Shown in pieces: positions 1 through 64,000 of a DNA stretch of 64,000 nucleotides (its first letter is position 1; each line of letters starts with the position of its first letter). A model generated the notes under the pieces. It did not search any database, was not told the origin of the DNA, and saw only the letters and a list, made by a program, of their open reading frames with translations. The DNA is from Spirochaetia bacterium (GTDB lineage Bacteria; Spirochaetota; Spirochaetia; UBA9216), in assembly GCA_963675665.1 (NCBI GenBank), contig OY776510.1, forward strand, positions 256,001-320,000, in the 5' to 3' direction. The position numbers and the translations under genes are program-made.

Positions 1-1
1 C

Positions 2-1672
2 CCCGAAGGCAGAGAGTGGTGGAGAGGCACCAGCGTTTATCAAATCTATCCTCGTTCTTTCTGCGATTCGAACGGAGACGGAACAGGCGATTTACGCGGC
101 ATTATATCCAAACTTGATTATATCAAAGAGACAGGTTTTGAAACCGTCTGGCTGTCTCCGTTTTTCGCCAGCCCTCAGCGTGATTTCGGTTATGACATCA
201 GCGACTATCTCGGTATAGCTCCCGAATACGGCAATCCGGATGATGCTTTTACCCTCATTGAAGAGATCCACCGTCGAAATATGTATGTAATCTTTGACAT
301 GGTCCTTAACCACACAAGCAGCGAGCATAGCTGGTTTGCAGAGTCGGCATCATCCAGGGAAAATCCTAAACGGGACTGGTACGTGTGGCAGGACGGCAAA
401 AACAAAAGATTCGGCAGAAGACGCCCGCCCAACAACTGGAAAAGCCAGACAGGCGGTTCAGGGTGGCAATGGGACCGGAATACAGCGCAATGGTACTGGG
501 CCGCCTTTTTGCCGTTTCAGCCGGATCTCAACTACCGGAACCCTGACGTAAAGAATGAAATATTCGGCGTGCTTAAATTCTGGCTTGATAAAGGCGTAGA
601 CGGCTTCCGGCTCGATATAATAGGTTCTATTTTTGAAGATAAGGAGTTCCGGGACAGCCCGTTTAGCTGGAAACTCTTTCCCGATGAAAATAACGACGGA
701 ATGCTTTTCAAATCAACCTGCCGAACCCAGAACCTTCCTGAAAGCATTGATTTCAGCCGCGAGCTCAGGAAACTCACGGACAGCTATCAAAATCCTCCGA
801 GGTTTATGGTAGGCGAAACCTTCGGAACGCCTGATACGGTAGCTCGTTTCTGCAGCAACAGGGGGCTTCATTCCGCCTTTGCCTTTAAATGCGCGTCAGT
901 ACCGTTTACAGCCGCAGCATTTCGAAACCTTGTTCTTGAATATGAGGAGAAATTTGCCTGTCCGCTGTTACCGGTCTGGGCATTTTCAAATCATGACCGA
1001 ACCAGAAGAATATCACGCCTCGGAGAAAATCACGCCAAAGCCAGACTGAACGCCGCATTTCAGATAACAGCACGAGGCATTCCTTTCTTTTATTACGGAG
1101 AGGAAATCGGCATGACCGATATGAAACTGAAACATAGTGACTCGCTTGATCCGGTGTCGTTTCCGTTCAAAAAGCTTCCCGCTCCGATTTTCAACATTAT
1201 AAACCGGAAAGTAAACGGAGCTCTAAACCGTGACTGCGTCCGCACGCCAATGCAGTGGGACAACTCTGAGAATGCGGGTTTCTGCCCTCCCGAAACCGGG
1301 CCGTGGCTTCCGGTAAACCAGATATCGGCGGAGAAGGGAATAAATGTACGGTCCGCCGAATCCGACGAAGGTTCAATCCTGCACTGCATCAGGAGTTTTC
1401 TCAAATTCCGGGCGGCATCTGAAGCAATAAGGTTCGGCCGTATGGAGATAATTCCAGAACAACTGCTGCCGGAAACAGTTTTAGGATTCAGCAGAATTGC
1501 AGATGATAACGAATCGGTACGGGTCTTTCTTAATTTCGGAAACAAACCGGCAGAGCTTGCTGTAAAAGAAAACGAAAAAATCCTGCTTTCAACCGAATTA
1601 CGTCCGGGAACAAGGGCTGACTCCCCTCAAAAGCTTAGACTGTCAGCTTTTGAGGGCGTCATCCTCGGGTGA
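2..1672 (+). CDS. GH13 alpha-glucosidase / oligo-1,6-glucosidase (5'-truncated by window)
   Basis: Frame of ORF 281..1672 is open back to base 2: WWRGTSVYQIYPRSFCDSNGDGTGDL, DFGYDISDY, DMVLNH, QPDLN, DGFRLD, MVGE, SNHD. Confidence 0.93.
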   Translation, partial: PEGREWWRGTSVYQIYPRSFCDSNGDGTGDLRGIISKLDYIKETGFETVWLSPFFASPQRDFGYDISDYLGIAPEYGNPDDAFTLIEEIHRRNMYVIFDMVLNHTSSEHSWFAESASSRENPKRDWYVWQDGKNKRFGRRRPPNNWKSQTGGSGWQWDRNTAQWYWAAFLPFQPDLNYRNPDVKNEIFGVLKFWLDKGVDGFRLDIIGSIFEDKEFRDSPFSWKLFPDENNDGMLFKSTCRTQNLPESIDFSRELRKLTDSYQNPPRFMVGETFGTPDTVARFCSNRGLHSAFAFKCASVPFTAAAFRNLVLEYEEKFACPLLPVWAFSNHDRTRRISRLGENHAKARLNAAFQITARGIPFFYYGEEIGMTDMKLKHSDSLDPVSFPFKKLPAPIFNIINRKVNGALNRDCVRTPMQWDNSENAGFCPPETGPWLPVNQISAEKGINVRSAESDEGSILHCIRSFLKFRAASEAIRFGRMEIIPEQLLPETVLGFSRIADDNESVRVFLNFGNKPAELAVKENEKILLSTELRPGTRADSPQKLRLSAFEGVILG

Positions 1673-3310
1673 ATTGCTTTCATATGAACCGGAAGACGCA
1701 AACATCCCCCGCATAATTTCAGCCCCCATCATATCGGGACTTTTCATTCCTTCAAGACCGCCGAGAAAATCGTTAAGAACAAGAATCTCTTCAAGCATCA
1801 GCAGCCGGACAAAATGTTCATTCTCGGGCTGCGTGTTGACAGTAAGAGTCGAATCATTCATAACCACCGTAATTGTTACAGTATCTTTCCGGACATGATA
1901 GATGTCCCGGCCGAAATCCATCTGCTGAACAAAAAACTCTTCATTTCGAAATGAATCAAGTACAAGTTCAAGAATAAACCTGGCCATTCTTGCAGTCGGA
2001 AAACTCAACTCAATACTCTGGGTATTTTCCTGCTGGGCTGCAGCGGCAAATTTCTTTTTATAACCTGAGCCGCCTTCAAAACTTTTTATCAGCATTGGAG
2101 GAGCAATAATACTGGCTACAAGCAGGGTCATTATGGACACGCCGAAAAGATCATGACCGATAGCGCCGGTTGACAATCCTATACCGGCAACAATAAGCGT
2201 CACCTCACCGCGGGGAAGCATTCCGCAGCCTATTCTCAAAGCTCCCCTTAAATTAAATCCTGCAAAAAAAGCGGGGAGCCCGCAACCGAACATTTTACCT
2301 GCTATCGCAAAAAAGCTGAAAATTAAACCGAAAATCCATATTCCGCTCATTGCCCTGAAATTTACCATCATTCCCATAACCGCGAAGAAAACAGGTACAA
2401 AAAACTCATATACACCTTCCATCTTCTTCATTATTTCATGTGAAATGTCTGTCTGGGAGAGGGCAAGCCCCATTACATAGGCCCCGATAATCATTGCAAG
2501 CCCCGCAAGCTCGGCAAGTCCGGATAAAAATAATGCTATGCCGAAAGACATTGAAGTAATAATATCCATCGACTTAAAACGCTTCAGCCCTTTTGTAAGT
2601 TTGGGTGCAACAATAATACCTATAACGGTAGAAGCAATCCAGAAACCGAAGGCTTTCAGAGCAATCCATCCGATATGCGCCCATGGAATATGGCCGTGAG
2701 TTGTTGCAACCTTTGATACGCCCACAACAACCGCCAGAAGGACTATTCCGAGAACGTCGTCCAGCACTGCCGCGGCGAGTATCGTAACCCCCTCGGGCGA
2801 GGACATTTTTCGTTTTTCGCTCAGAATTCTGGCGGTAATGCCTACCGATGTCGCGGTACAGAGTGTTCCGAGAAACAATGCTGAAGGATGCATAAACGAA
2901 TGCACGGAGGGAAGAAGCAGAACTGTTACGGCATCACCAAGTATAAAGGAAACAATAACCCCGCCCAGTCCAACGAATGAACCCTTTGCGGAGAATCTCA
3001 GAAATGTAGGCAGGTCCGTCTCAAGACCGGAAGAGAACAGAAGTACAATAGAAGCAACTACCGCAAAACCGTATAATTCCGGTGAAACCGAAAGCTCGCC
3101 TCCCGAAGGTATCGCAAAAAGCGGGCCATGAAGTATTTCAACAGGTATACTGCCCAGGGCATACGGCCCGATAATCATTCCGGCTACAAGTTCGCCGAGA
3201 ACCTTTGGGAGCCTGAGGTGGCGAGGGAAAAACCATCCCAGGAATTTGGCGGCCGCAATTATTACCGCCAATTGTAAGACAAGAATCGTCATTAAATGAG
3301 TCATGATCAA
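1643..3310 (-). CDS. CPA2-family cation:proton antiporter with soluble C-terminal extension
   Basis: Many TM helices; LLFSSGLE, TATSVGIT, AAVLDD, PVFF, GMLPRGEV motifs. Confidence 0.9.
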   Translation of the reverse strand: MIMTHLMTILVLQLAVIIAAAKFLGWFFPRHLRLPKVLGELVAGMIIGPYALGSIPVEILHGPLFAIPSGGELSVSPELYGFAVVASIVLLFSSGLETDLPTFLRFSAKGSFVGLGGVIVSFILGDAVTVLLLPSVHSFMHPSALFLGTLCTATSVGITARILSEKRKMSSPEGVTILAAAVLDDVLGIVLLAVVVGVSKVATTHGHIPWAHIGWIALKAFGFWIASTVIGIIVAPKLTKGLKRFKSMDIITSMSFGIALFLSGLAELAGLAMIIGAYVMGLALSQTDISHEIMKKMEGVYEFFVPVFFAVMGMMVNFRAMSGIWIFGLIFSFFAIAGKMFGCGLPAFFAGFNLRGALRIGCGMLPRGEVTLIVAGIGLSTGAIGHDLFGVSIMTLLVASIIAPPMLIKSFEGGSGYKKKFAAAAQQENTQSIELSFPTARMARFILELVLDSFRNEEFFVQQMDFGRDIYHVRKDTVTITVVMNDSTLTVNTQPENEHFVRLLMLEEILVLNDFLGGLEGMKSPDMMGAEIMRGMFASSGSYESNSPEDDALKS

Positions 3311-3753
3311 CCGCAGATTATTTTATAAATTTTATCAACAGATTCGGCCTCTACAAGCATTTTACGCTCTTTCGGGTCCCGCAGTAATCTGCTTATTTCT
3401 GCAAGAAACTGCACATGAGGACCTGTCCGGTTAAGCGGAGATACAGTCATTACAAAAATTTGGCTGGGCTGTTTGTCAAAAGCATCAAAATCAACTCCGC
3501 CCTTTTTTATCCCTACGCAGCCGACAAGTTCGTCTACTGCATCGCTTTTACCATGAGGGATGGCCACACCGGCTTCCATTCCTGTCGACATCTTTGCCTC
3601 GCGTTCCATAATACAGGTTTTGACTTTTTCCCTGTTACTGATTTTTCCTGCGGAAACAAGAAGATCTATCAGAGAATTGATAATCTCTTCCTTGGTTTCA
3701 CCTTTGAGATCGTCGGTGATTACGTCTTTGGTCAATATTTTACGAAGATTCAT
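3307..3753 (-). CDS. PTS EIIA (Fru/Ntr-type) domain protein
   Basis: REAKMSTG and GVAIPHG (phospho-His); overlaps antiporter start by 4 nt. Confidence 0.9.
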   Translation of the reverse strand: MNLRKILTKDVITDDLKGETKEEIINSLIDLLVSAGKISNREKVKTCIMEREAKMSTGMEAGVAIPHGKSDAVDELVGCVGIKKGGVDFDAFDKQPSQIFVMTVSPLNRTGPHVQFLAEISRLLRDPKERKMLVEAESVDKIYKIICG

Positions 3754-3760
3754 GGATTAG

Positions 3761-3789
3761 AGAATAAATGTACAATTGTTTAATGTCAA
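3761..3789 (-). promoter_or_regulatory. sigma70-type promoter, probably leaderless, for EIIA-antiporter
   Basis: TTGACA-17-TATTCT-7 nt-ATG(3753); no Shine-Dalgarno. Confidence 0.7.
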
Positions 3790-3798
3790 CATACCTGG

Positions 3799-5535
3799 TC
3801 AGTTCCTGTTCGGAAATTCCGTCTGAGCAATATTTTTAAATTCATCTCTGCAATTGTTAAACGCATCGACAATATCCGGATCAAAGTGTTTGCCCCGTTC
3901 TTCCAGGATCATTTTGATAGCCTCTTCATGAGAAAAAGCTTTTTTGTAGGGTCTCTCACTGATTAACGCGTCATAAACATCCGCAAGCGCTACTATCCGC
4001 GCAGACAGGGGGATTTGCTGTCCCTTGAGACCGTCCGGATACCCGCTGCCGTCCCATCTTTCATGATGATAAGAAGCAATCTCTTTCCCGATGGTAAGAA
4101 ACGATTTGTAACCTACATTCTTGTCTATTACCGAAAGAGCATCGCCGCCCATGGCCGAATGATTTTTCATAATCTCGAACTCGGTTTTACTCAGTTTGCC
4201 TGCTTTCAGGAGAATAGAGTCTTCAATTCCGACTTTGCCGATATCATGCAGAATAGACGACATTGAAAGGTCTTCAATATATTCATCAGTGATATAATTT
4301 CTGTATTCCGGAAGCTTTTTCAGGGCCCTTGCAAGAATACGGGTATAAAGTTTTATTCGCTCAAGATGTTCGCCGGTACAGTGATCGCGGAATTCGGTCA
4401 GTTTTGCAAAACCCATAATAGCCGCCGCCTGTGTCTCCTTAACCTGATAAACAGATTCCTCAAGTTGCTTTTCCAGCCGGATGCGGGTTGTAAGGTCTTT
4501 CTCCAGAACAAAAAGAGCAAACATTCCCTCACCGCTGAGATCTATAATGTAATAGGTAACATATACATAAAGCTGATCACCGCTCTGGGTTTTCCGGGGA
4601 ACTCCGATTTCAATATATTTTCCGCCGTTGTCTCCTGCAAGCTTAATCAGTTCCTGAATTGTCGGCCGTCCTGTGCCTGCGGAGAAGTATTCATCATATG
4701 GAACGCCGAGCATTTCTTCACGTGACCATCCGTAAAGCGCCTCTGCGGCACTGTTCATATTCACGACATTCCCGGCCTCGTCAACAATTACTATAGACGA
4801 CGCAAAATTTTCGAATAACCGGTTATAATTTGTCTGGCTTGCATCAAGCTGGGCCTTCAGAAGGTCCTCTCTGGATAAATCCTGAAAATGCGCTGTGAAT
4901 CCCGACAAATCATATTTGTTGTCAAAATGAGGCCATATGGTTTCAAGAAAACGCTTTTCTCCGCCCTGCTGAGTCTGTAATACCACCGACTGACTGAGTT
5001 GTCCCCTGGAAATCACCAGCTCCCTGACCCTGAAAATAAAAGCATTGGCATCCGCGTAAAGATCATTTGCAACTGCTAATTTATTCTTATCCCAGCCCAG
5101 AAGCGTAGTCACAGCGGGATTTGCTGTGATTATATTGCCTTTTACATCAAACGACACTACAGGATCAGGAAGATTATAATACAGATGTTTGTAGACATTG
5201 CCTTTCCATGGGGCAAGTTCCTTTTCCTGATATTCTTCAAGGTTTACAAGTATAATCTCGTTCTCGCCGGTTTGCCGGACATACGAATACTTGAGTGTTA
5301 TCTCTTCCCCGGAGAGGGTTTCAAGTTTAACCAGATGCTCCAGACCTGAACCGTTGGTAAATGTGAAATACCCGAGAAATTTCTCCTGGTTCTCAAGTAT
5401 TTCTTCAACCTTCCATCCGGTAAGTTCCGTGCATCGTTCATTAATAAATTTTATATGCCTCTGTGAGTTTATTAAAAACAGGCCTTCAGAAGAATTTTCA
5501 AATATTTTAATGTAAAAGTTTAATTTATCCTTCAT
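3799..5535 (-). CDS. Multi-PAS HD-GYP cyclic dinucleotide phosphodiesterase
   Basis: Three PAS-like repeats; TGEH, LHDIGK, HHERWDGSGYP, ADVYDAL. Confidence 0.9.
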   Translation of the reverse strand: MKDKLNFYIKIFENSSEGLFLINSQRHIKFINERCTELTGWKVEEILENQEKFLGYFTFTNGSGLEHLVKLETLSGEEITLKYSYVRQTGENEIILVNLEEYQEKELAPWKGNVYKHLYYNLPDPVVSFDVKGNIITANPAVTTLLGWDKNKLAVANDLYADANAFIFRVRELVISRGQLSQSVVLQTQQGGEKRFLETIWPHFDNKYDLSGFTAHFQDLSREDLLKAQLDASQTNYNRLFENFASSIVIVDEAGNVVNMNSAAEALYGWSREEMLGVPYDEYFSAGTGRPTIQELIKLAGDNGGKYIEIGVPRKTQSGDQLYVYVTYYIIDLSGEGMFALFVLEKDLTTRIRLEKQLEESVYQVKETQAAAIMGFAKLTEFRDHCTGEHLERIKLYTRILARALKKLPEYRNYITDEYIEDLSMSSILHDIGKVGIEDSILLKAGKLSKTEFEIMKNHSAMGGDALSVIDKNVGYKSFLTIGKEIASYHHERWDGSGYPDGLKGQQIPLSARIVALADVYDALISERPYKKAFSHEEAIKMILEERGKHFDPDIVDAFNNCRDEFKNIAQTEFPNRN

Positions 5536-5563
5536 GCTGTAAAATCATAACGCTGCTCAGCCG

Positions 5564-6895
5564 TTAAACTCCTGTACGAATCGTTTCCAGTTTCCTCACT
5601 TTCTCCGTAAGCTGTGCATTCTGTTCATTCGAACGCGCCAGCCGGCGGGCGAGCAACCTGGATAGAAATATCCCGTAATATGGATAATCCCTTACAAGGG
5701 TAACAAATGCTTTTCTGGAAATTCTGATCAGTTTACCTGTATCTGCCGCTTTTATCGTGCCGCTTCTCTGGTTACTTAACAGAAACGACATTTCACCCAT
5801 AAAAATGTCGTTCTGGTTCAATTCCCCGACTCTTTTACGACGATGATACACATAATACTTGCCTGCTACAATATAATAAAGGTAATCACTTGCTTCACCT
5901 TCCTGAAAAATAGTATCGTTTCTCTTTACTTCAAGAATCTCTTCCTTTCTGAATCTGATTGGGAAGGGCTGAGTCTCCTGTTCTTCATGTTCAATTACAA
6001 TAGTAACCTGATTTCCCATCTGATTATAATATATATCTTTCGACAAATGCCGGGCCATTCGAATTCCACGGCCGTGAAGGGATAAATCATCCTGACTTTT
6101 AAGAACCCTGTTAAGCTCTTCTACATCGAATCCGGGGCCTTCGTCACGTATTACATATTTTGTAAAATCATTATGAGTTTCCCATTCGAAATGGACTTTT
6201 TTACAGGCCACTTTCCTGTTCCTGCACTTTTCCGCCACCAGCTCAACAACAGAACCCCCGTTTTCCATAAAATCCGTTTTTTCATCATAGGTAACCCCGC
6301 AGTTACCGTGTTCTATGCCGTTTACGATAAGCTCTGCAAGCGCCAGCTGTAAGTGCATCTTTTTATCCAGACCGATCTTTCCCGACTGGGAAAGGCTTGT
6401 GGCGGCAATACCTGCATAAATGGGTACAGCAAGGATATCGTTCGGTATTGAAAAAGAACCGGAAGAACTTTCCATAATCTTTGAGGCAAAACCTCGCTGA
6501 AAAATAATCTGATAATTATCACGGATAATTTCGACGCTTTTCATCAGATGAGAACGTATCCTGTATGCGTTCATCAGGGTAAGTACATTTATCTTTTTCA
6601 ATCTTTCCAGAAGCAGATCTTCATCATTCAGATCCTGATCATACAGTCCGATGATGCCGAAATAATGAAGCCATGCATCATCCTCAAGCCGTTCGACCAG
6701 GGAATCAAGAGGTATCTCCGGATCAGAAAAATTGATAACAACTATTTCCGGCAGTTCATAGTTGATAAATTCATAAATTTCATCTTCAGAAGTAATAAAC
6801 ACCAGCTTATAGGATTTCTTTTCCCACGTCTCATAAGCCTCGTTTACAGTTTGGTTCAGTTTTTTATCGGAACTGATTATCCCCAGAACTTTCAT
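5564..6895 (-). CDS. Pseudo-receiver + RsbW-like HATPase + cNMP-binding domain protein
   Basis: ELIVNGIEHG, IRDEGPGFD, HGRGI; C-terminal IFQEGE..LYYI..G, FMGEMSFL..RSGT. Confidence 0.8.
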   Translation of the reverse strand: MKVLGIISSDKKLNQTVNEAYETWEKKSYKLVFITSEDEIYEFINYELPEIVVINFSDPEIPLDSLVERLEDDAWLHYFGIIGLYDQDLNDEDLLLERLKKINVLTLMNAYRIRSHLMKSVEIIRDNYQIIFQRGFASKIMESSSGSFSIPNDILAVPIYAGIAATSLSQSGKIGLDKKMHLQLALAELIVNGIEHGNCGVTYDEKTDFMENGGSVVELVAEKCRNRKVACKKVHFEWETHNDFTKYVIRDEGPGFDVEELNRVLKSQDDLSLHGRGIRMARHLSKDIYYNQMGNQVTIVIEHEEQETQPFPIRFRKEEILEVKRNDTIFQEGEASDYLYYIVAGKYYVYHRRKRVGELNQNDIFMGEMSFLLSNQRSGTIKAADTGKLIRISRKAFVTLVRDYPYYGIFLSRLLARRLARSNEQNAQLTEKVRKLETIRTGV

Positions 6896-8748
6896 TTATC
6901 GACTCCGGTTTCATATATTTTTTTCTTTATAAATATATCGACAACTGCACTGTCCAGATGATTATTCGCCGCTTCTTCGAGAATTATTTTTATTGCGATC
7001 TCCGGGTCAAGCGCCCGTTTATAGGGCCTGTCGCTGGCAGTCAGCGCATCATAGATGTCGGCAACGGCCATTATTCTTGATTGAAGGCTAAGCTCTCCGC
7101 CGGATTTTCCATCCGGGTAGCCCGTCCCGTTCATACGCTCATGATGGCCGCGGGCAATATCAGGAAGACCCTTCAGGGTGCTTGTCCAGGGAATGTTCTC
7201 AAGAAAATCAGTCGAATGTTCTACATGAGATTCAATTTCTTTTCTTTCATTCTCCGTCAGACTGCCTTTCCTGATACTTAGCAGTTCATATTCTTCATCA
7301 GTAATCCAGGGTGATTCATTCCCGTCCGGATCAGTATATTTCTTTCGGTTATATTCTTCCAGTCGCGAAACCGGATCTTCAATATTGATGGCAGGTTCAT
7401 CGGCGGCTGTTATTACCTCAAGAGCGGTATCCGCTTCCTCAAGTTCCTGTTCAAACCGTTTGCGGTCTTTGTGATCCGCATACTCAAGTTCGATACATTT
7501 CTTAATATAGGCAAACCTGAGTTTAATCAGTTCCAGATGTCCCGGGTACAGTTTTTTTGATTTTACAAGAACAGCTTCCCTGACGCCGACTTTTCCAAAA
7601 TCATGCAGCAACCCTGCATAACGAAGTTCTTTCAGCTGATCATCAGAAAAGGTTACGCCTGCAAAAATCCCGTTCTGCTCCGTATTAATAGCTTTGGCGG
7701 CTTCAACAGTATAAGCCGCCACCCGGCTCGAATGACCGCTGGTGGTAGGATCCCGCGATTCAATCGCTGTTACTGAAGCGGCAACAAAACCTTCAAACAG
7801 GGTTTCAATTTCATTGTAGAGAATGTTGTTCTCCAGTGCCACCGCCGCCTGTGACGCAAGTGAAAGAACTATATTCTCATCTTCATTATCAAATGGTTCA
7901 ACAAATTCTGCGACATCTTCAGCATTTTCAAGAATCTTTTTAAAGCTTTTTTTACGATTGATAAGTTGAATTACACCTATTATATTCTCATGATGGTCCA
8001 GCATCGGAACTGTCAGAATACTGCGGCTGCGGTAATCAGTAGCTATATCGTAACTGTTATTAAAACTGTACGGTTCCGAATCCGGAATAGCATAAGCATC
8101 CGGTATATTCAGTACATTTGAAGTTACCGCAACATACCCGGCAATAGATTCGGTATTAAGCGACATTCTGAATTCCGTAAAGTCGCTGGGGTTTGAATCA
8201 TTATGCGCGATTTTAAACAGCATGTTCTGTTCATCACTGTCCTCTATCTTTTCCAGAAGGTAAAGACTTCCAGCGTCGGCTTTTGTAATCTGGCGGATTT
8301 TATACAGAATATCATTCAGCAACTTGTCGTTATTTCTTTCAGCCGACAAGGCTATTCCGATAGAAAGCAGCTCTTTGTTGAGGTTCTTGGCCTTCAGATA
8401 ATCATGATTTCTCAGTATGACTTTTTTCAGATTACGCAGGGAACGCTTAAGTGCGTCCGGCCGATCGCTTCTGACAAATTGATAAACAAATCTGCAGCTG
8501 ACAATATCTTCCGCTTCGTCGGGTTTATAAACTATAATCAGACTTTCATCGGGTACATTCAGCTTTTCAAAAGCGTCGCTGTTTTCCTTGTAATAGGACC
8601 ACATACAGAGAAAACACGGCATGACGGAAAATTCATAATCAGAAAATCCTGAATCGGGATCGAAATTATGAACTTCGAAACCGGTGGGGATTAATTCAAT
8701 TATGTCGTCCGGAATCTCCGGTCCTTTAAAAAGGAAAACTCTCTCCAT
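6892..8748 (-). CDS. GAF + HD-GYP phosphodiesterase (split HD domain)
   Basis: GAF (ADAGSLYL, SIAGYVA, SILTVPM, GVIQLIN); TSGHS, LHDFGK, HHERMNGTGYP, ADIYDAL. Confidence 0.9.
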   Translation of the reverse strand: MERVFLFKGPEIPDDIIELIPTGFEVHNFDPDSGFSDYEFSVMPCFLCMWSYYKENSDAFEKLNVPDESLIIVYKPDEAEDIVSCRFVYQFVRSDRPDALKRSLRNLKKVILRNHDYLKAKNLNKELLSIGIALSAERNNDKLLNDILYKIRQITKADAGSLYLLEKIEDSDEQNMLFKIAHNDSNPSDFTEFRMSLNTESIAGYVAVTSNVLNIPDAYAIPDSEPYSFNNSYDIATDYRSRSILTVPMLDHHENIIGVIQLINRKKSFKKILENAEDVAEFVEPFDNEDENIVLSLASQAAVALENNILYNEIETLFEGFVAASVTAIESRDPTTSGHSSRVAAYTVEAAKAINTEQNGIFAGVTFSDDQLKELRYAGLLHDFGKVGVREAVLVKSKKLYPGHLELIKLRFAYIKKCIELEYADHKDRKRFEQELEEADTALEVITAADEPAINIEDPVSRLEEYNRKKYTDPDGNESPWITDEEYELLSIRKGSLTENERKEIESHVEHSTDFLENIPWTSTLKGLPDIARGHHERMNGTGYPDGKSGGELSLQSRIMAVADIYDALTASDRPYKRALDPEIAIKIILEEAANNHLDSAVVDIFIKKKIYETGVDK

Positions 8749-11700
8749 CTGCTGTTCTGAATAACCTCTTTTTAAGCTCAGCAGTAAATGCTGAGGCTTT
8801 TGCCGGGGTATTTATTTGTTTCTGCGCAGAAATCCGGAATATCACATCACCGGTTACAGTGTCATACACAGAATATACACTACCCTCTTCAAGATTATCG
8901 GCAGCAGTAAGTCTATATCTGTAACTATTATCTTGATTATTTGATAAAATGTTGAACCCTGAACGCTTCAAAGCCCTCTTCAAAAAGAACCCGGGTTTAA
9001 AATTAATATTAACAGGAAATCGTATCGCTTCGGTTATAAACATCCCCGGATTTAAAATGTACAACCGTTCTGCGAGCTTTAACATACTGATGTCGCGGTT
9101 TCTTTTATTTCGTACCAGAATCCCGGCGACGGCTTCGGCAATAGACATCCGTTCCCATTCCGGATCAAGAATATTCAGAGCCCTGTTCAGCATCTTGACG
9201 TCTCCAAGCAGTCGGCCGGTTTCCAGCAGATACGACCCTTCGGCCCCGGGAGCAACTGCCGTCTCAATCGCCTCGGCCTGTTTCAGATACCCTGAAGCTG
9301 TTTTCCGGTAATTGAAATTGGCTATATAAAATGACCAGGCGGCATCCAGCCGGTTTCCCTGCTGCTCATTTGAGCATCCTACTTCAAAAGAAGCAGATCT
9401 GTATCTGCGTTCATGAAACCAGCCCAGGCACCGGAAGCGCAGCCGGTCAAACAGGGTTTTTATCCGCCCGAATCCATGTTCCGGGCTGAAACGGGCACGA
9501 TTTTCCATTCCGTAATAGATTTCCATCAATAACCTGTCGGTCTCCATCCGGTGTCGCTCCGGGTCAACCCCAAAGTAATACATCCAGGAATCATCATTAT
9601 GGTTTATAACTTCCCTGATATGGGAAAGCGCTTCATCCAGCCTTCCGAAAGTAAGATAAAGATCCGCCAGTCCCATCAGGGCAAGCGGTGTGGAGTCCAG
9701 TGTATAAGCCGTCTGATAATCATTATATGCTGATTTGAAATCAAGTCTTCCCAGGTTGATTTCAGCCCGTGCTATATATCCCGGCGCCCTTTCTCCGGTT
9801 TCAATCGAATTGTTGGTGTATTCCAGAGCTTTCTCAAAACGGTAAAATCCATGCTCCAGAAGCGAAAGATTATAATATGATACTGAAGCGAAATAATTCC
9901 AGCCCTTATCAAGGGCCATGCTTATCGATTTCAGATAATATTTTTCAGCTTCCTCATAATCATACATCCCGGAGTAGACTGTCCCGAGCGTCATATACAG
10001 AATCGGAGAATCTTCATACAGTTTGACGGCGCCGAGAAGAAGCTCCTCGGCTTCGTTCAGCCTGAAGGTTTTAAAATACATCCACCCGAGATCTGCAAGC
10101 GCATCATAATGATCCGGAACAAGCGACAGAATCTCTTCCAGAGATTGAATGGATTGCTGATCCAGATTCAACAGGCCTTCCGTAACAGAGCGTGCATACA
10201 GTATTTCTATATTGCCGGCATTTAATTCCAGTGCCAGATTGAATTGTTCAAGGGCAAGATTATAAAGTTCACGATCCGAATATAAATCTCCGGCGGCTTT
10301 TTTCAGCTCCCAATTATCCGGATACAGGGCAATGCCTTCATTCAGAAGCTGCAGGGCTGCCTCGTAATTTTCCGAATCCTGTTCCCTTTCGGCAGCTTCA
10401 AGATAGAATTGAAAATCCGGCGAATCCTGTGCCGAAACAGGCTGTAAAGTCATTGTCAACATAAAGGGCAGCATCAGAATAATAATTAAAGATCCAGGAA
10501 CTGACTTCCTTCCTGACTTGAATCTGATGAACGGAAAAACAAACAGCAACAGTCGTTTAAACACGGACTGCATTCGGAATTCCCTGATGAAATCAGCATG
10601 GTTTTTCGGAACTTCAGGCACTGCTTCAGAACCGGACCCGGGAGAAAAAACCGATTCAAGATAGGTTTCTGCAAGACGGCGGAATGCAGCGGCCAGGCCT
10701 TCTTCCACACGTTCCGCGTGCTCAAGAATCGATTCTCCGGCGGCCCTTCTGTACCCGAAAGCGGAAGCAAGACGAACTGCATGCTTATACTGCCTTTTAA
10801 TAATACTTTTACCGGAACCGAATCTTAGCAGGACAGACTCCAGAAGATGCATCAGCAGTACTGCAGCCGTGTAAAGCAGCAGAATAATCTTTACAGGATT
10901 GCGCTTTAAAATTCTTCCGATTTTCTTCATCATCGAATTAAAATCTGAAATATCTGAAGACGAATCATTTTCATCGGAATATGCGGAATCAATCGAGTAC
11001 TCGTTGGCGAATATCTCCTCGACAAGCTCCGAATATTCGCTGCTGTCAAGCATGCCGAACGTTATATCCTCTCCGGGGGCGATTCTCTCGGTTGTCGGAT
11101 CAAACTCTACCCAGCCGAAATCTTCAAAGGGTACTTCAACCCAGGCGTGAGCCATATCCTCCCGTACAGGATAAACATTCAGTATCCCGCTTTGCGGATC
11201 AATAAAAAATCCTGCCGCAACCCTTGCCGGAATACCGAGACTTCGACACATAAGCGCCATTGAAAAAGCGAAATATGAACAATATCCTTTTTTGCCGGTA
11301 AACAGAAAATGATGAAGCTGATTGCCGTCGGCGGCTACTCCCGGCTTCAGCGAATAATAGTATGTATCATGAAGGTAAAACATTATTGCTATTACCTTGT
11401 CGTACGGAGTAACCAGGCCGGCGGTAATATTTTCGGCAAGTTCCTTAACCTTGTAATCGCCGCCGTATTCGGTATAAAATTCATATAAATCGCTGTCCAT
11501 TTCAAGAAGGGGCGCTTCAGAAAGTTCCCATGAGGGCAACTCAACCGATTCCGATAAAACCCTGTAATTCTGCAGAAAAGAAGACCCCTTCCAGTTGGTC
11601 AGAGGACTGATTTCTACCGGATAATTCATCGCTATCAAAGAAGATGGATCAAAATTGACAATAAAATATTCCTGTTCGGACTGTACTCTTCGCGCATAAC

Positions 11701-12613
11701 GCTCTACATCAAGTCTCAGCGGTTTGTCCGGCAGCGTCAACTGCTGTTCGTCTTCGTCGGGGCCGGACTGAAGGAAAAAGCCCCGCTCGGGCTTGTACCC
11801 GGAGAGATAAAACCTTCTGAGATAAACTGAATTCAAATACCCGTAATTTCGGAACAGCAGGACAAGATCATTATCCATCTTTATTTCGCTTTCCAGTTTC
11901 ACATAATCCGAAAAATCAAACCTGAACAGCGTGGGCTGCATCAGACCTCCGCCTTCCTTCGATGCGCCCTCTGAATAGCGGCCGAACAGCACCAGCAGAA
12001 TTACCAGAAAAACCGGAATAAACATAACCAGAAAAGACAGGGGCCCCTTTTTGCCGGAACCGGAAGAATAAAGAACAAGAACAATAATTTCAATAATTAT
12101 AAAAATAATGCTGAATACTGCAAGAATTCCCGGATGCGGAAATACTGTTACCTCATATCCGCCCTGTTTCCACAACAGCAGACAGAAAACCGCCGCATTA
12201 AGAAATACCTCCATATAAATAAAACCGGCTTTGCGCCTTTCCAGGATACTGCATGAGACTATATACAATACCGCCGGCAACAGCGGAAAAAACCCCGAAT
12301 CAAACCTGAACCCGGTAAATGCAGATTCAGCGCCTCCGGGGATAATACCGGCTGCAGACAGAACAATAAACCGCACAACAAAGGCAAAAACACCTGCTGC
12401 AGCCAGAGCCGGAACCAGTCTCAGTCCGGATTTTTCAAGAAACCTGCTGCCGATCAGCGATATTATAAATACTGCGGCAGTAAACACTGGCGAAAGTATA
12501 TCGCTGAGATAACTGACTACAAGAACCAGAAGCATGGCTTCTGCCGCCCATCTTAGTATTTTTACGGCAGGAGACAAAGATCTCCCGGAATCAGAGAATT
12601 GTCGCATCAACAA
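8726..12613 (-). CDS. Membrane transglutaminase-like protein (TgpA-like) with C-terminal TPR array
   Basis: N-terminal TMs; GYCSYFA, HAWVEV, WVEFDPT triad; further TMs then TPR repeats. Confidence 0.85.
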   Translation of the reverse strand: MLMRQFSDSGRSLSPAVKILRWAAEAMLLVLVVSYLSDILSPVFTAAVFIISLIGSRFLEKSGLRLVPALAAAGVFAFVVRFIVLSAAGIIPGGAESAFTGFRFDSGFFPLLPAVLYIVSCSILERRKAGFIYMEVFLNAAVFCLLLWKQGGYEVTVFPHPGILAVFSIIFIIIEIIVLVLYSSGSGKKGPLSFLVMFIPVFLVILLVLFGRYSEGASKEGGGLMQPTLFRFDFSDYVKLESEIKMDNDLVLLFRNYGYLNSVYLRRFYLSGYKPERGFFLQSGPDEDEQQLTLPDKPLRLDVERYARRVQSEQEYFIVNFDPSSLIAMNYPVEISPLTNWKGSSFLQNYRVLSESVELPSWELSEAPLLEMDSDLYEFYTEYGGDYKVKELAENITAGLVTPYDKVIAIMFYLHDTYYYSLKPGVAADGNQLHHFLFTGKKGYCSYFAFSMALMCRSLGIPARVAAGFFIDPQSGILNVYPVREDMAHAWVEVPFEDFGWVEFDPTTERIAPGEDITFGMLDSSEYSELVEEIFANEYSIDSAYSDENDSSSDISDFNSMMKKIGRILKRNPVKIILLLYTAAVLLMHLLESVLLRFGSGKSIIKRQYKHAVRLASAFGYRRAAGESILEHAERVEEGLAAAFRRLAETYLESVFSPGSGSEAVPEVPKNHADFIREFRMQSVFKRLLLFVFPFIRFKSGRKSVPGSLIIILMLPFMLTMTLQPVSAQDSPDFQFYLEAAEREQDSENYEAALQLLNEGIALYPDNWELKKAAGDLYSDRELYNLALEQFNLALELNAGNIEILYARSVTEGLLNLDQQSIQSLEEILSLVPDHYDALADLGWMYFKTFRLNEAEELLLGAVKLYEDSPILYMTLGTVYSGMYDYEEAEKYYLKSISMALDKGWNYFASVSYYNLSLLEHGFYRFEKALEYTNNSIETGERAPGYIARAEINLGRLDFKSAYNDYQTAYTLDSTPLALMGLADLYLTFGRLDEALSHIREVINHNDDSWMYYFGVDPERHRMETDRLLMEIYYGMENRARFSPEHGFGRIKTLFDRLRFRCLGWFHERRYRSASFEVGCSNEQQGNRLDAAWSFYIANFNYRKTASGYLKQAEAIETAVAPGAEGSYLLETGRLLGDVKMLNRALNILDPEWERMSIAEAVAGILVRNKRNRDISMLKLAERLYILNPGMFITEAIRFPVNINFKPGFFLKRALKRSGFNILSNNQDNSYRYRLTAADNLEEGSVYSVYDTVTGDVIFRISAQKQINTPAKASAFTAELKKRLFRTADGESFPF

Positions 12614-13721
12614 CCCCCTTTAAACCCGACAGTTTTGAAATCAGGTAACCGGAAGCGGTCCTGATGGTATCGGATGCCTTATGATCCTCAAAATCATTAT
12701 CCCGGCTGCCGAACAGAATTTTTCTTATCGCGTCTTTCCGGCCGACCGCATCCGGCCCGGGCATTACAGGAATAATGACATTAATGGGTCTGCCCGCACC
12801 TGCAACAGCCTTGCATAACTGTTCCGCCCGTGAAGAAAAGGCCGAACAGAAAAGAAGATTACCGTTTTCACCTGAGGCCCCTGTGCCTGCAGCATCATTC
12901 CACCACAGCCCCGGGAGAATTTTCTGCGGTTCAACCGGCTTAACACCTCCGGCAGCCGAAAGCTCTACAGCAACCCCGGCGGAATTAAACCGTTCAATAA
13001 TCCCGCTCAAACAGTTCACATAATAATCAAGATAACGTCCGGCAGCCACGGATCCTAGTATTTTTTCGGCATCACCCGAAAGATCCGGAATTATGATAAT
13101 CCGCGAATCAGGTTCGGGAAGTTCCTCTCCGAGCCGGATAAACAATTCACCGAGATGCGCGTACGTCTTCCAGTTGATTCTTCGGACATCATCGCCGGGA
13201 AAATATTGCCGGCTTTCAAGAAATTCGTCGCTGCGCTTTTTTTTCATCATCCTGCTTACATTCTCGCCGCCGGTTTTCATTATATGAGGCATCTGCTCAT
13301 ACCTGATTCCGGCCGGTTTTACAGTCAGCTTCTGTTCACCGGTTGAGAAATATCTGTAATTGAAGAAACCTGCGGCATCTTTCATGTTCAGATATACACC
13401 GCGAGTGATGTATTCACCTCTCCTGTCTGCCTTAATCAGAATTGTTCCGTGCTGTTCCCGGTCCGAAAAACTTCTGTGGCCTTCCAGCTTTCTGTCATGC
13501 CAATCAAAGTCCATTCCGACATCAATAATGCAGCCGGGCAGAACGGGAAAAGATCGCTTTACCTCGTAGCGCACTTCAACCGTTGAGCCGCACTCAACCG
13601 GTTCCAACGGAACATGAGGCACTATTTCAACACTTTTGAATACAATAAGCCTGTATTGAAGAAAAGAGACGACCAGAGCAATTAAAAAAACTGTTCCGAA
13701 TCCGGCGCCCCAGAACATCAT
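12591..13721 (-). CDS. DUF58 protein; true start probably upstream (TTG 13810) across a T9 frameshift
   Basis: RRGEY, EFLESRQYFPGDDVRRINWK motifs. Confidence 0.85.
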   Translation of the reverse strand: MMFWGAGFGTVFLIALVVSFLQYRLIVFKSVEIVPHVPLEPVECGSTVEVRYEVKRSFPVLPGCIIDVGMDFDWHDRKLEGHRSFSDREQHGTILIKADRRGEYITRGVYLNMKDAAGFFNYRYFSTGEQKLTVKPAGIRYEQMPHIMKTGGENVSRMMKKKRSDEFLESRQYFPGDDVRRINWKTYAHLGELFIRLGEELPEPDSRIIIIPDLSGDAEKILGSVAAGRYLDYYVNCLSGIIERFNSAGVAVELSAAGGVKPVEPQKILPGLWWNDAAGTGASGENGNLLFCSAFSSRAEQLCKAVAGAGRPINVIIPVMPGPDAVGRKDAIRKILFGSRDNDFEDHKASDTIRTASGYLISKLSGLKGVVDATIL

Positions 13722-13790
13722 GCCGATTTCAGAACGAAGAATGCCCGCTACCAGAAATAATATTGAAATAAAAAAAAAGCGGCGCCTGTG

Positions 13791-14768
13791 TTAGTAATCG
13801 ATTTTATCAAGGCTTTCAAGAACCAGCTCCCTTACAAGTTCGGCACTGCCGCTTTTTCGGCCGCTCATTATCATCCGGTGCGACATAACCGGTACGCAAA
13901 GATCAATAATATCCTGATCAATTACATAATCGCGTCCCCGCTGCAAAGCTAACGCCTTTGCCGTCTTTATCAGCATCAAAGGCCCCCGCGGCGAGACACC
14001 TGCTTCAACATCTTTCATGGAGCGGGTTGCGGCCGCGGCATCAATCGCAGCCCTAATCAGTCGCTCATCGCAGAAAACCATCTCGGAGGCAGCTCTTGCC
14101 GATAAAATATCATCCGCACTGCAAACCGGTTTAAGCTCGGGAATGGTCCTCACGGAAGGATCTTCTGTTACTATAAGAAATTCCGAATCCCTGTCGGGGT
14201 AACCGATTGACAACCTCATCATAAACCGGTCCATCTGGGCGGCCGGCAGTCTGTAAGTGCCCTCAATTTCTATCGGGTTCTGGGTCGCAATCACAAAAAA
14301 GAACTCTTCAAGACTTCTGGTTGTGCTGCCGACGGTAACCTGGCCTTCAGCCATTACCTCAAGTAATGCAGACTGCACCTTTGGAGTTGTTCTGTTAATC
14401 TCGTCGGCAAGGACAATTGACGCGAATATCGGACCCGGATTAAAACTGAATTCCCCGCTTTCGGGGTGAAATATATCAACTCCGGTAATATCATACGGGA
14501 GCAGATCCGGCGTGAACTGTATGCGGCTGAATCCGCGCATGGATTCTCCGGTATCTATCAGTGCCGCCAGGGTCCGGGCAGTCGTTGTTTTTCCGAGTCC
14601 GGGCATATCTTCAATCAGCACATGCCCGCCTGCCGTAACCGCAGTCACAAGAAATTCGAGAAACCTGCGCTTGCCCTTTATAACCACAGACAAACCGTCG
14701 ATCAGCCTGTTTACTGTCGCGGCGCCTTCGGAGATTTTTTCCGCTGCTCCAATGCTCTGTTCAGACAT
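13791..14768 (-). CDS. MoxR-family AAA+ ATPase
   Basis: PGLGKT, RIQFTPDLLP, LADEINR, ATQNPIE, DRF, SPR. Confidence 0.95.
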   Translation of the reverse strand: MSEQSIGAAEKISEGAATVNRLIDGLSVVIKGKRRFLEFLVTAVTAGGHVLIEDMPGLGKTTTARTLAALIDTGESMRGFSRIQFTPDLLPYDITGVDIFHPESGEFSFNPGPIFASIVLADEINRTTPKVQSALLEVMAEGQVTVGSTTRSLEEFFFVIATQNPIEIEGTYRLPAAQMDRFMMRLSIGYPDRDSEFLIVTEDPSVRTIPELKPVCSADDILSARAASEMVFCDERLIRAAIDAAAATRSMKDVEAGVSPRGPLMLIKTAKALALQRGRDYVIDQDIIDLCVPVMSHRMIMSGRKSGSAELVRELVLESLDKIDY

Positions 14769-14820
14769 GGGTTGATTTTATCACGGCTGATGGTATTATA
14801 ACAGCCGTTGATCAAAGATT

Positions 14821-17800
14821 TTATATTTCAATTGCAATCCCGCCGCGAAGATAAAAAAGACTGCAGCGCGCGGGTTTTGAGAACAGCTCGGAGGCGGCAT
14901 CGATATAGATACTCATCTGAAGATCGTACTCGCCGGGAATTATTCTGCGGTCTGTTTTAAAATCAACAACAATAACTTCTTCATCGGTTTCAATCACAAG
15001 ATCAATAATTCCGTTAACAAGAATTTCTTTGCCGGCATACATTCTGACAGCTGAAAAAGGAAGCTCCGACTCAAAAGAAACCGCTCGCGGCACTGTCTTC
15101 CAGATTTCCGATTCGAAAAAGCCCTCCGCAAGTGAAAAAGCCGCACTAAAAAGATGCGGCCAGTCCGGATCCTCTATCTTTCTGAAAAAAGGTCTGAGTT
15201 CATCTGAAACAGGCAAAGGATCTGTTCTTCCGCCGGCGTCCGGGTTTTTAATCGTATACTCGATAATCCGGTGGGCCAATGTGCCGAATTCGGCTTCCAG
15301 CCCGCCGTTTAGAAGAATCTTTTCTACCCCGTCCTCAAGTGCGGGAAGATCTGTTCCACCGGCTGCCGATTTTCCCGAAGCTTCATCGGCGCCAAGGGCT
15401 TCCGCATTAAGTTCCGTAACAGCATATTCGGTTTTTTCAAGAAAAAATTCCCGTATTTCGGCTGCTGCATAGAGCCGTGAAACTTCCGTCATATCAGCCT
15501 TTCCGCCGACCGTTACCCGTTCAGGCGTCCATACAATATTTTCAATCCGTTTAATATAGGGTTCAAGTTCCGGACATTCAAACGGGTCCGTTCCGTCAAT
15601 CCAGCCGAAAGCCGATAAAAACATGTTCAGCATCGACTTTTCTCCGCTGCGGTTGTTTTTGCCGTGGCAGCCTGATATTACGAGATGGTTTTCTGCCCGC
15701 GTAAGAGCCACATACAGCAGCCGGCGAAGCTCGGCATCTTCCCTGTCGGCATTTTCAGCCTTTCCCCTGCTGTAAAAATAATTGGACCTTTTCCGTTCAC
15801 CGGCGGCCTGCTCTGAATTGTTTACAAGGTTGAAAGACAAACCGTCGGTTTCCGAAATATAAGCCGGGGCAGAGCCGCCGCGATCCGCGACACCGCGGTT
15901 TCCGGCATTGGCTATTATCACAACCGGAAACTCAAGGCCTTTTGACTGATGTACAGGCATCATTTTTACGCCGCCGGATGAATAACCGAGAATTTTCAGC
16001 TCGTCAATCTTCCTGTATTCACCGAGGTTTTCACGAACATAATCGAGAAACGAGGCCGTCGATTGGCCCCGGCCGTCAAAATCGGCTGCAAGAGCATGAA
16101 GATAATCATAATATTCAAGATAACCGTACTGTGAACTGTCTGAAAGAATAAGATACCGGTAACCTGATTTAAACCAGATCTCTTTAATGATATCAGCCAG
16201 CGGCTCGCGGTCAATCAGTGAAAGAATGCGTTCATATAATGAAATTGCAGTTCTGTATTTAGACCTGTCGGATTCACCTATACAGCATTCTTCCTGACCT
16301 TCGGCGAAAACGGGCTTTCTTGAAAGAATGAACTGAACAAAGGACAAATCCGAAATATTTACAAGCGGCGACCTAAGAAAAGCGGCGGACGCTGTTCTGT
16401 CTTCAGGGTACAGACAAATCTGCAGTAAATTGTATATATCGTTTACAGGTGCTTCCTGAAAAAGACTTCTGACGCTGTGAACCGAATAAGGAATTCCTTT
16501 TAATCTGAAAACCTTCTCATATGTTTTCTGGTTGGTTCCCGAACGGAATAACATGGCAAAATCGTTATAATCCGCCGGACGAACAGTGTCCCTGTCATTT
16601 ACTTCAAGCTTCCCGACTGAATCAATAATATAATCAGCTATTGCGTAAGCTTCGGATTCTTCCGCAGAAAGTGAGTCTTCCGGAAGTTCCGGGTCCCAGG
16701 GCTTGTATAAAAGCCTGATATCAGGCTCTTTCGACAATTTTGCCTCTCTCGATTTCAGCGGGACAAATTCAGCCTGATATTCCAGACTGCTGTCCCGCAT
16801 TACATGGCTGAAAACGTCATTGAAAAACCTGATCAGCCCGGGTTCGCTCCGATAATTTTTATTCAAGGGCATTGAAACCCCGCCGGAGGCTTCAAACTCG
16901 CTGCTGAGCTGCTTAAACACACTGACATCGGCACCTCTGAAACGGTAAATCGACTGTTTCTCGTCGCCGACAAAAAACAGTTTCGACGGATCAAGTTCCG
17001 CAGCCGAAGGAATACCATCCGATTCGCGACCTTCCGCTTCAGCAAGAAGATAGAGAAGCTCCTTCTGCAGGCTGTTGTTATCCTGAAATTCATCGATCAT
17101 GATAAACCTGAACAATCCCTTGTAATAGCGCCTCAGCTCCTTATCAGTCCTGAGCCCCGAAACAGCCATCGTCAGCACATCATGAAAACCCAGAATGCCT
17201 GCGCTGCGTTTCCTGCTGAAAAGTTCTTCCTGAAATTCCGAAGTCAGTTTAAACAGTCCTTCAAGCAGATCACGGTTGTCGACGGTATCAATAAGAGTTC
17301 CAAGTTCTTCCACTGCAGGCCTGAGCTCATCGATAATTTCCTTGCACCTGATAAACTCCGGTTTATCCGATCTTCCCCTCGGTTTGCCGACAGCTAAAAC
17401 CGTCAGAGTTTCTTTAAGATCATCATAACTGTCCGCACTGAATTTCCGAAGCTGCTCCTGAACATTTTTTACACCGACAAGATCAGATTCCATTATAACT
17501 ATCTCATCTACAAGATCTTTAATTTTTCCTGTTCCGAGGGCAAGCTGTTCAGCAGCGGTTTCCATCTGTGAAGCAAATACTGCGTTAAAATCTTTCGGGT
17601 CACCGAGAGAAAGATAGTTCATTGCCATGTTTACAAAAAAGTTTTTCCAGACGTTCTCGAACCCGTTAATAAAAATAAATTCACCAAGATAAGGATCCCA
17701 GGAACGGGACAGGATAAAATCCAGCGAAACATCCGAAGACAGTGTTTGCGCAGCCGATTCATCCGTTTTAAAGGATGAAGGAATGCCGAACAATGTACTG

Positions 17801-18114
17801 CAGTCTCTTGTTATGCGGGAACAGAAACTGTCGAGCGTCGAAATAGCCGCTTTGTCGAATTCCGCTGCGGCTGCCGCCACGGCATGTTTTTCAATGTTTC
17901 CCAGCAGAAGACCGTAAATTCGTTCATACATCTCTGCGGCGGCTTTTCTTGTAAACGTAAGTGTCAGGATTTCTGAAATTCCCGCCCGGCCTTCTTCTAC
18001 AAGCCGGAGAAATCTTTCAGCAAGAACAGTCGTTTTTCCCGAACCCGCCCCCGCCGAAACAACCGCATTTGTTCTGCAGTCTGCTACTGCCTGCTGATAT
18101 TTATCCAGTTTCAT
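14821..18114 (-). CDS. addA: AddA/UvrD-type helicase with C-terminal PD-(D/E)XK nuclease
   Basis: AGAGSGKT, TFTRKAA, IDEFQD, VGDEKQSIYRFRGAD, HQSKGLEF, YVALTRA; GIIDL..VDFKT. Confidence 0.88.
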   Translation of the reverse strand: MKLDKYQQAVADCRTNAVVSAGAGSGKTTVLAERFLRLVEEGRAGISEILTLTFTRKAAAEMYERIYGLLLGNIEKHAVAAAAAEFDKAAISTLDSFCSRITRDCSTLFGIPSSFKTDESAAQTLSSDVSLDFILSRSWDPYLGEFIFINGFENVWKNFFVNMAMNYLSLGDPKDFNAVFASQMETAAEQLALGTGKIKDLVDEIVIMESDLVGVKNVQEQLRKFSADSYDDLKETLTVLAVGKPRGRSDKPEFIRCKEIIDELRPAVEELGTLIDTVDNRDLLEGLFKLTSEFQEELFSRKRSAGILGFHDVLTMAVSGLRTDKELRRYYKGLFRFIMIDEFQDNNSLQKELLYLLAEAEGRESDGIPSAAELDPSKLFFVGDEKQSIYRFRGADVSVFKQLSSEFEASGGVSMPLNKNYRSEPGLIRFFNDVFSHVMRDSSLEYQAEFVPLKSREAKLSKEPDIRLLYKPWDPELPEDSLSAEESEAYAIADYIIDSVGKLEVNDRDTVRPADYNDFAMLFRSGTNQKTYEKVFRLKGIPYSVHSVRSLFQEAPVNDIYNLLQICLYPEDRTASAAFLRSPLVNISDLSFVQFILSRKPVFAEGQEECCIGESDRSKYRTAISLYERILSLIDREPLADIIKEIWFKSGYRYLILSDSSQYGYLEYYDYLHALAADFDGRGQSTASFLDYVRENLGEYRKIDELKILGYSSGGVKMMPVHQSKGLEFPVVIIANAGNRGVADRGGSAPAYISETDGLSFNLVNNSEQAAGERKRSNYFYSRGKAENADREDAELRRLLYVALTRAENHLVISGCHGKNNRSGEKSMLNMFLSAFGWIDGTDPFECPELEPYIKRIENIVWTPERVTVGGKADMTEVSRLYAAAEIREFFLEKTEYAVTELNAEALGADEASGKSAAGGTDLPALEDGVEKILLNGGLEAEFGTLAHRIIEYTIKNPDAGGRTDPLPVSDELRPFFRKIEDPDWPHLFSAAFSLAEGFFESEIWKTVPRAVSFESELPFSAVRMYAGKEILVNGIIDLVIETDEEVIVVDFKTDRRIIPGEYDLQMSIYIDAASELFSKPARCSLFYLRGGIAIEI

Positions 18115-20834
18115 CAGGAATCCCTTCCGACATTAAATCTTTTCCTGCACACAGCCCTGAAACCGCATCCGTCGCAGCGCTTTACCGCTGTAAAATCCCC
18201 GTGCCTGACCGCTGAAGCCATCTGCCTGATGCTTTCTATCGTCAGTCTGCACAGATTCTCGACGTCCTCCTCATCCAAAACGCCGCCGGCGCCGGAAACG
18301 GGAAAGTGGACTCCGTCTTCAATGCTGTAGTATGAAGTCCCGGCTACGCTGAATCCTGCGGCACGGGCCAGAATAATATAAAACGGCAGCTGATAACCCT
18401 TTTCGGGAGGAAGAAGCCCGCCGCTTTCATCAGTTTGTATAAACCTGCTTTTACCCTGCTTTTTCCATGATTTCTTGTAATCTACAATGACAGCCCCGTC
18501 GGGACCGGCAGAAATACGATCTACCCTGCCCTTTACAAATATCTTTTCATTATCGAGAGCATATCCCAGAGGCATCTCAAGCCCTGCAGGCTCATAGCCG
18601 TCGTAATACTCGGCTTCAGCTGAAGGAAACCTGGAAAGGTCCTGTAAGCCGCGCCGTTTCAGTGCGTCCCAGGCAGGGCCGTAGAAATAATTTTCTTCAT
18701 TCTCCCATCGGTAAAAAACCCCGGCGGCAGAATGCCTGATAAGCTCCCGGTATTCTTCAAGACGGGCGGAACTGAACGGCCGGCCGTCTTCCTTAAGCCT
18801 GCAGAAAAAATCATAAAGAATTTCATGCAGAACATTGCCCGCCGTCATCGGGTCTTCGGGCTTAAGTACATACTCATTTTCATACACTTCAAGCAAATCA
18901 GTAAGCAGAAAATTAAACCGGCAGGCTGACCAGCGGTTCAGCGAAGAGGCTGAAATCTTCATCAATCCGCTTTTATCCTGAAGGTTTGTCAGCAGGCTGT
19001 TTAAAACCGGAGATTCCGGAAAAGCTTCTGATGTTGAATCGAAATCCTTCCCGCTCATAAAAGTTGCCGCGGCATAGCTGAAACCTTCAAGCTGAATCTT
19101 GCTGAGTACCGGCAGAGGCCCCTGCACTCCGGAACAGACAGCCGACCACCAGCGTGTTTCAGCCGGAACCGGAGCGTTAAATTGCGCCTGGCCGGTATTC
19201 CCTCCCGGACTGAAGACAATTCTGTTTATTCTGCCGCTTTCAATAAAGATCCCCGGAGGCAGAGCTGTTCCTTCCGGGGTTTCAGAGGAACAGGAAAACC
19301 TGACATCCGCGCCGGATTGCGCATAACTTCTGATAAAATCATCCGTCATATTCAGTTCATTAGTGCCGATATCTCTTCGCTGCTGGTCGGTAAGAAAGCT
19401 GAAAGAGGTTGATACCGCACCGGAAGATTCATGCGACAGTCCGATTACAAAATGAACTGCCGGATTTATCAGAGCCGATACCCTGTACGGGTATACAGCA
19501 ATACCCGGTCCCGGCTGCTGCCGAACGTAAATTTTCTCCCTGAGAATGTCTATCCAGAGCCCGAGCGGATCATCTATGCTCAGACTGTCCAGCTGTTCCG
19601 AGGTTTCGCGCAAAACTGCAAGCACTTCCCTGCTCCGCTGAAAGACCTGTTCGCAGTCCACGTTCCATATATCTGAATCAGTTTCCAGAAACGACGAAAT
19701 GAATGCCTGCACTTCCTGTGCAAGCCTGCTAAAATTCCGGCAGCGGTTTACCGCTTCAATCCTGCTCTTAAGTTTTCTGTAAAAACCTGCAAGATCGGTT
19801 CTTCCGGCAGCGGACAATCTTGAAGCCCATATATCGTCGGAGTTTCCAGGTCCGGTATTCTTCAGACACCTGTTCTCAATCCCGAAACGGACAAGCGCCG
19901 ACGCCGTTTCAGCCTCTTTCCAGATAAAGGCCCGGTATAAAAGCAGATTTTTCATCGATTCAATACTGTAGTTGCTGTTCCGGCAGGCCCGGAGCAGCTC
20001 AGGAAGGCGGCCGGCAGGATATTCAGCCAGGGTTTTCCCGCTTCGATGTCTGAGGGGGATGCCCCTAAGCCGGGCAGCCGACAGCAGAATATCAACTGCA
20101 GCAGGATCGGCACAGGTAACAGCAATATCGGAATAATCCGTTCCGCAAAGCAGCAGATCTTCTATTTCATTCAACACAATATCAGTTTCAATAACAGTGT
20201 TTTCAAATAACCTGAGTTCCGGTCCGACAGCATTTTGGATGCCGATCGTACGGCAGCCCGCAGCAGCAAGTAAAACTGAATACTCATTATAATCTTCAAT
20301 AAGCTCCGGGCAGATTATGTAGTAAATCCTGTCCGGACGGCTTAACCCGGGCAATTCCCAGGACGGCTCATACAATCTGTTCGTTTGCATAAATGAAATA
20401 TATCTTTTATGAAGCTGCAGATAATCTGTTTTAAGCTCCGGGGCAAAGATCCCGCCGTCTGAATCAAGAACCCCCGCAAGGCTGTTCAGCTCCGGAAGGA
20501 TTCTGTATATAACTTCCGAAAACGCTCCGGCCTGCCCCGAATACTCCGCCGGAATCAGTCGGCTGAAAATGGGTTTTCCGTTTGAATTTTCTCTTATAAT
20601 ATCAGCGGCAAACAGTCTCCTCAACAATGCGTTCATGGGTCTTTCTTCCCTGTTGTGAAGAGTAATCTGTTCCTTGAAACTGTCCCAGGAAATAAAACGG
20701 TTTTTCCTGACAGCTTTTTTCCCCGAATTCCGGAGAAATTCTTTACGCCGCTGAACGGCAGCCGCTTCAGACGGAAATACAAATACAGAACCGGTGTTCT
20801 TTTCCGTGATTATTAAATCTGAAATTACCTTCAT
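18114..20834 (-). CDS. addB: AddB-like PD-(D/E)XK nuclease with Fe-S cysteines
   Basis: SASSL..C, GRVDRI, VDYK, QLPFY, CDGC..C; coupled to addA. Confidence 0.8.
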   Translation of the reverse strand: MKVISDLIITEKNTGSVFVFPSEAAAVQRRKEFLRNSGKKAVRKNRFISWDSFKEQITLHNREERPMNALLRRLFAADIIRENSNGKPIFSRLIPAEYSGQAGAFSEVIYRILPELNSLAGVLDSDGGIFAPELKTDYLQLHKRYISFMQTNRLYEPSWELPGLSRPDRIYYIICPELIEDYNEYSVLLAAAGCRTIGIQNAVGPELRLFENTVIETDIVLNEIEDLLLCGTDYSDIAVTCADPAAVDILLSAARLRGIPLRHRSGKTLAEYPAGRLPELLRACRNSNYSIESMKNLLLYRAFIWKEAETASALVRFGIENRCLKNTGPGNSDDIWASRLSAAGRTDLAGFYRKLKSRIEAVNRCRNFSRLAQEVQAFISSFLETDSDIWNVDCEQVFQRSREVLAVLRETSEQLDSLSIDDPLGLWIDILREKIYVRQQPGPGIAVYPYRVSALINPAVHFVIGLSHESSGAVSTSFSFLTDQQRRDIGTNELNMTDDFIRSYAQSGADVRFSCSSETPEGTALPPGIFIESGRINRIVFSPGGNTGQAQFNAPVPAETRWWSAVCSGVQGPLPVLSKIQLEGFSYAAATFMSGKDFDSTSEAFPESPVLNSLLTNLQDKSGLMKISASSLNRWSACRFNFLLTDLLEVYENEYVLKPEDPMTAGNVLHEILYDFFCRLKEDGRPFSSARLEEYRELIRHSAAGVFYRWENEENYFYGPAWDALKRRGLQDLSRFPSAEAEYYDGYEPAGLEMPLGYALDNEKIFVKGRVDRISAGPDGAVIVDYKKSWKKQGKSRFIQTDESGGLLPPEKGYQLPFYIILARAAGFSVAGTSYYSIEDGVHFPVSGAGGVLDEEDVENLCRLTIESIRQMASAVRHGDFTAVKRCDGCGFRAVCRKRFNVGRDS

Positions 20835-20899
20835 CTGTAAGCCATTATATACTAAAAACTTGCTTGACTACAAACCTTAATCAAGTTTTAATAATTATA

Positions 20900-21835
20900 A
20901 TGAGAATTTCAAACAGTATAATAACCTTTTGTGTAAAAGCCCTCTCACAGTCAATGGACAACCGAACCATGACAATGCTGGCAAGACGCCTGCTTCCCGG
21001 TTACGATCTTCACGAACGTACCGGAATTCCTCAAAGTGTTGCAGTACCCAACCAGAACGCCGCGCGTCAGATTATCGGAGATATAATACAATGCGGAATG
21101 TTTCTTGATTTCGTGCTTCTGCTTATAGATTTCAGTGATCAGGGCAAAGGCCTTGCCGGAAGGAAAATATCAATTCCGTATCTGCGCCAGATTCTTAACG
21201 GGGTTTACCAGATGGGTTACATTTACGACCGCGGAAACAGAATCTTCGTGGAAAATCCTACGGAAAGAAAAACCAGGAACTGGGGAACGCTTAAAAACCA
21301 TAATGAATATACAATGGCGTTCCTGCGGATAGATATTGTCGGCAATTCAGAGATAGTAAGACAAAATTCACCGGATTGCATTGAAAAAGCTTACGTTGCC
21401 ATGCGCGATATTTTCATAACCTCGGTAGAAAAACGCAACGGAAGAGTCTGGAGCTGGGACGGCGACGGAGGGCTTGCCGCATTCTGCCTGGGAAACATGA
21501 ACGAGGTTGCAACCCTGAGTGCAATTGAGATTCTTCATGAACTCTTTATCTTCAACAACACAATTTGCCCTCTTGATAACGGAATACGGGTAAGAATAGC
21601 GGTTCACAGCGGTCCTTTTGAATATACATCCGATAACGAAAAAATGGTAAATTCCGAAACTGTCAAAAAAGTTGTCGAAATAGAGCATAAGCATACAAAG
21701 AACGGCCGGATTACAATAAGTCATGCAGTTAAAATGATGCTTGAGACCCTTACTTCAAAACAGTTTGAAGCATTTAAATCAGGTGATAACAGGACATATT
21801 TTGAATACTGCATAAGGATTTCATGCGATGATTAA
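20900..21835 (+). CDS. Class III nucleotidyl cyclase-fold protein A (metal-binding Asp pair intact)
   Basis: FLRIDIVGNS, WDGDG, RIAVHSG; helical N-terminal ~130 aa. ATG 20900 preferred over TTG 20864, which coincides with the -35 box TTGACT. Confidence 0.8.
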   Translation: MRISNSIITFCVKALSQSMDNRTMTMLARRLLPGYDLHERTGIPQSVAVPNQNAARQIIGDIIQCGMFLDFVLLLIDFSDQGKGLAGRKISIPYLRQILNGVYQMGYIYDRGNRIFVENPTERKTRNWGTLKNHNEYTMAFLRIDIVGNSEIVRQNSPDCIEKAYVAMRDIFITSVEKRNGRVWSWDGDGGLAAFCLGNMNEVATLSAIEILHELFIFNNTICPLDNGIRVRIAVHSGPFEYTSDNEKMVNSETVKKVVEIEHKHTKNGRITISHAVKMMLETLTSKQFEAFKSGDNRTYFEYCIRISCDD

Positions 21836-22841
21836 AATAGTCTTTTTTACCGACAGCCAGGCGCCGCTTAAATATTTCTCGGCCTTTGATAAATCAAATA
21901 AATGGGAACTGACTTCCTTCAGCTGCAGCAAACTCAGAAAGCTTTTAAAAAACCCTTCCGAAGATACTGTGTACCTTCTCGACTATGCATCTGTATCTGA
22001 GGACAAACAGAAGAAAGAACTTAACTACCTGCTGAAAAAAGAGGAAGTCCCCAGAATCATCATCGACAGAAAGAACGATATCGACGACCCTGCCTCCATT
22101 CTGATGAAAGGCTGTGATTATCTCGGTTCAAAATTTCTGAAAGAAGGAATAAAACCCGCGCGTCTGAACAGTTATTTTGATTTCTATTACGGATCAGGCG
22201 ACGAGTCCGAAGGTGTCGCCGCCGGTTCGGAGAAGGCTGACTCCGGAAAAAAGAATAAAACAAAACACATTGCAGTAAAAGACGGGTGGAAAGAAATTAA
22301 AAGCGGAAAAGACTATACCTTCTACATGCTTTTTACTGAAATATCCATCCCGGCTGAATGGAAAAAGAAATCCGGAAGCAGGCACCTGAACAACCTGAAA
22401 CAGACATTTCAGGCATTAGCCGAGCGAGAAGCCTCCCTGTGTAACGGAAAGGTATGGATATGGAATGAATACGGCGGATTAATATTATTTCCCTACACCG
22501 GCGTATCATGCAGCCCGGTGATTGCCGCCGTTAAACTGCTTCTGAACAGGGTAATAAGCAGTGTTGAAGATTTTAACCTGCACACGCCGATTGAACTCCG
22601 CGCAGCAATGCATCTTGGAATAACTACCTGGAAAAAACGCGGTAATACCGGAACGATAATATCCGACTCTCTCAATTCCATTTTCCATCTCGGTTCCAAA
22701 TATACACCGCTGAATGACTTTGATATAACTGAAGATGTATACCTGGAACTGCTTCCCGAACTGAAAAAACTTTTCAGTGAAACCGGGGATTTTGAAGGGC
22801 GAAAAATATACCGTCTATGCCATTTTGAAGTTAACTCTTAA
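21828..22841 (+). CDS. Receiver-like + degenerate class III cyclase-fold protein B
   Basis: Aligns by eye with protein A (W..IKSGKDYT, GKVWIW, RAAMHLG, DSLN); overlaps A by 8 nt. Confidence 0.7.
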   Translation: MIKIVFFTDSQAPLKYFSAFDKSNKWELTSFSCSKLRKLLKNPSEDTVYLLDYASVSEDKQKKELNYLLKKEEVPRIIIDRKNDIDDPASILMKGCDYLGSKFLKEGIKPARLNSYFDFYYGSGDESEGVAAGSEKADSGKKNKTKHIAVKDGWKEIKSGKDYTFYMLFTEISIPAEWKKKSGSRHLNNLKQTFQALAEREASLCNGKVWIWNEYGGLILFPYTGVSCSPVIAAVKLLLNRVISSVEDFNLHTPIELRAAMHLGITTWKKRGNTGTIISDSLNSIFHLGSKYTPLNDFDITEDVYLELLPELKKLFSETGDFEGRKIYRLCHFEVNS

Positions 22842-22851
22842 CGTTATCTGC

Positions 22852-22881
22852 TTGACAGGGTATATCCTGTTCCGGTATATT
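22852..22881 (+). promoter_or_regulatory. sigma70 promoter of tRNA-Ala
   Basis: TTGACA-18-TATATT, 10 nt upstream of the tRNA. Confidence 0.7.
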
Positions 22882-22891
22882 ACGATCAGTC

Positions 22892-22965
22892 GGGGGTGTA
22901 GCTCAGTTGGCTAGAGCGCGTGAATGGCATTCACGAGGTCAGGGGTTCGATTCCCCTCACCTCCA
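22892..22965 (+). tRNA. tRNA-Ala(GGC), CCA not encoded
   Basis: Acceptor GGGGGTG/CACCTCC with G3:U70; D arm GCTC/GAGC; anticodon arm CGTGA-ATGGCAT-TCACG; T loop TTCGATT. Confidence 0.97.
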
Positions 22966-22974
22966 ATATAAAAA

Positions 22975-24621
22975 ATGGACCAAAACCAGAACAATAACGG
23001 TAATGTCTTCTCCGGTGAGGTGGACCCCGAGATTGCGGATCTTTTCGGAATCGAGGAAAACGACGGCCCGTCTTTCGACTTGCTCTTTGAAGAAGGGAGC
23101 CCTGCTCAGAATAATCAGGAAAAAGAAACAACTGACTTCACAAAAAGAGGGTTTGAGCCCATTACAAAGTTTTTTGAAGACAGCCCTGCCCCCTTTTTCA
23201 AGGATAAAGCTTACTACCAGAAGGCTCTTTCCGGAGAAGGCGAAGCTTCTCAGCGATTTCATAAAATTCTAAGCCAGTATCTGAATATCGAAGATCCCAA
23301 ACTGCGTTCTGCAATGCGCTCCAAGCTTATATCTGCATACTGGGAACTCGCTGAAAGCATTGCAAAAAACATCCATTCAGGATTGGAACATCCCAAACAG
23401 ATGACAATCAGGTTTGGGGCAGTTCTGCCGAACCTTTTATCTGCCGAAACAAGAGATTTACTTTCAAGACTGATTATAGACAATAATACCGACGAACCTG
23501 TTCATTATATTGACGAATGGCTTTATAAAATATCCACCGGTTATATTACCGCGTCAACGACTGACGAGGTTAAACCGTCAAAGCTGAAAAGTTCCGAAAA
23601 CGTCCGGCCGCAGATAGAAAAGCAGGAAGGATCGCAGCAGGCACTTTTGGGCCTTATTCAGCAAAAACAGAATTCACTTGCAGATTATGAAAACATGCTG
23701 ACCGAGAATGTAAGGATCCTGTCTTCAAAACAGAGGCACCATCAATACAATAATATTTTTAACGTATATTCGGCAGAACATAAAAAAGCGATATATGAAA
23801 TCAGCCAGGCTTTAAAAAATCTTCAGAAAATTGATAAAGAAGTTTCTACGCTCTTTTTTGACCTTGAAAAGAATGAAAAGCTCCTTGGTCAGCTCCGGGA
23901 AAAAGCGGAACGCCTGGGCGAGGTTATGCATGTAGACACCTCCGTTATAATAAAGGAATTCGGTTCTCTCAGACAAATGGCCAAGATGTGCGTAGGCCGC
24001 CAGGGCAACCACATCCCGATATTGATGAAGCAGTATTTTAACGCTGACAAACGAAATATCGGCAGCCGTGAGAATGTACTCTGCGAGGTGGCCAAAATAG
24101 AGGCAATTGATTCAGGTCTTTTTCTTAGAACCTTCAAGCGTGAAACAAACCGTATTGTACCGTATTTTATACTTGTTCCGTGTTATGGAGAACGAGGTAT
24201 CTGCTGGGAACCTTTTGAAAAATATAACAGGGGAACAAGCCGCGGACGTGTTGCAATACCCATGTATTCAAAAGACCTTAAATCCGCCGTTATTACAGCA
24301 CTTGCCGATTTAAGATGGCAAATTGCAAAAGAGAAAGCCCAGCACTACTGGATGGAAGAGGGCCTTACCGGTCACTATTACCAGTGGTTTTCTGAAAAAC
24401 ACCTTAAGGGCGACGTCAGAGAACGGTTTATCACAGACTATGCCCTCTGGATCACAAAAGAAAGCGAAGGTACCCAGAAGCTGGATCGTGACGTGCGCGG
24501 TATTTTCTGGCGTGACATGCCGTTTCCGGATGAAATCAGGGAAAAACTCAAAAACCGGGGTTTTGTCTACAACGAACTCTATAAAAAAGACATCAACCGT
24601 TCAATGTCGGACGGATATTAA
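22975..24621 (+). CDS. Hypothetical protein with acidic N-terminus and central coiled coil
   Basis: 548-aa ORF, no motif recognised; starts 9 nt after the tRNA. Confidence 0.8.
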   Translation: MDQNQNNNGNVFSGEVDPEIADLFGIEENDGPSFDLLFEEGSPAQNNQEKETTDFTKRGFEPITKFFEDSPAPFFKDKAYYQKALSGEGEASQRFHKILSQYLNIEDPKLRSAMRSKLISAYWELAESIAKNIHSGLEHPKQMTIRFGAVLPNLLSAETRDLLSRLIIDNNTDEPVHYIDEWLYKISTGYITASTTDEVKPSKLKSSENVRPQIEKQEGSQQALLGLIQQKQNSLADYENMLTENVRILSSKQRHHQYNNIFNVYSAEHKKAIYEISQALKNLQKIDKEVSTLFFDLEKNEKLLGQLREKAERLGEVMHVDTSVIIKEFGSLRQMAKMCVGRQGNHIPILMKQYFNADKRNIGSRENVLCEVAKIEAIDSGLFLRTFKRETNRIVPYFILVPCYGERGICWEPFEKYNRGTSRGRVAIPMYSKDLKSAVITALADLRWQIAKEKAQHYWMEEGLTGHYYQWFSEKHLKGDVRERFITDYALWITKESEGTQKLDRDVRGIFWRDMPFPDEIREKLKNRGFVYNELYKKDINRSMSDGY

Positions 24622-24629
24622 ACCTCTGT

Positions 24630-25406
24630 CTACAACCCCGTCGGCACATCAATAAAAACAGTTTCAATTTCAAGATCCGAAGCCGTGCGCTCCGAAAGAA
24701 GTCTTACGCCCCAGGTTTCAGTATTATAATGGCCGCCGCAGATCAGATTAATTCCGTTTTCAAGACACGGATGATAGATCGCATGCGATGCATCTCCGGT
24801 TATATACAGATCGGCTTTCTCGTCAATTGCCTGGTATACGTCATTCGCCGCCCCTCCGGAAACTACAGCGACACTGCTGATTTGTTCCGACCCGAAGGGC
24901 AGCACCGACAGAGCCCTGTCGAAAGTAAGTCCCAGCCTCTCAAGAATTTCATCCATGCTCAAAGCAGGCGACAGTCGACCTTTATATCCAATCTTTATAC
25001 CGTGATATTCTCCGAACGGCTCGGGTTCGATAATACCCAGCGCGGAACATATGCCTGCGTTGTTTCCGAATTCCGGGTGAATGTCAAGGGGCAGGTGCGA
25101 CGCATAGAGGGCTATATTATTATCAAAAAGATACCTGAGCCGCCGCAAATGGGCGCCGTCTACCTGTACCGGCCGGCCCCAGAACAGTCCATGATGCACA
25201 ACCAGCAGGTCCGCTCCAAGTTCCGCCGCGCGCTCAAATGTTTCCATGCAGGCGTCTACTGCAAAAGCGGCTTTTTTAACTTCAACATTATCCGCATTAC
25301 CGTTACCCGCCCCGACCTGTATCCCGTTCATGGAAATATCAGTCTTTTCAAGCCGGTCAATCTCCATCAATCCCCGAAAATATCTGTCTATACCTGAAAG
25401 CAGCAT
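24630..25406 (-). CDS. Nif3-like dinuclear metal-centre protein (YbgI family)
   Basis: NGIQV, VHHG, HLPLD, GHYNTE. Confidence 0.93.
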   Translation of the reverse strand: MLLSGIDRYFRGLMEIDRLEKTDISMNGIQVGAGNGNADNVEVKKAAFAVDACMETFERAAELGADLLVVHHGLFWGRPVQVDGAHLRRLRYLFDNNIALYASHLPLDIHPEFGNNAGICSALGIIEPEPFGEYHGIKIGYKGRLSPALSMDEILERLGLTFDRALSVLPFGSEQISSVAVVSGGAANDVYQAIDEKADLYITGDASHAIYHPCLENGINLICGGHYNTETWGVRLLSERTASDLEIETVFIDVPTGL

Positions 25407-25441
25407 AAATCACCTCCGTCAGCGGGCTGCAGCCGCCTGAA

Positions 25442-26806
25442 TTATCCCCACAGTTCAGAATCATCCGGCACATGGTTTCCGGCTATATAATAACCTACTC
25501 TCGATATATTAATCAGGTGCCTGTAGGAAAGGTTTTCGGAAATGCTGTTATTGCCCCAGGAACCGCAACCGAGGGTGGTTGTAGGCGTGAAACCGTTAAA
25601 GAAACTGCCGCCGGCGCTTGTAGATGAGCTCTGGTTAATAACAAACCGGCTTGCATTCAATCCAAGCGCAGCCTTTTCAATATTTTCAGCATTATCCGAA
25701 TGTATTGCAACCGAATGCCCGGCGCCTTCATATTCCAGATTTGCGGCGGCTATATCTACAGCTTCATTAAAACTGTTATATAGATAAACCGACAGTACGG
25801 GACACATCTTTTCTTTGGACAGCAAATCAGCCCTGCCGCTGCCTTCTGCAGCAACAAGAAGGACTCTGACATCTTCAGAAACTTTCAAACCGGCCATTGC
25901 AGAGACCTTTGACGCCGGCTGACCGACCAGATCCGGATTCATCTTTCCCTCCGGAAAAAGAACCTTGCGAACAGCTGATATTTCCTCGCCGGAACGCGCA
26001 ACATAGCAGCCGTTCTTCTCAAATTCCGCCATAACCTTTTCATAGTCGTCCGTATGAACAATAACCGACTGCTCGGAAGAGCAGATAATTCCATTGTCGA
26101 AACTGCGTCCGATAATAATTTTCGGTACAACCTCGGAAAAATCCAGGCCCCGATCGATAATACACTGTACATTGCCGGCGCCGACGCCGAAAGCAGGTTT
26201 CCCCGATGAATAGGCGGCTTTCACCATGCCCATTCCCCCGGTAGCAATCACAACATCGGCTGAAGCCATCAGCTCACGGGTGTTCTCGCGCGACTGTTGA
26301 TCAATGATCTGAACAAGATTTTCAGGAGCCCCTATCCGGGAAAGTTCGGCATTGATCAACCCGACGGTTCTGGTGCTGCTGTGCAGAGCCCTGTGGTGGG
26401 GCGTAAAAATTATCGCATTGCCGCCTTTAACTGCGAACATGGCGTTGCACATCGGAGTGACTATCGGATTGGTACACGGAGTAACCGCCGCAATCACGCC
26501 AACCGGTTTGGCGATCTCGACAATTCCTTCGGATTCAATTCTTCTTATGATACCCCGGGACTTTTTCCCTTTCAGACTGTTCCATATAATCGACGGTTTC
26601 GCCCTGTTCTTAAGGGTCTTGTCCGCTACATTACCCATTCCGGTCTCTTCAACCGCCATCTCCGCAAGCTCGGCTGCATTTTCATATACTACGCGTCCGA
26701 TCATCTTTACAGCCTCGTCGACCTGCTCCTGATTCCAGGATTCAAAAACCCTGCGGGCCTCAACGGCCCTTTCTATATAACCCCTGATATAATCTGTTGA
26801 TTCCAT
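25442..26806 (-). CDS. CoA-acylating aldehyde dehydrogenase (SucD/AdhE-N family)
   Basis: EETGMG, PCTNP, ATGG, GVGAGN, FDNGIICSSEQ, EKMCP, TLGCGSWG. Confidence 0.9.
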   Translation of the reverse strand: MESTDYIRGYIERAVEARRVFESWNQEQVDEAVKMIGRVVYENAAELAEMAVEETGMGNVADKTLKNRAKPSIIWNSLKGKKSRGIIRRIESEGIVEIAKPVGVIAAVTPCTNPIVTPMCNAMFAVKGGNAIIFTPHHRALHSSTRTVGLINAELSRIGAPENLVQIIDQQSRENTRELMASADVVIATGGMGMVKAAYSSGKPAFGVGAGNVQCIIDRGLDFSEVVPKIIIGRSFDNGIICSSEQSVIVHTDDYEKVMAEFEKNGCYVARSGEEISAVRKVLFPEGKMNPDLVGQPASKVSAMAGLKVSEDVRVLLVAAEGSGRADLLSKEKMCPVLSVYLYNSFNEAVDIAAANLEYEGAGHSVAIHSDNAENIEKAALGLNASRFVINQSSSTSAGGSFFNGFTPTTTLGCGSWGNNSISENLSYRHLINISRVGYYIAGNHVPDDSELWG

Positions 26807-26834
26807 GCTGCGATTATAGTAATATCAGCATTGA

Positions 26835-28577
26835 ATGAAAACCCGCGAAATGACTGCTGATGAAGTTAACATAACCATATCAGCGGAAGATATATCAAAT
26901 ATCAGCTATAATACTTCTCCGCCGCCTTTGGTTGATTCCTTTGCCGCCGAGGCCATCCGTACCGGATTAAGAATCCGCGGCAGGGGCACCAATCTTTTCA
27001 TATGCGGACCCTCCGCACTTGAAAGAGAAGCCGTTGTTTTATATGAAGCAGCGAACATGAAGGCCGGTCAAACAGGTAAACTCATTATAAATGAAAACAC
27101 CGACAATCCGGTCAGACCGATTGTAAAATTTGAGTCCTGCTCCATAAATGAATCCCATGCCTACCGGGCCCCTCTCATTTTTGAGAACAATCCGGTGCCG
27201 GCACGGCTGTTCGGTACCGCCGCAGTTTCTTCGTTAAGTGAAATAACTCCCGGTTCTCTGATAAGTTCCGCCGGCGGCGCCATTCTTCTTAACGCCGAAG
27301 ATTTGATTGAAGAAGAAGAAAGCTGGAAGCTGCTTAAGCGGATCCTTCGAACAGGCAGCACCGTCATAGGCGCCGGAGACCCGGCGTGCAATCCGGCCGC
27401 GACCTCTCCCCGTTTCATCATGCCCGAGGTTGAACTGGATTTGAAGGTTATAATACTGGGAAATGAAAACCACTATGATCATTTTTACAATTCAGACGAA
27501 GATTTCCGGGAACTGTTTCAGTTTTTCGCGGAACTTGACTCGGTAATTGAATTGACCCCTGAAACTCTTTCCGGTTCGGTTAATATTTTTAGAAACTTTG
27601 CTTCAGAAAAGCTGGGCCGGACTCTTTCGGACGAAGGCGCTCTTGAAACGGTTAAATACAGCATTGCGTCCGCAGAAAATATTACGAAACTCAGCACTCT
27701 TGTATCGGAAGTTGAGATACTGCTGACCGAAGCTGCAGATGCCGCGGAAGCCGGCAGCGGTGTAATCGAGGCTGCAGATATTATTAAGGCGCAGAAAAAC
27801 CAGAATTTAAGATACAACCTTCTGGAACGCAGAATTCTCGAAGATATAAAATCCGGCGAAATAAATCTTAAAGTAGACGGTTCCGAGATTGGAAAGGTTA
27901 ACGGGCTGGCTGTAATCGATAAGGGTCCGTGGTCGTTCGGTTCGGTAGGTCTTATTTCGGCAAGAATCGCCCCGGGAGAAAACGGTCTTGTAAACATTGA
28001 GCATGAAGCCGGTCTGTCGGGTGAAATTCATGATAAATGGGTACTGATCCTTGAAGGCTTTCTGCGCAGCCGTTTTGCGCAGGACTTTCCCATATCAATT
28101 TTCGGAAGTATTTGTTTCGAACAGTCGTACAGTGAAATCGACGGCGACAGCGCATCTTCCTCCGAGCTTTACGCGCTTCTGTCTGCAATTGCCGGCGTGC
28201 CCATACGACAGGATATTGCTGTAACAGGAAGCCTGAGCCAGACCGGTGAAATACAGGCGGTAGGAGGCCTCAGAGAGAAGATTGAGGGGTTTCATAAGAC
28301 CTGCAGGACAATCAATTTCACGGGACGCCAGGGCGTAATCATTCCGGAACGCAATATACAGAGCATTATTCTCCCGGACGAGATAATCAGCGACATCAGC
28401 AACGGCCGGTTCCATATTTATCCGGTTTCAAATGTCGACGACAGCATGGAGATCCTCACCGGAATGGAAGCCGGAAACAGAAATTCCCGGGGGCTCTTTC
28501 CTCATGGAAGCTTCAATTATCTGGTTGAGAAAAACCTGAAAAAAATAGCCTCACAAGCCAAAAATTTCGGTAATTGA
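26835..28577 (+). CDS. Lon-like S16 protease (LonC/YcbZ type)
   Basis: GKVNGLAV, FEQSY, DGDSAS (Ser), GGLREK (Lys). Confidence 0.88.
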   Translation: MKTREMTADEVNITISAEDISNISYNTSPPPLVDSFAAEAIRTGLRIRGRGTNLFICGPSALEREAVVLYEAANMKAGQTGKLIINENTDNPVRPIVKFESCSINESHAYRAPLIFENNPVPARLFGTAAVSSLSEITPGSLISSAGGAILLNAEDLIEEEESWKLLKRILRTGSTVIGAGDPACNPAATSPRFIMPEVELDLKVIILGNENHYDHFYNSDEDFRELFQFFAELDSVIELTPETLSGSVNIFRNFASEKLGRTLSDEGALETVKYSIASAENITKLSTLVSEVEILLTEAADAAEAGSGVIEAADIIKAQKNQNLRYNLLERRILEDIKSGEINLKVDGSEIGKVNGLAVIDKGPWSFGSVGLISARIAPGENGLVNIEHEAGLSGEIHDKWVLILEGFLRSRFAQDFPISIFGSICFEQSYSEIDGDSASSSELYALLSAIAGVPIRQDIAVTGSLSQTGEIQAVGGLREKIEGFHKTCRTINFTGRQGVIIPERNIQSIILPDEIISDISNGRFHIYPVSNVDDSMEILTGMEAGNRNSRGLFPHGSFNYLVEKNLKKIASQAKNFGN

Positions 28578-28630
28578 ACCTGTATTATCTATAACACAAG
28601 GATCTTGGGAGTATTTCTCTATTGTTTGTA

Positions 28631-28660
28631 TTGACAGATATTTGGGTAGAAAACTATACT
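28631..28660 (+). promoter_or_regulatory. sigma70 promoter of HDOD gene
   Basis: TTGACA-18-TATACT; GGAG at 28684 precedes ATG 28693. Confidence 0.7.
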
Positions 28661-28692
28661 TGTGTTTGTATCATTATGTACATGGAGTCATC

Positions 28693-30174
28693 ATGGCAAA
28701 GAAAGTAGATGTCGCACAAATAAACAAGGCAATTGCGTCTTCAGTTCCGGTAACGATAAAATCATTCAAGCTTCCGCATGAAACTGAAATGTATATAGAG
28801 GAAGTCCTCGGCGTCTATCTGAGTAAATTCGGCCAGGGCGAACTCAAGGACCGTATTGCATATTGTATGCGCGAACTTGCAGTTAACGCAAAAAAAGCAA
28901 ATACAAAACGGGTTTATTTTTCAGAAAAAAACCTCGATATAAATGATCCCGAAGACTATACAAAAGGCATGGAGTCTTTCAAACAGGAAACACTTGACAA
29001 CATTAATTACTGGCTGGAAAAACAGCAGGAAGCCGGACTTTACATCAAGGTGGTTTTCCATTCAACGGACAATTCTTTTACAATGGCAATAAAAAATAAT
29101 GCATTAATCTCGCAGAAAGAACAGATTCGGGTTTACGACCGAATTGCCCGATCCCGGGCGTTTGAATCAATGGAAGAAGCCCTGTCGTCCGTACTGGACG
29201 ACTCGGAGGGTGCAGGACTCGGAATTGTAATTCTTGTTCTAATGCTGAAAAAAATCGGCCTGGATGAAGACGCTTTTGATATTGATGTGGACGGCGATGA
29301 AACAATAGCCAGAATTACTATTCCCTTTGCAGATATTCATCTTGAAAACCTGAACCTGCTGGCACAGGAAATTGTCGACGAAATAGAGGACCTTCCGCAG
29401 TTCCCTGAAAACGTTGTATTTATTCAGAAACTGATTAGCGATCCGGAATCGGAGATCACCGATATTGCCAGGCAGATCAGTATGGACCCATCCTTAACTG
29501 CGGACCTTCTCAAGGTTGTAAATTCAGCCCAGTTCATGCTGCCAAAAAAAGTCGACAATATTGTAGAAGCCGTTAAACTTGTGGGTCTTCGCGGAATCAG
29601 AAATATGCTGTTCTCATACGGAACCCAAAAGGTATTGAAAACCGATCAGAAATCCCTCTGGGACCATTCATACAGGGTTGCCTTCTATTCATACAACCTT
29701 GCCAAGAACTTCAAGCGTAAAAAAGACCTTCTTGACGACGCCTATGTAGGCGGAATCCTGCATGATATCGGAAAGATAATATTCTCAAGCGTTCACCCCG
29801 ACCTGCTTGAAAAGATTTCAAGATTCTGCAATGAAAAAGAATTTCAGCATGATATCATGGAAGAACTCTCTGCCGGACTTAATCATGCCGTAATAGGCGG
29901 AAAGATAGCGGAGAAATGGAATTTTCCGGCATCATTGATTGAAGCAATAAAACATCATCATATTCCGGAGAACGCATCGAAGGAATCACGTGACGTTGTC
30001 AACACTGTTTATCTTGCCAATTGTCTTGCCAATCTGGAATCAGGGGAAATAACTTTTGAGCAGATACATACCCCGATTCTGCTTGATTTCGGCATTCAGT
30101 CGGAAGAGCAGTTTTTAATGATTCAGAAAAGACTTTCCGAGGCTTTCGATAACGACACGGAAAAACCTGAATAG
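28693..30174 (+). CDS. HATPase-like + HDOD domain signalling protein
   Basis: ELAVNA..GAGLG N-terminal; DPSL..LLKVVNSA, WDHS, LHDIGK, HA..G..W.FP, HH. Confidence 0.85.
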   Translation: MAKKVDVAQINKAIASSVPVTIKSFKLPHETEMYIEEVLGVYLSKFGQGELKDRIAYCMRELAVNAKKANTKRVYFSEKNLDINDPEDYTKGMESFKQETLDNINYWLEKQQEAGLYIKVVFHSTDNSFTMAIKNNALISQKEQIRVYDRIARSRAFESMEEALSSVLDDSEGAGLGIVILVLMLKKIGLDEDAFDIDVDGDETIARITIPFADIHLENLNLLAQEIVDEIEDLPQFPENVVFIQKLISDPESEITDIARQISMDPSLTADLLKVVNSAQFMLPKKVDNIVEAVKLVGLRGIRNMLFSYGTQKVLKTDQKSLWDHSYRVAFYSYNLAKNFKRKKDLLDDAYVGGILHDIGKIIFSSVHPDLLEKISRFCNEKEFQHDIMEELSAGLNHAVIGGKIAEKWNFPASLIEAIKHHHIPENASKESRDVVNTVYLANCLANLESGEITFEQIHTPILLDFGIQSEEQFLMIQKRLSEAFDNDTEKPE

Positions 30175-30176
30175 TA

Positions 30177-30977
30177 TCAATAAACGGATTCAGCCCATCT
30201 CTGCATCATAATTCCGAAAGCTACGGATACATTCAACGAGCCCTTGCTTCCAAAAACGGGAATGGATACAAGCCCGCAACTGTTCATTGCAACCCTGCGC
30301 GCTTCAGGGCTAATTCCAAGCTCTTCCGAACCTATTATTGCAATACCACTGCCCGGAAAATGAAAATTCTCAAGGGGTGTCCCGCCCAGTTCAAGGGCAA
30401 ACACCGGAACGTCTGCAGCCTGCCCGCCTCCGCTGAAAAGCTCCTCTTTCGGCATGTACTGCCAGTTGATTATTCCTGTGCAGCCCATTGATGAACGCAC
30501 GGCTCTCCGGTGCCCGGGAGAAGGACAGTCGGGACTGAGAATGATTTCCGAAACTCCAAAAGCTTCCGCGGTTCTGAAAATTGAGCCTACATTGAAAGGA
30601 GATCTTACATCGTCAAGAAAGACGGTAATTCCGCTTCCTGGCGCAGCGACCCGGCGGCCTTCGCTTTCTGAAATAGCAACCAGGGCGCGGTCCGGATCAA
30701 GATCCCAGTCAGCGGGTTCGGTGCCGAGAATTTTAAGTATTTCATGTCTCAGATTGTTTATTTTACGAATGTCCCCACCGGCGGCATCGGCAGCTTTCTG
30801 CCTCACAGCTGATGATTCGGCAAATACTTCCGTTATCAGTTCAAGCAGCCCGGAAAAATAAACCCGGTCGATATTCCCGCCTTCGGCAAGCTTATGTTCA
30901 AAAGCCTGCAACAAGACGGCTGTTTTCCGTCTCAGCGTTCCCGGTTTCAGGGTTTTAAGCTTTCTGAGCGTAATCAT
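30177..30977 (-). CDS. TrmH/SpoU family RNA methyltransferase
   Basis: NVGSIFRTA, GSEELG, SLNVSVA. Confidence 0.9.
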   Translation of the reverse strand: MITLRKLKTLKPGTLRRKTAVLLQAFEHKLAEGGNIDRVYFSGLLELITEVFAESSAVRQKAADAAGGDIRKINNLRHEILKILGTEPADWDLDPDRALVAISESEGRRVAAPGSGITVFLDDVRSPFNVGSIFRTAEAFGVSEIILSPDCPSPGHRRAVRSSMGCTGIINWQYMPKEELFSGGGQAADVPVFALELGGTPLENFHFPGSGIAIIGSEELGISPEARRVAMNSCGLVSIPVFGSKGSLNVSVAFGIMMQRWAESVY

Positions 30978-30986
30978 TGTTACCGG

Positions 30987-32135
30987 TTAAAGAGCCTTCC
31001 GAAGCATGGAAATAATTTCATCTGCGGGAACGGGTGTCGGAAGCTGGTTGATGTATTCAAATGTTCTAACCGATTCAGCTATACTGCTTAAATCATCCAG
31101 ACCGACGCCGAATTCACTCAACCGCATCTGGACTCGCTTAAGACCTATTCTGTGCCGGATGGATTCCGCCACGCGCTCCGCAGTCGCAACAGGGGAAAGC
31201 CCTTCGGTTTTTTCATTCAAAATAGGCGCAAGCCTTGCAATCTTTTCCGTGTGAACTTTAATACCGTATTCAAGCACTACGGGTAAAATCACGGCAGAAA
31301 CCAGCACACGGGGAACGCGACACCTTGTCGAGATAATCATCGACAATGCAGCACCGAATCCCGGGCCGGCCATTGAAAGCCCAAGAGCGGTAACAAGTCC
31401 GGCGCGGGCAGCCTTCATGAAAGCTTCCCGATCACCTGTATTATCATCCAGGCGTCTTTCGGAAGTGGCTACAGCGGATATGGCTTTTAAAAAAAGGCTT
31501 TCCGAAAGAAAATTGCTTTTTGCCGACATATATCCCTCAATGGCATACATCAATGTATCCATAATTGTAAAGGTGAATGTTGCTGCGGGTATGCTGGATG
31601 CGGTTTCAGGATCGATAAAAACAGCTTTTGGAAATTCTCCGCCCGTGCTTTTTAATATGCATTTGCGGCTGCGGCCGTCTGTCAGCATTATTGAATCTTT
31701 AAACATAAAAGGATCACGACAGGAAGTAGGGATCCCCAGAAAAGGTAGCGGTCGCTGTGACGGTTTAATGCCGTCAAGAAAATTATCGATTCTGAGTCCG
31801 GAGGGCGTTATTAAAGCCACAGCCCGGGCCATTGAAAGGGTCCTGACTCCGCCGACCCCGATAATAACCTGGGCTTTTCCGGCCGAGACAAGAGAAGCTG
31901 CGGAATCTACAGCCGCCGAATCGGTGTCCGGCCCTATTGAATCGAAAATGATACATGATATTCCGCTTGATTCAAGTATTTTCTCAATCCTTCTGTGCAG
32001 CCCTGTTTCCGCTACATTGCTTCCGGTAATAACCATTGCTCTTTTACCGTAAGCGGCGGCGGCTTCACCGATTCTTCCGAGAGAATCGTCTCCAAGATGT
32101 GTTTTAACCGGTACATTAAAAACAACCTGCTGCAT
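30987..32135 (-). CDS. Iron-containing alcohol dehydrogenase-fold protein (degenerate active site)
   Basis: IIGVGG, IPT, DP motifs; AGGAGG SD before ATG 32135; metal-binding His residues absent. Confidence 0.8.
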   Translation of the reverse strand: MQQVVFNVPVKTHLGDDSLGRIGEAAAAYGKRAMVITGSNVAETGLHRRIEKILESSGISCIIFDSIGPDTDSAAVDSAASLVSAGKAQVIIGVGGVRTLSMARAVALITPSGLRIDNFLDGIKPSQRPLPFLGIPTSCRDPFMFKDSIMLTDGRSRKCILKSTGGEFPKAVFIDPETASSIPAATFTFTIMDTLMYAIEGYMSAKSNFLSESLFLKAISAVATSERRLDDNTGDREAFMKAARAGLVTALGLSMAGPGFGAALSMIISTRCRVPRVLVSAVILPVVLEYGIKVHTEKIARLAPILNEKTEGLSPVATAERVAESIRHRIGLKRVQMRLSEFGVGLDDLSSIAESVRTFEYINQLPTPVPADEIISMLRKAL

Positions 32136-32148
32136 TAATTCCTCCTGT

Positions 32149-32186
32149 AAAAAAAAAGCAGAAAGCGCTTTGCAACACTCTCTGCT
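32149..32186 (-). terminator. Intrinsic terminator after flgM
   Basis: AGCAGAGAGTG-loop-CGCTTTCTGCT followed by a T run on the minus strand. Confidence 0.7.
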
Positions 32187-32207
32187 GAACAATCAATACT
32201 GTAATGA

Positions 32208-32492
32208 TTATGATAGACCGAAAGCGTCCATAATTCGATCTGCAACTTCTTCAATCTTGCTGTCGATATAGCCGGGGTCCTGCAGCTTTTGCTTAACCTC
32301 TTCAACCCTGTCCATTCTGATGTCGGGCGAAGATTTCACAAGCTCCGTAGCCCTGTAGATCTCTCCCAGATTCTTGGCTTCTTCAGACACGGAGATCGTG
32401 TCCTTGGCTTCGGGTTTTACAGCTTTTTCTGTTTTCCCGGTTTTATTAAGTTTTGATAATGGATCTATCGGTCCAAGTCTATCTATCGTCAT
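32208..32492 (-). CDS. flgM: Anti-sigma28 factor FlgM
   Basis: 94 aa; DTISVSEEA, DIRMDRVEEVK..L...Y pattern. Confidence 0.85.
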   Translation of the reverse strand: MTIDRLGPIDPLSKLNKTGKTEKAVKPEAKDTISVSEEAKNLGEIYRATELVKSSPDIRMDRVEEVKQKLQDPGYIDSKIEEVADRIMDAFGLS

Positions 32493-32516
32493 TTCAGAAC
32501 CTGCCTTCCAATAATA

Positions 32517-32544
32517 ATATCGGCACTCCTTAAGTTATATATTA
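32517..32544 (-). promoter_or_regulatory. sigma28-type promoter of flgM
   Basis: GCCGATAT -10 with TAAT 16 nt upstream. Confidence 0.65.
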
Positions 32545-33231
32545 ACCCTTTTTCTTTCCGGAAACAAGTACAGAAAACTCACCTTTTACTTTTTCCCGGT
32601 CATTAAGGAGCCCAAGGACTTCATTCACCGGTCCTTCCAGAAATTCTTCATGAATCTTGGTCATTTCCCGGCCCACAAGAATTTCCCGCTCAGGAAATAA
32701 ATCGGCAATATCCGTTAAAAGCTTGATGATTCTAAATGGAGATTCGTAAAATATCACTGCTTCCGGGCGATCAAGCAGTTCGCGCAGTCTTTTCCTTCTG
32801 CGGCCCGGCTTGGGGGACAGAAACCCCTCGAATGTAACAGCTTTATCCGGAAAAGCCCCGACGCTGACAAGAGAGGCAAAAGCCGAAGCTCCGGGAATCG
32901 GAACTACCCTGAACCCGGCATCCCTCACGGTCCTGACAAGACGCCCTCCCGGATCACTGATTCCCGGCGTTCCGGCATCAGACGCATATGCAGCATCAAG
33001 CCCGTCGGTCAGCATCCCGATAATCCGTTCAGCGGCCTTTTCCTCGTTGCCCGATCGGCAGCTGACAAGTTTTTTACTGATGGAATACGAATTAAGCAGC
33101 TTCAGCGTATGACGGGTATCTTCACAGGCGATTACATCAACTTCTTTCAGAACATCAAGCGCTCTCAGCGTAATATCTTTCAGATTACCTATCGGTGTAG
33201 CTACAATATACAAAGCTCCGGCTTCTTTCAT
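32542..33231 (-). CDS. rsmI: 16S rRNA C1402 2'-O-methyltransferase
   Basis: LYIVATPIGNL.DIT, CEDTR, SDAGTPGISDPG, YESP, REMTKIHEE; ATG 33231 follows TTGACA-17-GACACT-6. Confidence 0.95.
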   Translation of the reverse strand: MKEAGALYIVATPIGNLKDITLRALDVLKEVDVIACEDTRHTLKLLNSYSISKKLVSCRSGNEEKAAERIIGMLTDGLDAAYASDAGTPGISDPGGRLVRTVRDAGFRVVPIPGASAFASLVSVGAFPDKAVTFEGFLSPKPGRRRKRLRELLDRPEAVIFYESPFRIIKLLTDIADLFPEREILVGREMTKIHEEFLEGPVNEVLGLLNDREKVKGEFSVLVSGKKKG

Positions 33232-33333
33232 ACGGCAAGTGTCCACCTGATCAGATGAAATGTCAACCCGAAGAATTTATACGGAAAAAATTAAAAACCG
33301 TGAGTTTCATGCAGCTCATCCGATAATCAGAAC

Positions 33334-33762
33334 ATGAATGAACTTAACGGGCTTCATATAGCCGTTCTGATTATCTCCGGTATTCTGCTGCTGGTTCTTT
33401 TATTTTACCTGCTGAGGACCGGAAAAATGGAAAGGCCCACCCGCTCACGCCGAAAAAAAGCTGAACCGGGTTCTTCGGACAATGTAAAACCCTGCCCTCT
33501 CTGCGGGAAAATGCTGCGTCCGGGAGAAAGAGTGCATTCGGTGCTTTATCCGGGCTCTCCCGACAGCATGATGGAGATTTTCGGATGCCCTTACTGCGAG
33601 ACGGCGGAAAACACAAGAATATGCCCCGTCTGCAAAAAAGAAATGCCTCATGACGCAGTTCTTATCGCCAGGGTTTTTGAGAAACCGGGGAAAAAGCATG
33701 TGCACGTCCTGGGATGCAGCAACTGCTACAGCGGCCGGAGCAAACCCCGAAAAACCGGCTGA
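33334..33762 (+). CDS. Single-TM protein with four CxxC motifs (double zinc ribbon-like)
   Basis: N-terminal TM; CPLC, CPYC, CPVC, CSNC. Confidence 0.75.
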   Translation: MNELNGLHIAVLIISGILLLVLLFYLLRTGKMERPTRSRRKKAEPGSSDNVKPCPLCGKMLRPGERVHSVLYPGSPDSMMEIFGCPYCETAENTRICPVCKKEMPHDAVLIARVFEKPGKKHVHVLGCSNCYSGRSKPRKTG

Positions 33763-33832
33763 CGGAAATCTAAACCGTTAAAAACTCAAATAGTTATTTG
33801 ATTAATCCGCAAGCCGGGTTAAAATTATAGCT

Positions 33833-34918
33833 ATGGTAACAAAAGAAATGATAAAAAAACTGCCCAAGGTGGAACTTCATCACCATCTCGACGGCGGAGT
33901 AAGACCGGCAACAATAGTAGATCTGGCCGAAAAGGCGAAAATCGATATTCCGGACCATGATCCCGAGAAACTGGCGGACTGGCTTCACAGAGGAGCCGAT
34001 CGAAAGAGCCTTGCTCTTTACCTGGAAGGTTTTGCGGTAACATGCGGGGTCATGCAGACGAAAGAATCGCTTACCAGGGTTGCCCGTGAAACACTTGAGG
34101 ATCTTGCAAATCTGAACGTCAAATATGCTGAAATACGATTTGCACCGGTTCTTCATACTGAAAAAGGAATGAATCTCGAAGAGATTGTAAAGGCTGTCCT
34201 GATCGGAATGGAGGAAGGTCGTCAGCAGTTCGGTATCGATTACGGTGTCATCCTGTGCGCAATGAGACATCAACCTGCAAACGTGTCGCTTGAAATGGCC
34301 GAGCTGGCCGTATCTTTCCGAGACAGGGGCGTGGTGGGATTCGATATCGCAGGCGATGAACACGGCCATCCCCCAAAAAGACATCTTGATGCTTTCCAGC
34401 ATATCAGAAATAAAAATTTTAATATAACTATTCATGCCGGAGAGGCGTTCGGGATCGAATCCATCTGGCAGGCCCTGCAGATCTGCGGAGCTCACAGAAT
34501 CGGACATGCAACCAGGCTTCTTGAAGACATGGTTGTTTACGGCACGAGGATAGAAAAGATGGGCTCTCTTGCCGATTTTATACGCGACAAGCGTATTCCG
34601 CTTGAAATGTGCCTTTCCTCCAATATTCAGACAGGTGCAGCGCCGTCGCTTGACGAGCACCCGTTCCACACTTATTTTAGAAACGGGTTCAGGGTTACAC
34701 TTTGTACTGACAACCCGCTGATGAGCGATACGGATATTGTCAAGGAAATGAGCCTTGCCGCGGAATACTATAATTTGTCCATCAGAGACCTTGAGAAAAT
34801 TACGCTTAACGCGATGAAATCAGCGTTCATCCATTACGACGAACGTCTGCGTATAATATATGATGTGTTAAAACCCGGGTTTTCAAAGATTCGGGAGGAA
34901 ACAAACCCTACCGAGTAG
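33833..34918 (+). CDS. add: Adenosine deaminase
   Basis: PKVELHHHLDG, HAGE, RIGH, EMCLSSN, CTDN. Confidence 0.93.
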   Translation: MVTKEMIKKLPKVELHHHLDGGVRPATIVDLAEKAKIDIPDHDPEKLADWLHRGADRKSLALYLEGFAVTCGVMQTKESLTRVARETLEDLANLNVKYAEIRFAPVLHTEKGMNLEEIVKAVLIGMEEGRQQFGIDYGVILCAMRHQPANVSLEMAELAVSFRDRGVVGFDIAGDEHGHPPKRHLDAFQHIRNKNFNITIHAGEAFGIESIWQALQICGAHRIGHATRLLEDMVVYGTRIEKMGSLADFIRDKRIPLEMCLSSNIQTGAAPSLDEHPFHTYFRNGFRVTLCTDNPLMSDTDIVKEMSLAAEYYNLSIRDLEKITLNAMKSAFIHYDERLRIIYDVLKPGFSKIREETNPTE

Positions 34919-34920
34919 GA

Positions 34921-34950
34921 ATAACACTGAACCTGACTGTTCAGTGTTAT
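34921..34950. terminator. Perfect 12-bp hairpin after add (terminator or stabiliser)
   Basis: ATAACACTGAAC-CTGACT-GTTCAGTGTTAT. Confidence 0.5.
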
Positions 34951-35002
34951 CTTGAAGTTTAAAGCTGGAGCCTTTAAACTTCCCCGGTAAAAAGGGGGCA
35001 GG

Positions 35003-36187
35003 ATGAAAATCTTCAGGCTTTTTCTATTTCTGACAACCGTCTCAGTTATGTCCGCAGCGGGACTGACTGCGGAACCTCTGCGTATCTCGGTCCTGTACTT
35101 CCATAATACAGCCGAATCAGAACCTCTGAACTGGCTGGAAAAAGGACTTGCGGACATGCTGCTTACGGATCTCTCACTTTCGAAGGATATCATGGGTATT
35201 GAACGGGAACAGCTTGAAAAGATTATAGCTGAACAGAAATTCTCATTATCAGGGGTCACCGATGATAATCAGAGTATAGAGATTGGAAAGCTTCTTGCGG
35301 CTGAAATCCTTCTGACCGGAAGTTTCTTAGAATCCGGAGGACTTCTGCGTATCGACTGCAAGCTACTGGATACTGAAACCGGAGAACTCCGGGGTGCTGT
35401 GAAAACGGAAGGCAGTATTTCCGGCGTTTTCAGTCTTGAATCCGAAATTGCAATAGGGGTTTTTTCAGCTCTGGGGTTTGAAATACCGGAAGGACTGGAA
35501 AGCAGTAAATCAGCTTCGGTCACGGCCGCGGAATCGTACTACCGTGGACTGGATCTTTTCGATATGGGAGAATATGATCGCGCGGTAGAGTATTACCGAC
35601 AGGCCGCACTCGAGGATCCTCAATATGAAAAACCCCGCGCGGGGCTCGAAGAATCTTATAAATTCCTGAAAGATTTCAGGAAAATGCGCTACCAGAGGGA
35701 GATTAACAAGCTGCTTGCCGATGCCGAAATTCTACGTTCAAGACTTGATACCGAGCCATGGCTGACCTATGCAGAATTTATTATGAATGCATACAGAAGC
35801 GGTACTACCGATAATGAGGAACTGACCAGGCAGGCAGAAGCGCTCGGCCTGTTCAGCGGGGAAAATCCGGCCACCTGTGCATGGAACCTGCAGAATATAC
35901 TGCAGGAAACTGCCGATCTGTCGCTTGAATACTTTAACGATGAAGAACTGGCGGACTACGCTTACCGGGAAATAGTCAGTATAGCGCGCGACGCCAGGAC
36001 CCGATATAAGGATGATGCGTTTCTGCCCGAACTGATTTACCAGGAACTGCTTGTTACATTTTACAGGGATAAATGGGAAGAAAGCCTTGTTCTCTGTGAA
36101 GAATTGATGCTTAACTATCCTGAATACAGAATGATGTGGGCCGTTGAAGATTTTTATGAGAGTTCACTCGAAAACCTCGGGCAATAG
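35003..36187 (+). CDS. Secreted CsgG/FlgO-like domain + TPR protein
   Basis: Signal peptide; SVLYFHN, IEREQL, IGKLLAA..LTGS, LLDTETGE; TPR follows. Confidence 0.75.
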   Translation: MKIFRLFLFLTTVSVMSAAGLTAEPLRISVLYFHNTAESEPLNWLEKGLADMLLTDLSLSKDIMGIEREQLEKIIAEQKFSLSGVTDDNQSIEIGKLLAAEILLTGSFLESGGLLRIDCKLLDTETGELRGAVKTEGSISGVFSLESEIAIGVFSALGFEIPEGLESSKSASVTAAESYYRGLDLFDMGEYDRAVEYYRQAALEDPQYEKPRAGLEESYKFLKDFRKMRYQREINKLLADAEILRSRLDTEPWLTYAEFIMNAYRSGTTDNEELTRQAEALGLFSGENPATCAWNLQNILQETADLSLEYFNDEELADYAYREIVSIARDARTRYKDDAFLPELIYQELLVTFYRDKWEESLVLCEELMLNYPEYRMMWAVEDFYESSLENLGQ

Positions 36188-36216
36188 AAAAACAGGACCG
36201 TCTACGACGGCCCTGT
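36188..36216 (-). terminator. Minus-strand intrinsic terminator with no minus-strand CDS directly upstream
   Basis: ACAGGGCCGTC-GTA-GACGGTCCTGT-TTTT. Confidence 0.55.
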
Positions 36217-36378
36217 GTCGAGGATTATCATCCGGTCAGATTACAGGGTAGAAAGACTTACCGGAACCCCGATATTCACCATTTAACAATATTTTGATGA
36301 ATACAACAAGCCCGTAAGCCGTCCGTAAAATCAGGTTATTTTATAATTTACATCCGTATAAAAGACTAAACAGACAGC

Positions 36379-36840
36379 ATGCTTCTTCCGATCATTAAAG
36401 CGATGTATTACCAGCAGACCTTAACAGAAAATTTTATATCCTCTCCGGCACAGGCTGATATTTCAAGCCGTATAATTGATGAGCTTCGTGAACTTTATTA
36501 CGGGCATTTCGATAATTACCGCTTTATTTCGCTGCTTGAACAGAATGCATTTGAAACTTCCCGCCTGCGCTACATCCGCAACATGCTTGATATCCAATCG
36601 GTGTACAGCACTGAAACAGCCGTATTCACCGAAGGGATAGAAGCAGTAGAAGAAGTAATTCTGACGTCGAAACGCTACCTGCTTCCCGCATTGAGAGACA
36701 AACTGGGTATTTCCGGGTTTTCCGGCAATAAAGCAGGATCAAAAGACGAGAGGGTTATGAGAAATCTGTTTTCATATACATTTCCGTACAACCTTCAAAG
36801 ACTTGAAGAACTTATCAATGAACTGAAAAATAATTTATGA
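36379..36840 (+). CDS. Hypothetical helical protein
   Basis: 153-aa ORF with ATGA overlap into the glycosylase gene. Confidence 0.7.
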   Translation: MLLPIIKAMYYQQTLTENFISSPAQADISSRIIDELRELYYGHFDNYRFISLLEQNAFETSRLRYIRNMLDIQSVYSTETAVFTEGIEAVEEVILTSKRYLLPALRDKLGISGFSGNKAGSKDERVMRNLFSYTFPYNLQRLEELINELKNNL

Positions 36841-37568
36841 ATAAATCCGAACAGCTTAAAAAAGCGGCAAAAAAACTCTCCGCCGGCGTTTCAAAACTGG
36901 AATTCATTCCGGAAATCACTCATATATATAATCCGCTGGAATATGCATGGAAAGCCCATGAAGCCTACCTCGAACTTGCAGGGAACAGCAGCAAGCGAAT
37001 CATCTTTGTCGGCATGAACCCGGGGCCCTGGGGGATGGCCCAGACCGGTGTTCCGTTCGGAGAAATAAATGCTGTAACAGTATGGCTTGGCATCAGAACG
37101 GAGGTAGGCACGCCGGCAGCCGAACATCCGAAACGTCCTGTAACCGGGTTTTCCTGCACCAGAAGCGAAGTCAGCGGGAAACGCTTGTGGGGCCTGATGG
37201 AACAGAAATTCGGAAAACCGGAAAAATTTTTTATGGAGCATTACGTTGCCAATTACTGCCCCGTAAGCTTTATGACCGAAACAGGAAAAAATTTCACTCC
37301 CGACAAGCTGCCTAAAGAACAACAGCGGAGATTATTTGATCTCTGTGATCTTCATCTAAAAGAGACTGCCGAAATTCTTGAAGCAGAATGGCTTCTGGGT
37401 ATAGGAAAATTTGCCGAACAGAGAATCAATTCGGCGCTTAAATCAGAAATTGCAGAAGGCACCGTTAAATCAGGAACAATTCTGCATCCCAGCCCGGCCA
37501 GCCCGGCGGCCAACCGCGGATGGGCCGAAGCGGCTGAAAAAAAGATGAACGAATACGGCCTTTGGTAA
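36837..37568 (+). CDS. SMUG1-type (family 3) uracil-DNA glycosylase
   Basis: IYNPLEYA, GMNPGPWGMAQTGVPFG, SEVSG, NYCP, HPSP. Confidence 0.92.
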   Translation: MNKSEQLKKAAKKLSAGVSKLEFIPEITHIYNPLEYAWKAHEAYLELAGNSSKRIIFVGMNPGPWGMAQTGVPFGEINAVTVWLGIRTEVGTPAAEHPKRPVTGFSCTRSEVSGKRLWGLMEQKFGKPEKFFMEHYVANYCPVSFMTETGKNFTPDKLPKEQQRRLFDLCDLHLKETAEILEAEWLLGIGKFAEQRINSALKSEIAEGTVKSGTILHPSPASPAANRGWAEAAEKKMNEYGLW

Positions 37569-37754
37569 AAGGCCACCTTTGGTAAAAGGCCACCTTTGGT
37601 AAAAGGCCACCTTTGGTAAAAGGCCACCTTTGGTAAAAGGCCACCTTTGGTAAAAGGCCACCTTTGGTAAAAGGCCACCTTTCGTAAAAGGCCACCTTTC
37701 GTAAAAGGCCACCTTTCGTAAAAGGCCACCTTTCGTAAAAGGCCACCTTTCGTA
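37557..37754. repeat. 17-bp tandem repeat GGCCACCTTT(G/C)GTAAAA: 10 full units plus partial ends
   Basis: Six G-variant units (37571-37672), four C-variant units (37673-37740), partial unit to 37754, degenerate unit 37557-37570; no spacers. Confidence 0.98.
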
Positions 37755-37771
37755 TATACCCCTGGCAAGTG

Positions 37772-38827
37772 TTATTCTGTTTTCTCCGGAAAAAAACTGT
37801 CGAACATCATCATCAAAGAATCAAGCGCTGCCGAACTCTGAAAAGATCGTTCTATCATGCCCTTTGCTCCGCGAATCATTTCAAAAGCCCTGCTCTGTGC
37901 CCGCTCTATGCTTCCGGAACCATTGAGCATAGTTATAACCTTCTCTATATGTTCAGTACCTTCTTCAAATCCCAGTTCCGAAGCCTTTAAAAAGTGTCCG
38001 GCCAGCACGGGAACAGAATCAGGATCAGCCATTGCGTGAAATATAACCGGCAGGCTTTTCTTGCCTTCAACAATATCATCTCCGCGATTTTTACCCGGAT
38101 TTCCGGTTGTAAGATTTTTTACATCATCTATTATCTGAAATGCTACTCCCGCGTCTTCAAAAATATCACCAAGACTCATACATGTATTCGGATCCGTACC
38201 GCCTACTGCAAAACCAATCTGTGCGGCAAGACGCGACAGCGAACCGGTTTTAAACCTGCACATCTGCATGTAGTCTTCAACAGCCGGATAAAACTCATGG
38301 TTGTTGTGCCATTGAATATCAAGCCCCTGACCGAAATGCAGACGCCGCAGATTTGTCGTATAGTAACGGTAAAGTCTGAGCTTAAGTTCGTCATCCAAAT
38401 CGCTCTCGTCAATCAGAAAGGTAGGAAGAAAATAAAGCAGATTGCCGGTATTAATAGACATGTCTTCGCCGTAGATCTGATGAACGGCCGATTTGCCACG
38501 TCTCATATCCGCCTTATCTTCAATATCATCAATGATAAGACTGCCGTTATGCGGGAATTCCACTACAGGGGCAAGAGGCAGAACTTCTTCGGCGCTTCCT
38601 CCGGCCAGTTGACAGCACAGCACCATTGAAACAGGCCGCCATCTCTTGCCTCCGCGGTTTAACAACTCAATAGCAGGCTGATTAATCCTGTTGAATAATT
38701 CTTCCTTTACCCTGCTTTTTGTCGGTCCTGCTGCTCTTGCGATCCATCCCGTATCAGCAATTGAAGGAATTACTCTTGCGATAACCCCTTCTACCTTATC
38801 AAGGATTTCCATATAATATTTGTCCAT
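37772..38827 (-). CDS. Polyprenyl (GGPP-type) diphosphate synthase
   Basis: GGKRWRP, HNGSLIIDDIED, RRG, GQGLD, KTG, FQIIDD, DDIVEGK. Confidence 0.92.
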   Translation of the reverse strand: MDKYYMEILDKVEGVIARVIPSIADTGWIARAAGPTKSRVKEELFNRINQPAIELLNRGGKRWRPVSMVLCCQLAGGSAEEVLPLAPVVEFPHNGSLIIDDIEDKADMRRGKSAVHQIYGEDMSINTGNLLYFLPTFLIDESDLDDELKLRLYRYYTTNLRRLHFGQGLDIQWHNNHEFYPAVEDYMQMCRFKTGSLSRLAAQIGFAVGGTDPNTCMSLGDIFEDAGVAFQIIDDVKNLTTGNPGKNRGDDIVEGKKSLPVIFHAMADPDSVPVLAGHFLKASELGFEEGTEHIEKVITMLNGSGSIERAQSRAFEMIRGAKGMIERSFQSSAALDSLMMMFDSFFPEKTE

Positions 38828-38865
38828 GGTATACTAGAAACCATAAAGAAGGGAGTTACGTCAAT

Positions 38866-39480
38866 ATGTCCAGGCAAAGATCGTCAAAAAGAAGCGAGTT
38901 AGACCATTATTCATTACAGGCAAAAAAGGAAGGCTACCCTGCCCGGTCGGTGTATAAACTTGAAGAACTGAACAGCAAGTTTAAAATCTTCAGTCGCGGC
39001 AGCAGAATACTCGATATAGGCGCAGCACCCGGCAGCTGGAGTTTATACTGCCTCCGGAAAACAGCTGAAAACAGTATTATAGCTGCCGTCGACCTTAAGG
39101 AACTTACCATAAAAAATGACAAGCGCCTGTTCTTTGTTCAGGGAGATTTCTTCAATGACGAAATTCAATCTCAACTGCTTGAAAAAGGCCCTTATGATGC
39201 CGTTATAAGCGACGCAGCACCGGCAACTACCGGCAACCGGACGGTGGACGCGGGCAGATCTTTCTCTCTTGCCGCGGGCATAATCGGAATTGCCGATAAA
39301 ATGCTAAAAAACGGCGGAAATATCGCAATTAAAATATTTCAGGGCGGCGATGAAAAGGAGCTTGTCGGAATGCTTAATGAGAACTTTGAAACAGCAAAAA
39401 GCTTCAAGCCGAAAGCATGCCGAAAAGAATCTTTTGAAACATATATAATAGGTTTGAACTTCAATAATCTGCCGAATTGA
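38866..39480 (+). CDS. rlmE: 23S rRNA Um2552 methyltransferase
   Basis: ARSVYKL, DIGAAPGSW, SDAAP, KIFQG, KPKACR..S.E.Y. Confidence 0.93.
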   Translation: MSRQRSSKRSELDHYSLQAKKEGYPARSVYKLEELNSKFKIFSRGSRILDIGAAPGSWSLYCLRKTAENSIIAAVDLKELTIKNDKRLFFVQGDFFNDEIQSQLLEKGPYDAVISDAAPATTGNRTVDAGRSFSLAAGIIGIADKMLKNGGNIAIKIFQGGDEKELVGMLNENFETAKSFKPKACRKESFETYIIGLNFNNLPN

Positions 39481-39507
39481 ATGGAGAGTATCTCTATGGT
39501 AATTCTT

Positions 39508-39523
39508 TAAAACTGCAGTTTTA
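39508..39523. promoter_or_regulatory. Perfect 16-bp palindrome, candidate operator
   Basis: TAAAACTGCAGTTTTA; same 14-bp core at 59549-59564. Confidence 0.5.
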
Positions 39524-39609
39524 GAGATTCTCGGAATTTAAATTTCCCTGTATCAATTTTTTGGAAATATCAGCCGAAATTATACCGAGAGCAAGTGAGG
39601 AATTGACTG

Positions 39610-40179
39610 ATGAATGCAAACGCAATTGATATAGCTGAAAACCTGATACTTACCGGTTATCTTAGAGAAGCAAAAAAAATTCTTTCTACAATACTGCTGG
39701 ACGAACCGGACAACGACAGAGCAGTCTGTTACATGGGCATCATCCTTACAGAGACAGGCGAAAACGACAAAGCCATAAAAACTCTGGATTATTATATTAG
39801 AAAACATCAGGACAACCCCGAAGCATGGGAAGCCCTGGGCTGTGCATGGTTCAAGAAAGGTGACCTGCTGAAAGCTGAAGAATACCTGCACCGGGCTGAA
39901 AAACTTAACCCGGAAAGCCCTTCAGCACTCAGAAATATCGGTGTGCTCTATGGCATTCAAAATAAAACCGAGGAATCTCATAATTATATAATCAAATCCT
40001 ATGATCTTAATCCGTATGACTACCGCACTTTGTATGCTCTGGCATATTCATATTTAAATCAGAAAAAATACGAAGATGCCAGACTGGTAATCGAAGAAGC
40101 GCTTTACCTGGATTTTCCGGAGAATATCAGAAAAGAACTTGAACTGATATACACAAAAATCCAGATAAACTGGATTTAA
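39610..40179 (+). CDS. TPR protein
   Basis: About five TPR units (AWEALG, ALRNIG, TLYALA). Confidence 0.85.
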   Translation: MNANAIDIAENLILTGYLREAKKILSTILLDEPDNDRAVCYMGIILTETGENDKAIKTLDYYIRKHQDNPEAWEALGCAWFKKGDLLKAEEYLHRAEKLNPESPSALRNIGVLYGIQNKTEESHNYIIKSYDLNPYDYRTLYALAYSYLNQKKYEDARLVIEEALYLDFPENIRKELELIYTKIQINWI

Positions 40180-40853
40180 TGAAGATTTTTTTTAAAATTC
40201 CAAGTTTTCTGATTCTTGCAGTGATGATGACCGCCCTGGTTTCATGCTCAACTGTTCCGGAAGAAACATGGATCGAAGAAGATTTTCAACAGCCTGAAGA
40301 CAGAACAGCTATTCAGGATAAACTTGTCGAATCGGCCGGACACTATATAGGAACTACTTCCGGAACATTAAAATCGGACGACAGGAATTACTGTCTCGAC
40401 TGTTCGGGTTTGATGCTTGCCATTTACTACCGGGCCGGTATTGACCTGGAAAAATGTTATGCAAAATATCTCGGAAACGGAGTTAAACGGCTTTACAGCT
40501 GCCTGAGGGATCACAAGCTTATTTTCAATACAAAAACACCTCAGGCAGGCGATCTGATCTTCTGGGATAATACCTGGGACCGCAACGAAGATCGGGAATT
40601 CAACGATTATTTTACGCATACCGGAATTGTTGTCGACGTAGACAGCGAAGGCACCATAACCTATGCCCACCATAACTACCGGCAAGGCGTCGTATACGAG
40701 AAAATGAACCTCAGATACCCTAACGATACAAGCCTGAACTCTCCGATGCGGATGCGGGGCTCGCCCCCTGCCCCTGAAGGCCAGTACCTGGCAAGTCATC
40801 TGGTGCGGGTTTTCGGCAGGGCATGGCAACTGCCGAAAAAATTTATGCGTTGA
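40179..40853 (+). CDS. NlpC/P60 lipoprotein (putative peptidoglycan endopeptidase)
   Basis: Lipobox LVSC; LDCSG, GDLIFW, HTGIV, H. Confidence 0.88.
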   Translation: MKIFFKIPSFLILAVMMTALVSCSTVPEETWIEEDFQQPEDRTAIQDKLVESAGHYIGTTSGTLKSDDRNYCLDCSGLMLAIYYRAGIDLEKCYAKYLGNGVKRLYSCLRDHKLIFNTKTPQAGDLIFWDNTWDRNEDREFNDYFTHTGIVVDVDSEGTITYAHHNYRQGVVYEKMNLRYPNDTSLNSPMRMRGSPPAPEGQYLASHLVRVFGRAWQLPKKFMR

Positions 40854-40855
40854 GC

Positions 40856-41893
40856 TTACATCAGTTCAATACCGTTTGCCTTACAATCGTTTTTTACGAT
40901 ATCCGGCCACATACTGGCCTGAACCTCGCCGATGTGGGCTTTTCTCAACAAAAACATACACAACCTCGACTGGCCTATTCCGCCGCCGACTGATTCGGGA
41001 AACTCGCCGGCAAGAAGACGTTTATGAAAAAGCAGATCTTTCCGCTTTTCAAGTTTTCTGATTTCCAGCTGCCTGATAAGGGCTTCACGGTTCACCCTTA
41101 TTCCCATTGAAGAAATCTCAAAAGTACGTGAAAGCACAGGGTTCCACAGAATTATATCTCCGTTAAGCCCACTGTAACCGCCGTCGGTTTCGGTGCTCCA
41201 GTCATCGTAATCGGGAGCACGGCCGTCATGTATACTGCCGTCCGGCAGCTCTCCGCCTATCCCTATTATAAATACCGCACCGTATTCCTCAGCCGCCCTG
41301 GACTCTCTTTCCACCGGGCTTAATTCGGGGTATACGCTGCACAGGTCTTCCGAATAAAGAAAGGTAATTTCTTCAGGCAGAATCGGTTTTATTTCGGGAT
41401 GCCGTTCATATACCATAAACTCGGTAGCCTTCAGAGTTGCGTAAATTTTCTGTACAACAAGTTTCAGGAAATCCAGATTGCGGTTTTCGTCAGTGATTGC
41501 CATTTCCCAGTCCCACTGATCGACATAATAGGAATGGAGATTGTCAGCCTCCTCATCAGGGCGGATCGCATTCATATCCGTATAGAGTCCGTAGCCGGCT
41601 TCTATTTTATAATCGCCTAGCATCATCCGTTTCCATTTTGCAAGCGACTGAGGGATTTCGGCCGTTGCAGCCATTCCCTTCGGTTTAAATGAAACCGGTT
41701 TTTCAACTCCGTTCAGATCATCGTTTACACCGGTTCCGGCCTCAATGAACAACGGAGCAGTAACACGCCTGAGTTTCAGCTGCGCTGATAAATAAGTCTG
41801 GAAAAAGTTTTTAATGTCGGCAATTGCTTTTTCAGTTTCTTCAAGAGAAAGTATTGATTTATAATTCTCGGGATAATAGTACTGGGCGGGCAT
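40856..41893 (-). CDS. asnA: Aspartate-ammonia ligase
   Basis: NDDLNG, SLAKWKR, HSYYVDQWDWE, RAPDYDDW, SSMGIRV, GGGIGQSR. Confidence 0.96.
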   Translation of the reverse strand: MPAQYYYPENYKSILSLEETEKAIADIKNFFQTYLSAQLKLRRVTAPLFIEAGTGVNDDLNGVEKPVSFKPKGMAATAEIPQSLAKWKRMMLGDYKIEAGYGLYTDMNAIRPDEEADNLHSYYVDQWDWEMAITDENRNLDFLKLVVQKIYATLKATEFMVYERHPEIKPILPEEITFLYSEDLCSVYPELSPVERESRAAEEYGAVFIIGIGGELPDGSIHDGRAPDYDDWSTETDGGYSGLNGDIILWNPVLSRTFEISSMGIRVNREALIRQLEIRKLEKRKDLLFHKRLLAGEFPESVGGGIGQSRLCMFLLRKAHIGEVQASMWPDIVKNDCKANGIELM

Positions 41894-41972
41894 GTGGTTC
41901 TCCTATATTTGTCTGAAGCAGATTATATCCGGGATTCCTTTTTTATTACAGACCAAATGCCCGCAGGTCCTC

Positions 41973-42434
41973 TTATCCGGCTTTAATTTTAAGCCCGTCG
42001 GCTTCATAAATCTTTTCGCAATAATGACACATAAACCCGGTTTCTCCTTCTTCCGTATCCCGGTATCGATCAAAACGCGTAGCTATGCTCTCAACATTGG
42101 TTATGCAGTTCGGATTCGGACAGTGCGCAATGTTTTCAAGTATTCCGGGAATCTCAACCTTGCGTTTTTCGGCAACCTCATAGTCTCTGATTATGGTTAT
42201 GGATGCGGTCGGGGCAATAAGCGCTATACGGTTAACCTCATCGGCCGACAGCTCATGATTTTCGATCTTCACTATATCCTTCCTGCCAAATTTGGCGCTG
42301 ACAAGATTCATTCCGATGCTGACTGTGTCGCCCTTGCTGCCGTTCAGAATTTTCAGAACATGGATCGCCTTACCCCCCGGAATATGATCAATAACCGTTC
42401 CGTCTTTTATTGCATCTACCTTTAACTGTTTCAT
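41973..42434 (-). CDS. pyrI: Aspartate carbamoyltransferase regulatory chain
   Basis: GTVIDHI, KDIVKIE, CPNPNCIT, CHYCE. Confidence 0.95.
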   Translation of the reverse strand: MKQLKVDAIKDGTVIDHIPGGKAIHVLKILNGSKGDTVSIGMNLVSAKFGRKDIVKIENHELSADEVNRIALIAPTASITIIRDYEVAEKRKVEIPGILENIAHCPNPNCITNVESIATRFDRYRDTEEGETGFMCHYCEKIYEADGLKIKAG

Positions 42435-42542
42435 CTTTTGGTTCCTCCCGTTATATTACCCGCAGGGATGCGGGTTTACGAATTAAGGTTTTCAGTTTCT
42501 GACTGAAAACCTTAAAATTTAAAAACAGCACGGATGATGTTT

Positions 42543-43466
42543 TTAAATCACACCCGTTAAAATTGATAATATTGCCTGGCGCATATAGACTCCGTTTTCC
42601 GCCTGTTCGAAATAGTATGCATGGGGTGAAGCGTCAACCTCTTCGGCAATTTCGTCCACTCTCGGCAGGGGATGAAGAATTCTCATCCCTTCTTTGGCAT
42701 TTTTTATCGTATTGAGACTGATAATGTACGATCCCTTAAGTCTCTCGTAATCTTCGGGATCGGCAAAGCGCTCACGCTGAATTCGCGTTACATACATTAT
42801 ATCGAGTTCGGGCACAATCGGTTCCACCTCGGAAAGTTCGGTATATTTTATCCCCCTTGAAGCAAGCTCCTCCTTGATGTGTTCAGGCATCTCCAGAAAC
42901 CCCGGCGAAATAAAATAAAATTCGGGATTGTAGTATGCAAGCGCCTGTGCAAGCGAATGAACCGTTCTGCCGAATCGCAGATCTCCAACCAGGCCGATTT
43001 TAAGATTCTCAAGGGTTCCGTGTGTCTTCTTAATTGAGTAAAGATCAAGCAAAGCCTGTGTAGGATGCTGATTAGCCCCGTCTCCTGCATTTACGACCGG
43101 CAGTTTTACAACCTCCGAAGCATACCTTGCGGCGCCTTCAACGGCATGCCGGATAACAATTATATCCGAGTACCTCTCGATTGTTCTCAGCGTATCGGCA
43201 AAGCTTTCTCCTTTTTTTACGGATGTGGTACCAGTGCCTTTCATTAAAAGGGCTTCGCCTCCCAGGCGTTTTACAGCTGATTCAAACGAAAAGCAGGTAC
43301 GGGTAGACGGTTCAAAGAATAGTAAAGCTGCGATTTTCCCCTGCATATCAGGGATTATCCGTTTTTCCTCAATAGCTCCTGCTGTTTCAACAAGATAATC
43401 AAGAGCCTCTCTGTCCAGATCACGCATCGATATGATGTGATTCCCGCCTGATAATTTTGCCGGCAT
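42543..43466 (-). CDS. pyrB: Aspartate carbamoyltransferase catalytic chain
   Basis: FFEPSTRT, KGES, NAGDG..HPTQ, TRIQRERF, HPLPR. Confidence 0.97.
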   Translation of the reverse strand: MPAKLSGGNHIISMRDLDREALDYLVETAGAIEEKRIIPDMQGKIAALLFFEPSTRTCFSFESAVKRLGGEALLMKGTGTTSVKKGESFADTLRTIERYSDIIVIRHAVEGAARYASEVVKLPVVNAGDGANQHPTQALLDLYSIKKTHGTLENLKIGLVGDLRFGRTVHSLAQALAYYNPEFYFISPGFLEMPEHIKEELASRGIKYTELSEVEPIVPELDIMYVTRIQRERFADPEDYERLKGSYIISLNTIKNAKEGMRILHPLPRVDEIAEEVDASPHAYYFEQAENGVYMRQAILSILTGVI

Positions 43467-44891
43467 TTAAACCTCCCTTGCCTGAAAAACGTTCCAGGCT
43501 TTCCGGCGGTATACCTCGGCTTCCGCAGCCGGGTCCTCCGCCTTGATGATTCCCCGGCCGACGATTATACAATCGGCCCCGCCTTCTATTGCTTCTTCAA
43601 CCGTAAGATACTGTTGTCCGAGATTATCTGTTCCGCGCTCGAGCTTAACCCCGGGCATAAGCAGCATCTGATTTTTCGGTATCATTGCCTTATAGTTCCT
43701 TATATCCTCAACATCCTTTCCGTGCCCGATATAACCCGAAACAACAGCGCTGTTGTTTCGGCCTGCTTCAATCACTTTTCGACTGTAATCTTCAGTTATC
43801 AGGTTGCCCCTGCTGGACATACGCGCGAGAAGAAAAGCCGCCTGGGGCCGGCCCGGCTGCATCGAGGCTTCACCGTCCGGAAAAAGCCCCTGCACGGTCC
43901 CTTCGCCCGCTATAAGATGACTTGTTACGCAGTCAGCCCATTCGGCAATACGGTAAACGCCGCCGTAAAACTGGTGTTTAACGGTGTTTCCGATATCCGC
44001 GAACTTCCGATCCTCAAAAATCAGAAAATCATGTTCAGCCGACAGTTTCTTCAGCCTGGCTATGAAGTCAAAACTGAAATTGCGGATAATGTCCATATGG
44101 GTCTTAACCATGGCAATGCTGCCGGCTGTTTTTTCAAGAATATCGAAAAACTCGTCGGAGTCTTCGGTATCGAGCGACAGAATCAGGTTTGTTTTTTTCC
44201 GCTTCATTACGGCAAGCAGTTTTTCGGTCAGGCCGTTTGCGGCAACGGTTTCTTTTTCAACTGCTGTGCCCGGGGGCTGTATTCTGCCGGCGGCGAGGTT
44301 GGCGGTGAAGCTTCTTATTCCGTCGGCCGTTTCAGCGCTCAGATGTCCTTCCCGGACAAGCAGAGACACAATATTTTCAAGGGATATCAGACTGTGAAGA
44401 ATAAGCCCCCTTTCCCTGAGTTCGTTCTCGGCGTCAGCGCTGCGGTCTATAACAACGAGAATATCCCTGACCTCAAAGCCTTCCGCTTTAAGATCGTCCG
44501 CAGTCTCAAATTTGGATCCGCCGGTTGTCACGAGATCATCTACAATAAGACAGCGTCCTTTTTTATCCGGGTCTCCTACCAGTTTTCCTCCGGCGCCGTA
44601 TGTCTTAACCTCCTTGCGGAGCATAAACAGAGGTTTACCGAGCCTCTCGGCTATCAGGGCGGCGGACGGCAGGGCTGTATACGGGATTCCCAGAACAGAA
44701 TCAAACTCAAGTCCGGCGGCGCATTCGGCAAGCAGTTCACACATAAGGCTGTGCAGTTCAGGATGAGAGATAACCTTCCTTAAATCCAGATAAAAAGGCG
44801 ATTCGATGCCGCTTTTCAGAGTAAACGCACCGAACTTAACTGCCCCGATCTCAAACAGCCCCCTGATAAATTCTTTCTTCTTATTGTCCAA
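43467..44891 (-). CDS. Bifunctional orotate PRTase-OMP decarboxylase (UMP synthase-type PyrE-PyrF fusion)
   Basis: [20 protein letters not shown]; then [30 protein letters not shown]. Confidence 0.95.
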
Positions 44892-46197
44892 TTATCTTTC
44901 CCCCTAATATGGTTTTATATACAGATACAGGCATCTCCATGCCGTTGAACGGCGAATATTTCGCCCTTGTTTCAAAATCCGAACATTTTACTCTCTTTGG
45001 ACCGTCCAGGATAACCAAATCAGCCAGGCACCCTTCAACAATTCCCTTTCTGTCTTCAAGATTGAAAATTTCGGCGGCGCGGCGGCTGGTCAGCATTGAG
45101 AGTGAAATATTCCGCTTTCCATCATGTTCTTTCAGAAACCCCGCTATAAGACCGAGTTCAGTTTCAAGACCCGGAAATCCCGAAGGACATTCATTGAAAC
45201 TGCGGCAGCTCATATCTTTCTCCTCAACCTGGTGCGGAGCATGGTCGCTTCCGAAAAGATCAATTGTTCCGTCAAGCAAAGCTTCTTCGGCGGCCTTTCG
45301 GTCGGCGGGCGTACGGAGAGGCGGGTTTACCCTGGCCCAGGACTGATATCCTCCGGCAACCGTATGATGCTCGTCGAGCAGAAGATGATGAGGCGTAAGT
45401 TCCGCAATTACGGAGTTGTTACCGTATGCTTCTTTATGCTTGCGTACCATCGCAAACTCTGCAAGGGTTGACAGGTGGCAAAGATACAGCCTGCATCCTG
45501 TAACTGCGGCAAGTTCCAGCGCCAGCGCTGTGCCGGCCACAGCGGCTCCCGCAGGCCTGTAGTGGTTATGGCTTACAAGCTCAGCATCACACCCGCCGCA
45601 GTCTTCATTGATGGCATTCAGCAGTGCGGCGAGTTCGGTATGTACCGCTGCCGGTTTTCCGGATGCGGCAGCGATGGTAAATACCCTGCTGATAAAATCG
45701 ATATCGCTGCTGCTTGCGTTTGAGCTGCTTTCCGAAAAAAACAGTTTAACTCCGGCAACATCCTTTTCTTCGAGAAGTTCCGGCAGCAGATCTATCGTTT
45801 CCGGAGAACAGCCGATCCAGAACAGCCGCCGGGGGATGCTCTTTCCCGTTTGGGAGGCTCTTTTCTCCGCTTCGGCAACCGCATTCCGTTTCATTTCCAG
45901 GACTTCGAACGTGTCGGTCGCAGGTTTTGTATTAGGCATATCGATTACCGTCGTTACTCCGCCGGCAAGGGCCGCCCGGCCTCCGGAAAACCAGTCTTCT
46001 TTTTCTTCCATCCCCGGAGAGCGCATATGCACATGAGGATCAATCATTCCCGGAATCACTTCCCGTCCGTCTGCATCAAAACCGGAGGGGTCCGTTACCG
46101 CATCCGAAGCCGCCGATACACCGCTGATGAGACCGGTTTTTTCATCTATAAAAATATCTTTAAGTATTCCGTCGACCTTTGCGTTTTGTATCGTCAT
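44881..46197 (-). CDS. pyrC: Dihydroorotase (type I)
   Basis: [39 protein letters not shown]. Confidence 0.92.
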
Positions 46198-47174
46198 GCG
46201 CGGGCCCCGGAAAAATCTTTATCATTGCTCAGCCGGTTCTGAAAATACTCGACGCTGCCGCTGGCCGTTCGCCGGTAAACCCCGAAATCCTGGAGCTGCT
46301 CCACCTGGCTGCGCCAGAGCGCCGGGCCTTCCTTGCAGATTCGTATACCGCCCGGATCCGTCGCACAGGAACCGCAGATCCCGATCGCGCACTTCATGTA
46401 ACGCTCGAAAAGAAACTGATACTCTGTTTGCGGGCTCAGATGCGAAACAAGACTTTTCATCATTAAATCGGGGCCTGAAGCGTACAAAAAATTGCAGCCG
46501 GATCCAGAAGCTCTCGTAATATCAGCCAGCGCGTCGGCTGCGGTCCCGCAGATCCTTCCGCAGCCGTTCTCTCTTCGGCCGGCGGCATCGGCATCATCAA
46601 GCGTCTCAGCCGCGCCGGTGTAGGAAACGCTCAGGCCGGCAAACCGCTGCTCAAACAGAAGGTCCTCTTCGGTGCGGCCTGCGGCAATAACATGAATGTT
46701 TTCCACAGGCGTTCCGGCATCAAGCAGGCGCCTGCAAAGCAGGTATAGAGGCGGCAGGCCGAACCCCCCGCCGCATAAAACCGGTTTGAACTCCGGCGGC
46801 CCGATATTCAGTATTGAGCCCGGAGTTCTGGGGCCGTGTTCGTCCGTTTCCCCGGGTATAAAAAAAGAGGAACCGTAAGCGCCTCTGATGCTGACAATAT
46901 CTCCTGCCTTCATCCTGAAAAGCCGGGAGGTGAATTCGCCTATCTTTTTAACGGTTATCGAAAAAAAAGCCTTGCCGCCGTTTTCGGCACAATCGGAAAT
47001 TGAAAAGGGTTTTTCTCCTCCGTTGAAATCAGTAAGCATTATAAACTGGCCCGGAAGCACCGGAATATCAAGTTCAAAATTAAAAGTCCTGATGTTTTCC
47101 GTCTCTTCCGTTATTCCTGCAATAGGAACTGTATACCTTCTGTCTTTTATCAAATCATTCCTCCTGACGTTCAT
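46194..47174 (-). CDS. pyrK: Dihydroorotate dehydrogenase electron-transfer subunit
   Basis: PGQFIML, KPFSIS, GGGFG, ERYMKCAIGICGSC..CKEGP. Confidence 0.9.
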   Translation of the reverse strand: MNVRRNDLIKDRRYTVPIAGITEETENIRTFNFELDIPVLPGQFIMLTDFNGGEKPFSISDCAENGGKAFFSITVKKIGEFTSRLFRMKAGDIVSIRGAYGSSFFIPGETDEHGPRTPGSILNIGPPEFKPVLCGGGFGLPPLYLLCRRLLDAGTPVENIHVIAAGRTEEDLLFEQRFAGLSVSYTGAAETLDDADAAGRRENGCGRICGTAADALADITRASGSGCNFLYASGPDLMMKSLVSHLSPQTEYQFLFERYMKCAIGICGSCATDPGGIRICKEGPALWRSQVEQLQDFGVYRRTASGSVEYFQNRLSNDKDFSGARA

Positions 47175-47189
47175 TCAACGTTATAATCC

Positions 47190-47224
47190 AAAAAAAAGCC
47201 GGACCATTAAACAATGATCCGGCT
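47190..47224 (-). terminator. Intercistronic intrinsic terminator between pyrD and pyrK
   Basis: AGCCGGATCATT-GTTT-AATGGTCCGGCT followed by T7; stem starts inside the pyrD stop codon. Confidence 0.75.
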
Positions 47225-48164
47225 AAATAATCCGACTGATATCACTAACGGACTCCAGTCCCTTCCGTTTCAGAAAGGAAAGCAATTCCTCATTAATGAG
47301 GCTGAAAACCTCAGGACCCCGGTAATAAACCGCCGTGCCCACGCCGACAAGATCGGCGCCGGCCATAAACATCTGCACGGCGTCTTCACCGGTTGAAATC
47401 CCGCCCGTCCCAATGATGGGGACTCTGATCCCGGCCTTCCGGCATTCGTAAACAAGACGAAGGGTCACAGGTTTGATGCATGGCCCCGACATTCCCCCGC
47501 TGATATTTGAAAGCACCGGCCGCCCTGTTTCTATATCGATCTCCATTCCCGGGCCGAGGGTGTTTATCATGCAGAGCGCGTCTGCTCCCGCTTCAACCGC
47601 CGCAGCGGCAATACCTGTAAAACCCGTTACGTTCGGCGAAAGCTTTGCGATAACCGGTTTGGTGCTGACTGATTTCACCGCTGTAATGATATCTCCAACG
47701 GTTTTACCGGAAGCGGCGAGGGGCACTCCGAATTCATCCATGACATTCGGGCACGAAAGATTCAGTTCCAGAAAATCAGCTGATGATGAATTGACCCTTT
47801 CGGCAAGAACCCTGAACCCGCTGACATCGGTTGCGAAAATACTGACATTTACAGGGCACGCAACATGTTTTCCGGCATCTTGATCTGCAGCTTCTTTCAG
47901 CCGTTTCAGCTCTTCAAGACCCGCATCGATTCCGGGATTACACAACCCCATTGCGTTCAGCATGCCGCCTTCAATTTCTGCGACAACAGGGCCCTCATGG
48001 CCTTTGCGGGGTTCGATTGTCAGTGATTTTGATGTAACAAGACCGGCACCCAGGGCGGATACCTGTTTCATACTTGAAAACGAAATATCAAGGACACCTG
48101 CCGGCAAAACCAGCGGTGAACTCAGCTTTACACCAAGAAAATCTGTCCTTAACTCTCGCTTCAT
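47223..48164 (-). CDS. pyrD: Dihydroorotate dehydrogenase family 1B catalytic subunit
   Basis: KS.T, NAMGL.NPG, ELNLSCPN, KLSPN, INT, GGMSG, GTGGI; ATG 48164 with AAAGG SD. Confidence 0.93.
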   Translation of the reverse strand: MKRELRTDFLGVKLSSPLVLPAGVLDISFSSMKQVSALGAGLVTSKSLTIEPRKGHEGPVVAEIEGGMLNAMGLCNPGIDAGLEELKRLKEAADQDAGKHVACPVNVSIFATDVSGFRVLAERVNSSSADFLELNLSCPNVMDEFGVPLAASGKTVGDIITAVKSVSTKPVIAKLSPNVTGFTGIAAAAVEAGADALCMINTLGPGMEIDIETGRPVLSNISGGMSGPCIKPVTLRLVYECRKAGIRVPIIGTGGISTGEDAVQMFMAGADLVGVGTAVYYRGPEVFSLINEELLSFLKRKGLESVSDISRII

Positions 48165-48224
48165 AACCTTTCGTTCAGCGAAAGATGAACATTCCCATGT
48201 CACCTTCCACTTGGGATTTTTGCG

Positions 48225-48254
48225 AGCATACACCGCCGGGCCTTTATCTGTCAA
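48225..48254 (-). promoter_or_regulatory. sigma70 promoter of the pyr cluster
   Basis: TTGACA-18-TATGCT. Confidence 0.6.
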
Positions 48255-48351
48255 TGGCCGGAAAGGTATTTTCAGGAAGGTTTTCAAGTGTTAGGGTAAA
48301 CAAAATAAAAAGATTGAATAATTAAATATGAGCTTATATAGTAAATAAAAA

Positions 48352-49215
48352 ATGTTTGAATTCAGGAAACTGAAACTTATTTTGCTATTATCAACTACTT
48401 TGTTTATATTCGGCTGCGGAGACCCAGATTACGGTTCAGGCGACGACAACTCCGTATCCGCTCCGGTAATCACGGACTTCAGCCTTCCGGACGGAAACCT
48501 CACAGATTCGGGCACAGTTACCGTCAGCATTACCGACGACGGCACAGCAACAGCATGGATGATAACCGAATCGGAGAACGCTCCCGAGGCCGCTTCTTCC
48601 GATTGGCTGTCAACAAAGCCTTCAACTCACACGATATCTTCCTTCGGCGCATATAATCTCTATGCCTGGGCGAAGAATTCAACGGGTACCGTAAGCAGCG
48701 GAAAAGGCCCGCTTTTAGCCGAATATGTTAACGGTCCGGAAGCGGGAAACATTATTATAACGGAAATAATGGCAAATCCGGACACTCTGTATGACGACGT
48801 CGGCGAATGGTTCGAGATCTTCAACACATCCGGAGAAACATTTAATCTTAAAGGATGTATTTTCAACGATTCCGGCACCGATTCATTCACAATCTCGGCA
48901 GATTTCGAAATATCTCCGGCATATTTTGCTACGCTGGCAATATCCGGCGAACCGGGTTTTACGGCGGATTACATCTTCCAGAACTTCAGCCTTGCCAACT
49001 CGGGCGACGGAATAACGCTCACTTCATTAAGCGGTGTTGTAATCGATTCCGTAAGCTACGAAGGCTCTGTTGCCGGGGTCTCAACGCAGCTGCTGCCGTC
49101 CTGTTTTAATTCGGTCGACAATGATGAGGCGGAAAACTGGTCGGCGTCCACTTCTTCATACAACGGCGATTACGGCACCCCAGGGGCCGCCAACGAAGCT
49201 GCAGCTATGCCGTAA
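48352..49215 (+). CDS. Lipoprotein with Ig-like and lamin-tail (LTD) domains
   Basis: Lipobox IFGC; IIITEIMANP, GEWFEIFN, LANSGD, GTPGAAN. Confidence 0.8.
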   Translation: MFEFRKLKLILLLSTTLFIFGCGDPDYGSGDDNSVSAPVITDFSLPDGNLTDSGTVTVSITDDGTATAWMITESENAPEAASSDWLSTKPSTHTISSFGAYNLYAWAKNSTGTVSSGKGPLLAEYVNGPEAGNIIITEIMANPDTLYDDVGEWFEIFNTSGETFNLKGCIFNDSGTDSFTISADFEISPAYFATLAISGEPGFTADYIFQNFSLANSGDGITLTSLSGVVIDSVSYEGSVAGVSTQLLPSCFNSVDNDEAENWSASTSSYNGDYGTPGAANEAAAMP

Positions 49216-49224
49216 AGCTGTTGT

Positions 49225-52140
49225 TTATTCTTCGTACTCTATATCAACAATCTCAAGGCCGTCCGAATCGGCAGCTATAAGGAGAGTTTCACCGTCGGTA
49301 CAGATTTTGTTGTTGTCGTTCTCTCCCTGCGTTTCATAGGTGCCGACCAGATGCGGAGACACAGGGTTTGCTATCCCTATAACGGCCACACCCGGATTTT
49401 TGTCGTAAGGGGAGGTGTTATCGTAATAGGATACAAACGCATATTCACCCGCTATTTCAACATCGCATGCATACAGATCTTCATAGGCCATATCACACTG
49501 ATATACTGTCGGGCTCCAGCCTGATGTTGAGGGCGATGATACATCAATGATCTTCAGCCCTTCCAAACCGTCGGCAACATAAACATAATTGTCCTGTACA
49601 TCGATTGCCAGCGCTTCTCCGGCAGTGCTGTACATACCTTTGTATACGGGATTTTTCGGATCTGTTATATCGAAAACCTGAATTCCGAGCCAGGCGCTTA
49701 ACAGGTAAAGGTTATCCCCTTCAATAACGCAGTCGGTTATATTTCCGGCAGTATTAGTCGTTTCCCTGTAAAACGGCCAGCCCGTTTCAGAGGGGTCGGA
49801 CACATCTATAACCGTAAAGCCCGAGCCGTAATTGGATAAATATAAATAATCTCCCTTCAGGGCAAACCCCACGACCGTATCATCCAGCTCACAGCTGTAA
49901 GAATCCGGGTTCCAGCCTGACACGGGATTTGAGATGTCCACTATCTGAAGGGCCTTTGTTCCACCTGAATCACTGATTGACATATACAGCTGATCACCGT
50001 CCGCCTGCATTTCCCTTATGGTCCCTAACGGCGTGAATGTGCATATATTCAGCGGGGCAGTTGTACTGTTTATGTCAACAACAGTCAAATCTCCTCCGTA
50101 TTCAGCGGAAAAAGCCAGATCCCCGTATAGCGCAACAGAAAAAGATTCACCTGCAACAGCTTGCAGGGCTGCCTGTGTGTAGTCAAAAATACCGTCTACA
50201 TTCAGAAGCGAAAGGCTGCTGTCGGAACCCGCCACATAGGCATAGCCGCCGGACACGTCGATACCCGAGACAGAAGCTTCGGAGTAAAAATCGCCAAGGA
50301 CCGGAGAGGCCGGATCAGCAATATTAACAATACGGACCCCGCTATCCTCTTCGGTTACATAAGCGAAGTCGCCTTCCACATCTATCTCCAGGGCTTTTCT
50401 GGAAAACATGTACTGCCCTTCTGCCGAAGGAGACGACGGGTCTGAAACGTCATAGACAACAAGACTATTTCCGTCGACAACATAAGCATAATCACCCTGA
50501 ATGGCCACATCCATTGCCGGGAGACCGACTCCTGATGCCGCCGGATATACCTTGTACATATCAGATGTTCTGATAATATCCATTCCGAAATAGACACTCC
50601 ATGGATCAATATAAACCGCAAAAAGGTAGTTTCCGTCTTCGCTTACCGCCAGTTTATTATAATCGGCATCGGATCTTGTGTATGTATCCGATACGAAAGG
50701 ATTCTCCGGGTCTGTAACCGTAATCCTGTCGACACCCCCGGTGCCTGTACCTATGTCAAGGGGAAAACCCGCATACACATATTTGGTTCCGGTTGCATCC
50801 GAATACACCACTTCATTTATTCTGCCGCCGGGATCCGAGGTCGGGCAAAGTCCAAGCTCGCCATAATCTCCTTTATTATAACTGAATATCTGCATCCCGT
50901 TGTTTTTGTCGGCAACATACGCATAATAGTTTTCAACATCAACCGCCTTAACGTAACAGTCGGTCCAGGTTGTCGGTGTCAGAGGGTTCGGTAAAAGCTT
51001 ATTGGATATATTCACGCGCTGAAGACCGTCAGCTCCCTGGGCAAGGTAGGCATAGATTCCGGATACGTCGATATCCGTATTTACCCCGGCAGTAAATGCT
51101 GAAGAGCTGTGAAGGTATAAAGCATAGGGGTACCGGCAGGGCTCGGCAGAGGCTGCTTCACTGAACACACATCCTTCAATGGCCGGAACGATTTTATACC
51201 TGTACCCGGTTCCTGCAACAACATTTGAATCAATGAAACTTGTGGAAGAAATATCTCCTGATATATTAACAAAATCTTCGGACGACCCGACTGCCCTGTA
51301 AACCCGGTAATCAAGATCAGCAGACATGTTCTGCCAGCTTAAATGCAGGCTGCCGTACATACTTCGAATGTCCGGTTTTAAAGATCGTGAAGAAAGGGGA
51401 ACCGTTTTTATATAGCCGGAACTCCAGGTTTTTCCGGATGAAGAGACGGCATTAATTATAAAGGTATAGATTTTTCCGTTCTCAAGGTTTTCCAGCGCCA
51501 GCGGAGAAGCCGAAGTGTAAGCGGACTGAATATTCGCAAGCTGAGTTCCATATTGAAGCGACGGGTAATTTCCATTATCAGTATAATAAATATTATAACT
51601 TTCGGCGCCTTCAACAGGCTCCCAGCTTAAGGATACGCATTTGTTTCCGGGAACAGCTTTAAAAGACGACATTGCACTGCCGGAATATATCAGTCTCAAA
51701 GTTAACGGTTCGCTTTCATTCTCATTCCAGTCGCGGGCATTTACAGTCAATAAAATATCCGTAGCATAATCTGTTGTTGAAAAAGTGAAAGAAAAAGTCC
51801 CGCCGATCCCTGTTTCAACCGCTTGCCCGGCAACTTCAATATCACCGGTTTCCGAGCGGCTTCCAAGCGCATCAGTCAGTGTATATGTTAACACCGGCAT
51901 AACCGAACCGTCGTCCGAAACATTACCTGTAACCGTTACGCTCTGCCCGAAAACCGAATCGGATACCGGGGAGTCTATCTCTATTATCGGAGCTGTTCTA
52001 TCTTTTGCATTCTGGATAACCGTCGAATCGAAGGGTGCAAGGGGCGACCCGCATGCATAAATAAACAACATTCCAATAATGGCCGGAACCAATAAAATTA
52101 CAATCTTTTTCACAGAACTCATACTATTCCTCGTCTTCAA
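49225..52140 (-). CDS. Large lipoprotein: Ig/FN3 domains + LVIVD-repeat propellers
   Basis: Lipobox IYAC; FN3 (VSLSW..YNIY, LSW..YRVYR); many G.YAYVA..GL.I.DVS.P repeats. Confidence 0.85.
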   Translation of the reverse strand: MKTRNSMSSVKKIVILLVPAIIGMLFIYACGSPLAPFDSTVIQNAKDRTAPIIEIDSPVSDSVFGQSVTVTGNVSDDGSVMPVLTYTLTDALGSRSETGDIEVAGQAVETGIGGTFSFTFSTTDYATDILLTVNARDWNENESEPLTLRLIYSGSAMSSFKAVPGNKCVSLSWEPVEGAESYNIYYTDNGNYPSLQYGTQLANIQSAYTSASPLALENLENGKIYTFIINAVSSSGKTWSSGYIKTVPLSSRSLKPDIRSMYGSLHLSWQNMSADLDYRVYRAVGSSEDFVNISGDISSTSFIDSNVVAGTGYRYKIVPAIEGCVFSEAASAEPCRYPYALYLHSSSAFTAGVNTDIDVSGIYAYLAQGADGLQRVNISNKLLPNPLTPTTWTDCYVKAVDVENYYAYVADKNNGMQIFSYNKGDYGELGLCPTSDPGGRINEVVYSDATGTKYVYAGFPLDIGTGTGGVDRITVTDPENPFVSDTYTRSDADYNKLAVSEDGNYLFAVYIDPWSVYFGMDIIRTSDMYKVYPAASGVGLPAMDVAIQGDYAYVVDGNSLVVYDVSDPSSPSAEGQYMFSRKALEIDVEGDFAYVTEEDSGVRIVNIADPASPVLGDFYSEASVSGIDVSGGYAYVAGSDSSLSLLNVDGIFDYTQAALQAVAGESFSVALYGDLAFSAEYGGDLTVVDINSTTAPLNICTFTPLGTIREMQADGDQLYMSISDSGGTKALQIVDISNPVSGWNPDSYSCELDDTVVGFALKGDYLYLSNYGSGFTVIDVSDPSETGWPFYRETTNTAGNITDCVIEGDNLYLLSAWLGIQVFDITDPKNPVYKGMYSTAGEALAIDVQDNYVYVADGLEGLKIIDVSSPSTSGWSPTVYQCDMAYEDLYACDVEIAGEYAFVSYYDNTSPYDKNPGVAVIGIANPVSPHLVGTYETQGENDNNKICTDGETLLIAADSDGLEIVDIEYEE

Positions 52141-54295
52141 TAAATAAAAGGTTATCGGAGTATTCGGCGCTTGAAGCTTTTACTCCCTCATCAGCCCCGG
52201 CGATATATGAAAAAGCAAGGCTGTCTTCCGGAACAAGCTGTTTTGCAGTATTAAAGTTATCGCCGGCTGATGCTACGTTTCCTTCACTGTATTCAATACG
52301 CGCTGCATTCAAAAGAATTTTTCCGTATAACGGGGATTTTTCTTTACCGGTCTGCTCAAGTTTTCCCAGTATCTCGTAATAGATTTTCAGGGAATCCGAA
52401 TCCCTTCCCTTAAGGGTTTCCAGATTGGCCAGGTTGACAAGCGCGGGAATATAATCCTTGTCCTGCCGAATTGCTTTATTGAAAGCATCTTCAGCAGATT
52501 CATAATCGGCAAACCTTGAAAAGGCAATACCCAGCCTGTTGAAATCCTGTTTTTTCCCTCCCGTTTTAACCTTCTGCTGATAAAAGGCTATTGATTCGTT
52601 ACGAATTCCGGAGAGATCGGCTTTCACTTTATCGGCCAGCAATTCGCTGCTTCCGTACTGCAGGCCCAGGTCACTCTCTTTCAATCCTACAGGCCTGAAA
52701 ACCGCCTGGGCTTCATGAGTTTTTGTAAATTCCCGCTTTTCGGGCTCTTTGTCCCAGGCATGCCATTCCCCGGCTCCGCGTTTCCAGGCTTCATTGAAAT
52801 TTGATACGCCTATCAGGGTAATTTCGACCGGAACCCATAATTCACCGTCGAGATTAATTGTCAAATCCCTCGAAGGGTGAAGATCAACGTATTTTGACGA
52901 AGGCACTTTGGTGTTGAAAGCCGCGTAGATATGACCCGGAACGGTAATATACGATGTTTCAATACCGAGCGTTTCAAGAAGGCTGCAGAACAGGACAGTA
53001 AGATCATCACAGTCGCCCGTAATTCGTTTCAGGGTGTCCCTTGGAAGACTGACGGAATCAACAACATCAAGATTGTTCTGGGCCGAAGTGAACGGAGAAG
53101 ACGGATCACTTTGATACATGCATCCCAGAACCGAAAGTGCATTGAAGATATTTACAGCTTCCTGAATTTCCCTGTTGTATCCGGGGAAATTCACATTTTT
53201 AACGCTCTGCCTGATATAGCTTGTATAGTTTCTGAGGGCGCTGTCGGCGGGAGTAATAAAAGCCGCAACCTTGCGTTCATCATCCCAGGTAAGCGCGGTT
53301 TTATCATGCAGATCGAAAGAAACAGTCTGCCGCTGCTCAATGGTTCTGTTTTTATATTCATACGATGCTATAATTTCACCGGTATAAGGTGTAATACCTT
53401 CAGCCTGGAAAACATTTGAGTTAAAAGCCGCAAAAACCGGAACTTCCGCTGAATCTCCGGGCCCCAACTCTTCAATTGAAGCGCAAAAGGTCGGCGCATC
53501 CATAAGCCCGGGCTGATAGAAGGAAATTTCAATATTGCTGATTGGTGTTTTTTCCTTATTAAGGAAACTGATTTTCTCAACCGGGTTATTGATATAGTAA
53601 CTCTGCATTGCCGCAAAAACCGAAGGCATCCTGATTTCTCCAAATTTTAAACTTCGGATAAGGGAAGAAGCAGAATCAGGATCTTCGCCAAAACGGTAAT
53701 GCATCGAAAGACCTATTCCGATGGAAAACCCGTTAAAATCGTTAAATTCCACCCCGTCATCAGGCAGCGCTGATTGATATTTTATCCTTGGGTTAACTTC
53801 TATACATAAATTATATGCAGGATCCAAAGCTATGCTTCCAAAGGCCTCCGCATACAGGTACGGCATTGTATATGTAAATTCGGTGGAAAGATTTGCAAAA
53901 AACGCCTGGGAATAACCGCCCGACAAACCTGCCCCAATCTCGAAATCTTTGGAAAACCTGTTGGCCCAGGCCATGCCCAGTCCGCCGTAAAGGGTCATAA
54001 AATCCCAGGCATCGTCTGCTTCAAGGTAATTGCGTGAATCATATTTGCCCATTCCCAACTGGAGCATAGGCTGAAAAACCGGAGCAAAAGCAAGCGGTTT
54101 CCTTAATACTGCCGAGACCTCAAAAATATTAAAGTCGGAACCGTAATCCGCAAAAGGAGAAACCGCCTGGTACTCAACAGCCATCGAAAACGGAAACCGG
54201 TAATAGTCATTATAATCAGTAGTATCAGAATAAACATTAACTGATATCAGGAGCAATAATACCGGAGATATATACAGCAGGAGTTTTTTATACAT
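52124..54295 (-). CDS. Secreted protein: putative beta-barrel + transglutaminase-like core + TPR
   Basis: Signal peptide from ATG 54295; amphipathic strands ending IGLSMHYRF; GDCDD, PGH, VPVEIT; TPR C-terminus. Confidence 0.7.
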   Translation of the reverse strand: MYKKLLLYISPVLLLLISVNVYSDTTDYNDYYRFPFSMAVEYQAVSPFADYGSDFNIFEVSAVLRKPLAFAPVFQPMLQLGMGKYDSRNYLEADDAWDFMTLYGGLGMAWANRFSKDFEIGAGLSGGYSQAFFANLSTEFTYTMPYLYAEAFGSIALDPAYNLCIEVNPRIKYQSALPDDGVEFNDFNGFSIGIGLSMHYRFGEDPDSASSLIRSLKFGEIRMPSVFAAMQSYYINNPVEKISFLNKEKTPISNIEISFYQPGLMDAPTFCASIEELGPGDSAEVPVFAAFNSNVFQAEGITPYTGEIIASYEYKNRTIEQRQTVSFDLHDKTALTWDDERKVAAFITPADSALRNYTSYIRQSVKNVNFPGYNREIQEAVNIFNALSVLGCMYQSDPSSPFTSAQNNLDVVDSVSLPRDTLKRITGDCDDLTVLFCSLLETLGIETSYITVPGHIYAAFNTKVPSSKYVDLHPSRDLTINLDGELWVPVEITLIGVSNFNEAWKRGAGEWHAWDKEPEKREFTKTHEAQAVFRPVGLKESDLGLQYGSSELLADKVKADLSGIRNESIAFYQQKVKTGGKKQDFNRLGIAFSRFADYESAEDAFNKAIRQDKDYIPALVNLANLETLKGRDSDSLKIYYEILGKLEQTGKEKSPLYGKILLNAARIEYSEGNVASAGDNFNTAKQLVPEDSLAFSYIAGADEGVKASSAEYSDNLLFIEDEE

Positions 54296-54473
54296 TTTTT
54301 TTGGCCTCACTTGAGCTAATTCATTGTTTTCGTAATCAATATACCACATAATCATCTCATATTCATCAATATAATGACCAAATCAGTAATACACAGGCTG
54401 TTGGAAACTTGTTTGTTTTTTCTTCCCGGTTTTTTTCTTTACACCTTAAGCCGGCTGCGGTTAGAATAACAGA

Positions 54474-55046
54474 ATGAAAAAATACCTATTTAAAATAATT
54501 ATTTCTCTGTTGCTGATTCCTCTCTTTTCCTGTACCGGGAATGACGCAGGGCCGCAGAAGGATTCCATTGAGCTTTCCGTCAGGCAGCTTCTTGAAATGC
54601 CCTCTATTGAACAGATATACCGCGATATTGTGTATATCGGCGAAAAGGAAAAAATACTCTTTTTCACCACAACAGACAAGGAAGTGCTTTTCTCAATCGA
54701 TATAAAAATACAGGCGGGAATAAGAAACGCCGGTCTTGTCGATATTGAAATATCGGAGAACAATGAAAACGTCAGGAAAGCAGTTGTAAGCCTGCCGAAA
54801 TCGGAAATTCTTCTTGTTGACGCGGAAGAGAACAGTATTGAGCAGTATTTTATAAAGGAGCGGGGCGAGCAGATTTCGCGGCTTGAATACTATGATGAAA
54901 TAAACCGGAAAAAAACGGAGATCGAGGCCTCGGCAGTATCGGCAGGCATTCTTGAAAAGGCGGACTCCAACTGCCGGGATCTTATAAAAAGCTTTCTGTC
55001 GTTATCAGGCATTGACTCAATCGAATTCAGGGAGCTTTCGGAATGA
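54474..55046 (+). CDS. DUF4230-like lipoprotein
   Basis: Lipobox LFSC; IQAGI, VSLPKSEIL, GILEKA pattern. Confidence 0.65.
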   Translation: MKKYLFKIIISLLLIPLFSCTGNDAGPQKDSIELSVRQLLEMPSIEQIYRDIVYIGEKEKILFFTTTDKEVLFSIDIKIQAGIRNAGLVDIEISENNENVRKAVVSLPKSEILLVDAEENSIEQYFIKERGEQISRLEYYDEINRKKTEIEASAVSAGILEKADSNCRDLIKSFLSLSGIDSIEFRELSE

Positions 55047-55777
55047 AGAACAGGTTCCCTTTCAGATTATTGCTTGCGCTTCTTATTATTCTGGCTTCCG
55101 CTGCTGTCATATATATTATTCAGAGGAATTTTGATATTAAATTTACAAATCCTTTTGTCAAAAATGAAAAAACAGCTGCTTCAACTATAATTCTGAAACA
55201 GGTCAGGGACATCAGCCGTCTTAATACAATCGAGTTTATTTATAAATCGGTCTTTCCATATGACCTGATAGATCCGGACACTGATTTTCGTGCGCTCACT
55301 TCCCGTTACAGGGCCGGAGAAAAACTAAGCTTTCACGAAATTGAGATGCTTTCTGTCTTTGGCATTTCAGCTCAAGCGGGGATTGATCTGCTAAAAGCGG
55401 ATCATTCGTTTGCTATAATTACAACAAGGCTGAAGGCCGGTTATGATTTTCCCGAAACTCTTCCCGCCGATTCCGTAAAAGTTAATCCGCAGAATAACAC
55501 AATAGAAATAAAGCTTCCGCCCGTAAAAATAACCGAAGTGATAATAGAAGATGCTGACAGTTCCGATTACGATTATCCTGATCTGAAAATCAGTCCGGAA
55601 CAATGGAAAACTCTGACTTCAATACTCTCGAAGATTGTAACAGACGAGGCCGAAGAACGCGGAATACTGGCGGAGGCTGATGAGCGCGGCCGAGAGTTCT
55701 TCACCCGTATACTGCTCGGATCAGGATTCTCGGAAGTGGTTTTTTCAGATTATATCAAACCGAGCGAAGCCGAATAG
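55043..55777 (+). CDS. DUF4230-like membrane-anchored protein
   Basis: N-terminal TM; LKAGYD, IKLPPVKI, GILAEA; ATGA overlap with the previous gene. Confidence 0.65.
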   Translation: MKNRFPFRLLLALLIILASAAVIYIIQRNFDIKFTNPFVKNEKTAASTIILKQVRDISRLNTIEFIYKSVFPYDLIDPDTDFRALTSRYRAGEKLSFHEIEMLSVFGISAQAGIDLLKADHSFAIITTRLKAGYDFPETLPADSVKVNPQNNTIEIKLPPVKITEVIIEDADSSDYDYPDLKISPEQWKTLTSILSKIVTDEAEERGILAEADERGREFFTRILLGSGFSEVVFSDYIKPSEAE

Positions 55778-58164
55778 GTTTTAAGCTCTTCAAAGGCATT
55801 TTTTACCGATATAAGGTTTGCTTTGGAATTTTCGATCTCGCCGTCCCGCGAAGAATATTCCAATACCCTGGCCGCTTCTCCCAGGTTTTCCATACTCAGA
55901 TTCAGGGCGCTTCCTTTTATTGAATGGGCCAATTCACGGCTTCCGTTGGTATCGCCGCTTGAAAGGCAGTTTTCTATTTGCGGCAGCTGTCCCTCTACCT
56001 TGACAATATAATTCTTTACAAGATTTTTTACCGTCTCTTCATTTCCAAGAAATGTGCTTACTGCTTCATTATAATCAAAGACTATGCCTTTATCTTCACT
56101 TAATTCTTCAACCGCCTCAAGTTCAGCCACTTCATCTGCATCATCTGAAACATTCGGTGCAGGTGTCGGTTCCCTGGTTAAAACATTACCGTCATGATCA
56201 ACACCTTTCCACTTCATAAGAACAGGCTGAAGATCCTTTTTCTTGAACGGCTTGGTCAGAAAATCGGTCATTCCGCAGGCAAAACATTTATCGCGTTCCC
56301 CTTTTATCGCACTTGCAGTAACCGCAATTATAGGAACCCTTGATCCCTTTTTCCTGATTTCTTCAGTTGCTTCATAACCGTTCATTTCAGGCATCTGGCA
56401 ATCCATAAAAATTATGTCGGGTACTGTATCAAGCGCCTGCTGAACAGCTTCAATACCGTTCGACGCAAGAACAACCTCGCATCCAAGGTTCTGGAGAATG
56501 GACTTGAACAGCTGCTGATTTACCTCGTGATCTTCTGCAACAAGAGCCTTAATCCTGCCCAATTCGGCTTCATCCTCAACCGGAAGAAGTTCAGCGACAT
56601 CCTCGGTATCATCAGTCTTCTGCATTCCGGCAAAAACCGAATAAAGCTGGTTCTTTTTCAACGGTTTATTCAGATACCCGCTGAACCAGTTTAAAAGTTT
56701 CATCTTGGCTTCGTCTGCACTGCGCCCGGCAGGGCTGACAAGATATAGTTTTAAATCTTTTAGCGACTCAAATCCATCCTGCTCCCGAAGGGAATTAATC
56801 TCACTGGCCATATACCAGCCGTCCATTCCCGGCATAATCTGATCAATGATACAGGAACTGAACGGAGTTTTTGATCCGCATGATTTCTTCAGGATTTCAA
56901 GAGCTTTGTTTCCGTCGGTAGCTTCAATTACCGTACATCCGAGTTCGCTGAGATATAAAGACAGGATCTCGCGTGCCGTTGAATTATCATCCACAATAAG
57001 GACACGTTCATTCTGATACTTCTGGATATAATCTTTATACTGACTTTGCCTGTTCTGCTTGCGAAACCTGGCTGTAAACCAGAACGTTGAACCTGCTCCA
57101 TCCGTACTCTCAACACCTATCTCACCATTCATCAACCTGGTAAGATTTTTTGATATTGTTAAACCAAGCCCTGTTCCGCCGTATTTTCTTGTTGTTGATG
57201 AATCAACCTGAGAGAATCCTTTAAACAGTTTATCAAGCTTTGCTTTTGGAATTCCGATACCGGTGTCGCGAACCCTGAACAGAAGAACTGCTTCGTCGTC
57301 AGTTTCTTCAACAGTACTTATCTTCAGTTCTATTTCACCCTCATGAGTGAATTTCATCGCATTATTAAACAGATTAACGATTATCTGCCGGAGTCTTGTC
57401 GGATCTCCATAAACCAGATGCGCTACATCGGGTTCTATATAAAGCGCCGCTTCAAGATTCTTTTTATGGGCTTCAAGCGCTACAAGATCTACTGCCGAAT
57501 ACGCAACCTCAAGCAGATCCATTTCAATCTCTTCAAGTTTCAATTTGCCTGCTTCGATTTTCTCAACATCAAGGATGTCGTTTATGAGACTCAAAAGTAC
57601 TTCCGCTGAAAATTCGACCTGTCCGGCATATTCCTTCTGTTCGGCATCAAGTATTGTCTCTTTTAAAAGCTCCGACATCCCGATAATAGTATGGATCGGC
57701 GTCCTTATTTCATGACTCATGTTAGCCAGAAATTCCGACTTGGTTTTTGTTGCTTTTTCAGCCACAAGTTTTGCGCGTGTGAGTTGTTCTTCAAGGATGA
57801 TCTGACTTGTAATATCCTCAACAATTACAAGCATGCAGTCGGGACACTCACTTCCGCCTGTTATTCCCGAAAGATTAAACCTGCACCATCCGAGTTTCAT
57901 CCGGTCTTTCTTGAACCTGACTTCAATTTTCAGCTTGCTTTTTTTGGAATTCTGAAAATCACCTATCTCGCGCAGAAACCCTTCACAATCTTCCTTGTAT
58001 ATAAATTCCGTTAAATTACAATTATCAGGAATTTCATTTCCCCTGCGGAAGATCCTTGCAGCCTCGGTATTGCACATAAGCACGTCGGCATCCCGATTAA
58101 GCAGCAACATCCCCAGCGGAGAATCAAGAAAGATCGATCTAAATAATGTTAATGATTCATCCAA
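55750..58164 (-). CDS. Hybrid sensor kinase PAS-HisKA-HATPase-REC-REC-HPt
   Basis: FLANMSHEIRTP, NAMKFT, DTGIG, GGTGLGL, IIDQIMP, FMDCQMP, AHSIKG. Confidence 0.95.
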   Translation of the reverse strand: MDESLTLFRSIFLDSPLGMLLLNRDADVLMCNTEAARIFRRGNEIPDNCNLTEFIYKEDCEGFLREIGDFQNSKKSKLKIEVRFKKDRMKLGWCRFNLSGITGGSECPDCMLVIVEDITSQIILEEQLTRAKLVAEKATKTKSEFLANMSHEIRTPIHTIIGMSELLKETILDAEQKEYAGQVEFSAEVLLSLINDILDVEKIEAGKLKLEEIEMDLLEVAYSAVDLVALEAHKKNLEAALYIEPDVAHLVYGDPTRLRQIIVNLFNNAMKFTHEGEIELKISTVEETDDEAVLLFRVRDTGIGIPKAKLDKLFKGFSQVDSSTTRKYGGTGLGLTISKNLTRLMNGEIGVESTDGAGSTFWFTARFRKQNRQSQYKDYIQKYQNERVLIVDDNSTAREILSLYLSELGCTVIEATDGNKALEILKKSCGSKTPFSSCIIDQIMPGMDGWYMASEINSLREQDGFESLKDLKLYLVSPAGRSADEAKMKLLNWFSGYLNKPLKKNQLYSVFAGMQKTDDTEDVAELLPVEDEAELGRIKALVAEDHEVNQQLFKSILQNLGCEVVLASNGIEAVQQALDTVPDIIFMDCQMPEMNGYEATEEIRKKGSRVPIIAVTASAIKGERDKCFACGMTDFLTKPFKKKDLQPVLMKWKGVDHDGNVLTREPTPAPNVSDDADEVAELEAVEELSEDKGIVFDYNEAVSTFLGNEETVKNLVKNYIVKVEGQLPQIENCLSSGDTNGSRELAHSIKGSALNLSMENLGEAARVLEYSSRDGEIENSKANLISVKNAFEELKTYSASLGLI

Positions 58165-58190
58165 AATTTACTCTCACTCTTGTCTACATA

Positions 58191-59447
58191 TCAGAAATCA
58201 GATACGAGAATTTCAAAGGCTTTACTTTTAAGGTTTTCAGGCTTCAAAGGTTTGATAATATAGCTCTTAACCCCGAAGCTCATCGCTTTTCCGACAGTTT
58301 CTTTTCGTGACAGGGCGGAAAAAACAATTGTCGGAATAGTTATCTTTTGCTGTTTCATAAACTGAAGGACCTCAAAACCGTTCATTTCCGGCATCAGTAA
58401 ATCGAGAAAAACAAGATCAAAGCTGTCGGAAGACAAGGCATTTACAAATTCTTTACCGTTATCAAAAACGGAAAGGTTCCACCCGGTATCGGCAAGCACC
58501 GTCTTTACAAGCTCCTGGATAACCATATCGTCGTCAACAACGGCTATTCGGGCTTCAGGATAAACCCTTGCCTGCCCTTCTGCTATGTCATGCTTTTCAC
58601 TTTCAAACCGTAACTCGATTGATTCCTCTGAATCTTTAACCGGTTTTGACTTCGACAGGATTCTGTCTGCAGCAACTTCGTCATGGGCAATCTGATCCGG
58701 CTTGAGGCCAAGCAGATCATCCATTGCAAGATCCAGACTTTCCTTAATCTCAATTCCACGGTAATCGGGGTTTGCACGAATAAACCCGTTTAAAAAGTCG
58801 CTGGTCGCAAGAATTTTTATTGCTCTCGGTCTGTTTCCGGTTTGATCAAGAATGGTACGCATGAGCAAGTCCAGTTTCGCACTGTCCGATTCTTTAAGAT
58901 CAATATTGGAAAGCATAAGCAGGACCTTAGGCGCTGCTACTCCGTAAAGCTGGGTGAGTTCGGTAATCTTGAATTTTAACAGTTCTATTTTCTCCGAATT
59001 CAACCCCAGAGCCAATTCGATAAACAGGATCTCATCATTAAAATGCGCTTCAATAATACATGGAGAATCATCTATTTCAAGTTTAACCTGAAGAAAACCC
59101 GATACGGTTTGAAGCAGCGCATCAAGTTTAATGGGTTTTGAGAAGAATTTTTTTACATTATACTGTGCAACGGATAATATCTTTTCCCGATCAATCTTTG
59201 TCGAGATCATAATAACCGGCACATCCGCAACATTTTTGTTGCCGGATTTTTCTTTCAGAATTTCAATGCATGATTTTCGTGTAAGATAATACTCCGTGAT
59301 GACCAGATCAGGAAGATCATTTCTGAGCTTTAAAGCTCCTTCCAAACCGTTACGGGCTTCCATGACTTCGAAACCGTTCTCAACAAGTTTATTAGCCAGA
59401 TATTCTCTGAACAGACTTGAGTCATCAATGAGTAGTATTTTTTTCAT
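58191..59447 (-). CDS. Tandem receiver protein (REC - possible STAS - REC)
   Basis: LLIDD..ITEY..KP; VVDDD..FLDL..KP; central alpha/beta segment. Confidence 0.85.
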   Translation of the reverse strand: MKKILLIDDSSLFREYLANKLVENGFEVMEARNGLEGALKLRNDLPDLVITEYYLTRKSCIEILKEKSGNKNVADVPVIMISTKIDREKILSVAQYNVKKFFSKPIKLDALLQTVSGFLQVKLEIDDSPCIIEAHFNDEILFIELALGLNSEKIELLKFKITELTQLYGVAAPKVLLMLSNIDLKESDSAKLDLLMRTILDQTGNRPRAIKILATSDFLNGFIRANPDYRGIEIKESLDLAMDDLLGLKPDQIAHDEVAADRILSKSKPVKDSEESIELRFESEKHDIAEGQARVYPEARIAVVDDDMVIQELVKTVLADTGWNLSVFDNGKEFVNALSSDSFDLVFLDLLMPEMNGFEVLQFMKQQKITIPTIVFSALSRKETVGKAMSFGVKSYIIKPLKPENLKSKAFEILVSDF

Positions 59448-59487
59448 TCGGGCCCCCTGACTTTATACAATAATAACTTATCGCTAT

Positions 59488-59516
59488 ATTATCGGCTTTA
59501 TATCTGTTTTTTTCAA
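59488..59516 (-). promoter_or_regulatory. Overlapping sigma28 and sigma70 promoter candidates
   Basis: TGAA-15-GCCGATAA and TTGAAA-17-GATAAT. Confidence 0.6.
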
Positions 59517-59548
59517 GAACTGTTTAACTCCATTGTTAACTCCATATT

Positions 59549-59564
59549 AAAAACTGCAGTTTTT
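59549..59564. promoter_or_regulatory. Perfect 16-bp palindrome, candidate operator
   Basis: AAAAACTGCAGTTTTT between divergent promoters. Confidence 0.5.
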
Positions 59565-59578
59565 GAAGATCCCCTTAA

Positions 59579-59607
59579 TTGACACCACCGCTGCAGAAGC
59601 TTAAATT
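59579..59607 (+). promoter_or_regulatory. sigma70 promoter of patatin gene
   Basis: TTGACA-17-TAAATT; AGGAG then ATG 59625. Confidence 0.7.
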
Positions 59608-59624
59608 AAATGCAGGAGAGAGGC

Positions 59625-60923
59625 ATGTTCAACAAAAAACCTTGTTACGCTCTGGTGCTTGCAGGCGGCGGAGCAAGGGGTGCATATGAAATCGGTGCAT
59701 GGCGGGCATTACGTGAACTTGATATAAGGATCAATGCAGTATGCGGCACCTCGGTCGGCGCATTGAACGCTGCGATTGTGGCGCAGGACGACTATGATCT
59801 CGGCGTAAAAATATGGTCTGAAATGACTATAGACAAGGTTGTAGATGTTCCGGATGGACTACTGAAACACGGAAGACCTGATTTCAGCTTCAGAAACCTG
59901 ATGAAAATCGGCGATTTAAAACTTAACTTTAAAAACCTCGGGCTTGATCCGTCGCCTCTGCAGAATCTGCTTAAAACCGAAATTGATGAAGAGAAAATTC
60001 GCCGCCGGGGAATGGATCTTGGTATAGTCACAATCAAGGTGGATACATTCAGCCCCTGCGAGATCTTTCTCGATGATATGCCGTTCGGAACACTGCCGGA
60101 TTATCTTCTCGCAAGCGCATCGTTCCCTGCTTTTAAACGCGCAGAAATCAACGGCAAACAATTTGCCGACGGCGGCATGTACGACAACATTCCGCATGCA
60201 ATGGTTAAAAACCGCGGGTACCGTAAAATAATCGTCGTTGACATTTCAGGGCTGGGAGCCAATAAAAGACCCGATATAACCGGTACGGAAACCATATACA
60301 TCAAGACTTCAGTACCGCTCGGAAATATTCTTGATTTCAACCCGGATCAGGCAAAAAAGGCAATAAACGCCGGTTATCTTGATACAATGAAGGTTTTTGA
60401 AAAAAACGATGGTCTGAAATATTTCATCATTCGCGACAAAAAAACGGAAACCAGACTTTATGAGCTTCTTCTTAAAAAGGAAAGCATAGATAAATACTCG
60501 GAATATCTGAGGCTGAAAAACCGCAGCTGCACACCTGCAAACGCAGAAATGCTGATACGCGAAGTACTGCCAAAGGAACAACGGAGCAACAGAAACCTTG
60601 TTTTATGTCTTGTCGAATGCGCCGCTGCAGCCCTTGATGTCGAGCGCAACAGACTATACAAATTACCGGAACTGATTACCGCTGTAAAAAACAAGTATCA
60701 CAATGTATTGCAGGGCGGCGCTGTCCCTACCAGAAACGAATCTGAATCGTTTTTTAAAATGATTGAGCATACCATCAGCCTTTTTGTTTCGGAGCGTGAA
60801 ATAAGCGACTACAGTCCGTACGAATATGCAAAAATAATGCGGAGCCATAAAGCTGCAGAAAGCCTCTTTCCCGAACTGGCTGCTGCTGAAATATTTTTAA
60901 GTATTATCTGCGATTGGCATTAA
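59625..60923 (+). CDS. Patatin-like phospholipase
   Basis: GGGARG, GTSVG, ASAS.P, DGG. Confidence 0.92.
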   Translation: MFNKKPCYALVLAGGGARGAYEIGAWRALRELDIRINAVCGTSVGALNAAIVAQDDYDLGVKIWSEMTIDKVVDVPDGLLKHGRPDFSFRNLMKIGDLKLNFKNLGLDPSPLQNLLKTEIDEEKIRRRGMDLGIVTIKVDTFSPCEIFLDDMPFGTLPDYLLASASFPAFKRAEINGKQFADGGMYDNIPHAMVKNRGYRKIIVVDISGLGANKRPDITGTETIYIKTSVPLGNILDFNPDQAKKAINAGYLDTMKVFEKNDGLKYFIIRDKKTETRLYELLLKKESIDKYSEYLRLKNRSCTPANAEMLIREVLPKEQRSNRNLVLCLVECAAAALDVERNRLYKLPELITAVKNKYHNVLQGGAVPTRNESESFFKMIEHTISLFVSEREISDYSPYEYAKIMRSHKAAESLFPELAAAEIFLSIICDWH

Positions 60924-62340
60924 TAAGATCTTTATACCAGTAACCGCTGTCCTTGATGGTCCGGCGCTGGTTTTCAAAATTAACATGTACAATTCCGAAA
61001 CGTTTTCGGTAACCTTCAGCCCATTCAAAATTATCAAGAAGCGACCATACAAAGTAGCCGCGGAGATCGCAGCCTTCGGAAGCTGCTTTTGCCGCCTGCG
61101 CTGTGTATTCGGCAAGATAATTAATTCTGGCTTCATCTTTTATCCGGTAATCAGTAAATTTATCCGTAAAAGCGGCCCCGTTTTCGGTTATATACACCGG
61201 TATATTTCCGTAATCATCACGTAATTTTATAAGTGTTTCATACAACGCTTCAGGGTAGACTTCCCACCCCATTGATGTATAACGAACTCCGTTCTTCAAA
61301 TATTCCCTGTTAGGAATCCGGTTATGATGAAACCGCGTCATCAGAAACGGGATCCACGGAGCCCAGGAAACCTTTAACCGTGAGTAAAGATTTATGCCCA
61401 GGAAATTCATCGGCCGGCTTATAGCTTCCATGTCTTCCGGTTTTATCCCGGGCCAGAAAAGCCCGAATCTTTGCATTAATTGAGACGGATACTCTCCTTT
61501 CAGGAGCGGATCAAGAATAACACCGTTAAGCAGCTGATCTGCATAGGGGATTATATTCCTGTTTGCAGCCGTATTGCTCCCGGGGTGAGGAGGAGCCATG
61601 TTAAGGGTAATTCCGACACGTGAGGCGGGGTAGATCGATTTTATTCTCTCCATTGCATACGCATGTCCAAGAAGCTGGTTGTGAATTGTCCGCCCCCAGT
61701 ACAGCGGGCGAATAAGCCCGGGAGCATGAACACCTAGAAGATGCCCCATGGTAGAATGCACCCACGGCTCATTAAGGGTTATCCAGTCTTTAACCCTGTC
61801 GCCCAACCGGCCGACAACCACCTCAACATAATCGGCAAAGATCTTTGCTGTTTGCCTGCTCAGAAAACCTCCATTGTCGCGGTAAAGCCGAAGAGGCAGG
61901 TCCCAGTGAAAAAGGGTGGCGAAGGGTCTTATTCCGGCTTTCAGAAGTTCATCAACAAACCTGTCGTAAAAATCAAGCCCCTTGCTGTTAACAGCTCCGC
62001 GTCCCTCAGGTATAATTCGGGGCCATGATATCGAAAACCGGTATGCATCAAGGCCCAACCGGCTCATTATTGCAATATCTTCTATATAACGATTGTAATG
62101 GTCACAGGCCCTGTCTCCGTTATCGTCATTGCGGATTTTACCGCGTCGACCGGAGAAGACATCCCATATTGATAAACCGCGGCCGTCTTCGCCTGCAGCC
62201 CCTTCTATCTGATAGGCCGATGTTGACGCTCCGAAGATTGTACCTTCGGGAAATAACGGCATTTTACGCGATGCCGGTTTATCAAAAGTATATTCCTGCT
62301 TTTTTTTTAACACCCTACAAGCTCTCCAAGCCTGTCGCAT
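60904..62340 (-). CDS. GH1 beta-glucosidase (start uncertain; GTG 62313 possible)
   Basis: TSAYQIEG, YRFSISWPR, TLNEP, ITENG, WSLLDNFEW. Confidence 0.95.
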   Translation of the reverse strand: MRQAWRACRVLKKKQEYTFDKPASRKMPLFPEGTIFGASTSAYQIEGAAGEDGRGLSIWDVFSGRRGKIRNDDNGDRACDHYNRYIEDIAIMSRLGLDAYRFSISWPRIIPEGRGAVNSKGLDFYDRFVDELLKAGIRPFATLFHWDLPLRLYRDNGGFLSRQTAKIFADYVEVVVGRLGDRVKDWITLNEPWVHSTMGHLLGVHAPGLIRPLYWGRTIHNQLLGHAYAMERIKSIYPASRVGITLNMAPPHPGSNTAANRNIIPYADQLLNGVILDPLLKGEYPSQLMQRFGLFWPGIKPEDMEAISRPMNFLGINLYSRLKVSWAPWIPFLMTRFHHNRIPNREYLKNGVRYTSMGWEVYPEALYETLIKLRDDYGNIPVYITENGAAFTDKFTDYRIKDEARINYLAEYTAQAAKAASEGCDLRGYFVWSLLDNFEWAEGYRKRFGIVHVNFENQRRTIKDSGYWYKDLINANRR

Positions 62341-62969
62341 GCTGCATCAAGCGAGCCAATTTCTTCAAAGCACTTTCCCCGCACAACCTCGGATATCTCC
62401 TGCAGATCAGGCACCCATATAACCCGGGCGCCTGCAGCAGCGGCAGAGTTAATTCCGTGGGATGAATCTTCAAAAACAAGCGCCTCGCTGGTTTCTATTC
62501 CGAGGGTTTCTGCTGCCTTGAGGTATATTTCCGGGTCCGGCTTTCCCCGGGTAACTTCATCGCCGCAAACTATTGTTGAGAACCGATCGGAGATCCCTGC
62601 AAATTCAAGGATTTCATCGACTTCCTTTCTAATCGTTGTGGTTGCAATACCGAAAGGAATCCCGGCCAAATCAAGACAACCCAGAAGCCTTTCTGCGCCT
62701 GTCTTAAAGGGAGTTCCTGATTCTTCAAGATATTTTTTAAATTTAAGCATGCTCTTTTCACGCACCAGGTTGTAGGGAAAGCTTTGGCCCATCGTTTTCA
62801 TGATGATACGTTCAGTCTCTTCAAATGTTGTCCCGATACAGCTTATTACCGTATCCCATTCAAGCCTCCAGCCCTCTTCGGATGCCGCCTCAATCAGACA
62901 TTCAGAAAGAAGCTTTTCCGTATCCAGCAGAGTGCCGTCCAGATCAAAAATCACGGCCCTAATACTCAT
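62307..62969 (-). CDS. HAD-family phosphatase (beta-PGM-like)
   Basis: FDLDGTLLD, GKPDP, FEDS..G. Confidence 0.92.
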   Translation of the reverse strand: MSIRAVIFDLDGTLLDTEKLLSECLIEAASEEGWRLEWDTVISCIGTTFEETERIIMKTMGQSFPYNLVREKSMLKFKKYLEESGTPFKTGAERLLGCLDLAGIPFGIATTTIRKEVDEILEFAGISDRFSTIVCGDEVTRGKPDPEIYLKAAETLGIETSEALVFEDSSHGINSAAAAGARVIWVPDLQEISEVVRGKCFEEIGSLDAACDRLGELVGC

Positions 62970-63075
62970 GGGGAATACTTTACTGCTTTATTGATTTTTT
63001 AACAAGTAAAATCGGTCAACAACCGAATAAGGTACAGTGGAAAACAGCGCGAATATTTATTGTATCTCTTTCCCG

Positions 63076-63663
63076 TCATTCAGGAATAAATTCATACGTA
63101 ACACTTATCTGAATAGAGTCGTCAAAATGAGAAGACTCTTCAACCGCAATTATCCTGCCGATTCTGCCGTTTGATGCAGCCGCAATTTTTTCAGCCTTTA
63201 ATTCAGCTTCGGCGATTATCTCGTCATATCCGACGGGAAGACTCTCATCTGATATTTCCGGACTGAGCGCTCCCCAAAAACTGTGAACTCCGGAAGCCCC
63301 GGCTGAGGTAACGCGTTCGATAAAAAGATCCCGCTCAATATCGCCGGTTATAGAAACCTGCATGTCCTTTGTGTAATAATATTTTCCGTCATACTCGCCG
63401 GAATGAGAAGATCTGATTGAAAAATCAAACGGTTCCAGCTCCATCTCCTGAATCGTTGATTCAACGGCGGAGAATGAGCTTTCCGCCTTCTCTTTTGCCG
63501 ATTCAACTGAATCCGCAGTTTCATGAATACTGATTTCAATAACTTCTCTGGATACCCGATCGGACTTGCCTACTGCATGTACTGTTATTTCCGCATTACT
63601 GCATCCGGTAATTATTAAAGAACTGATGATTATAAGAAAAGAAATGACGACTGTTTTTTTCAT
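63076..63663 (-). CDS. SIMPL (DUF541)-like lipoprotein
   Basis: Lipobox ITGC; ITV..G, A..KAEKIA....IGRI..VEE, VTYEF. Confidence 0.65.
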   Translation of the reverse strand: MKKTVVISFLIIISSLIITGCSNAEITVHAVGKSDRVSREVIEISIHETADSVESAKEKAESSFSAVESTIQEMELEPFDFSIRSSHSGEYDGKYYYTKDMQVSITGDIERDLFIERVTSAGASGVHSFWGALSPEISDESLPVGYDEIIAEAELKAEKIAAASNGRIGRIIAVEESSHFDDSIQISVTYEFIPE

Positions 63664-63771
63664 GTGAATTCCCCGTTTTGATAATATCTTTTTTCAGGAT
63701 TATACAGATTAACAGGAATTTAGTCCAACTGAAAAAGTCGGGATTGTCTGAACTATCAGTGGCTGAACCTG

Positions 63772-63804
63772 AAAAAAAAGCCGCTTCCCTGATAAGGAAG
63801 CGGC
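63772..63804 (-). terminator. Intrinsic terminator
   Basis: GCCGCTTCC-TTATCAG-GGAAGCGGC-T8 on the minus strand. Confidence 0.9.
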
Positions 63805-63831
63805 CCGTTAATCCGGCGGTTACCGGTTATC

Positions 63832-63999
63832 TTATAGTCCGATTTCAGCTCTTGTTGTCGGAACCTTAATCTTGCCTGCTTTCATGTCGGCAATAGCAGC
63901 GTCAACAGCGTCCTTAACTTCCTGGGGAACAACAGAATCAAAGCTGTGGAATTCAGAAATGCCTACAGCATCATCATTAATTCCGAAAACTCTTGTGCC
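63832..63999 (-). CDS. C-terminus of a BMP-family ABC substrate-binding lipoprotein (partial)
   Basis: Hand translation GTRVFGINDDAVGISEFHSFDSVVPQEVKDAVDAAIADMKAGKIKVPTTRAEIGL*; followed by a terminator. Confidence 0.65.
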   Translation of the reverse strand, partial: GTRVFGINDDAVGISEFHSFDSVVPQEVKDAVDAAIADMKAGKIKVPTTRAEIGL

Positions 64000-64000
64000 G

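Follow-up and report, generated by a model that had tools for sequence, protein, structure and literature searches.

The question raised by this locus, which lies within the 64,000-nucleotide stretch of DNA that was analysed (the window), is whether two overlapping genes, here termed A and B, encode complementary parts of a single enzyme. Examination of their fold, catalytic residues and inheritance indicates that A and B are probably obligate partners in a putative heterodimeric enzyme of the class III cyclase type, sharing one composite active site. Each protein has kept the half-site that the other has lost, and the pair most likely works only as a mixed dimer.

Gene organisation and fold

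The features of the locus are as follows.

20900..21835, + strand: gene A, 311 aa, from ATG at 20900 to TAA at 21835; C1-like subunit with an N-terminal domain lacking a family match and a class III cyclase fold
20900..21253, + strand: A N-terminal domain, aa 1-118; alignment of 31 members, no known family
21254..21832, + strand: A cyclase-fold domain; metal-binding D145 and D189, phosphate loop GNS and R232 retained; Asn and Arg positions occupied by K256 and E260, Lys/Glu position by S185
21828..21835, + strand: A/B overlap, ATGATTAA, 8 nt; the start of B lies within the last codons and stop of A
21828..22841, + strand: gene B, 337 aa; C2-like subunit with a receiver fold, a disordered linker and a degenerate class III cyclase fold
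21828..22202, + strand: B receiver-fold domain, aa 1-125; D52 acceptor, D80 at the Thr/Ser position, Y98 switch aromatic, S101 at the Lys position
22197..22259, + strand: B linker, aa 124-144, pLDDT below 50, length variable across the family
22275..22838, + strand: B cyclase-fold domain; metal-Asp positions occupied by E171 and Y215, Lys/Glu position by I211 and second specificity position by T276; N283 retained, Arg position occupied by H287

The open reading frame lister places the start of A at an upstream TTG (20864); the ATG at 20900 was preferred because homologous proteins begin at a conserved MRI(P/S)N.. N-terminus. Coupled synthesis of the two proteins in equal amounts would fit with the 8-nt overlap, and across the family the spacing between the ends of the A and B profile matches is 0-108 nt, mostly 3-10 nt. 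The linker of B forms a gapped block in the B alignment, being longer in P0306, P0388 and P0398. A terminator scan of positions 20600..23100 predicted no terminator. No relative of the downstream 548-aa ORF, which had NCBIfam matches at chance level only, or of the upstream AddB-like gene was found among the other 98 loci that were fetched, and those flanking genes that do recur (at 19 loci or fewer) represent local synteny among close relatives.

AlphaFold models, obtained for P0001 (A truncated by 23 residues at its N-terminus) and P0121 (B, differing from the window sequence at one residue), had pLDDT values of 90.1 and 86.2, respectively, and the C-terminal domain of each adopts the class III cyclase fold. 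Foldseek matched both to solved adenylyl and guanylyl cyclase (AC and GC) domains with a probability of 1.00 and target-normalised TM scores of 0.7-0.79, and comparison by VIA with 2w01 returned Z 21.1 for A (rmsd 2.7 Å over 176 residues) and Z 18.5 for B (2.9 Å over 174 residues), GGDEF domains in the list for A reaching Z 12.3 at most. Both methods place the beta1-alpha1-alpha2-beta2-beta3-alpha3-beta4 core of the cyclase homology domain in A and B alike, bearing out the fold proposed in the sequence-only reading. In the comparison with PF00211 advocated in that reading, A scored 16.4 bits, below the gathering cut-off of 21.9 bits, and B had no match. B matched nothing in Pfam, NCBIfam, PADLOC or PDB sequences (the best E value in the PDB not falling under 0.48), A had NCBIfam matches at chance level only, and a PF00211 scan of the same genome yielded nine canonical domains, A and B not among them.

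A and B are nevertheless class III cyclase-fold paralogs: they match one another by BLASTP at E 1e-6, and their family profiles retrieve each other at E 1.9e-14 and 8.8e-15. The homologs of A number 213, those with a name being spirochete or unclassified, and those of B 38 among word-indexed sequences; the B profile matched 589 representative clusters at E≤0.001, 226 of them at E≤1e-30.

The N-terminal domains of the two proteins are dissimilar in character. That of B (aa 1-125) is modelled as a (beta-alpha)5 receiver fold, with a best VIA match to the NtrC1 receiver 1zy2 (Z 12.1, rmsd 2.7 Å over 118 residues) and dozens of further response regulators next in line (Z 10.7-11.8), so that the receiver-like N-terminus anticipated around the LLDY motif holds both for the fold and for the acceptor Asp at that motif. 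Pfam returned no PF00072 match to the domain, and the ESM Atlas score for 'response regulator' (0.87) is a sub-threshold lead only. Receiver positions were assigned from the strands of the model and from CheY/NtrC motifs. On this basis the acceptor Asp (D52 in B) is kept in 67 of 68 sequences, the Thr/Ser position is occupied by Asp in all 68 (D80), the Lys position is basic in 34 (24 Lys and 10 Arg; Ser, S101, in this B) and the acidic residue after beta1 is Asp in 37. The receiver active-site set of acidic pair, acceptor Asp, Thr/Ser and Lys is thus incomplete in B, and phospho-control at D52 is possible. The N-terminal domain of A, modelled as helices followed by a beta-hairpin, is common to distant A-like proteins and to single-gene relatives described below. 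A likeness to AbiJ N-terminal domains, suggested previously, was not borne out, with no AbiJ family found at E≤1 for A or any of the 31 N-domains, no usable ESM Atlas match, and no credible match among PDB sequences, where the best profile hit (a condensin subunit, E 0.026) was judged to be due to chance. No Pfam family occurred in more than one of the 31 members scanned.

Division of catalytic residues between A and B

Catalytic positions were assigned by alignment to a canonical class III cyclase (FTDVKGFS / KYEGD / TRIGINTG / GNAVNLAARLE) that is encoded in the same genome. The ORFs, and all of the motifs quoted in the sequence-only reading, were located in the translations: RIDIVG (D145), WDGDG (D189) and ETVKKVVEIE (K256/E260) in A, and FTEIS (E171), WNEYG (Y215), DSLNSIFHL (N283/H287) and LLDY (D52) in B. 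The metal-Asp positions are therefore D145/D189 in A and E171/Y215 in B, and the transition-state Asn/Arg positions in alpha4 are K256/E260 in A and N283/H287 in B. Conservation of these positions was tallied over unique sequences, comprising 44 A, 43 B, 15 distant A-like, 14 distant B-like and 23 single-gene proteins, as follows.

First Asp: A 44/44; distant A-like 15/15; singles 23/23; B 2/43 (Glu in 37); distant B-like 0/14
Second Asp: A 44/44; distant A-like 15/15; singles 23/23; B 1/43; distant B-like 3/14
Asn: A 1/44; distant A-like 1/15; singles 23/23; B 43/43; distant B-like 14/14
His at the Arg position: A 2/44; singles 19/23 (plus 3 Lys and 1 Arg); B 40/43; distant B-like 14/14

The reciprocal loss of half-sites claimed for this one pair is accordingly a property of the family, with the Asp pair in every A and in no more than two of the B proteins, and the Asn in every B and a single A. 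All of the orthologs sampled show this pattern, and the pairing of the genes is conserved too, so that chance is not the explanation. Conservation within each protein is similarly divided: the mean top-residue frequency of the beta5-alpha4 segment is 0.86 in B and 0.56 in A (0.77 in the complete-site singles), while A has the higher values for beta1 plus the phosphate loop (0.83, against 0.63 in B) and for the beta2-beta3 turn (0.92 against 0.74). TGTIISDSxNSIFHLG is the best-conserved motif of the B family, and the beta4 Arg (R232) is present in all 44 A orthologs. The Lys at the Asn position of A is conserved in 38 of 44, and A may for that reason play a separate role.

The earlier observation that neither protein has the Lys (ATP) or Glu (GTP) specificity residue was upheld. 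This position is Ser in A and Ile in B (all 43 B orthologs having Met or Ile), the second specificity position is Thr in B, as in 29/43 B orthologs, and the base-specifying pair (Lys with Asp or Thr for ATP, a Glu/Cys-type pair for GTP) is absent from both. Additionally, the Glu of the family's FEG motif sits where, presumably, mammalian C2 carries a phosphate-binding Lys.

Co-inheritance and single-gene relatives

Searches of 401 Spirochaetota genomes returned 84 A-type matches in 76 genomes and 85 B-type matches in 77, counts that do not represent independent events since the sampled genomes are related. B lies directly downstream on the same strand for 81 of the 84 A genes, and the two sets of genomes differ by G337 only, in which A is interrupted by a TGA; the two genes thus co-occur, as the sequence-only reading had asked. 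Adjacency is not absolute, since G080 has a second A and a second B located 64 kb apart. In the distant set, a B-like gene lies downstream of 14 of the 15 A-like genes, the remaining one being at a contig end. The pair is near-universal in several spirochete families (15/17 and 11/11 genomes) and was not found in other, heavily sampled ones (0/75 and 0/38), a distribution that looks vertical as opposed to patchy.

The family also includes single-gene relatives with a complete site, one of which is encoded in the same genome (G000:C1:2861350-2862204; 214 homologs). No second family member was found near any of the 23 complete-site genes within the fetched 0.5-1 kb flanks, and PF00211 scores of 24.5 bits (cut-off 21.9) are attained by two proteins closely related to the single-gene form. 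Since these proteins stand alone and have all four residues in one chain, they should act as homodimers. A possible natural chimera in G331, in which an apparent deletion of 930 nt joins A up to GDGGL to the rest of B, likewise has all four residues, and that genome has no separate B; as the genome is a draft (84% complete), the chimera could be the result of assembly collapse. An A-B fusion protein was not observed among the best 150 of 589 B-profile matches, where the sole long protein, P0379 (630 aa), was rejected as a candidate because its B-type domain lies behind an unrelated P-loop region.

Most likely, the pair arose by duplication of the single-gene complete-site form followed by reciprocal loss. 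A cyclase-domain tree of 89 rows (every third A/B locus plus selected ones, with all other sequences kept), constructed with a quick search and one long-branch outgroup, suggests this order of events. One and two duplications are not distinguished by the tree, since it left the relations of A, distant A-like, B and distant B-like proteins without clear order.

Predicted association, proposed mechanism and comparison with known systems

The predicted complex of the A and B cyclase domains scored 0.91, compared with 0.00 for the best of three controls. Among solved complexes, 116 of 157 attain this mark, as do 2 of 215 mismatched pairs; these rates apply only roughly here, where our own alignments were used. 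Prediction runs agreed in at least 97% of contacts, with partner pLDDT of at least 88; since class III dimers have already been solved, the high score may reflect likeness to known dimers. The interface comprises the alpha3 helix, residues 259-265 and the C-terminal tail of A (P0001 numbering; add 23 for the 311-aa form), and alpha3, 251-254, 309-319 and 329-337 of B. Contacts hence fall in alpha3, alpha5/beta7 and the C-termini, the beta2-beta3 loops and the dimerisation arm, which form the centre of the functional head-to-tail class III dimer (PMC4174876), not being among them. The structure prediction proposed as a check of heterodimer formation therefore backs association of the subunits, and not the shared site. 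The domains were modelled without their N-domains, and the truncation may have exposed surfaces that are normally covered.

The arrangement that we infer, from association of A with B and the sharing of a site through to catalysis and its product, would follow that of the mammalian enzymes. A, in the manner of C1, would supply the metal-binding D145 and D189, the GNS phosphate loop and the beta4 Arg R232, and B, as C2, would contribute through its beta5-alpha4 segment N283, H287 as a stand-in for the transition-state Arg, and reading of the base. The mirror site, in which E171/Y215 of B would face K256/E260 of A, is predicted to be dead, and may be a regulatory or stabilising pocket; inputs would likely be received by the receiver-fold domain of B and the N-domain of A. 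By fold, the default reaction would be conversion of an NTP to a 3',5'-cyclic nucleotide, with the usual purine-reading residues being absent. Neither catalysis nor an NTP substrate is assured, given the His in place of Arg, the absence of specificity residues and the FEG Glu. The non-canonical nucleotide product envisaged in the sequence-only reading would be suggested by the missing specificity residues and by nothing else in the data.

Might A instead be an enzyme in its own right? If A were active as a homodimer, then B could be a receiver-controlled pseudo-cyclase that regulates it, for example by drawing it off into mixed dimers that lack activity. The retention in A of the full metal and phosphate half-site, its conserved Lys (38/44), the non-canonical A:B interface and the presence of the regulatory receiver fold on B would all fit, and Asn is dispensable in some class III cyclases, as in the Rv1900c case cited in PMC4886424. 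However, a titrating partner would have no need of the Asn (43/43) and His (40/43) that B carries in its best-conserved motif, which is more strongly conserved than in the singles (0.86 versus 0.77). Moreover, A has lost both transition-state residues exactly where its partner retains them, a loss never seen in the singles (23/23 Asn), and distant pairs show the identical reciprocal pattern, rendering the homodimeric arrangement unlikely.

We consider it quite improbable, too, that A and B together form a sensor or scaffold which uses the cyclase fold to bind nucleotides without catalysis. Such a pseudoenzyme pair would account for the His in place of Arg, the lack of base-specifying residues, the Glu at the presumed phosphate-binding Lys position and Pfam scores below the cut-off, and the structural neighbours include 6yii (Z 13.0-15.7), a solved ATP-binding protein that resembles class III cyclases; yet the metal Asp pair, beta4 Arg and Asn are invariant or almost so, each on the fitting subunit, which is the signature of a retained two-metal catalytic site, and the singles use Lys or Arg for the His (4/23), as would be anticipated if its role is to stabilise negative charge. 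That the pair acts in phage defence as a Pycsar-type cyclase is a very remote prospect. The PADLOC PycC model does match A at E 2.4e-5, albeit over profile positions 43-117 of 226 only, and the list of structural neighbours includes the pyrimidine cyclases 7r65, 8jsf and 8jsz. Conversely, B has no PADLOC match, canonical AC/GC domains score at least as well as the PycC structures, no effector gene adjoins the pair and no neighbours are conserved in the fetched loci, and the occurrence of the pair (15/17 and 11/11 in some spirochete families, 0/75 and 0/38 in others) is vertical-looking. The cyclase-like DUF2652 family, which PMC4886424 places in other phyla, was considered and rejected, A and B having no such Pfam match.

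The composite-site heterodimer is thus preferred. A bolder version, which is tentative at best, would have a bacterial C1/C2-type enzyme make neither cAMP nor cGMP as its messenger, but a cyclic nucleotide of a pyrimidine or other non-canonical kind, or the product of a non-cyclase nucleotidyl transfer, by His-based transition-state chemistry, with the dead pseudo-site and atypical receiver serving as an allosteric switch; if so, the one-live-site heterodimer would have arisen independently in bacteria via duplication and reciprocal loss. Review literature (PMC9552081) treats the class III heterodimer with one live site as a eukaryotic development and the bacterial enzymes as homodimers with two equal sites. 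If the composite-site reading is true, the pair represents that design in bacteria in a compact, soluble form encoded by two genes. The analysis also marks out a cyclase subfamily with a Ser-Asp..Asn...His motif and without purine-reading residues, and draws attention to about 80 gene pairs in the sampled genomes that are now annotated as hypothetical or generic cyclase-domain proteins. With the singles and the possible natural chimera, the pair lends itself to studying why a cyclase would surrender one of its sites and how a pseudo-site acquires a regulatory role. A literature search, spirochete cyclases included, found no paper on the A/B family, although older surveys outside its coverage may mention degenerate domains.

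Mammalian membrane AC (1cs4, 6r3q), a C1/C2 pseudo-heterodimer, provides a close parallel. One of its halves gives the two metal Asp residues and the other the Asn and transition-state residue (PMC4174876), a division of labour that, as proposed for A/B, allows one live and one degenerate site. Structurally, the C1 chain 1cs4_A matches A at Z 19.9 and B at Z 17.2, and the C2 domain 1ab8 does so at Z 15.7 and 13.4, respectively. A and B differ from the mammalian enzyme in being two separate soluble proteins from overlapping genes as opposed to one membrane protein, in having His for Arg and lacking the adenine-specifying Lys/Asp, and in carrying a receiver fold and an N-domain without a family match in place of G-protein sites. 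Soluble guanylyl cyclase alpha/beta (3uvj; Z 19.0 for A, 16.5 for B) builds its working dimer from two different class III gene products, as do the chytrid rhodopsin-cyclase heterodimers (PMC8815786); unlike A/B, these are eukaryotic, have Glu/Cys-type guanine specificity and are equipped with other sensor domains.

The best structural matches (Z 18-21) are bacterial class III cyclases, namely Cya2 (2w01), CyaC (1wc1), CyaB (3r5g) and Rv1625c. Bacterial class III ACs homodimerise (PMC9552081) to give two equivalent sites, whereas A and B each lack the full residue set. The receiver domains of NtrC1 (1zy2), LvrB (8vc9) and HemR (4q7e) share the fold of B 1-125 (Z 11-12) and its acceptor Asp (67/68), and differ in the PF00072 match that B lacks, in the Asp at its Thr/Ser position (68/68) and in the Ser at its Lys position. 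Finally, the single-gene spirochete relatives share with the pair the N-domain of A, the cyclase subfamily and its Ser-Asp..Asn...His motif, but unlike A/B hold all four positions in one chain (Asp, Asp and Asn each in 23/23) and have no receiver-fold partner.

Gene layout and predicted fold

Genes A (C1-like) and B (C2-like) share 8 nt, ATGATTAA. The ORF lister begins A at a TTG at 20864, upstream of the ATG; here the start was placed at the ATG, since this fits the conserved MRI(P/S)N..ALSQSMD at the N-termini of homologs.

Features around the pair
14821..18114, minus strand, helicase-nuclease-like ORF upstream of A, 1097 aa
18114..20834, minus strand, helicase-nuclease-like ORF upstream of A, 906 aa
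20900..21835, plus strand, gene A, 311 aa, ATG at 20900
21828..22841, plus strand, gene B, 337 aa
22892..22965, tRNA-Ala(GGC), 51 nt past the B stop
22975..24621, plus strand, 548-aa ORF downstream of the tRNA

Judged by eye from their motifs, the minus-strand ORFs at 14821..20834 resemble an AddA/AddB-type helicase-nuclease pair. A promoter-like site (22852..22881; TTGACA, 18 nt, TATATT; 11 of 12 consensus matches) lies ahead of the tRNA gene. Scans of Pfam, NCBIfam and PADLOC gave the 548-aa ORF no match with a meaningful E-value, and none of the other loci fetched has it next to the pair. A terminator scan around the pair returned no terminator-like site; no kinase gene adjoins the pair and no receptor gene is linked to it. 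A genome scan counted nine canonical cyclase domains and 14 cNMP-binding domains, indicating that cyclic-nucleotide signalling is rich in the source genome. Of the genes nearby, one with a cNMP-binding domain (5687..5932, minus strand) lies in the window ∼15 kb upstream of the pair, and a canonical class III cyclase (G000:C1:252847-253377) lies ∼3 kb ahead of the window start; neither gene lies next to the pair.

The cyclase signal of A and B alone is faint at the sequence level. Protein A matches PF00211, the family against which the sequence-only reading proposed alignment, at 16.4 bits, below the 21.9 cut-off, and part of the PADLOC PycC model (E 2.4e-5), and B has no match across Pfam, NCBIfam, PADLOC and PDB sequences. 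Neither protein alone satisfies the class III residue definition or reaches the Pfam cut-off. The fold claimed for both was nevertheless borne out by structure. AlphaFold models built with family alignments (pLDDT 90.1 for A, 86.2 for B) have C-terminal domains that Foldseek aligns with solved class III cyclase domains at a probability of 1.00 and target-normalised TM of 0.7-0.79, and VIA structure comparison gave Z scores of 21.1 (A) and 18.5 (B) to Cya2 (2w01), and of 19.9 and 17.2 to mammalian C1, with GGDEF domains in the list for A at Z ≤12.3. On these predicted models the class III cyclase fold of both C-terminal domains can be considered settled. Judged from their sequences, A and B are also paralogs, being matched by BLASTP (E 1e-6, 21% identity over 182 residues) and by the family profile of each finding the other (E ∼1e-14); the pair belongs to the class III cyclase superfamily by fold and descent.

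Residues 1-125 of B are predicted to adopt a receiver fold of (beta-alpha)5 topology, in agreement with the receiver-like N-terminus read from the sequence; the closest VIA match was the NtrC1 receiver (Z 12.1, rmsd 2.7 Å, 118 residues), followed by dozens of response regulators. Active-site positions, set from the model strands and CheY/NtrC motifs, were tallied in 68 family members. The acceptor Asp is present in 67/68 and the switch aromatic is Tyr in 67/68; Asp occupies the conserved Thr/Ser position in all 68, a basic residue (Lys or Arg) the Lys position in 34/68 (Ser in the window's B), and Asp the position of the acidic residue following beta1 in 37/68. The receiver is atypical, and its phosphorylation, while possible, is not confidently predicted. 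Residues 1-118 of A form a domain common to the second, more distant set of A-like proteins and to single-gene relatives with a complete site (singles). This domain matched no family, sequence or cluster in Pfam, PDB sequences or the Atlas, and the AbiJ likeness suggested for it was dropped for that reason.

Reciprocal half-sites and their inheritance

Residues were assigned by alignment with a canonical cyclase from the source genome (motifs FTD, KYEGD, RIG and GNAVNLAARLE). Protein A has the metal positions D145 and D189 and the beta4 Arg (R232), with K256 in place of the Asn, E260 in place of the Arg and Ser where the Lys/Glu specificity residue would be. Protein B has E171 and Y215 at the metal-Asp positions, Ile at the Lys/Glu specificity position, T276 at the second specificity position, N283 at the Asn position and H287 at the Arg position. 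Translations and this alignment confirmed in full the motifs and complementary half-sites originally described. For tallies, ORFs were called in 104 fetched loci and 140 unique proteins were aligned over their cyclase domains.

Residue tallies across the aligned cyclase domains
First Asp: A orthologs 44/44; distant A-like 15/15; singles 23/23; B 2/43 (Glu in 37); distant B-like 0/14
Second Asp: A orthologs 44/44; distant A-like 15/15; singles 23/23; B 1/43; distant B-like 3/14
Asn: A orthologs 1/44; distant A-like 1/15; singles 23/23; B 43/43; distant B-like 14/14
His at the Arg position: A 2/44; distant A-like 0/15 among the six commonest residues listed; singles 19/23 (plus 3 Lys, 1 Arg); B 40/43; distant B-like 14/14

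Since the sequences were drawn from related genomes, these tallies point to a trait that is stably kept and should not be read as many independent events. By mean top-residue frequency, the beta5-alpha4 segment is the most conserved segment of B, at 0.86, and the least conserved of A, at 0.56; conversely, A scores above B for beta1 together with the phosphate loop (0.83 against 0.63). The purine-reading Lys/Glu is missing, and the second specificity position is Thr in only 29/43 B proteins. At the position of the phosphate-binding Lys of mammalian C2, the family has Glu (FEG). In the close pairs, the pseudo-site would bring together the conserved Lys of A at the Asn position (38/44) and the conserved Glu of B at the first Asp position (37/43). 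In the distant pairs the charges differ in sign, with Glu/Asp in 10/15 A-like proteins and, in 13/14 B-like proteins, a Lys where the beta4 Arg would be. The tallies of both sets hint at charge complementarity in the pseudo-site.

The expectation that the two genes co-occur was upheld when 401 Spirochaetota genomes were scanned with A- and B-family profiles (thresholds of at least 270 and 180 bits, respectively) and the listed matches cross-tabulated. Among these there were 84 A-type matches in 76 genomes and 85 B-type matches in 77, with B directly downstream on the same strand for 81/84 A genes and the ends of the profile matches 0-108 nt, mostly 3-10 nt, apart. The three exceptions on the A side are an A truncated by a contig end (G367), a hybrid gene (G331) and an unlinked second A in G080 (L084, C1:2230363-2231277), which lies 64 kb from a second B (L083, C1:2165620-2166594) with Asn, not His, at the Arg position. 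On the B side, a further B in G162 is cut by a contig end, and the sole genome with B minus a full A (G337) has an A broken by TGA. The pair is frequent in some families (15/17, 11/11), and in other families, though heavily sampled, it was not found or almost not (0/75, 0/38 and, for the B profile, 1/50). One match to the B profile, P0379 (630 aa), carries the B-type cyclase-fold domain behind an unrelated region of ∼430 aa with a P-loop motif, which replaces the receiver domain.

Relatives and possible origin

The same reciprocal split is found in the distant pairs, in which the B-like gene is downstream of the A-like gene in 14/15 cases, the 15th being at a contig end. The 23 singles combine the N-terminal domain of A with the complete residue set, and no other family member was found in the 0.5-1 kb of flanking sequence fetched for any of them. 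One single is encoded in the source genome outside the window (G000:C1:2861350-2862204; locus L002, G000:C1:2859850-2863704), where a canonical membrane class III cyclase lies directly upstream of it and a 225-aa ORF that we take to be LemA-like follows. Its 306-aa product has the complete Asp/Asp/Asn/His set and 214 homologs, the named ones all being spirochete proteins annotated as adenylate/guanylate cyclase domain proteins; two close relatives score 24.5 bits, reaching the Pfam cut-off.

In a quick maximum-likelihood tree of cyclase domains, rooted on one canonical cyclase with a long outgroup branch, most singles are basal and two cluster with the paired forms. Within a group supported at 90, the A proteins (support 97), the B proteins (100) and the distant B-like proteins (96) each fall into a single clade, and the tree fixes no mutual order among the three. 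This topology fits, but does not prove, an order in which a complete-site ancestor was duplicated and the copies then lost residues reciprocally.

The hybrid gene (L082, G331:C6:25272-26183) consists of an A part up to the GDGGL turn and a B remainder. It matches the A of a congener at 18-20/20 residues per window up to GDGGL and the congener's B at 15-20/20, climbing to 20/20, past it; at the DNA level the difference is a clean deletion of ∼930 nt with an overlap of ∼38 nt. The product carries both Asp, Asn and His in one chain, and no separate B was found in this genome. The hybrid may be a genuine recombinant, or it may stem from a collapsed assembly, since the genome is a draft, 84% complete. 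A genuine hybrid would be the kind of protein expected, under the half-site model, to be able to substitute for the pair.

Predicted complex and mode of action

Complex prediction, with only the two cyclase domains and a separate alignment for each as input, scored 0.91 for A:B, the best of three controls scoring 0.00. This mark was reached by 116/157 solved complexes and 2/215 mismatched pairs, a calibration that is rough since custom alignments were used. The runs share at least 97% of contacts, with partner pLDDT of at least 88, and the pass may come from likeness to class III dimers already solved. The predicted interface involves the alpha3 helix (179-199), 259-265 and the C-terminal tail (282-288) of A, numbered on the database form lacking the first 23 residues (P0001), and alpha3 (229-247), 251-254, 309-319 and 329-337 of B. 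As described in PMC4174876, functional class III dimers have beta2-beta3 loops that meet centrally, with a contribution from the dimerisation arm; the Asp pair comes from C1, and the residues for specificity and the transition state come from C2. None of these elements appears in the A:B contact list, from which the predicted interface is judged to differ from the expected one; surfaces normally covered by the N-terminal domains may be exposed in the isolated cyclase domains. Structure prediction, proposed as a check on the heterodimer, thus backs association and says nothing for a shared site, and the argument for a putative composite site rests on residue logic, not on the complex model.

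Under the mechanism proposed here, A and B would form a 1:1 head-to-tail dimer, their coupled synthesis being favoured by the 8-nt overlap. D145, D189, the GNS loop and R232 of A would bind two metal ions and the phosphates, N283 and H287 from alpha4 of B, plus its beta5 segment, would close the site, and the substrate of the two proteins together would be a nucleoside triphosphate. The opposite pocket (mirror site) would be dead, and the dimer would be tuned by the receiver-fold domain of B and the N-terminal domain of A.

A homodimeric A with B as a mere regulator is disfavoured, since the Asn/His motif of B is under very strong constraint and A has lost exactly the residues of that motif. 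A non-catalytic nucleotide sensor is likewise disfavoured, given that the two-metal site is invariant, and so is a Pycsar-type defence cyclase, since no effector accompanies the pair and its distribution looks vertical. The heterodimer reading advanced from the sequence is well supported by the comparative evidence.

A literature search, with subscription-journal surveys outside its scope, returned no natural bacterial heterodimeric class III cyclase, and a search on spirochete cyclases returned nothing on the A/B family. According to a 2022 review (PMC9552081), class III cyclases in bacteria form homodimers, and no fused dimeric form is known there. The pair should be of real interest to cyclase specialists and is readily testable. 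In its mode of working it may be likened to mammalian C1/C2 and to the alpha/beta subunits of soluble guanylyl cyclase.
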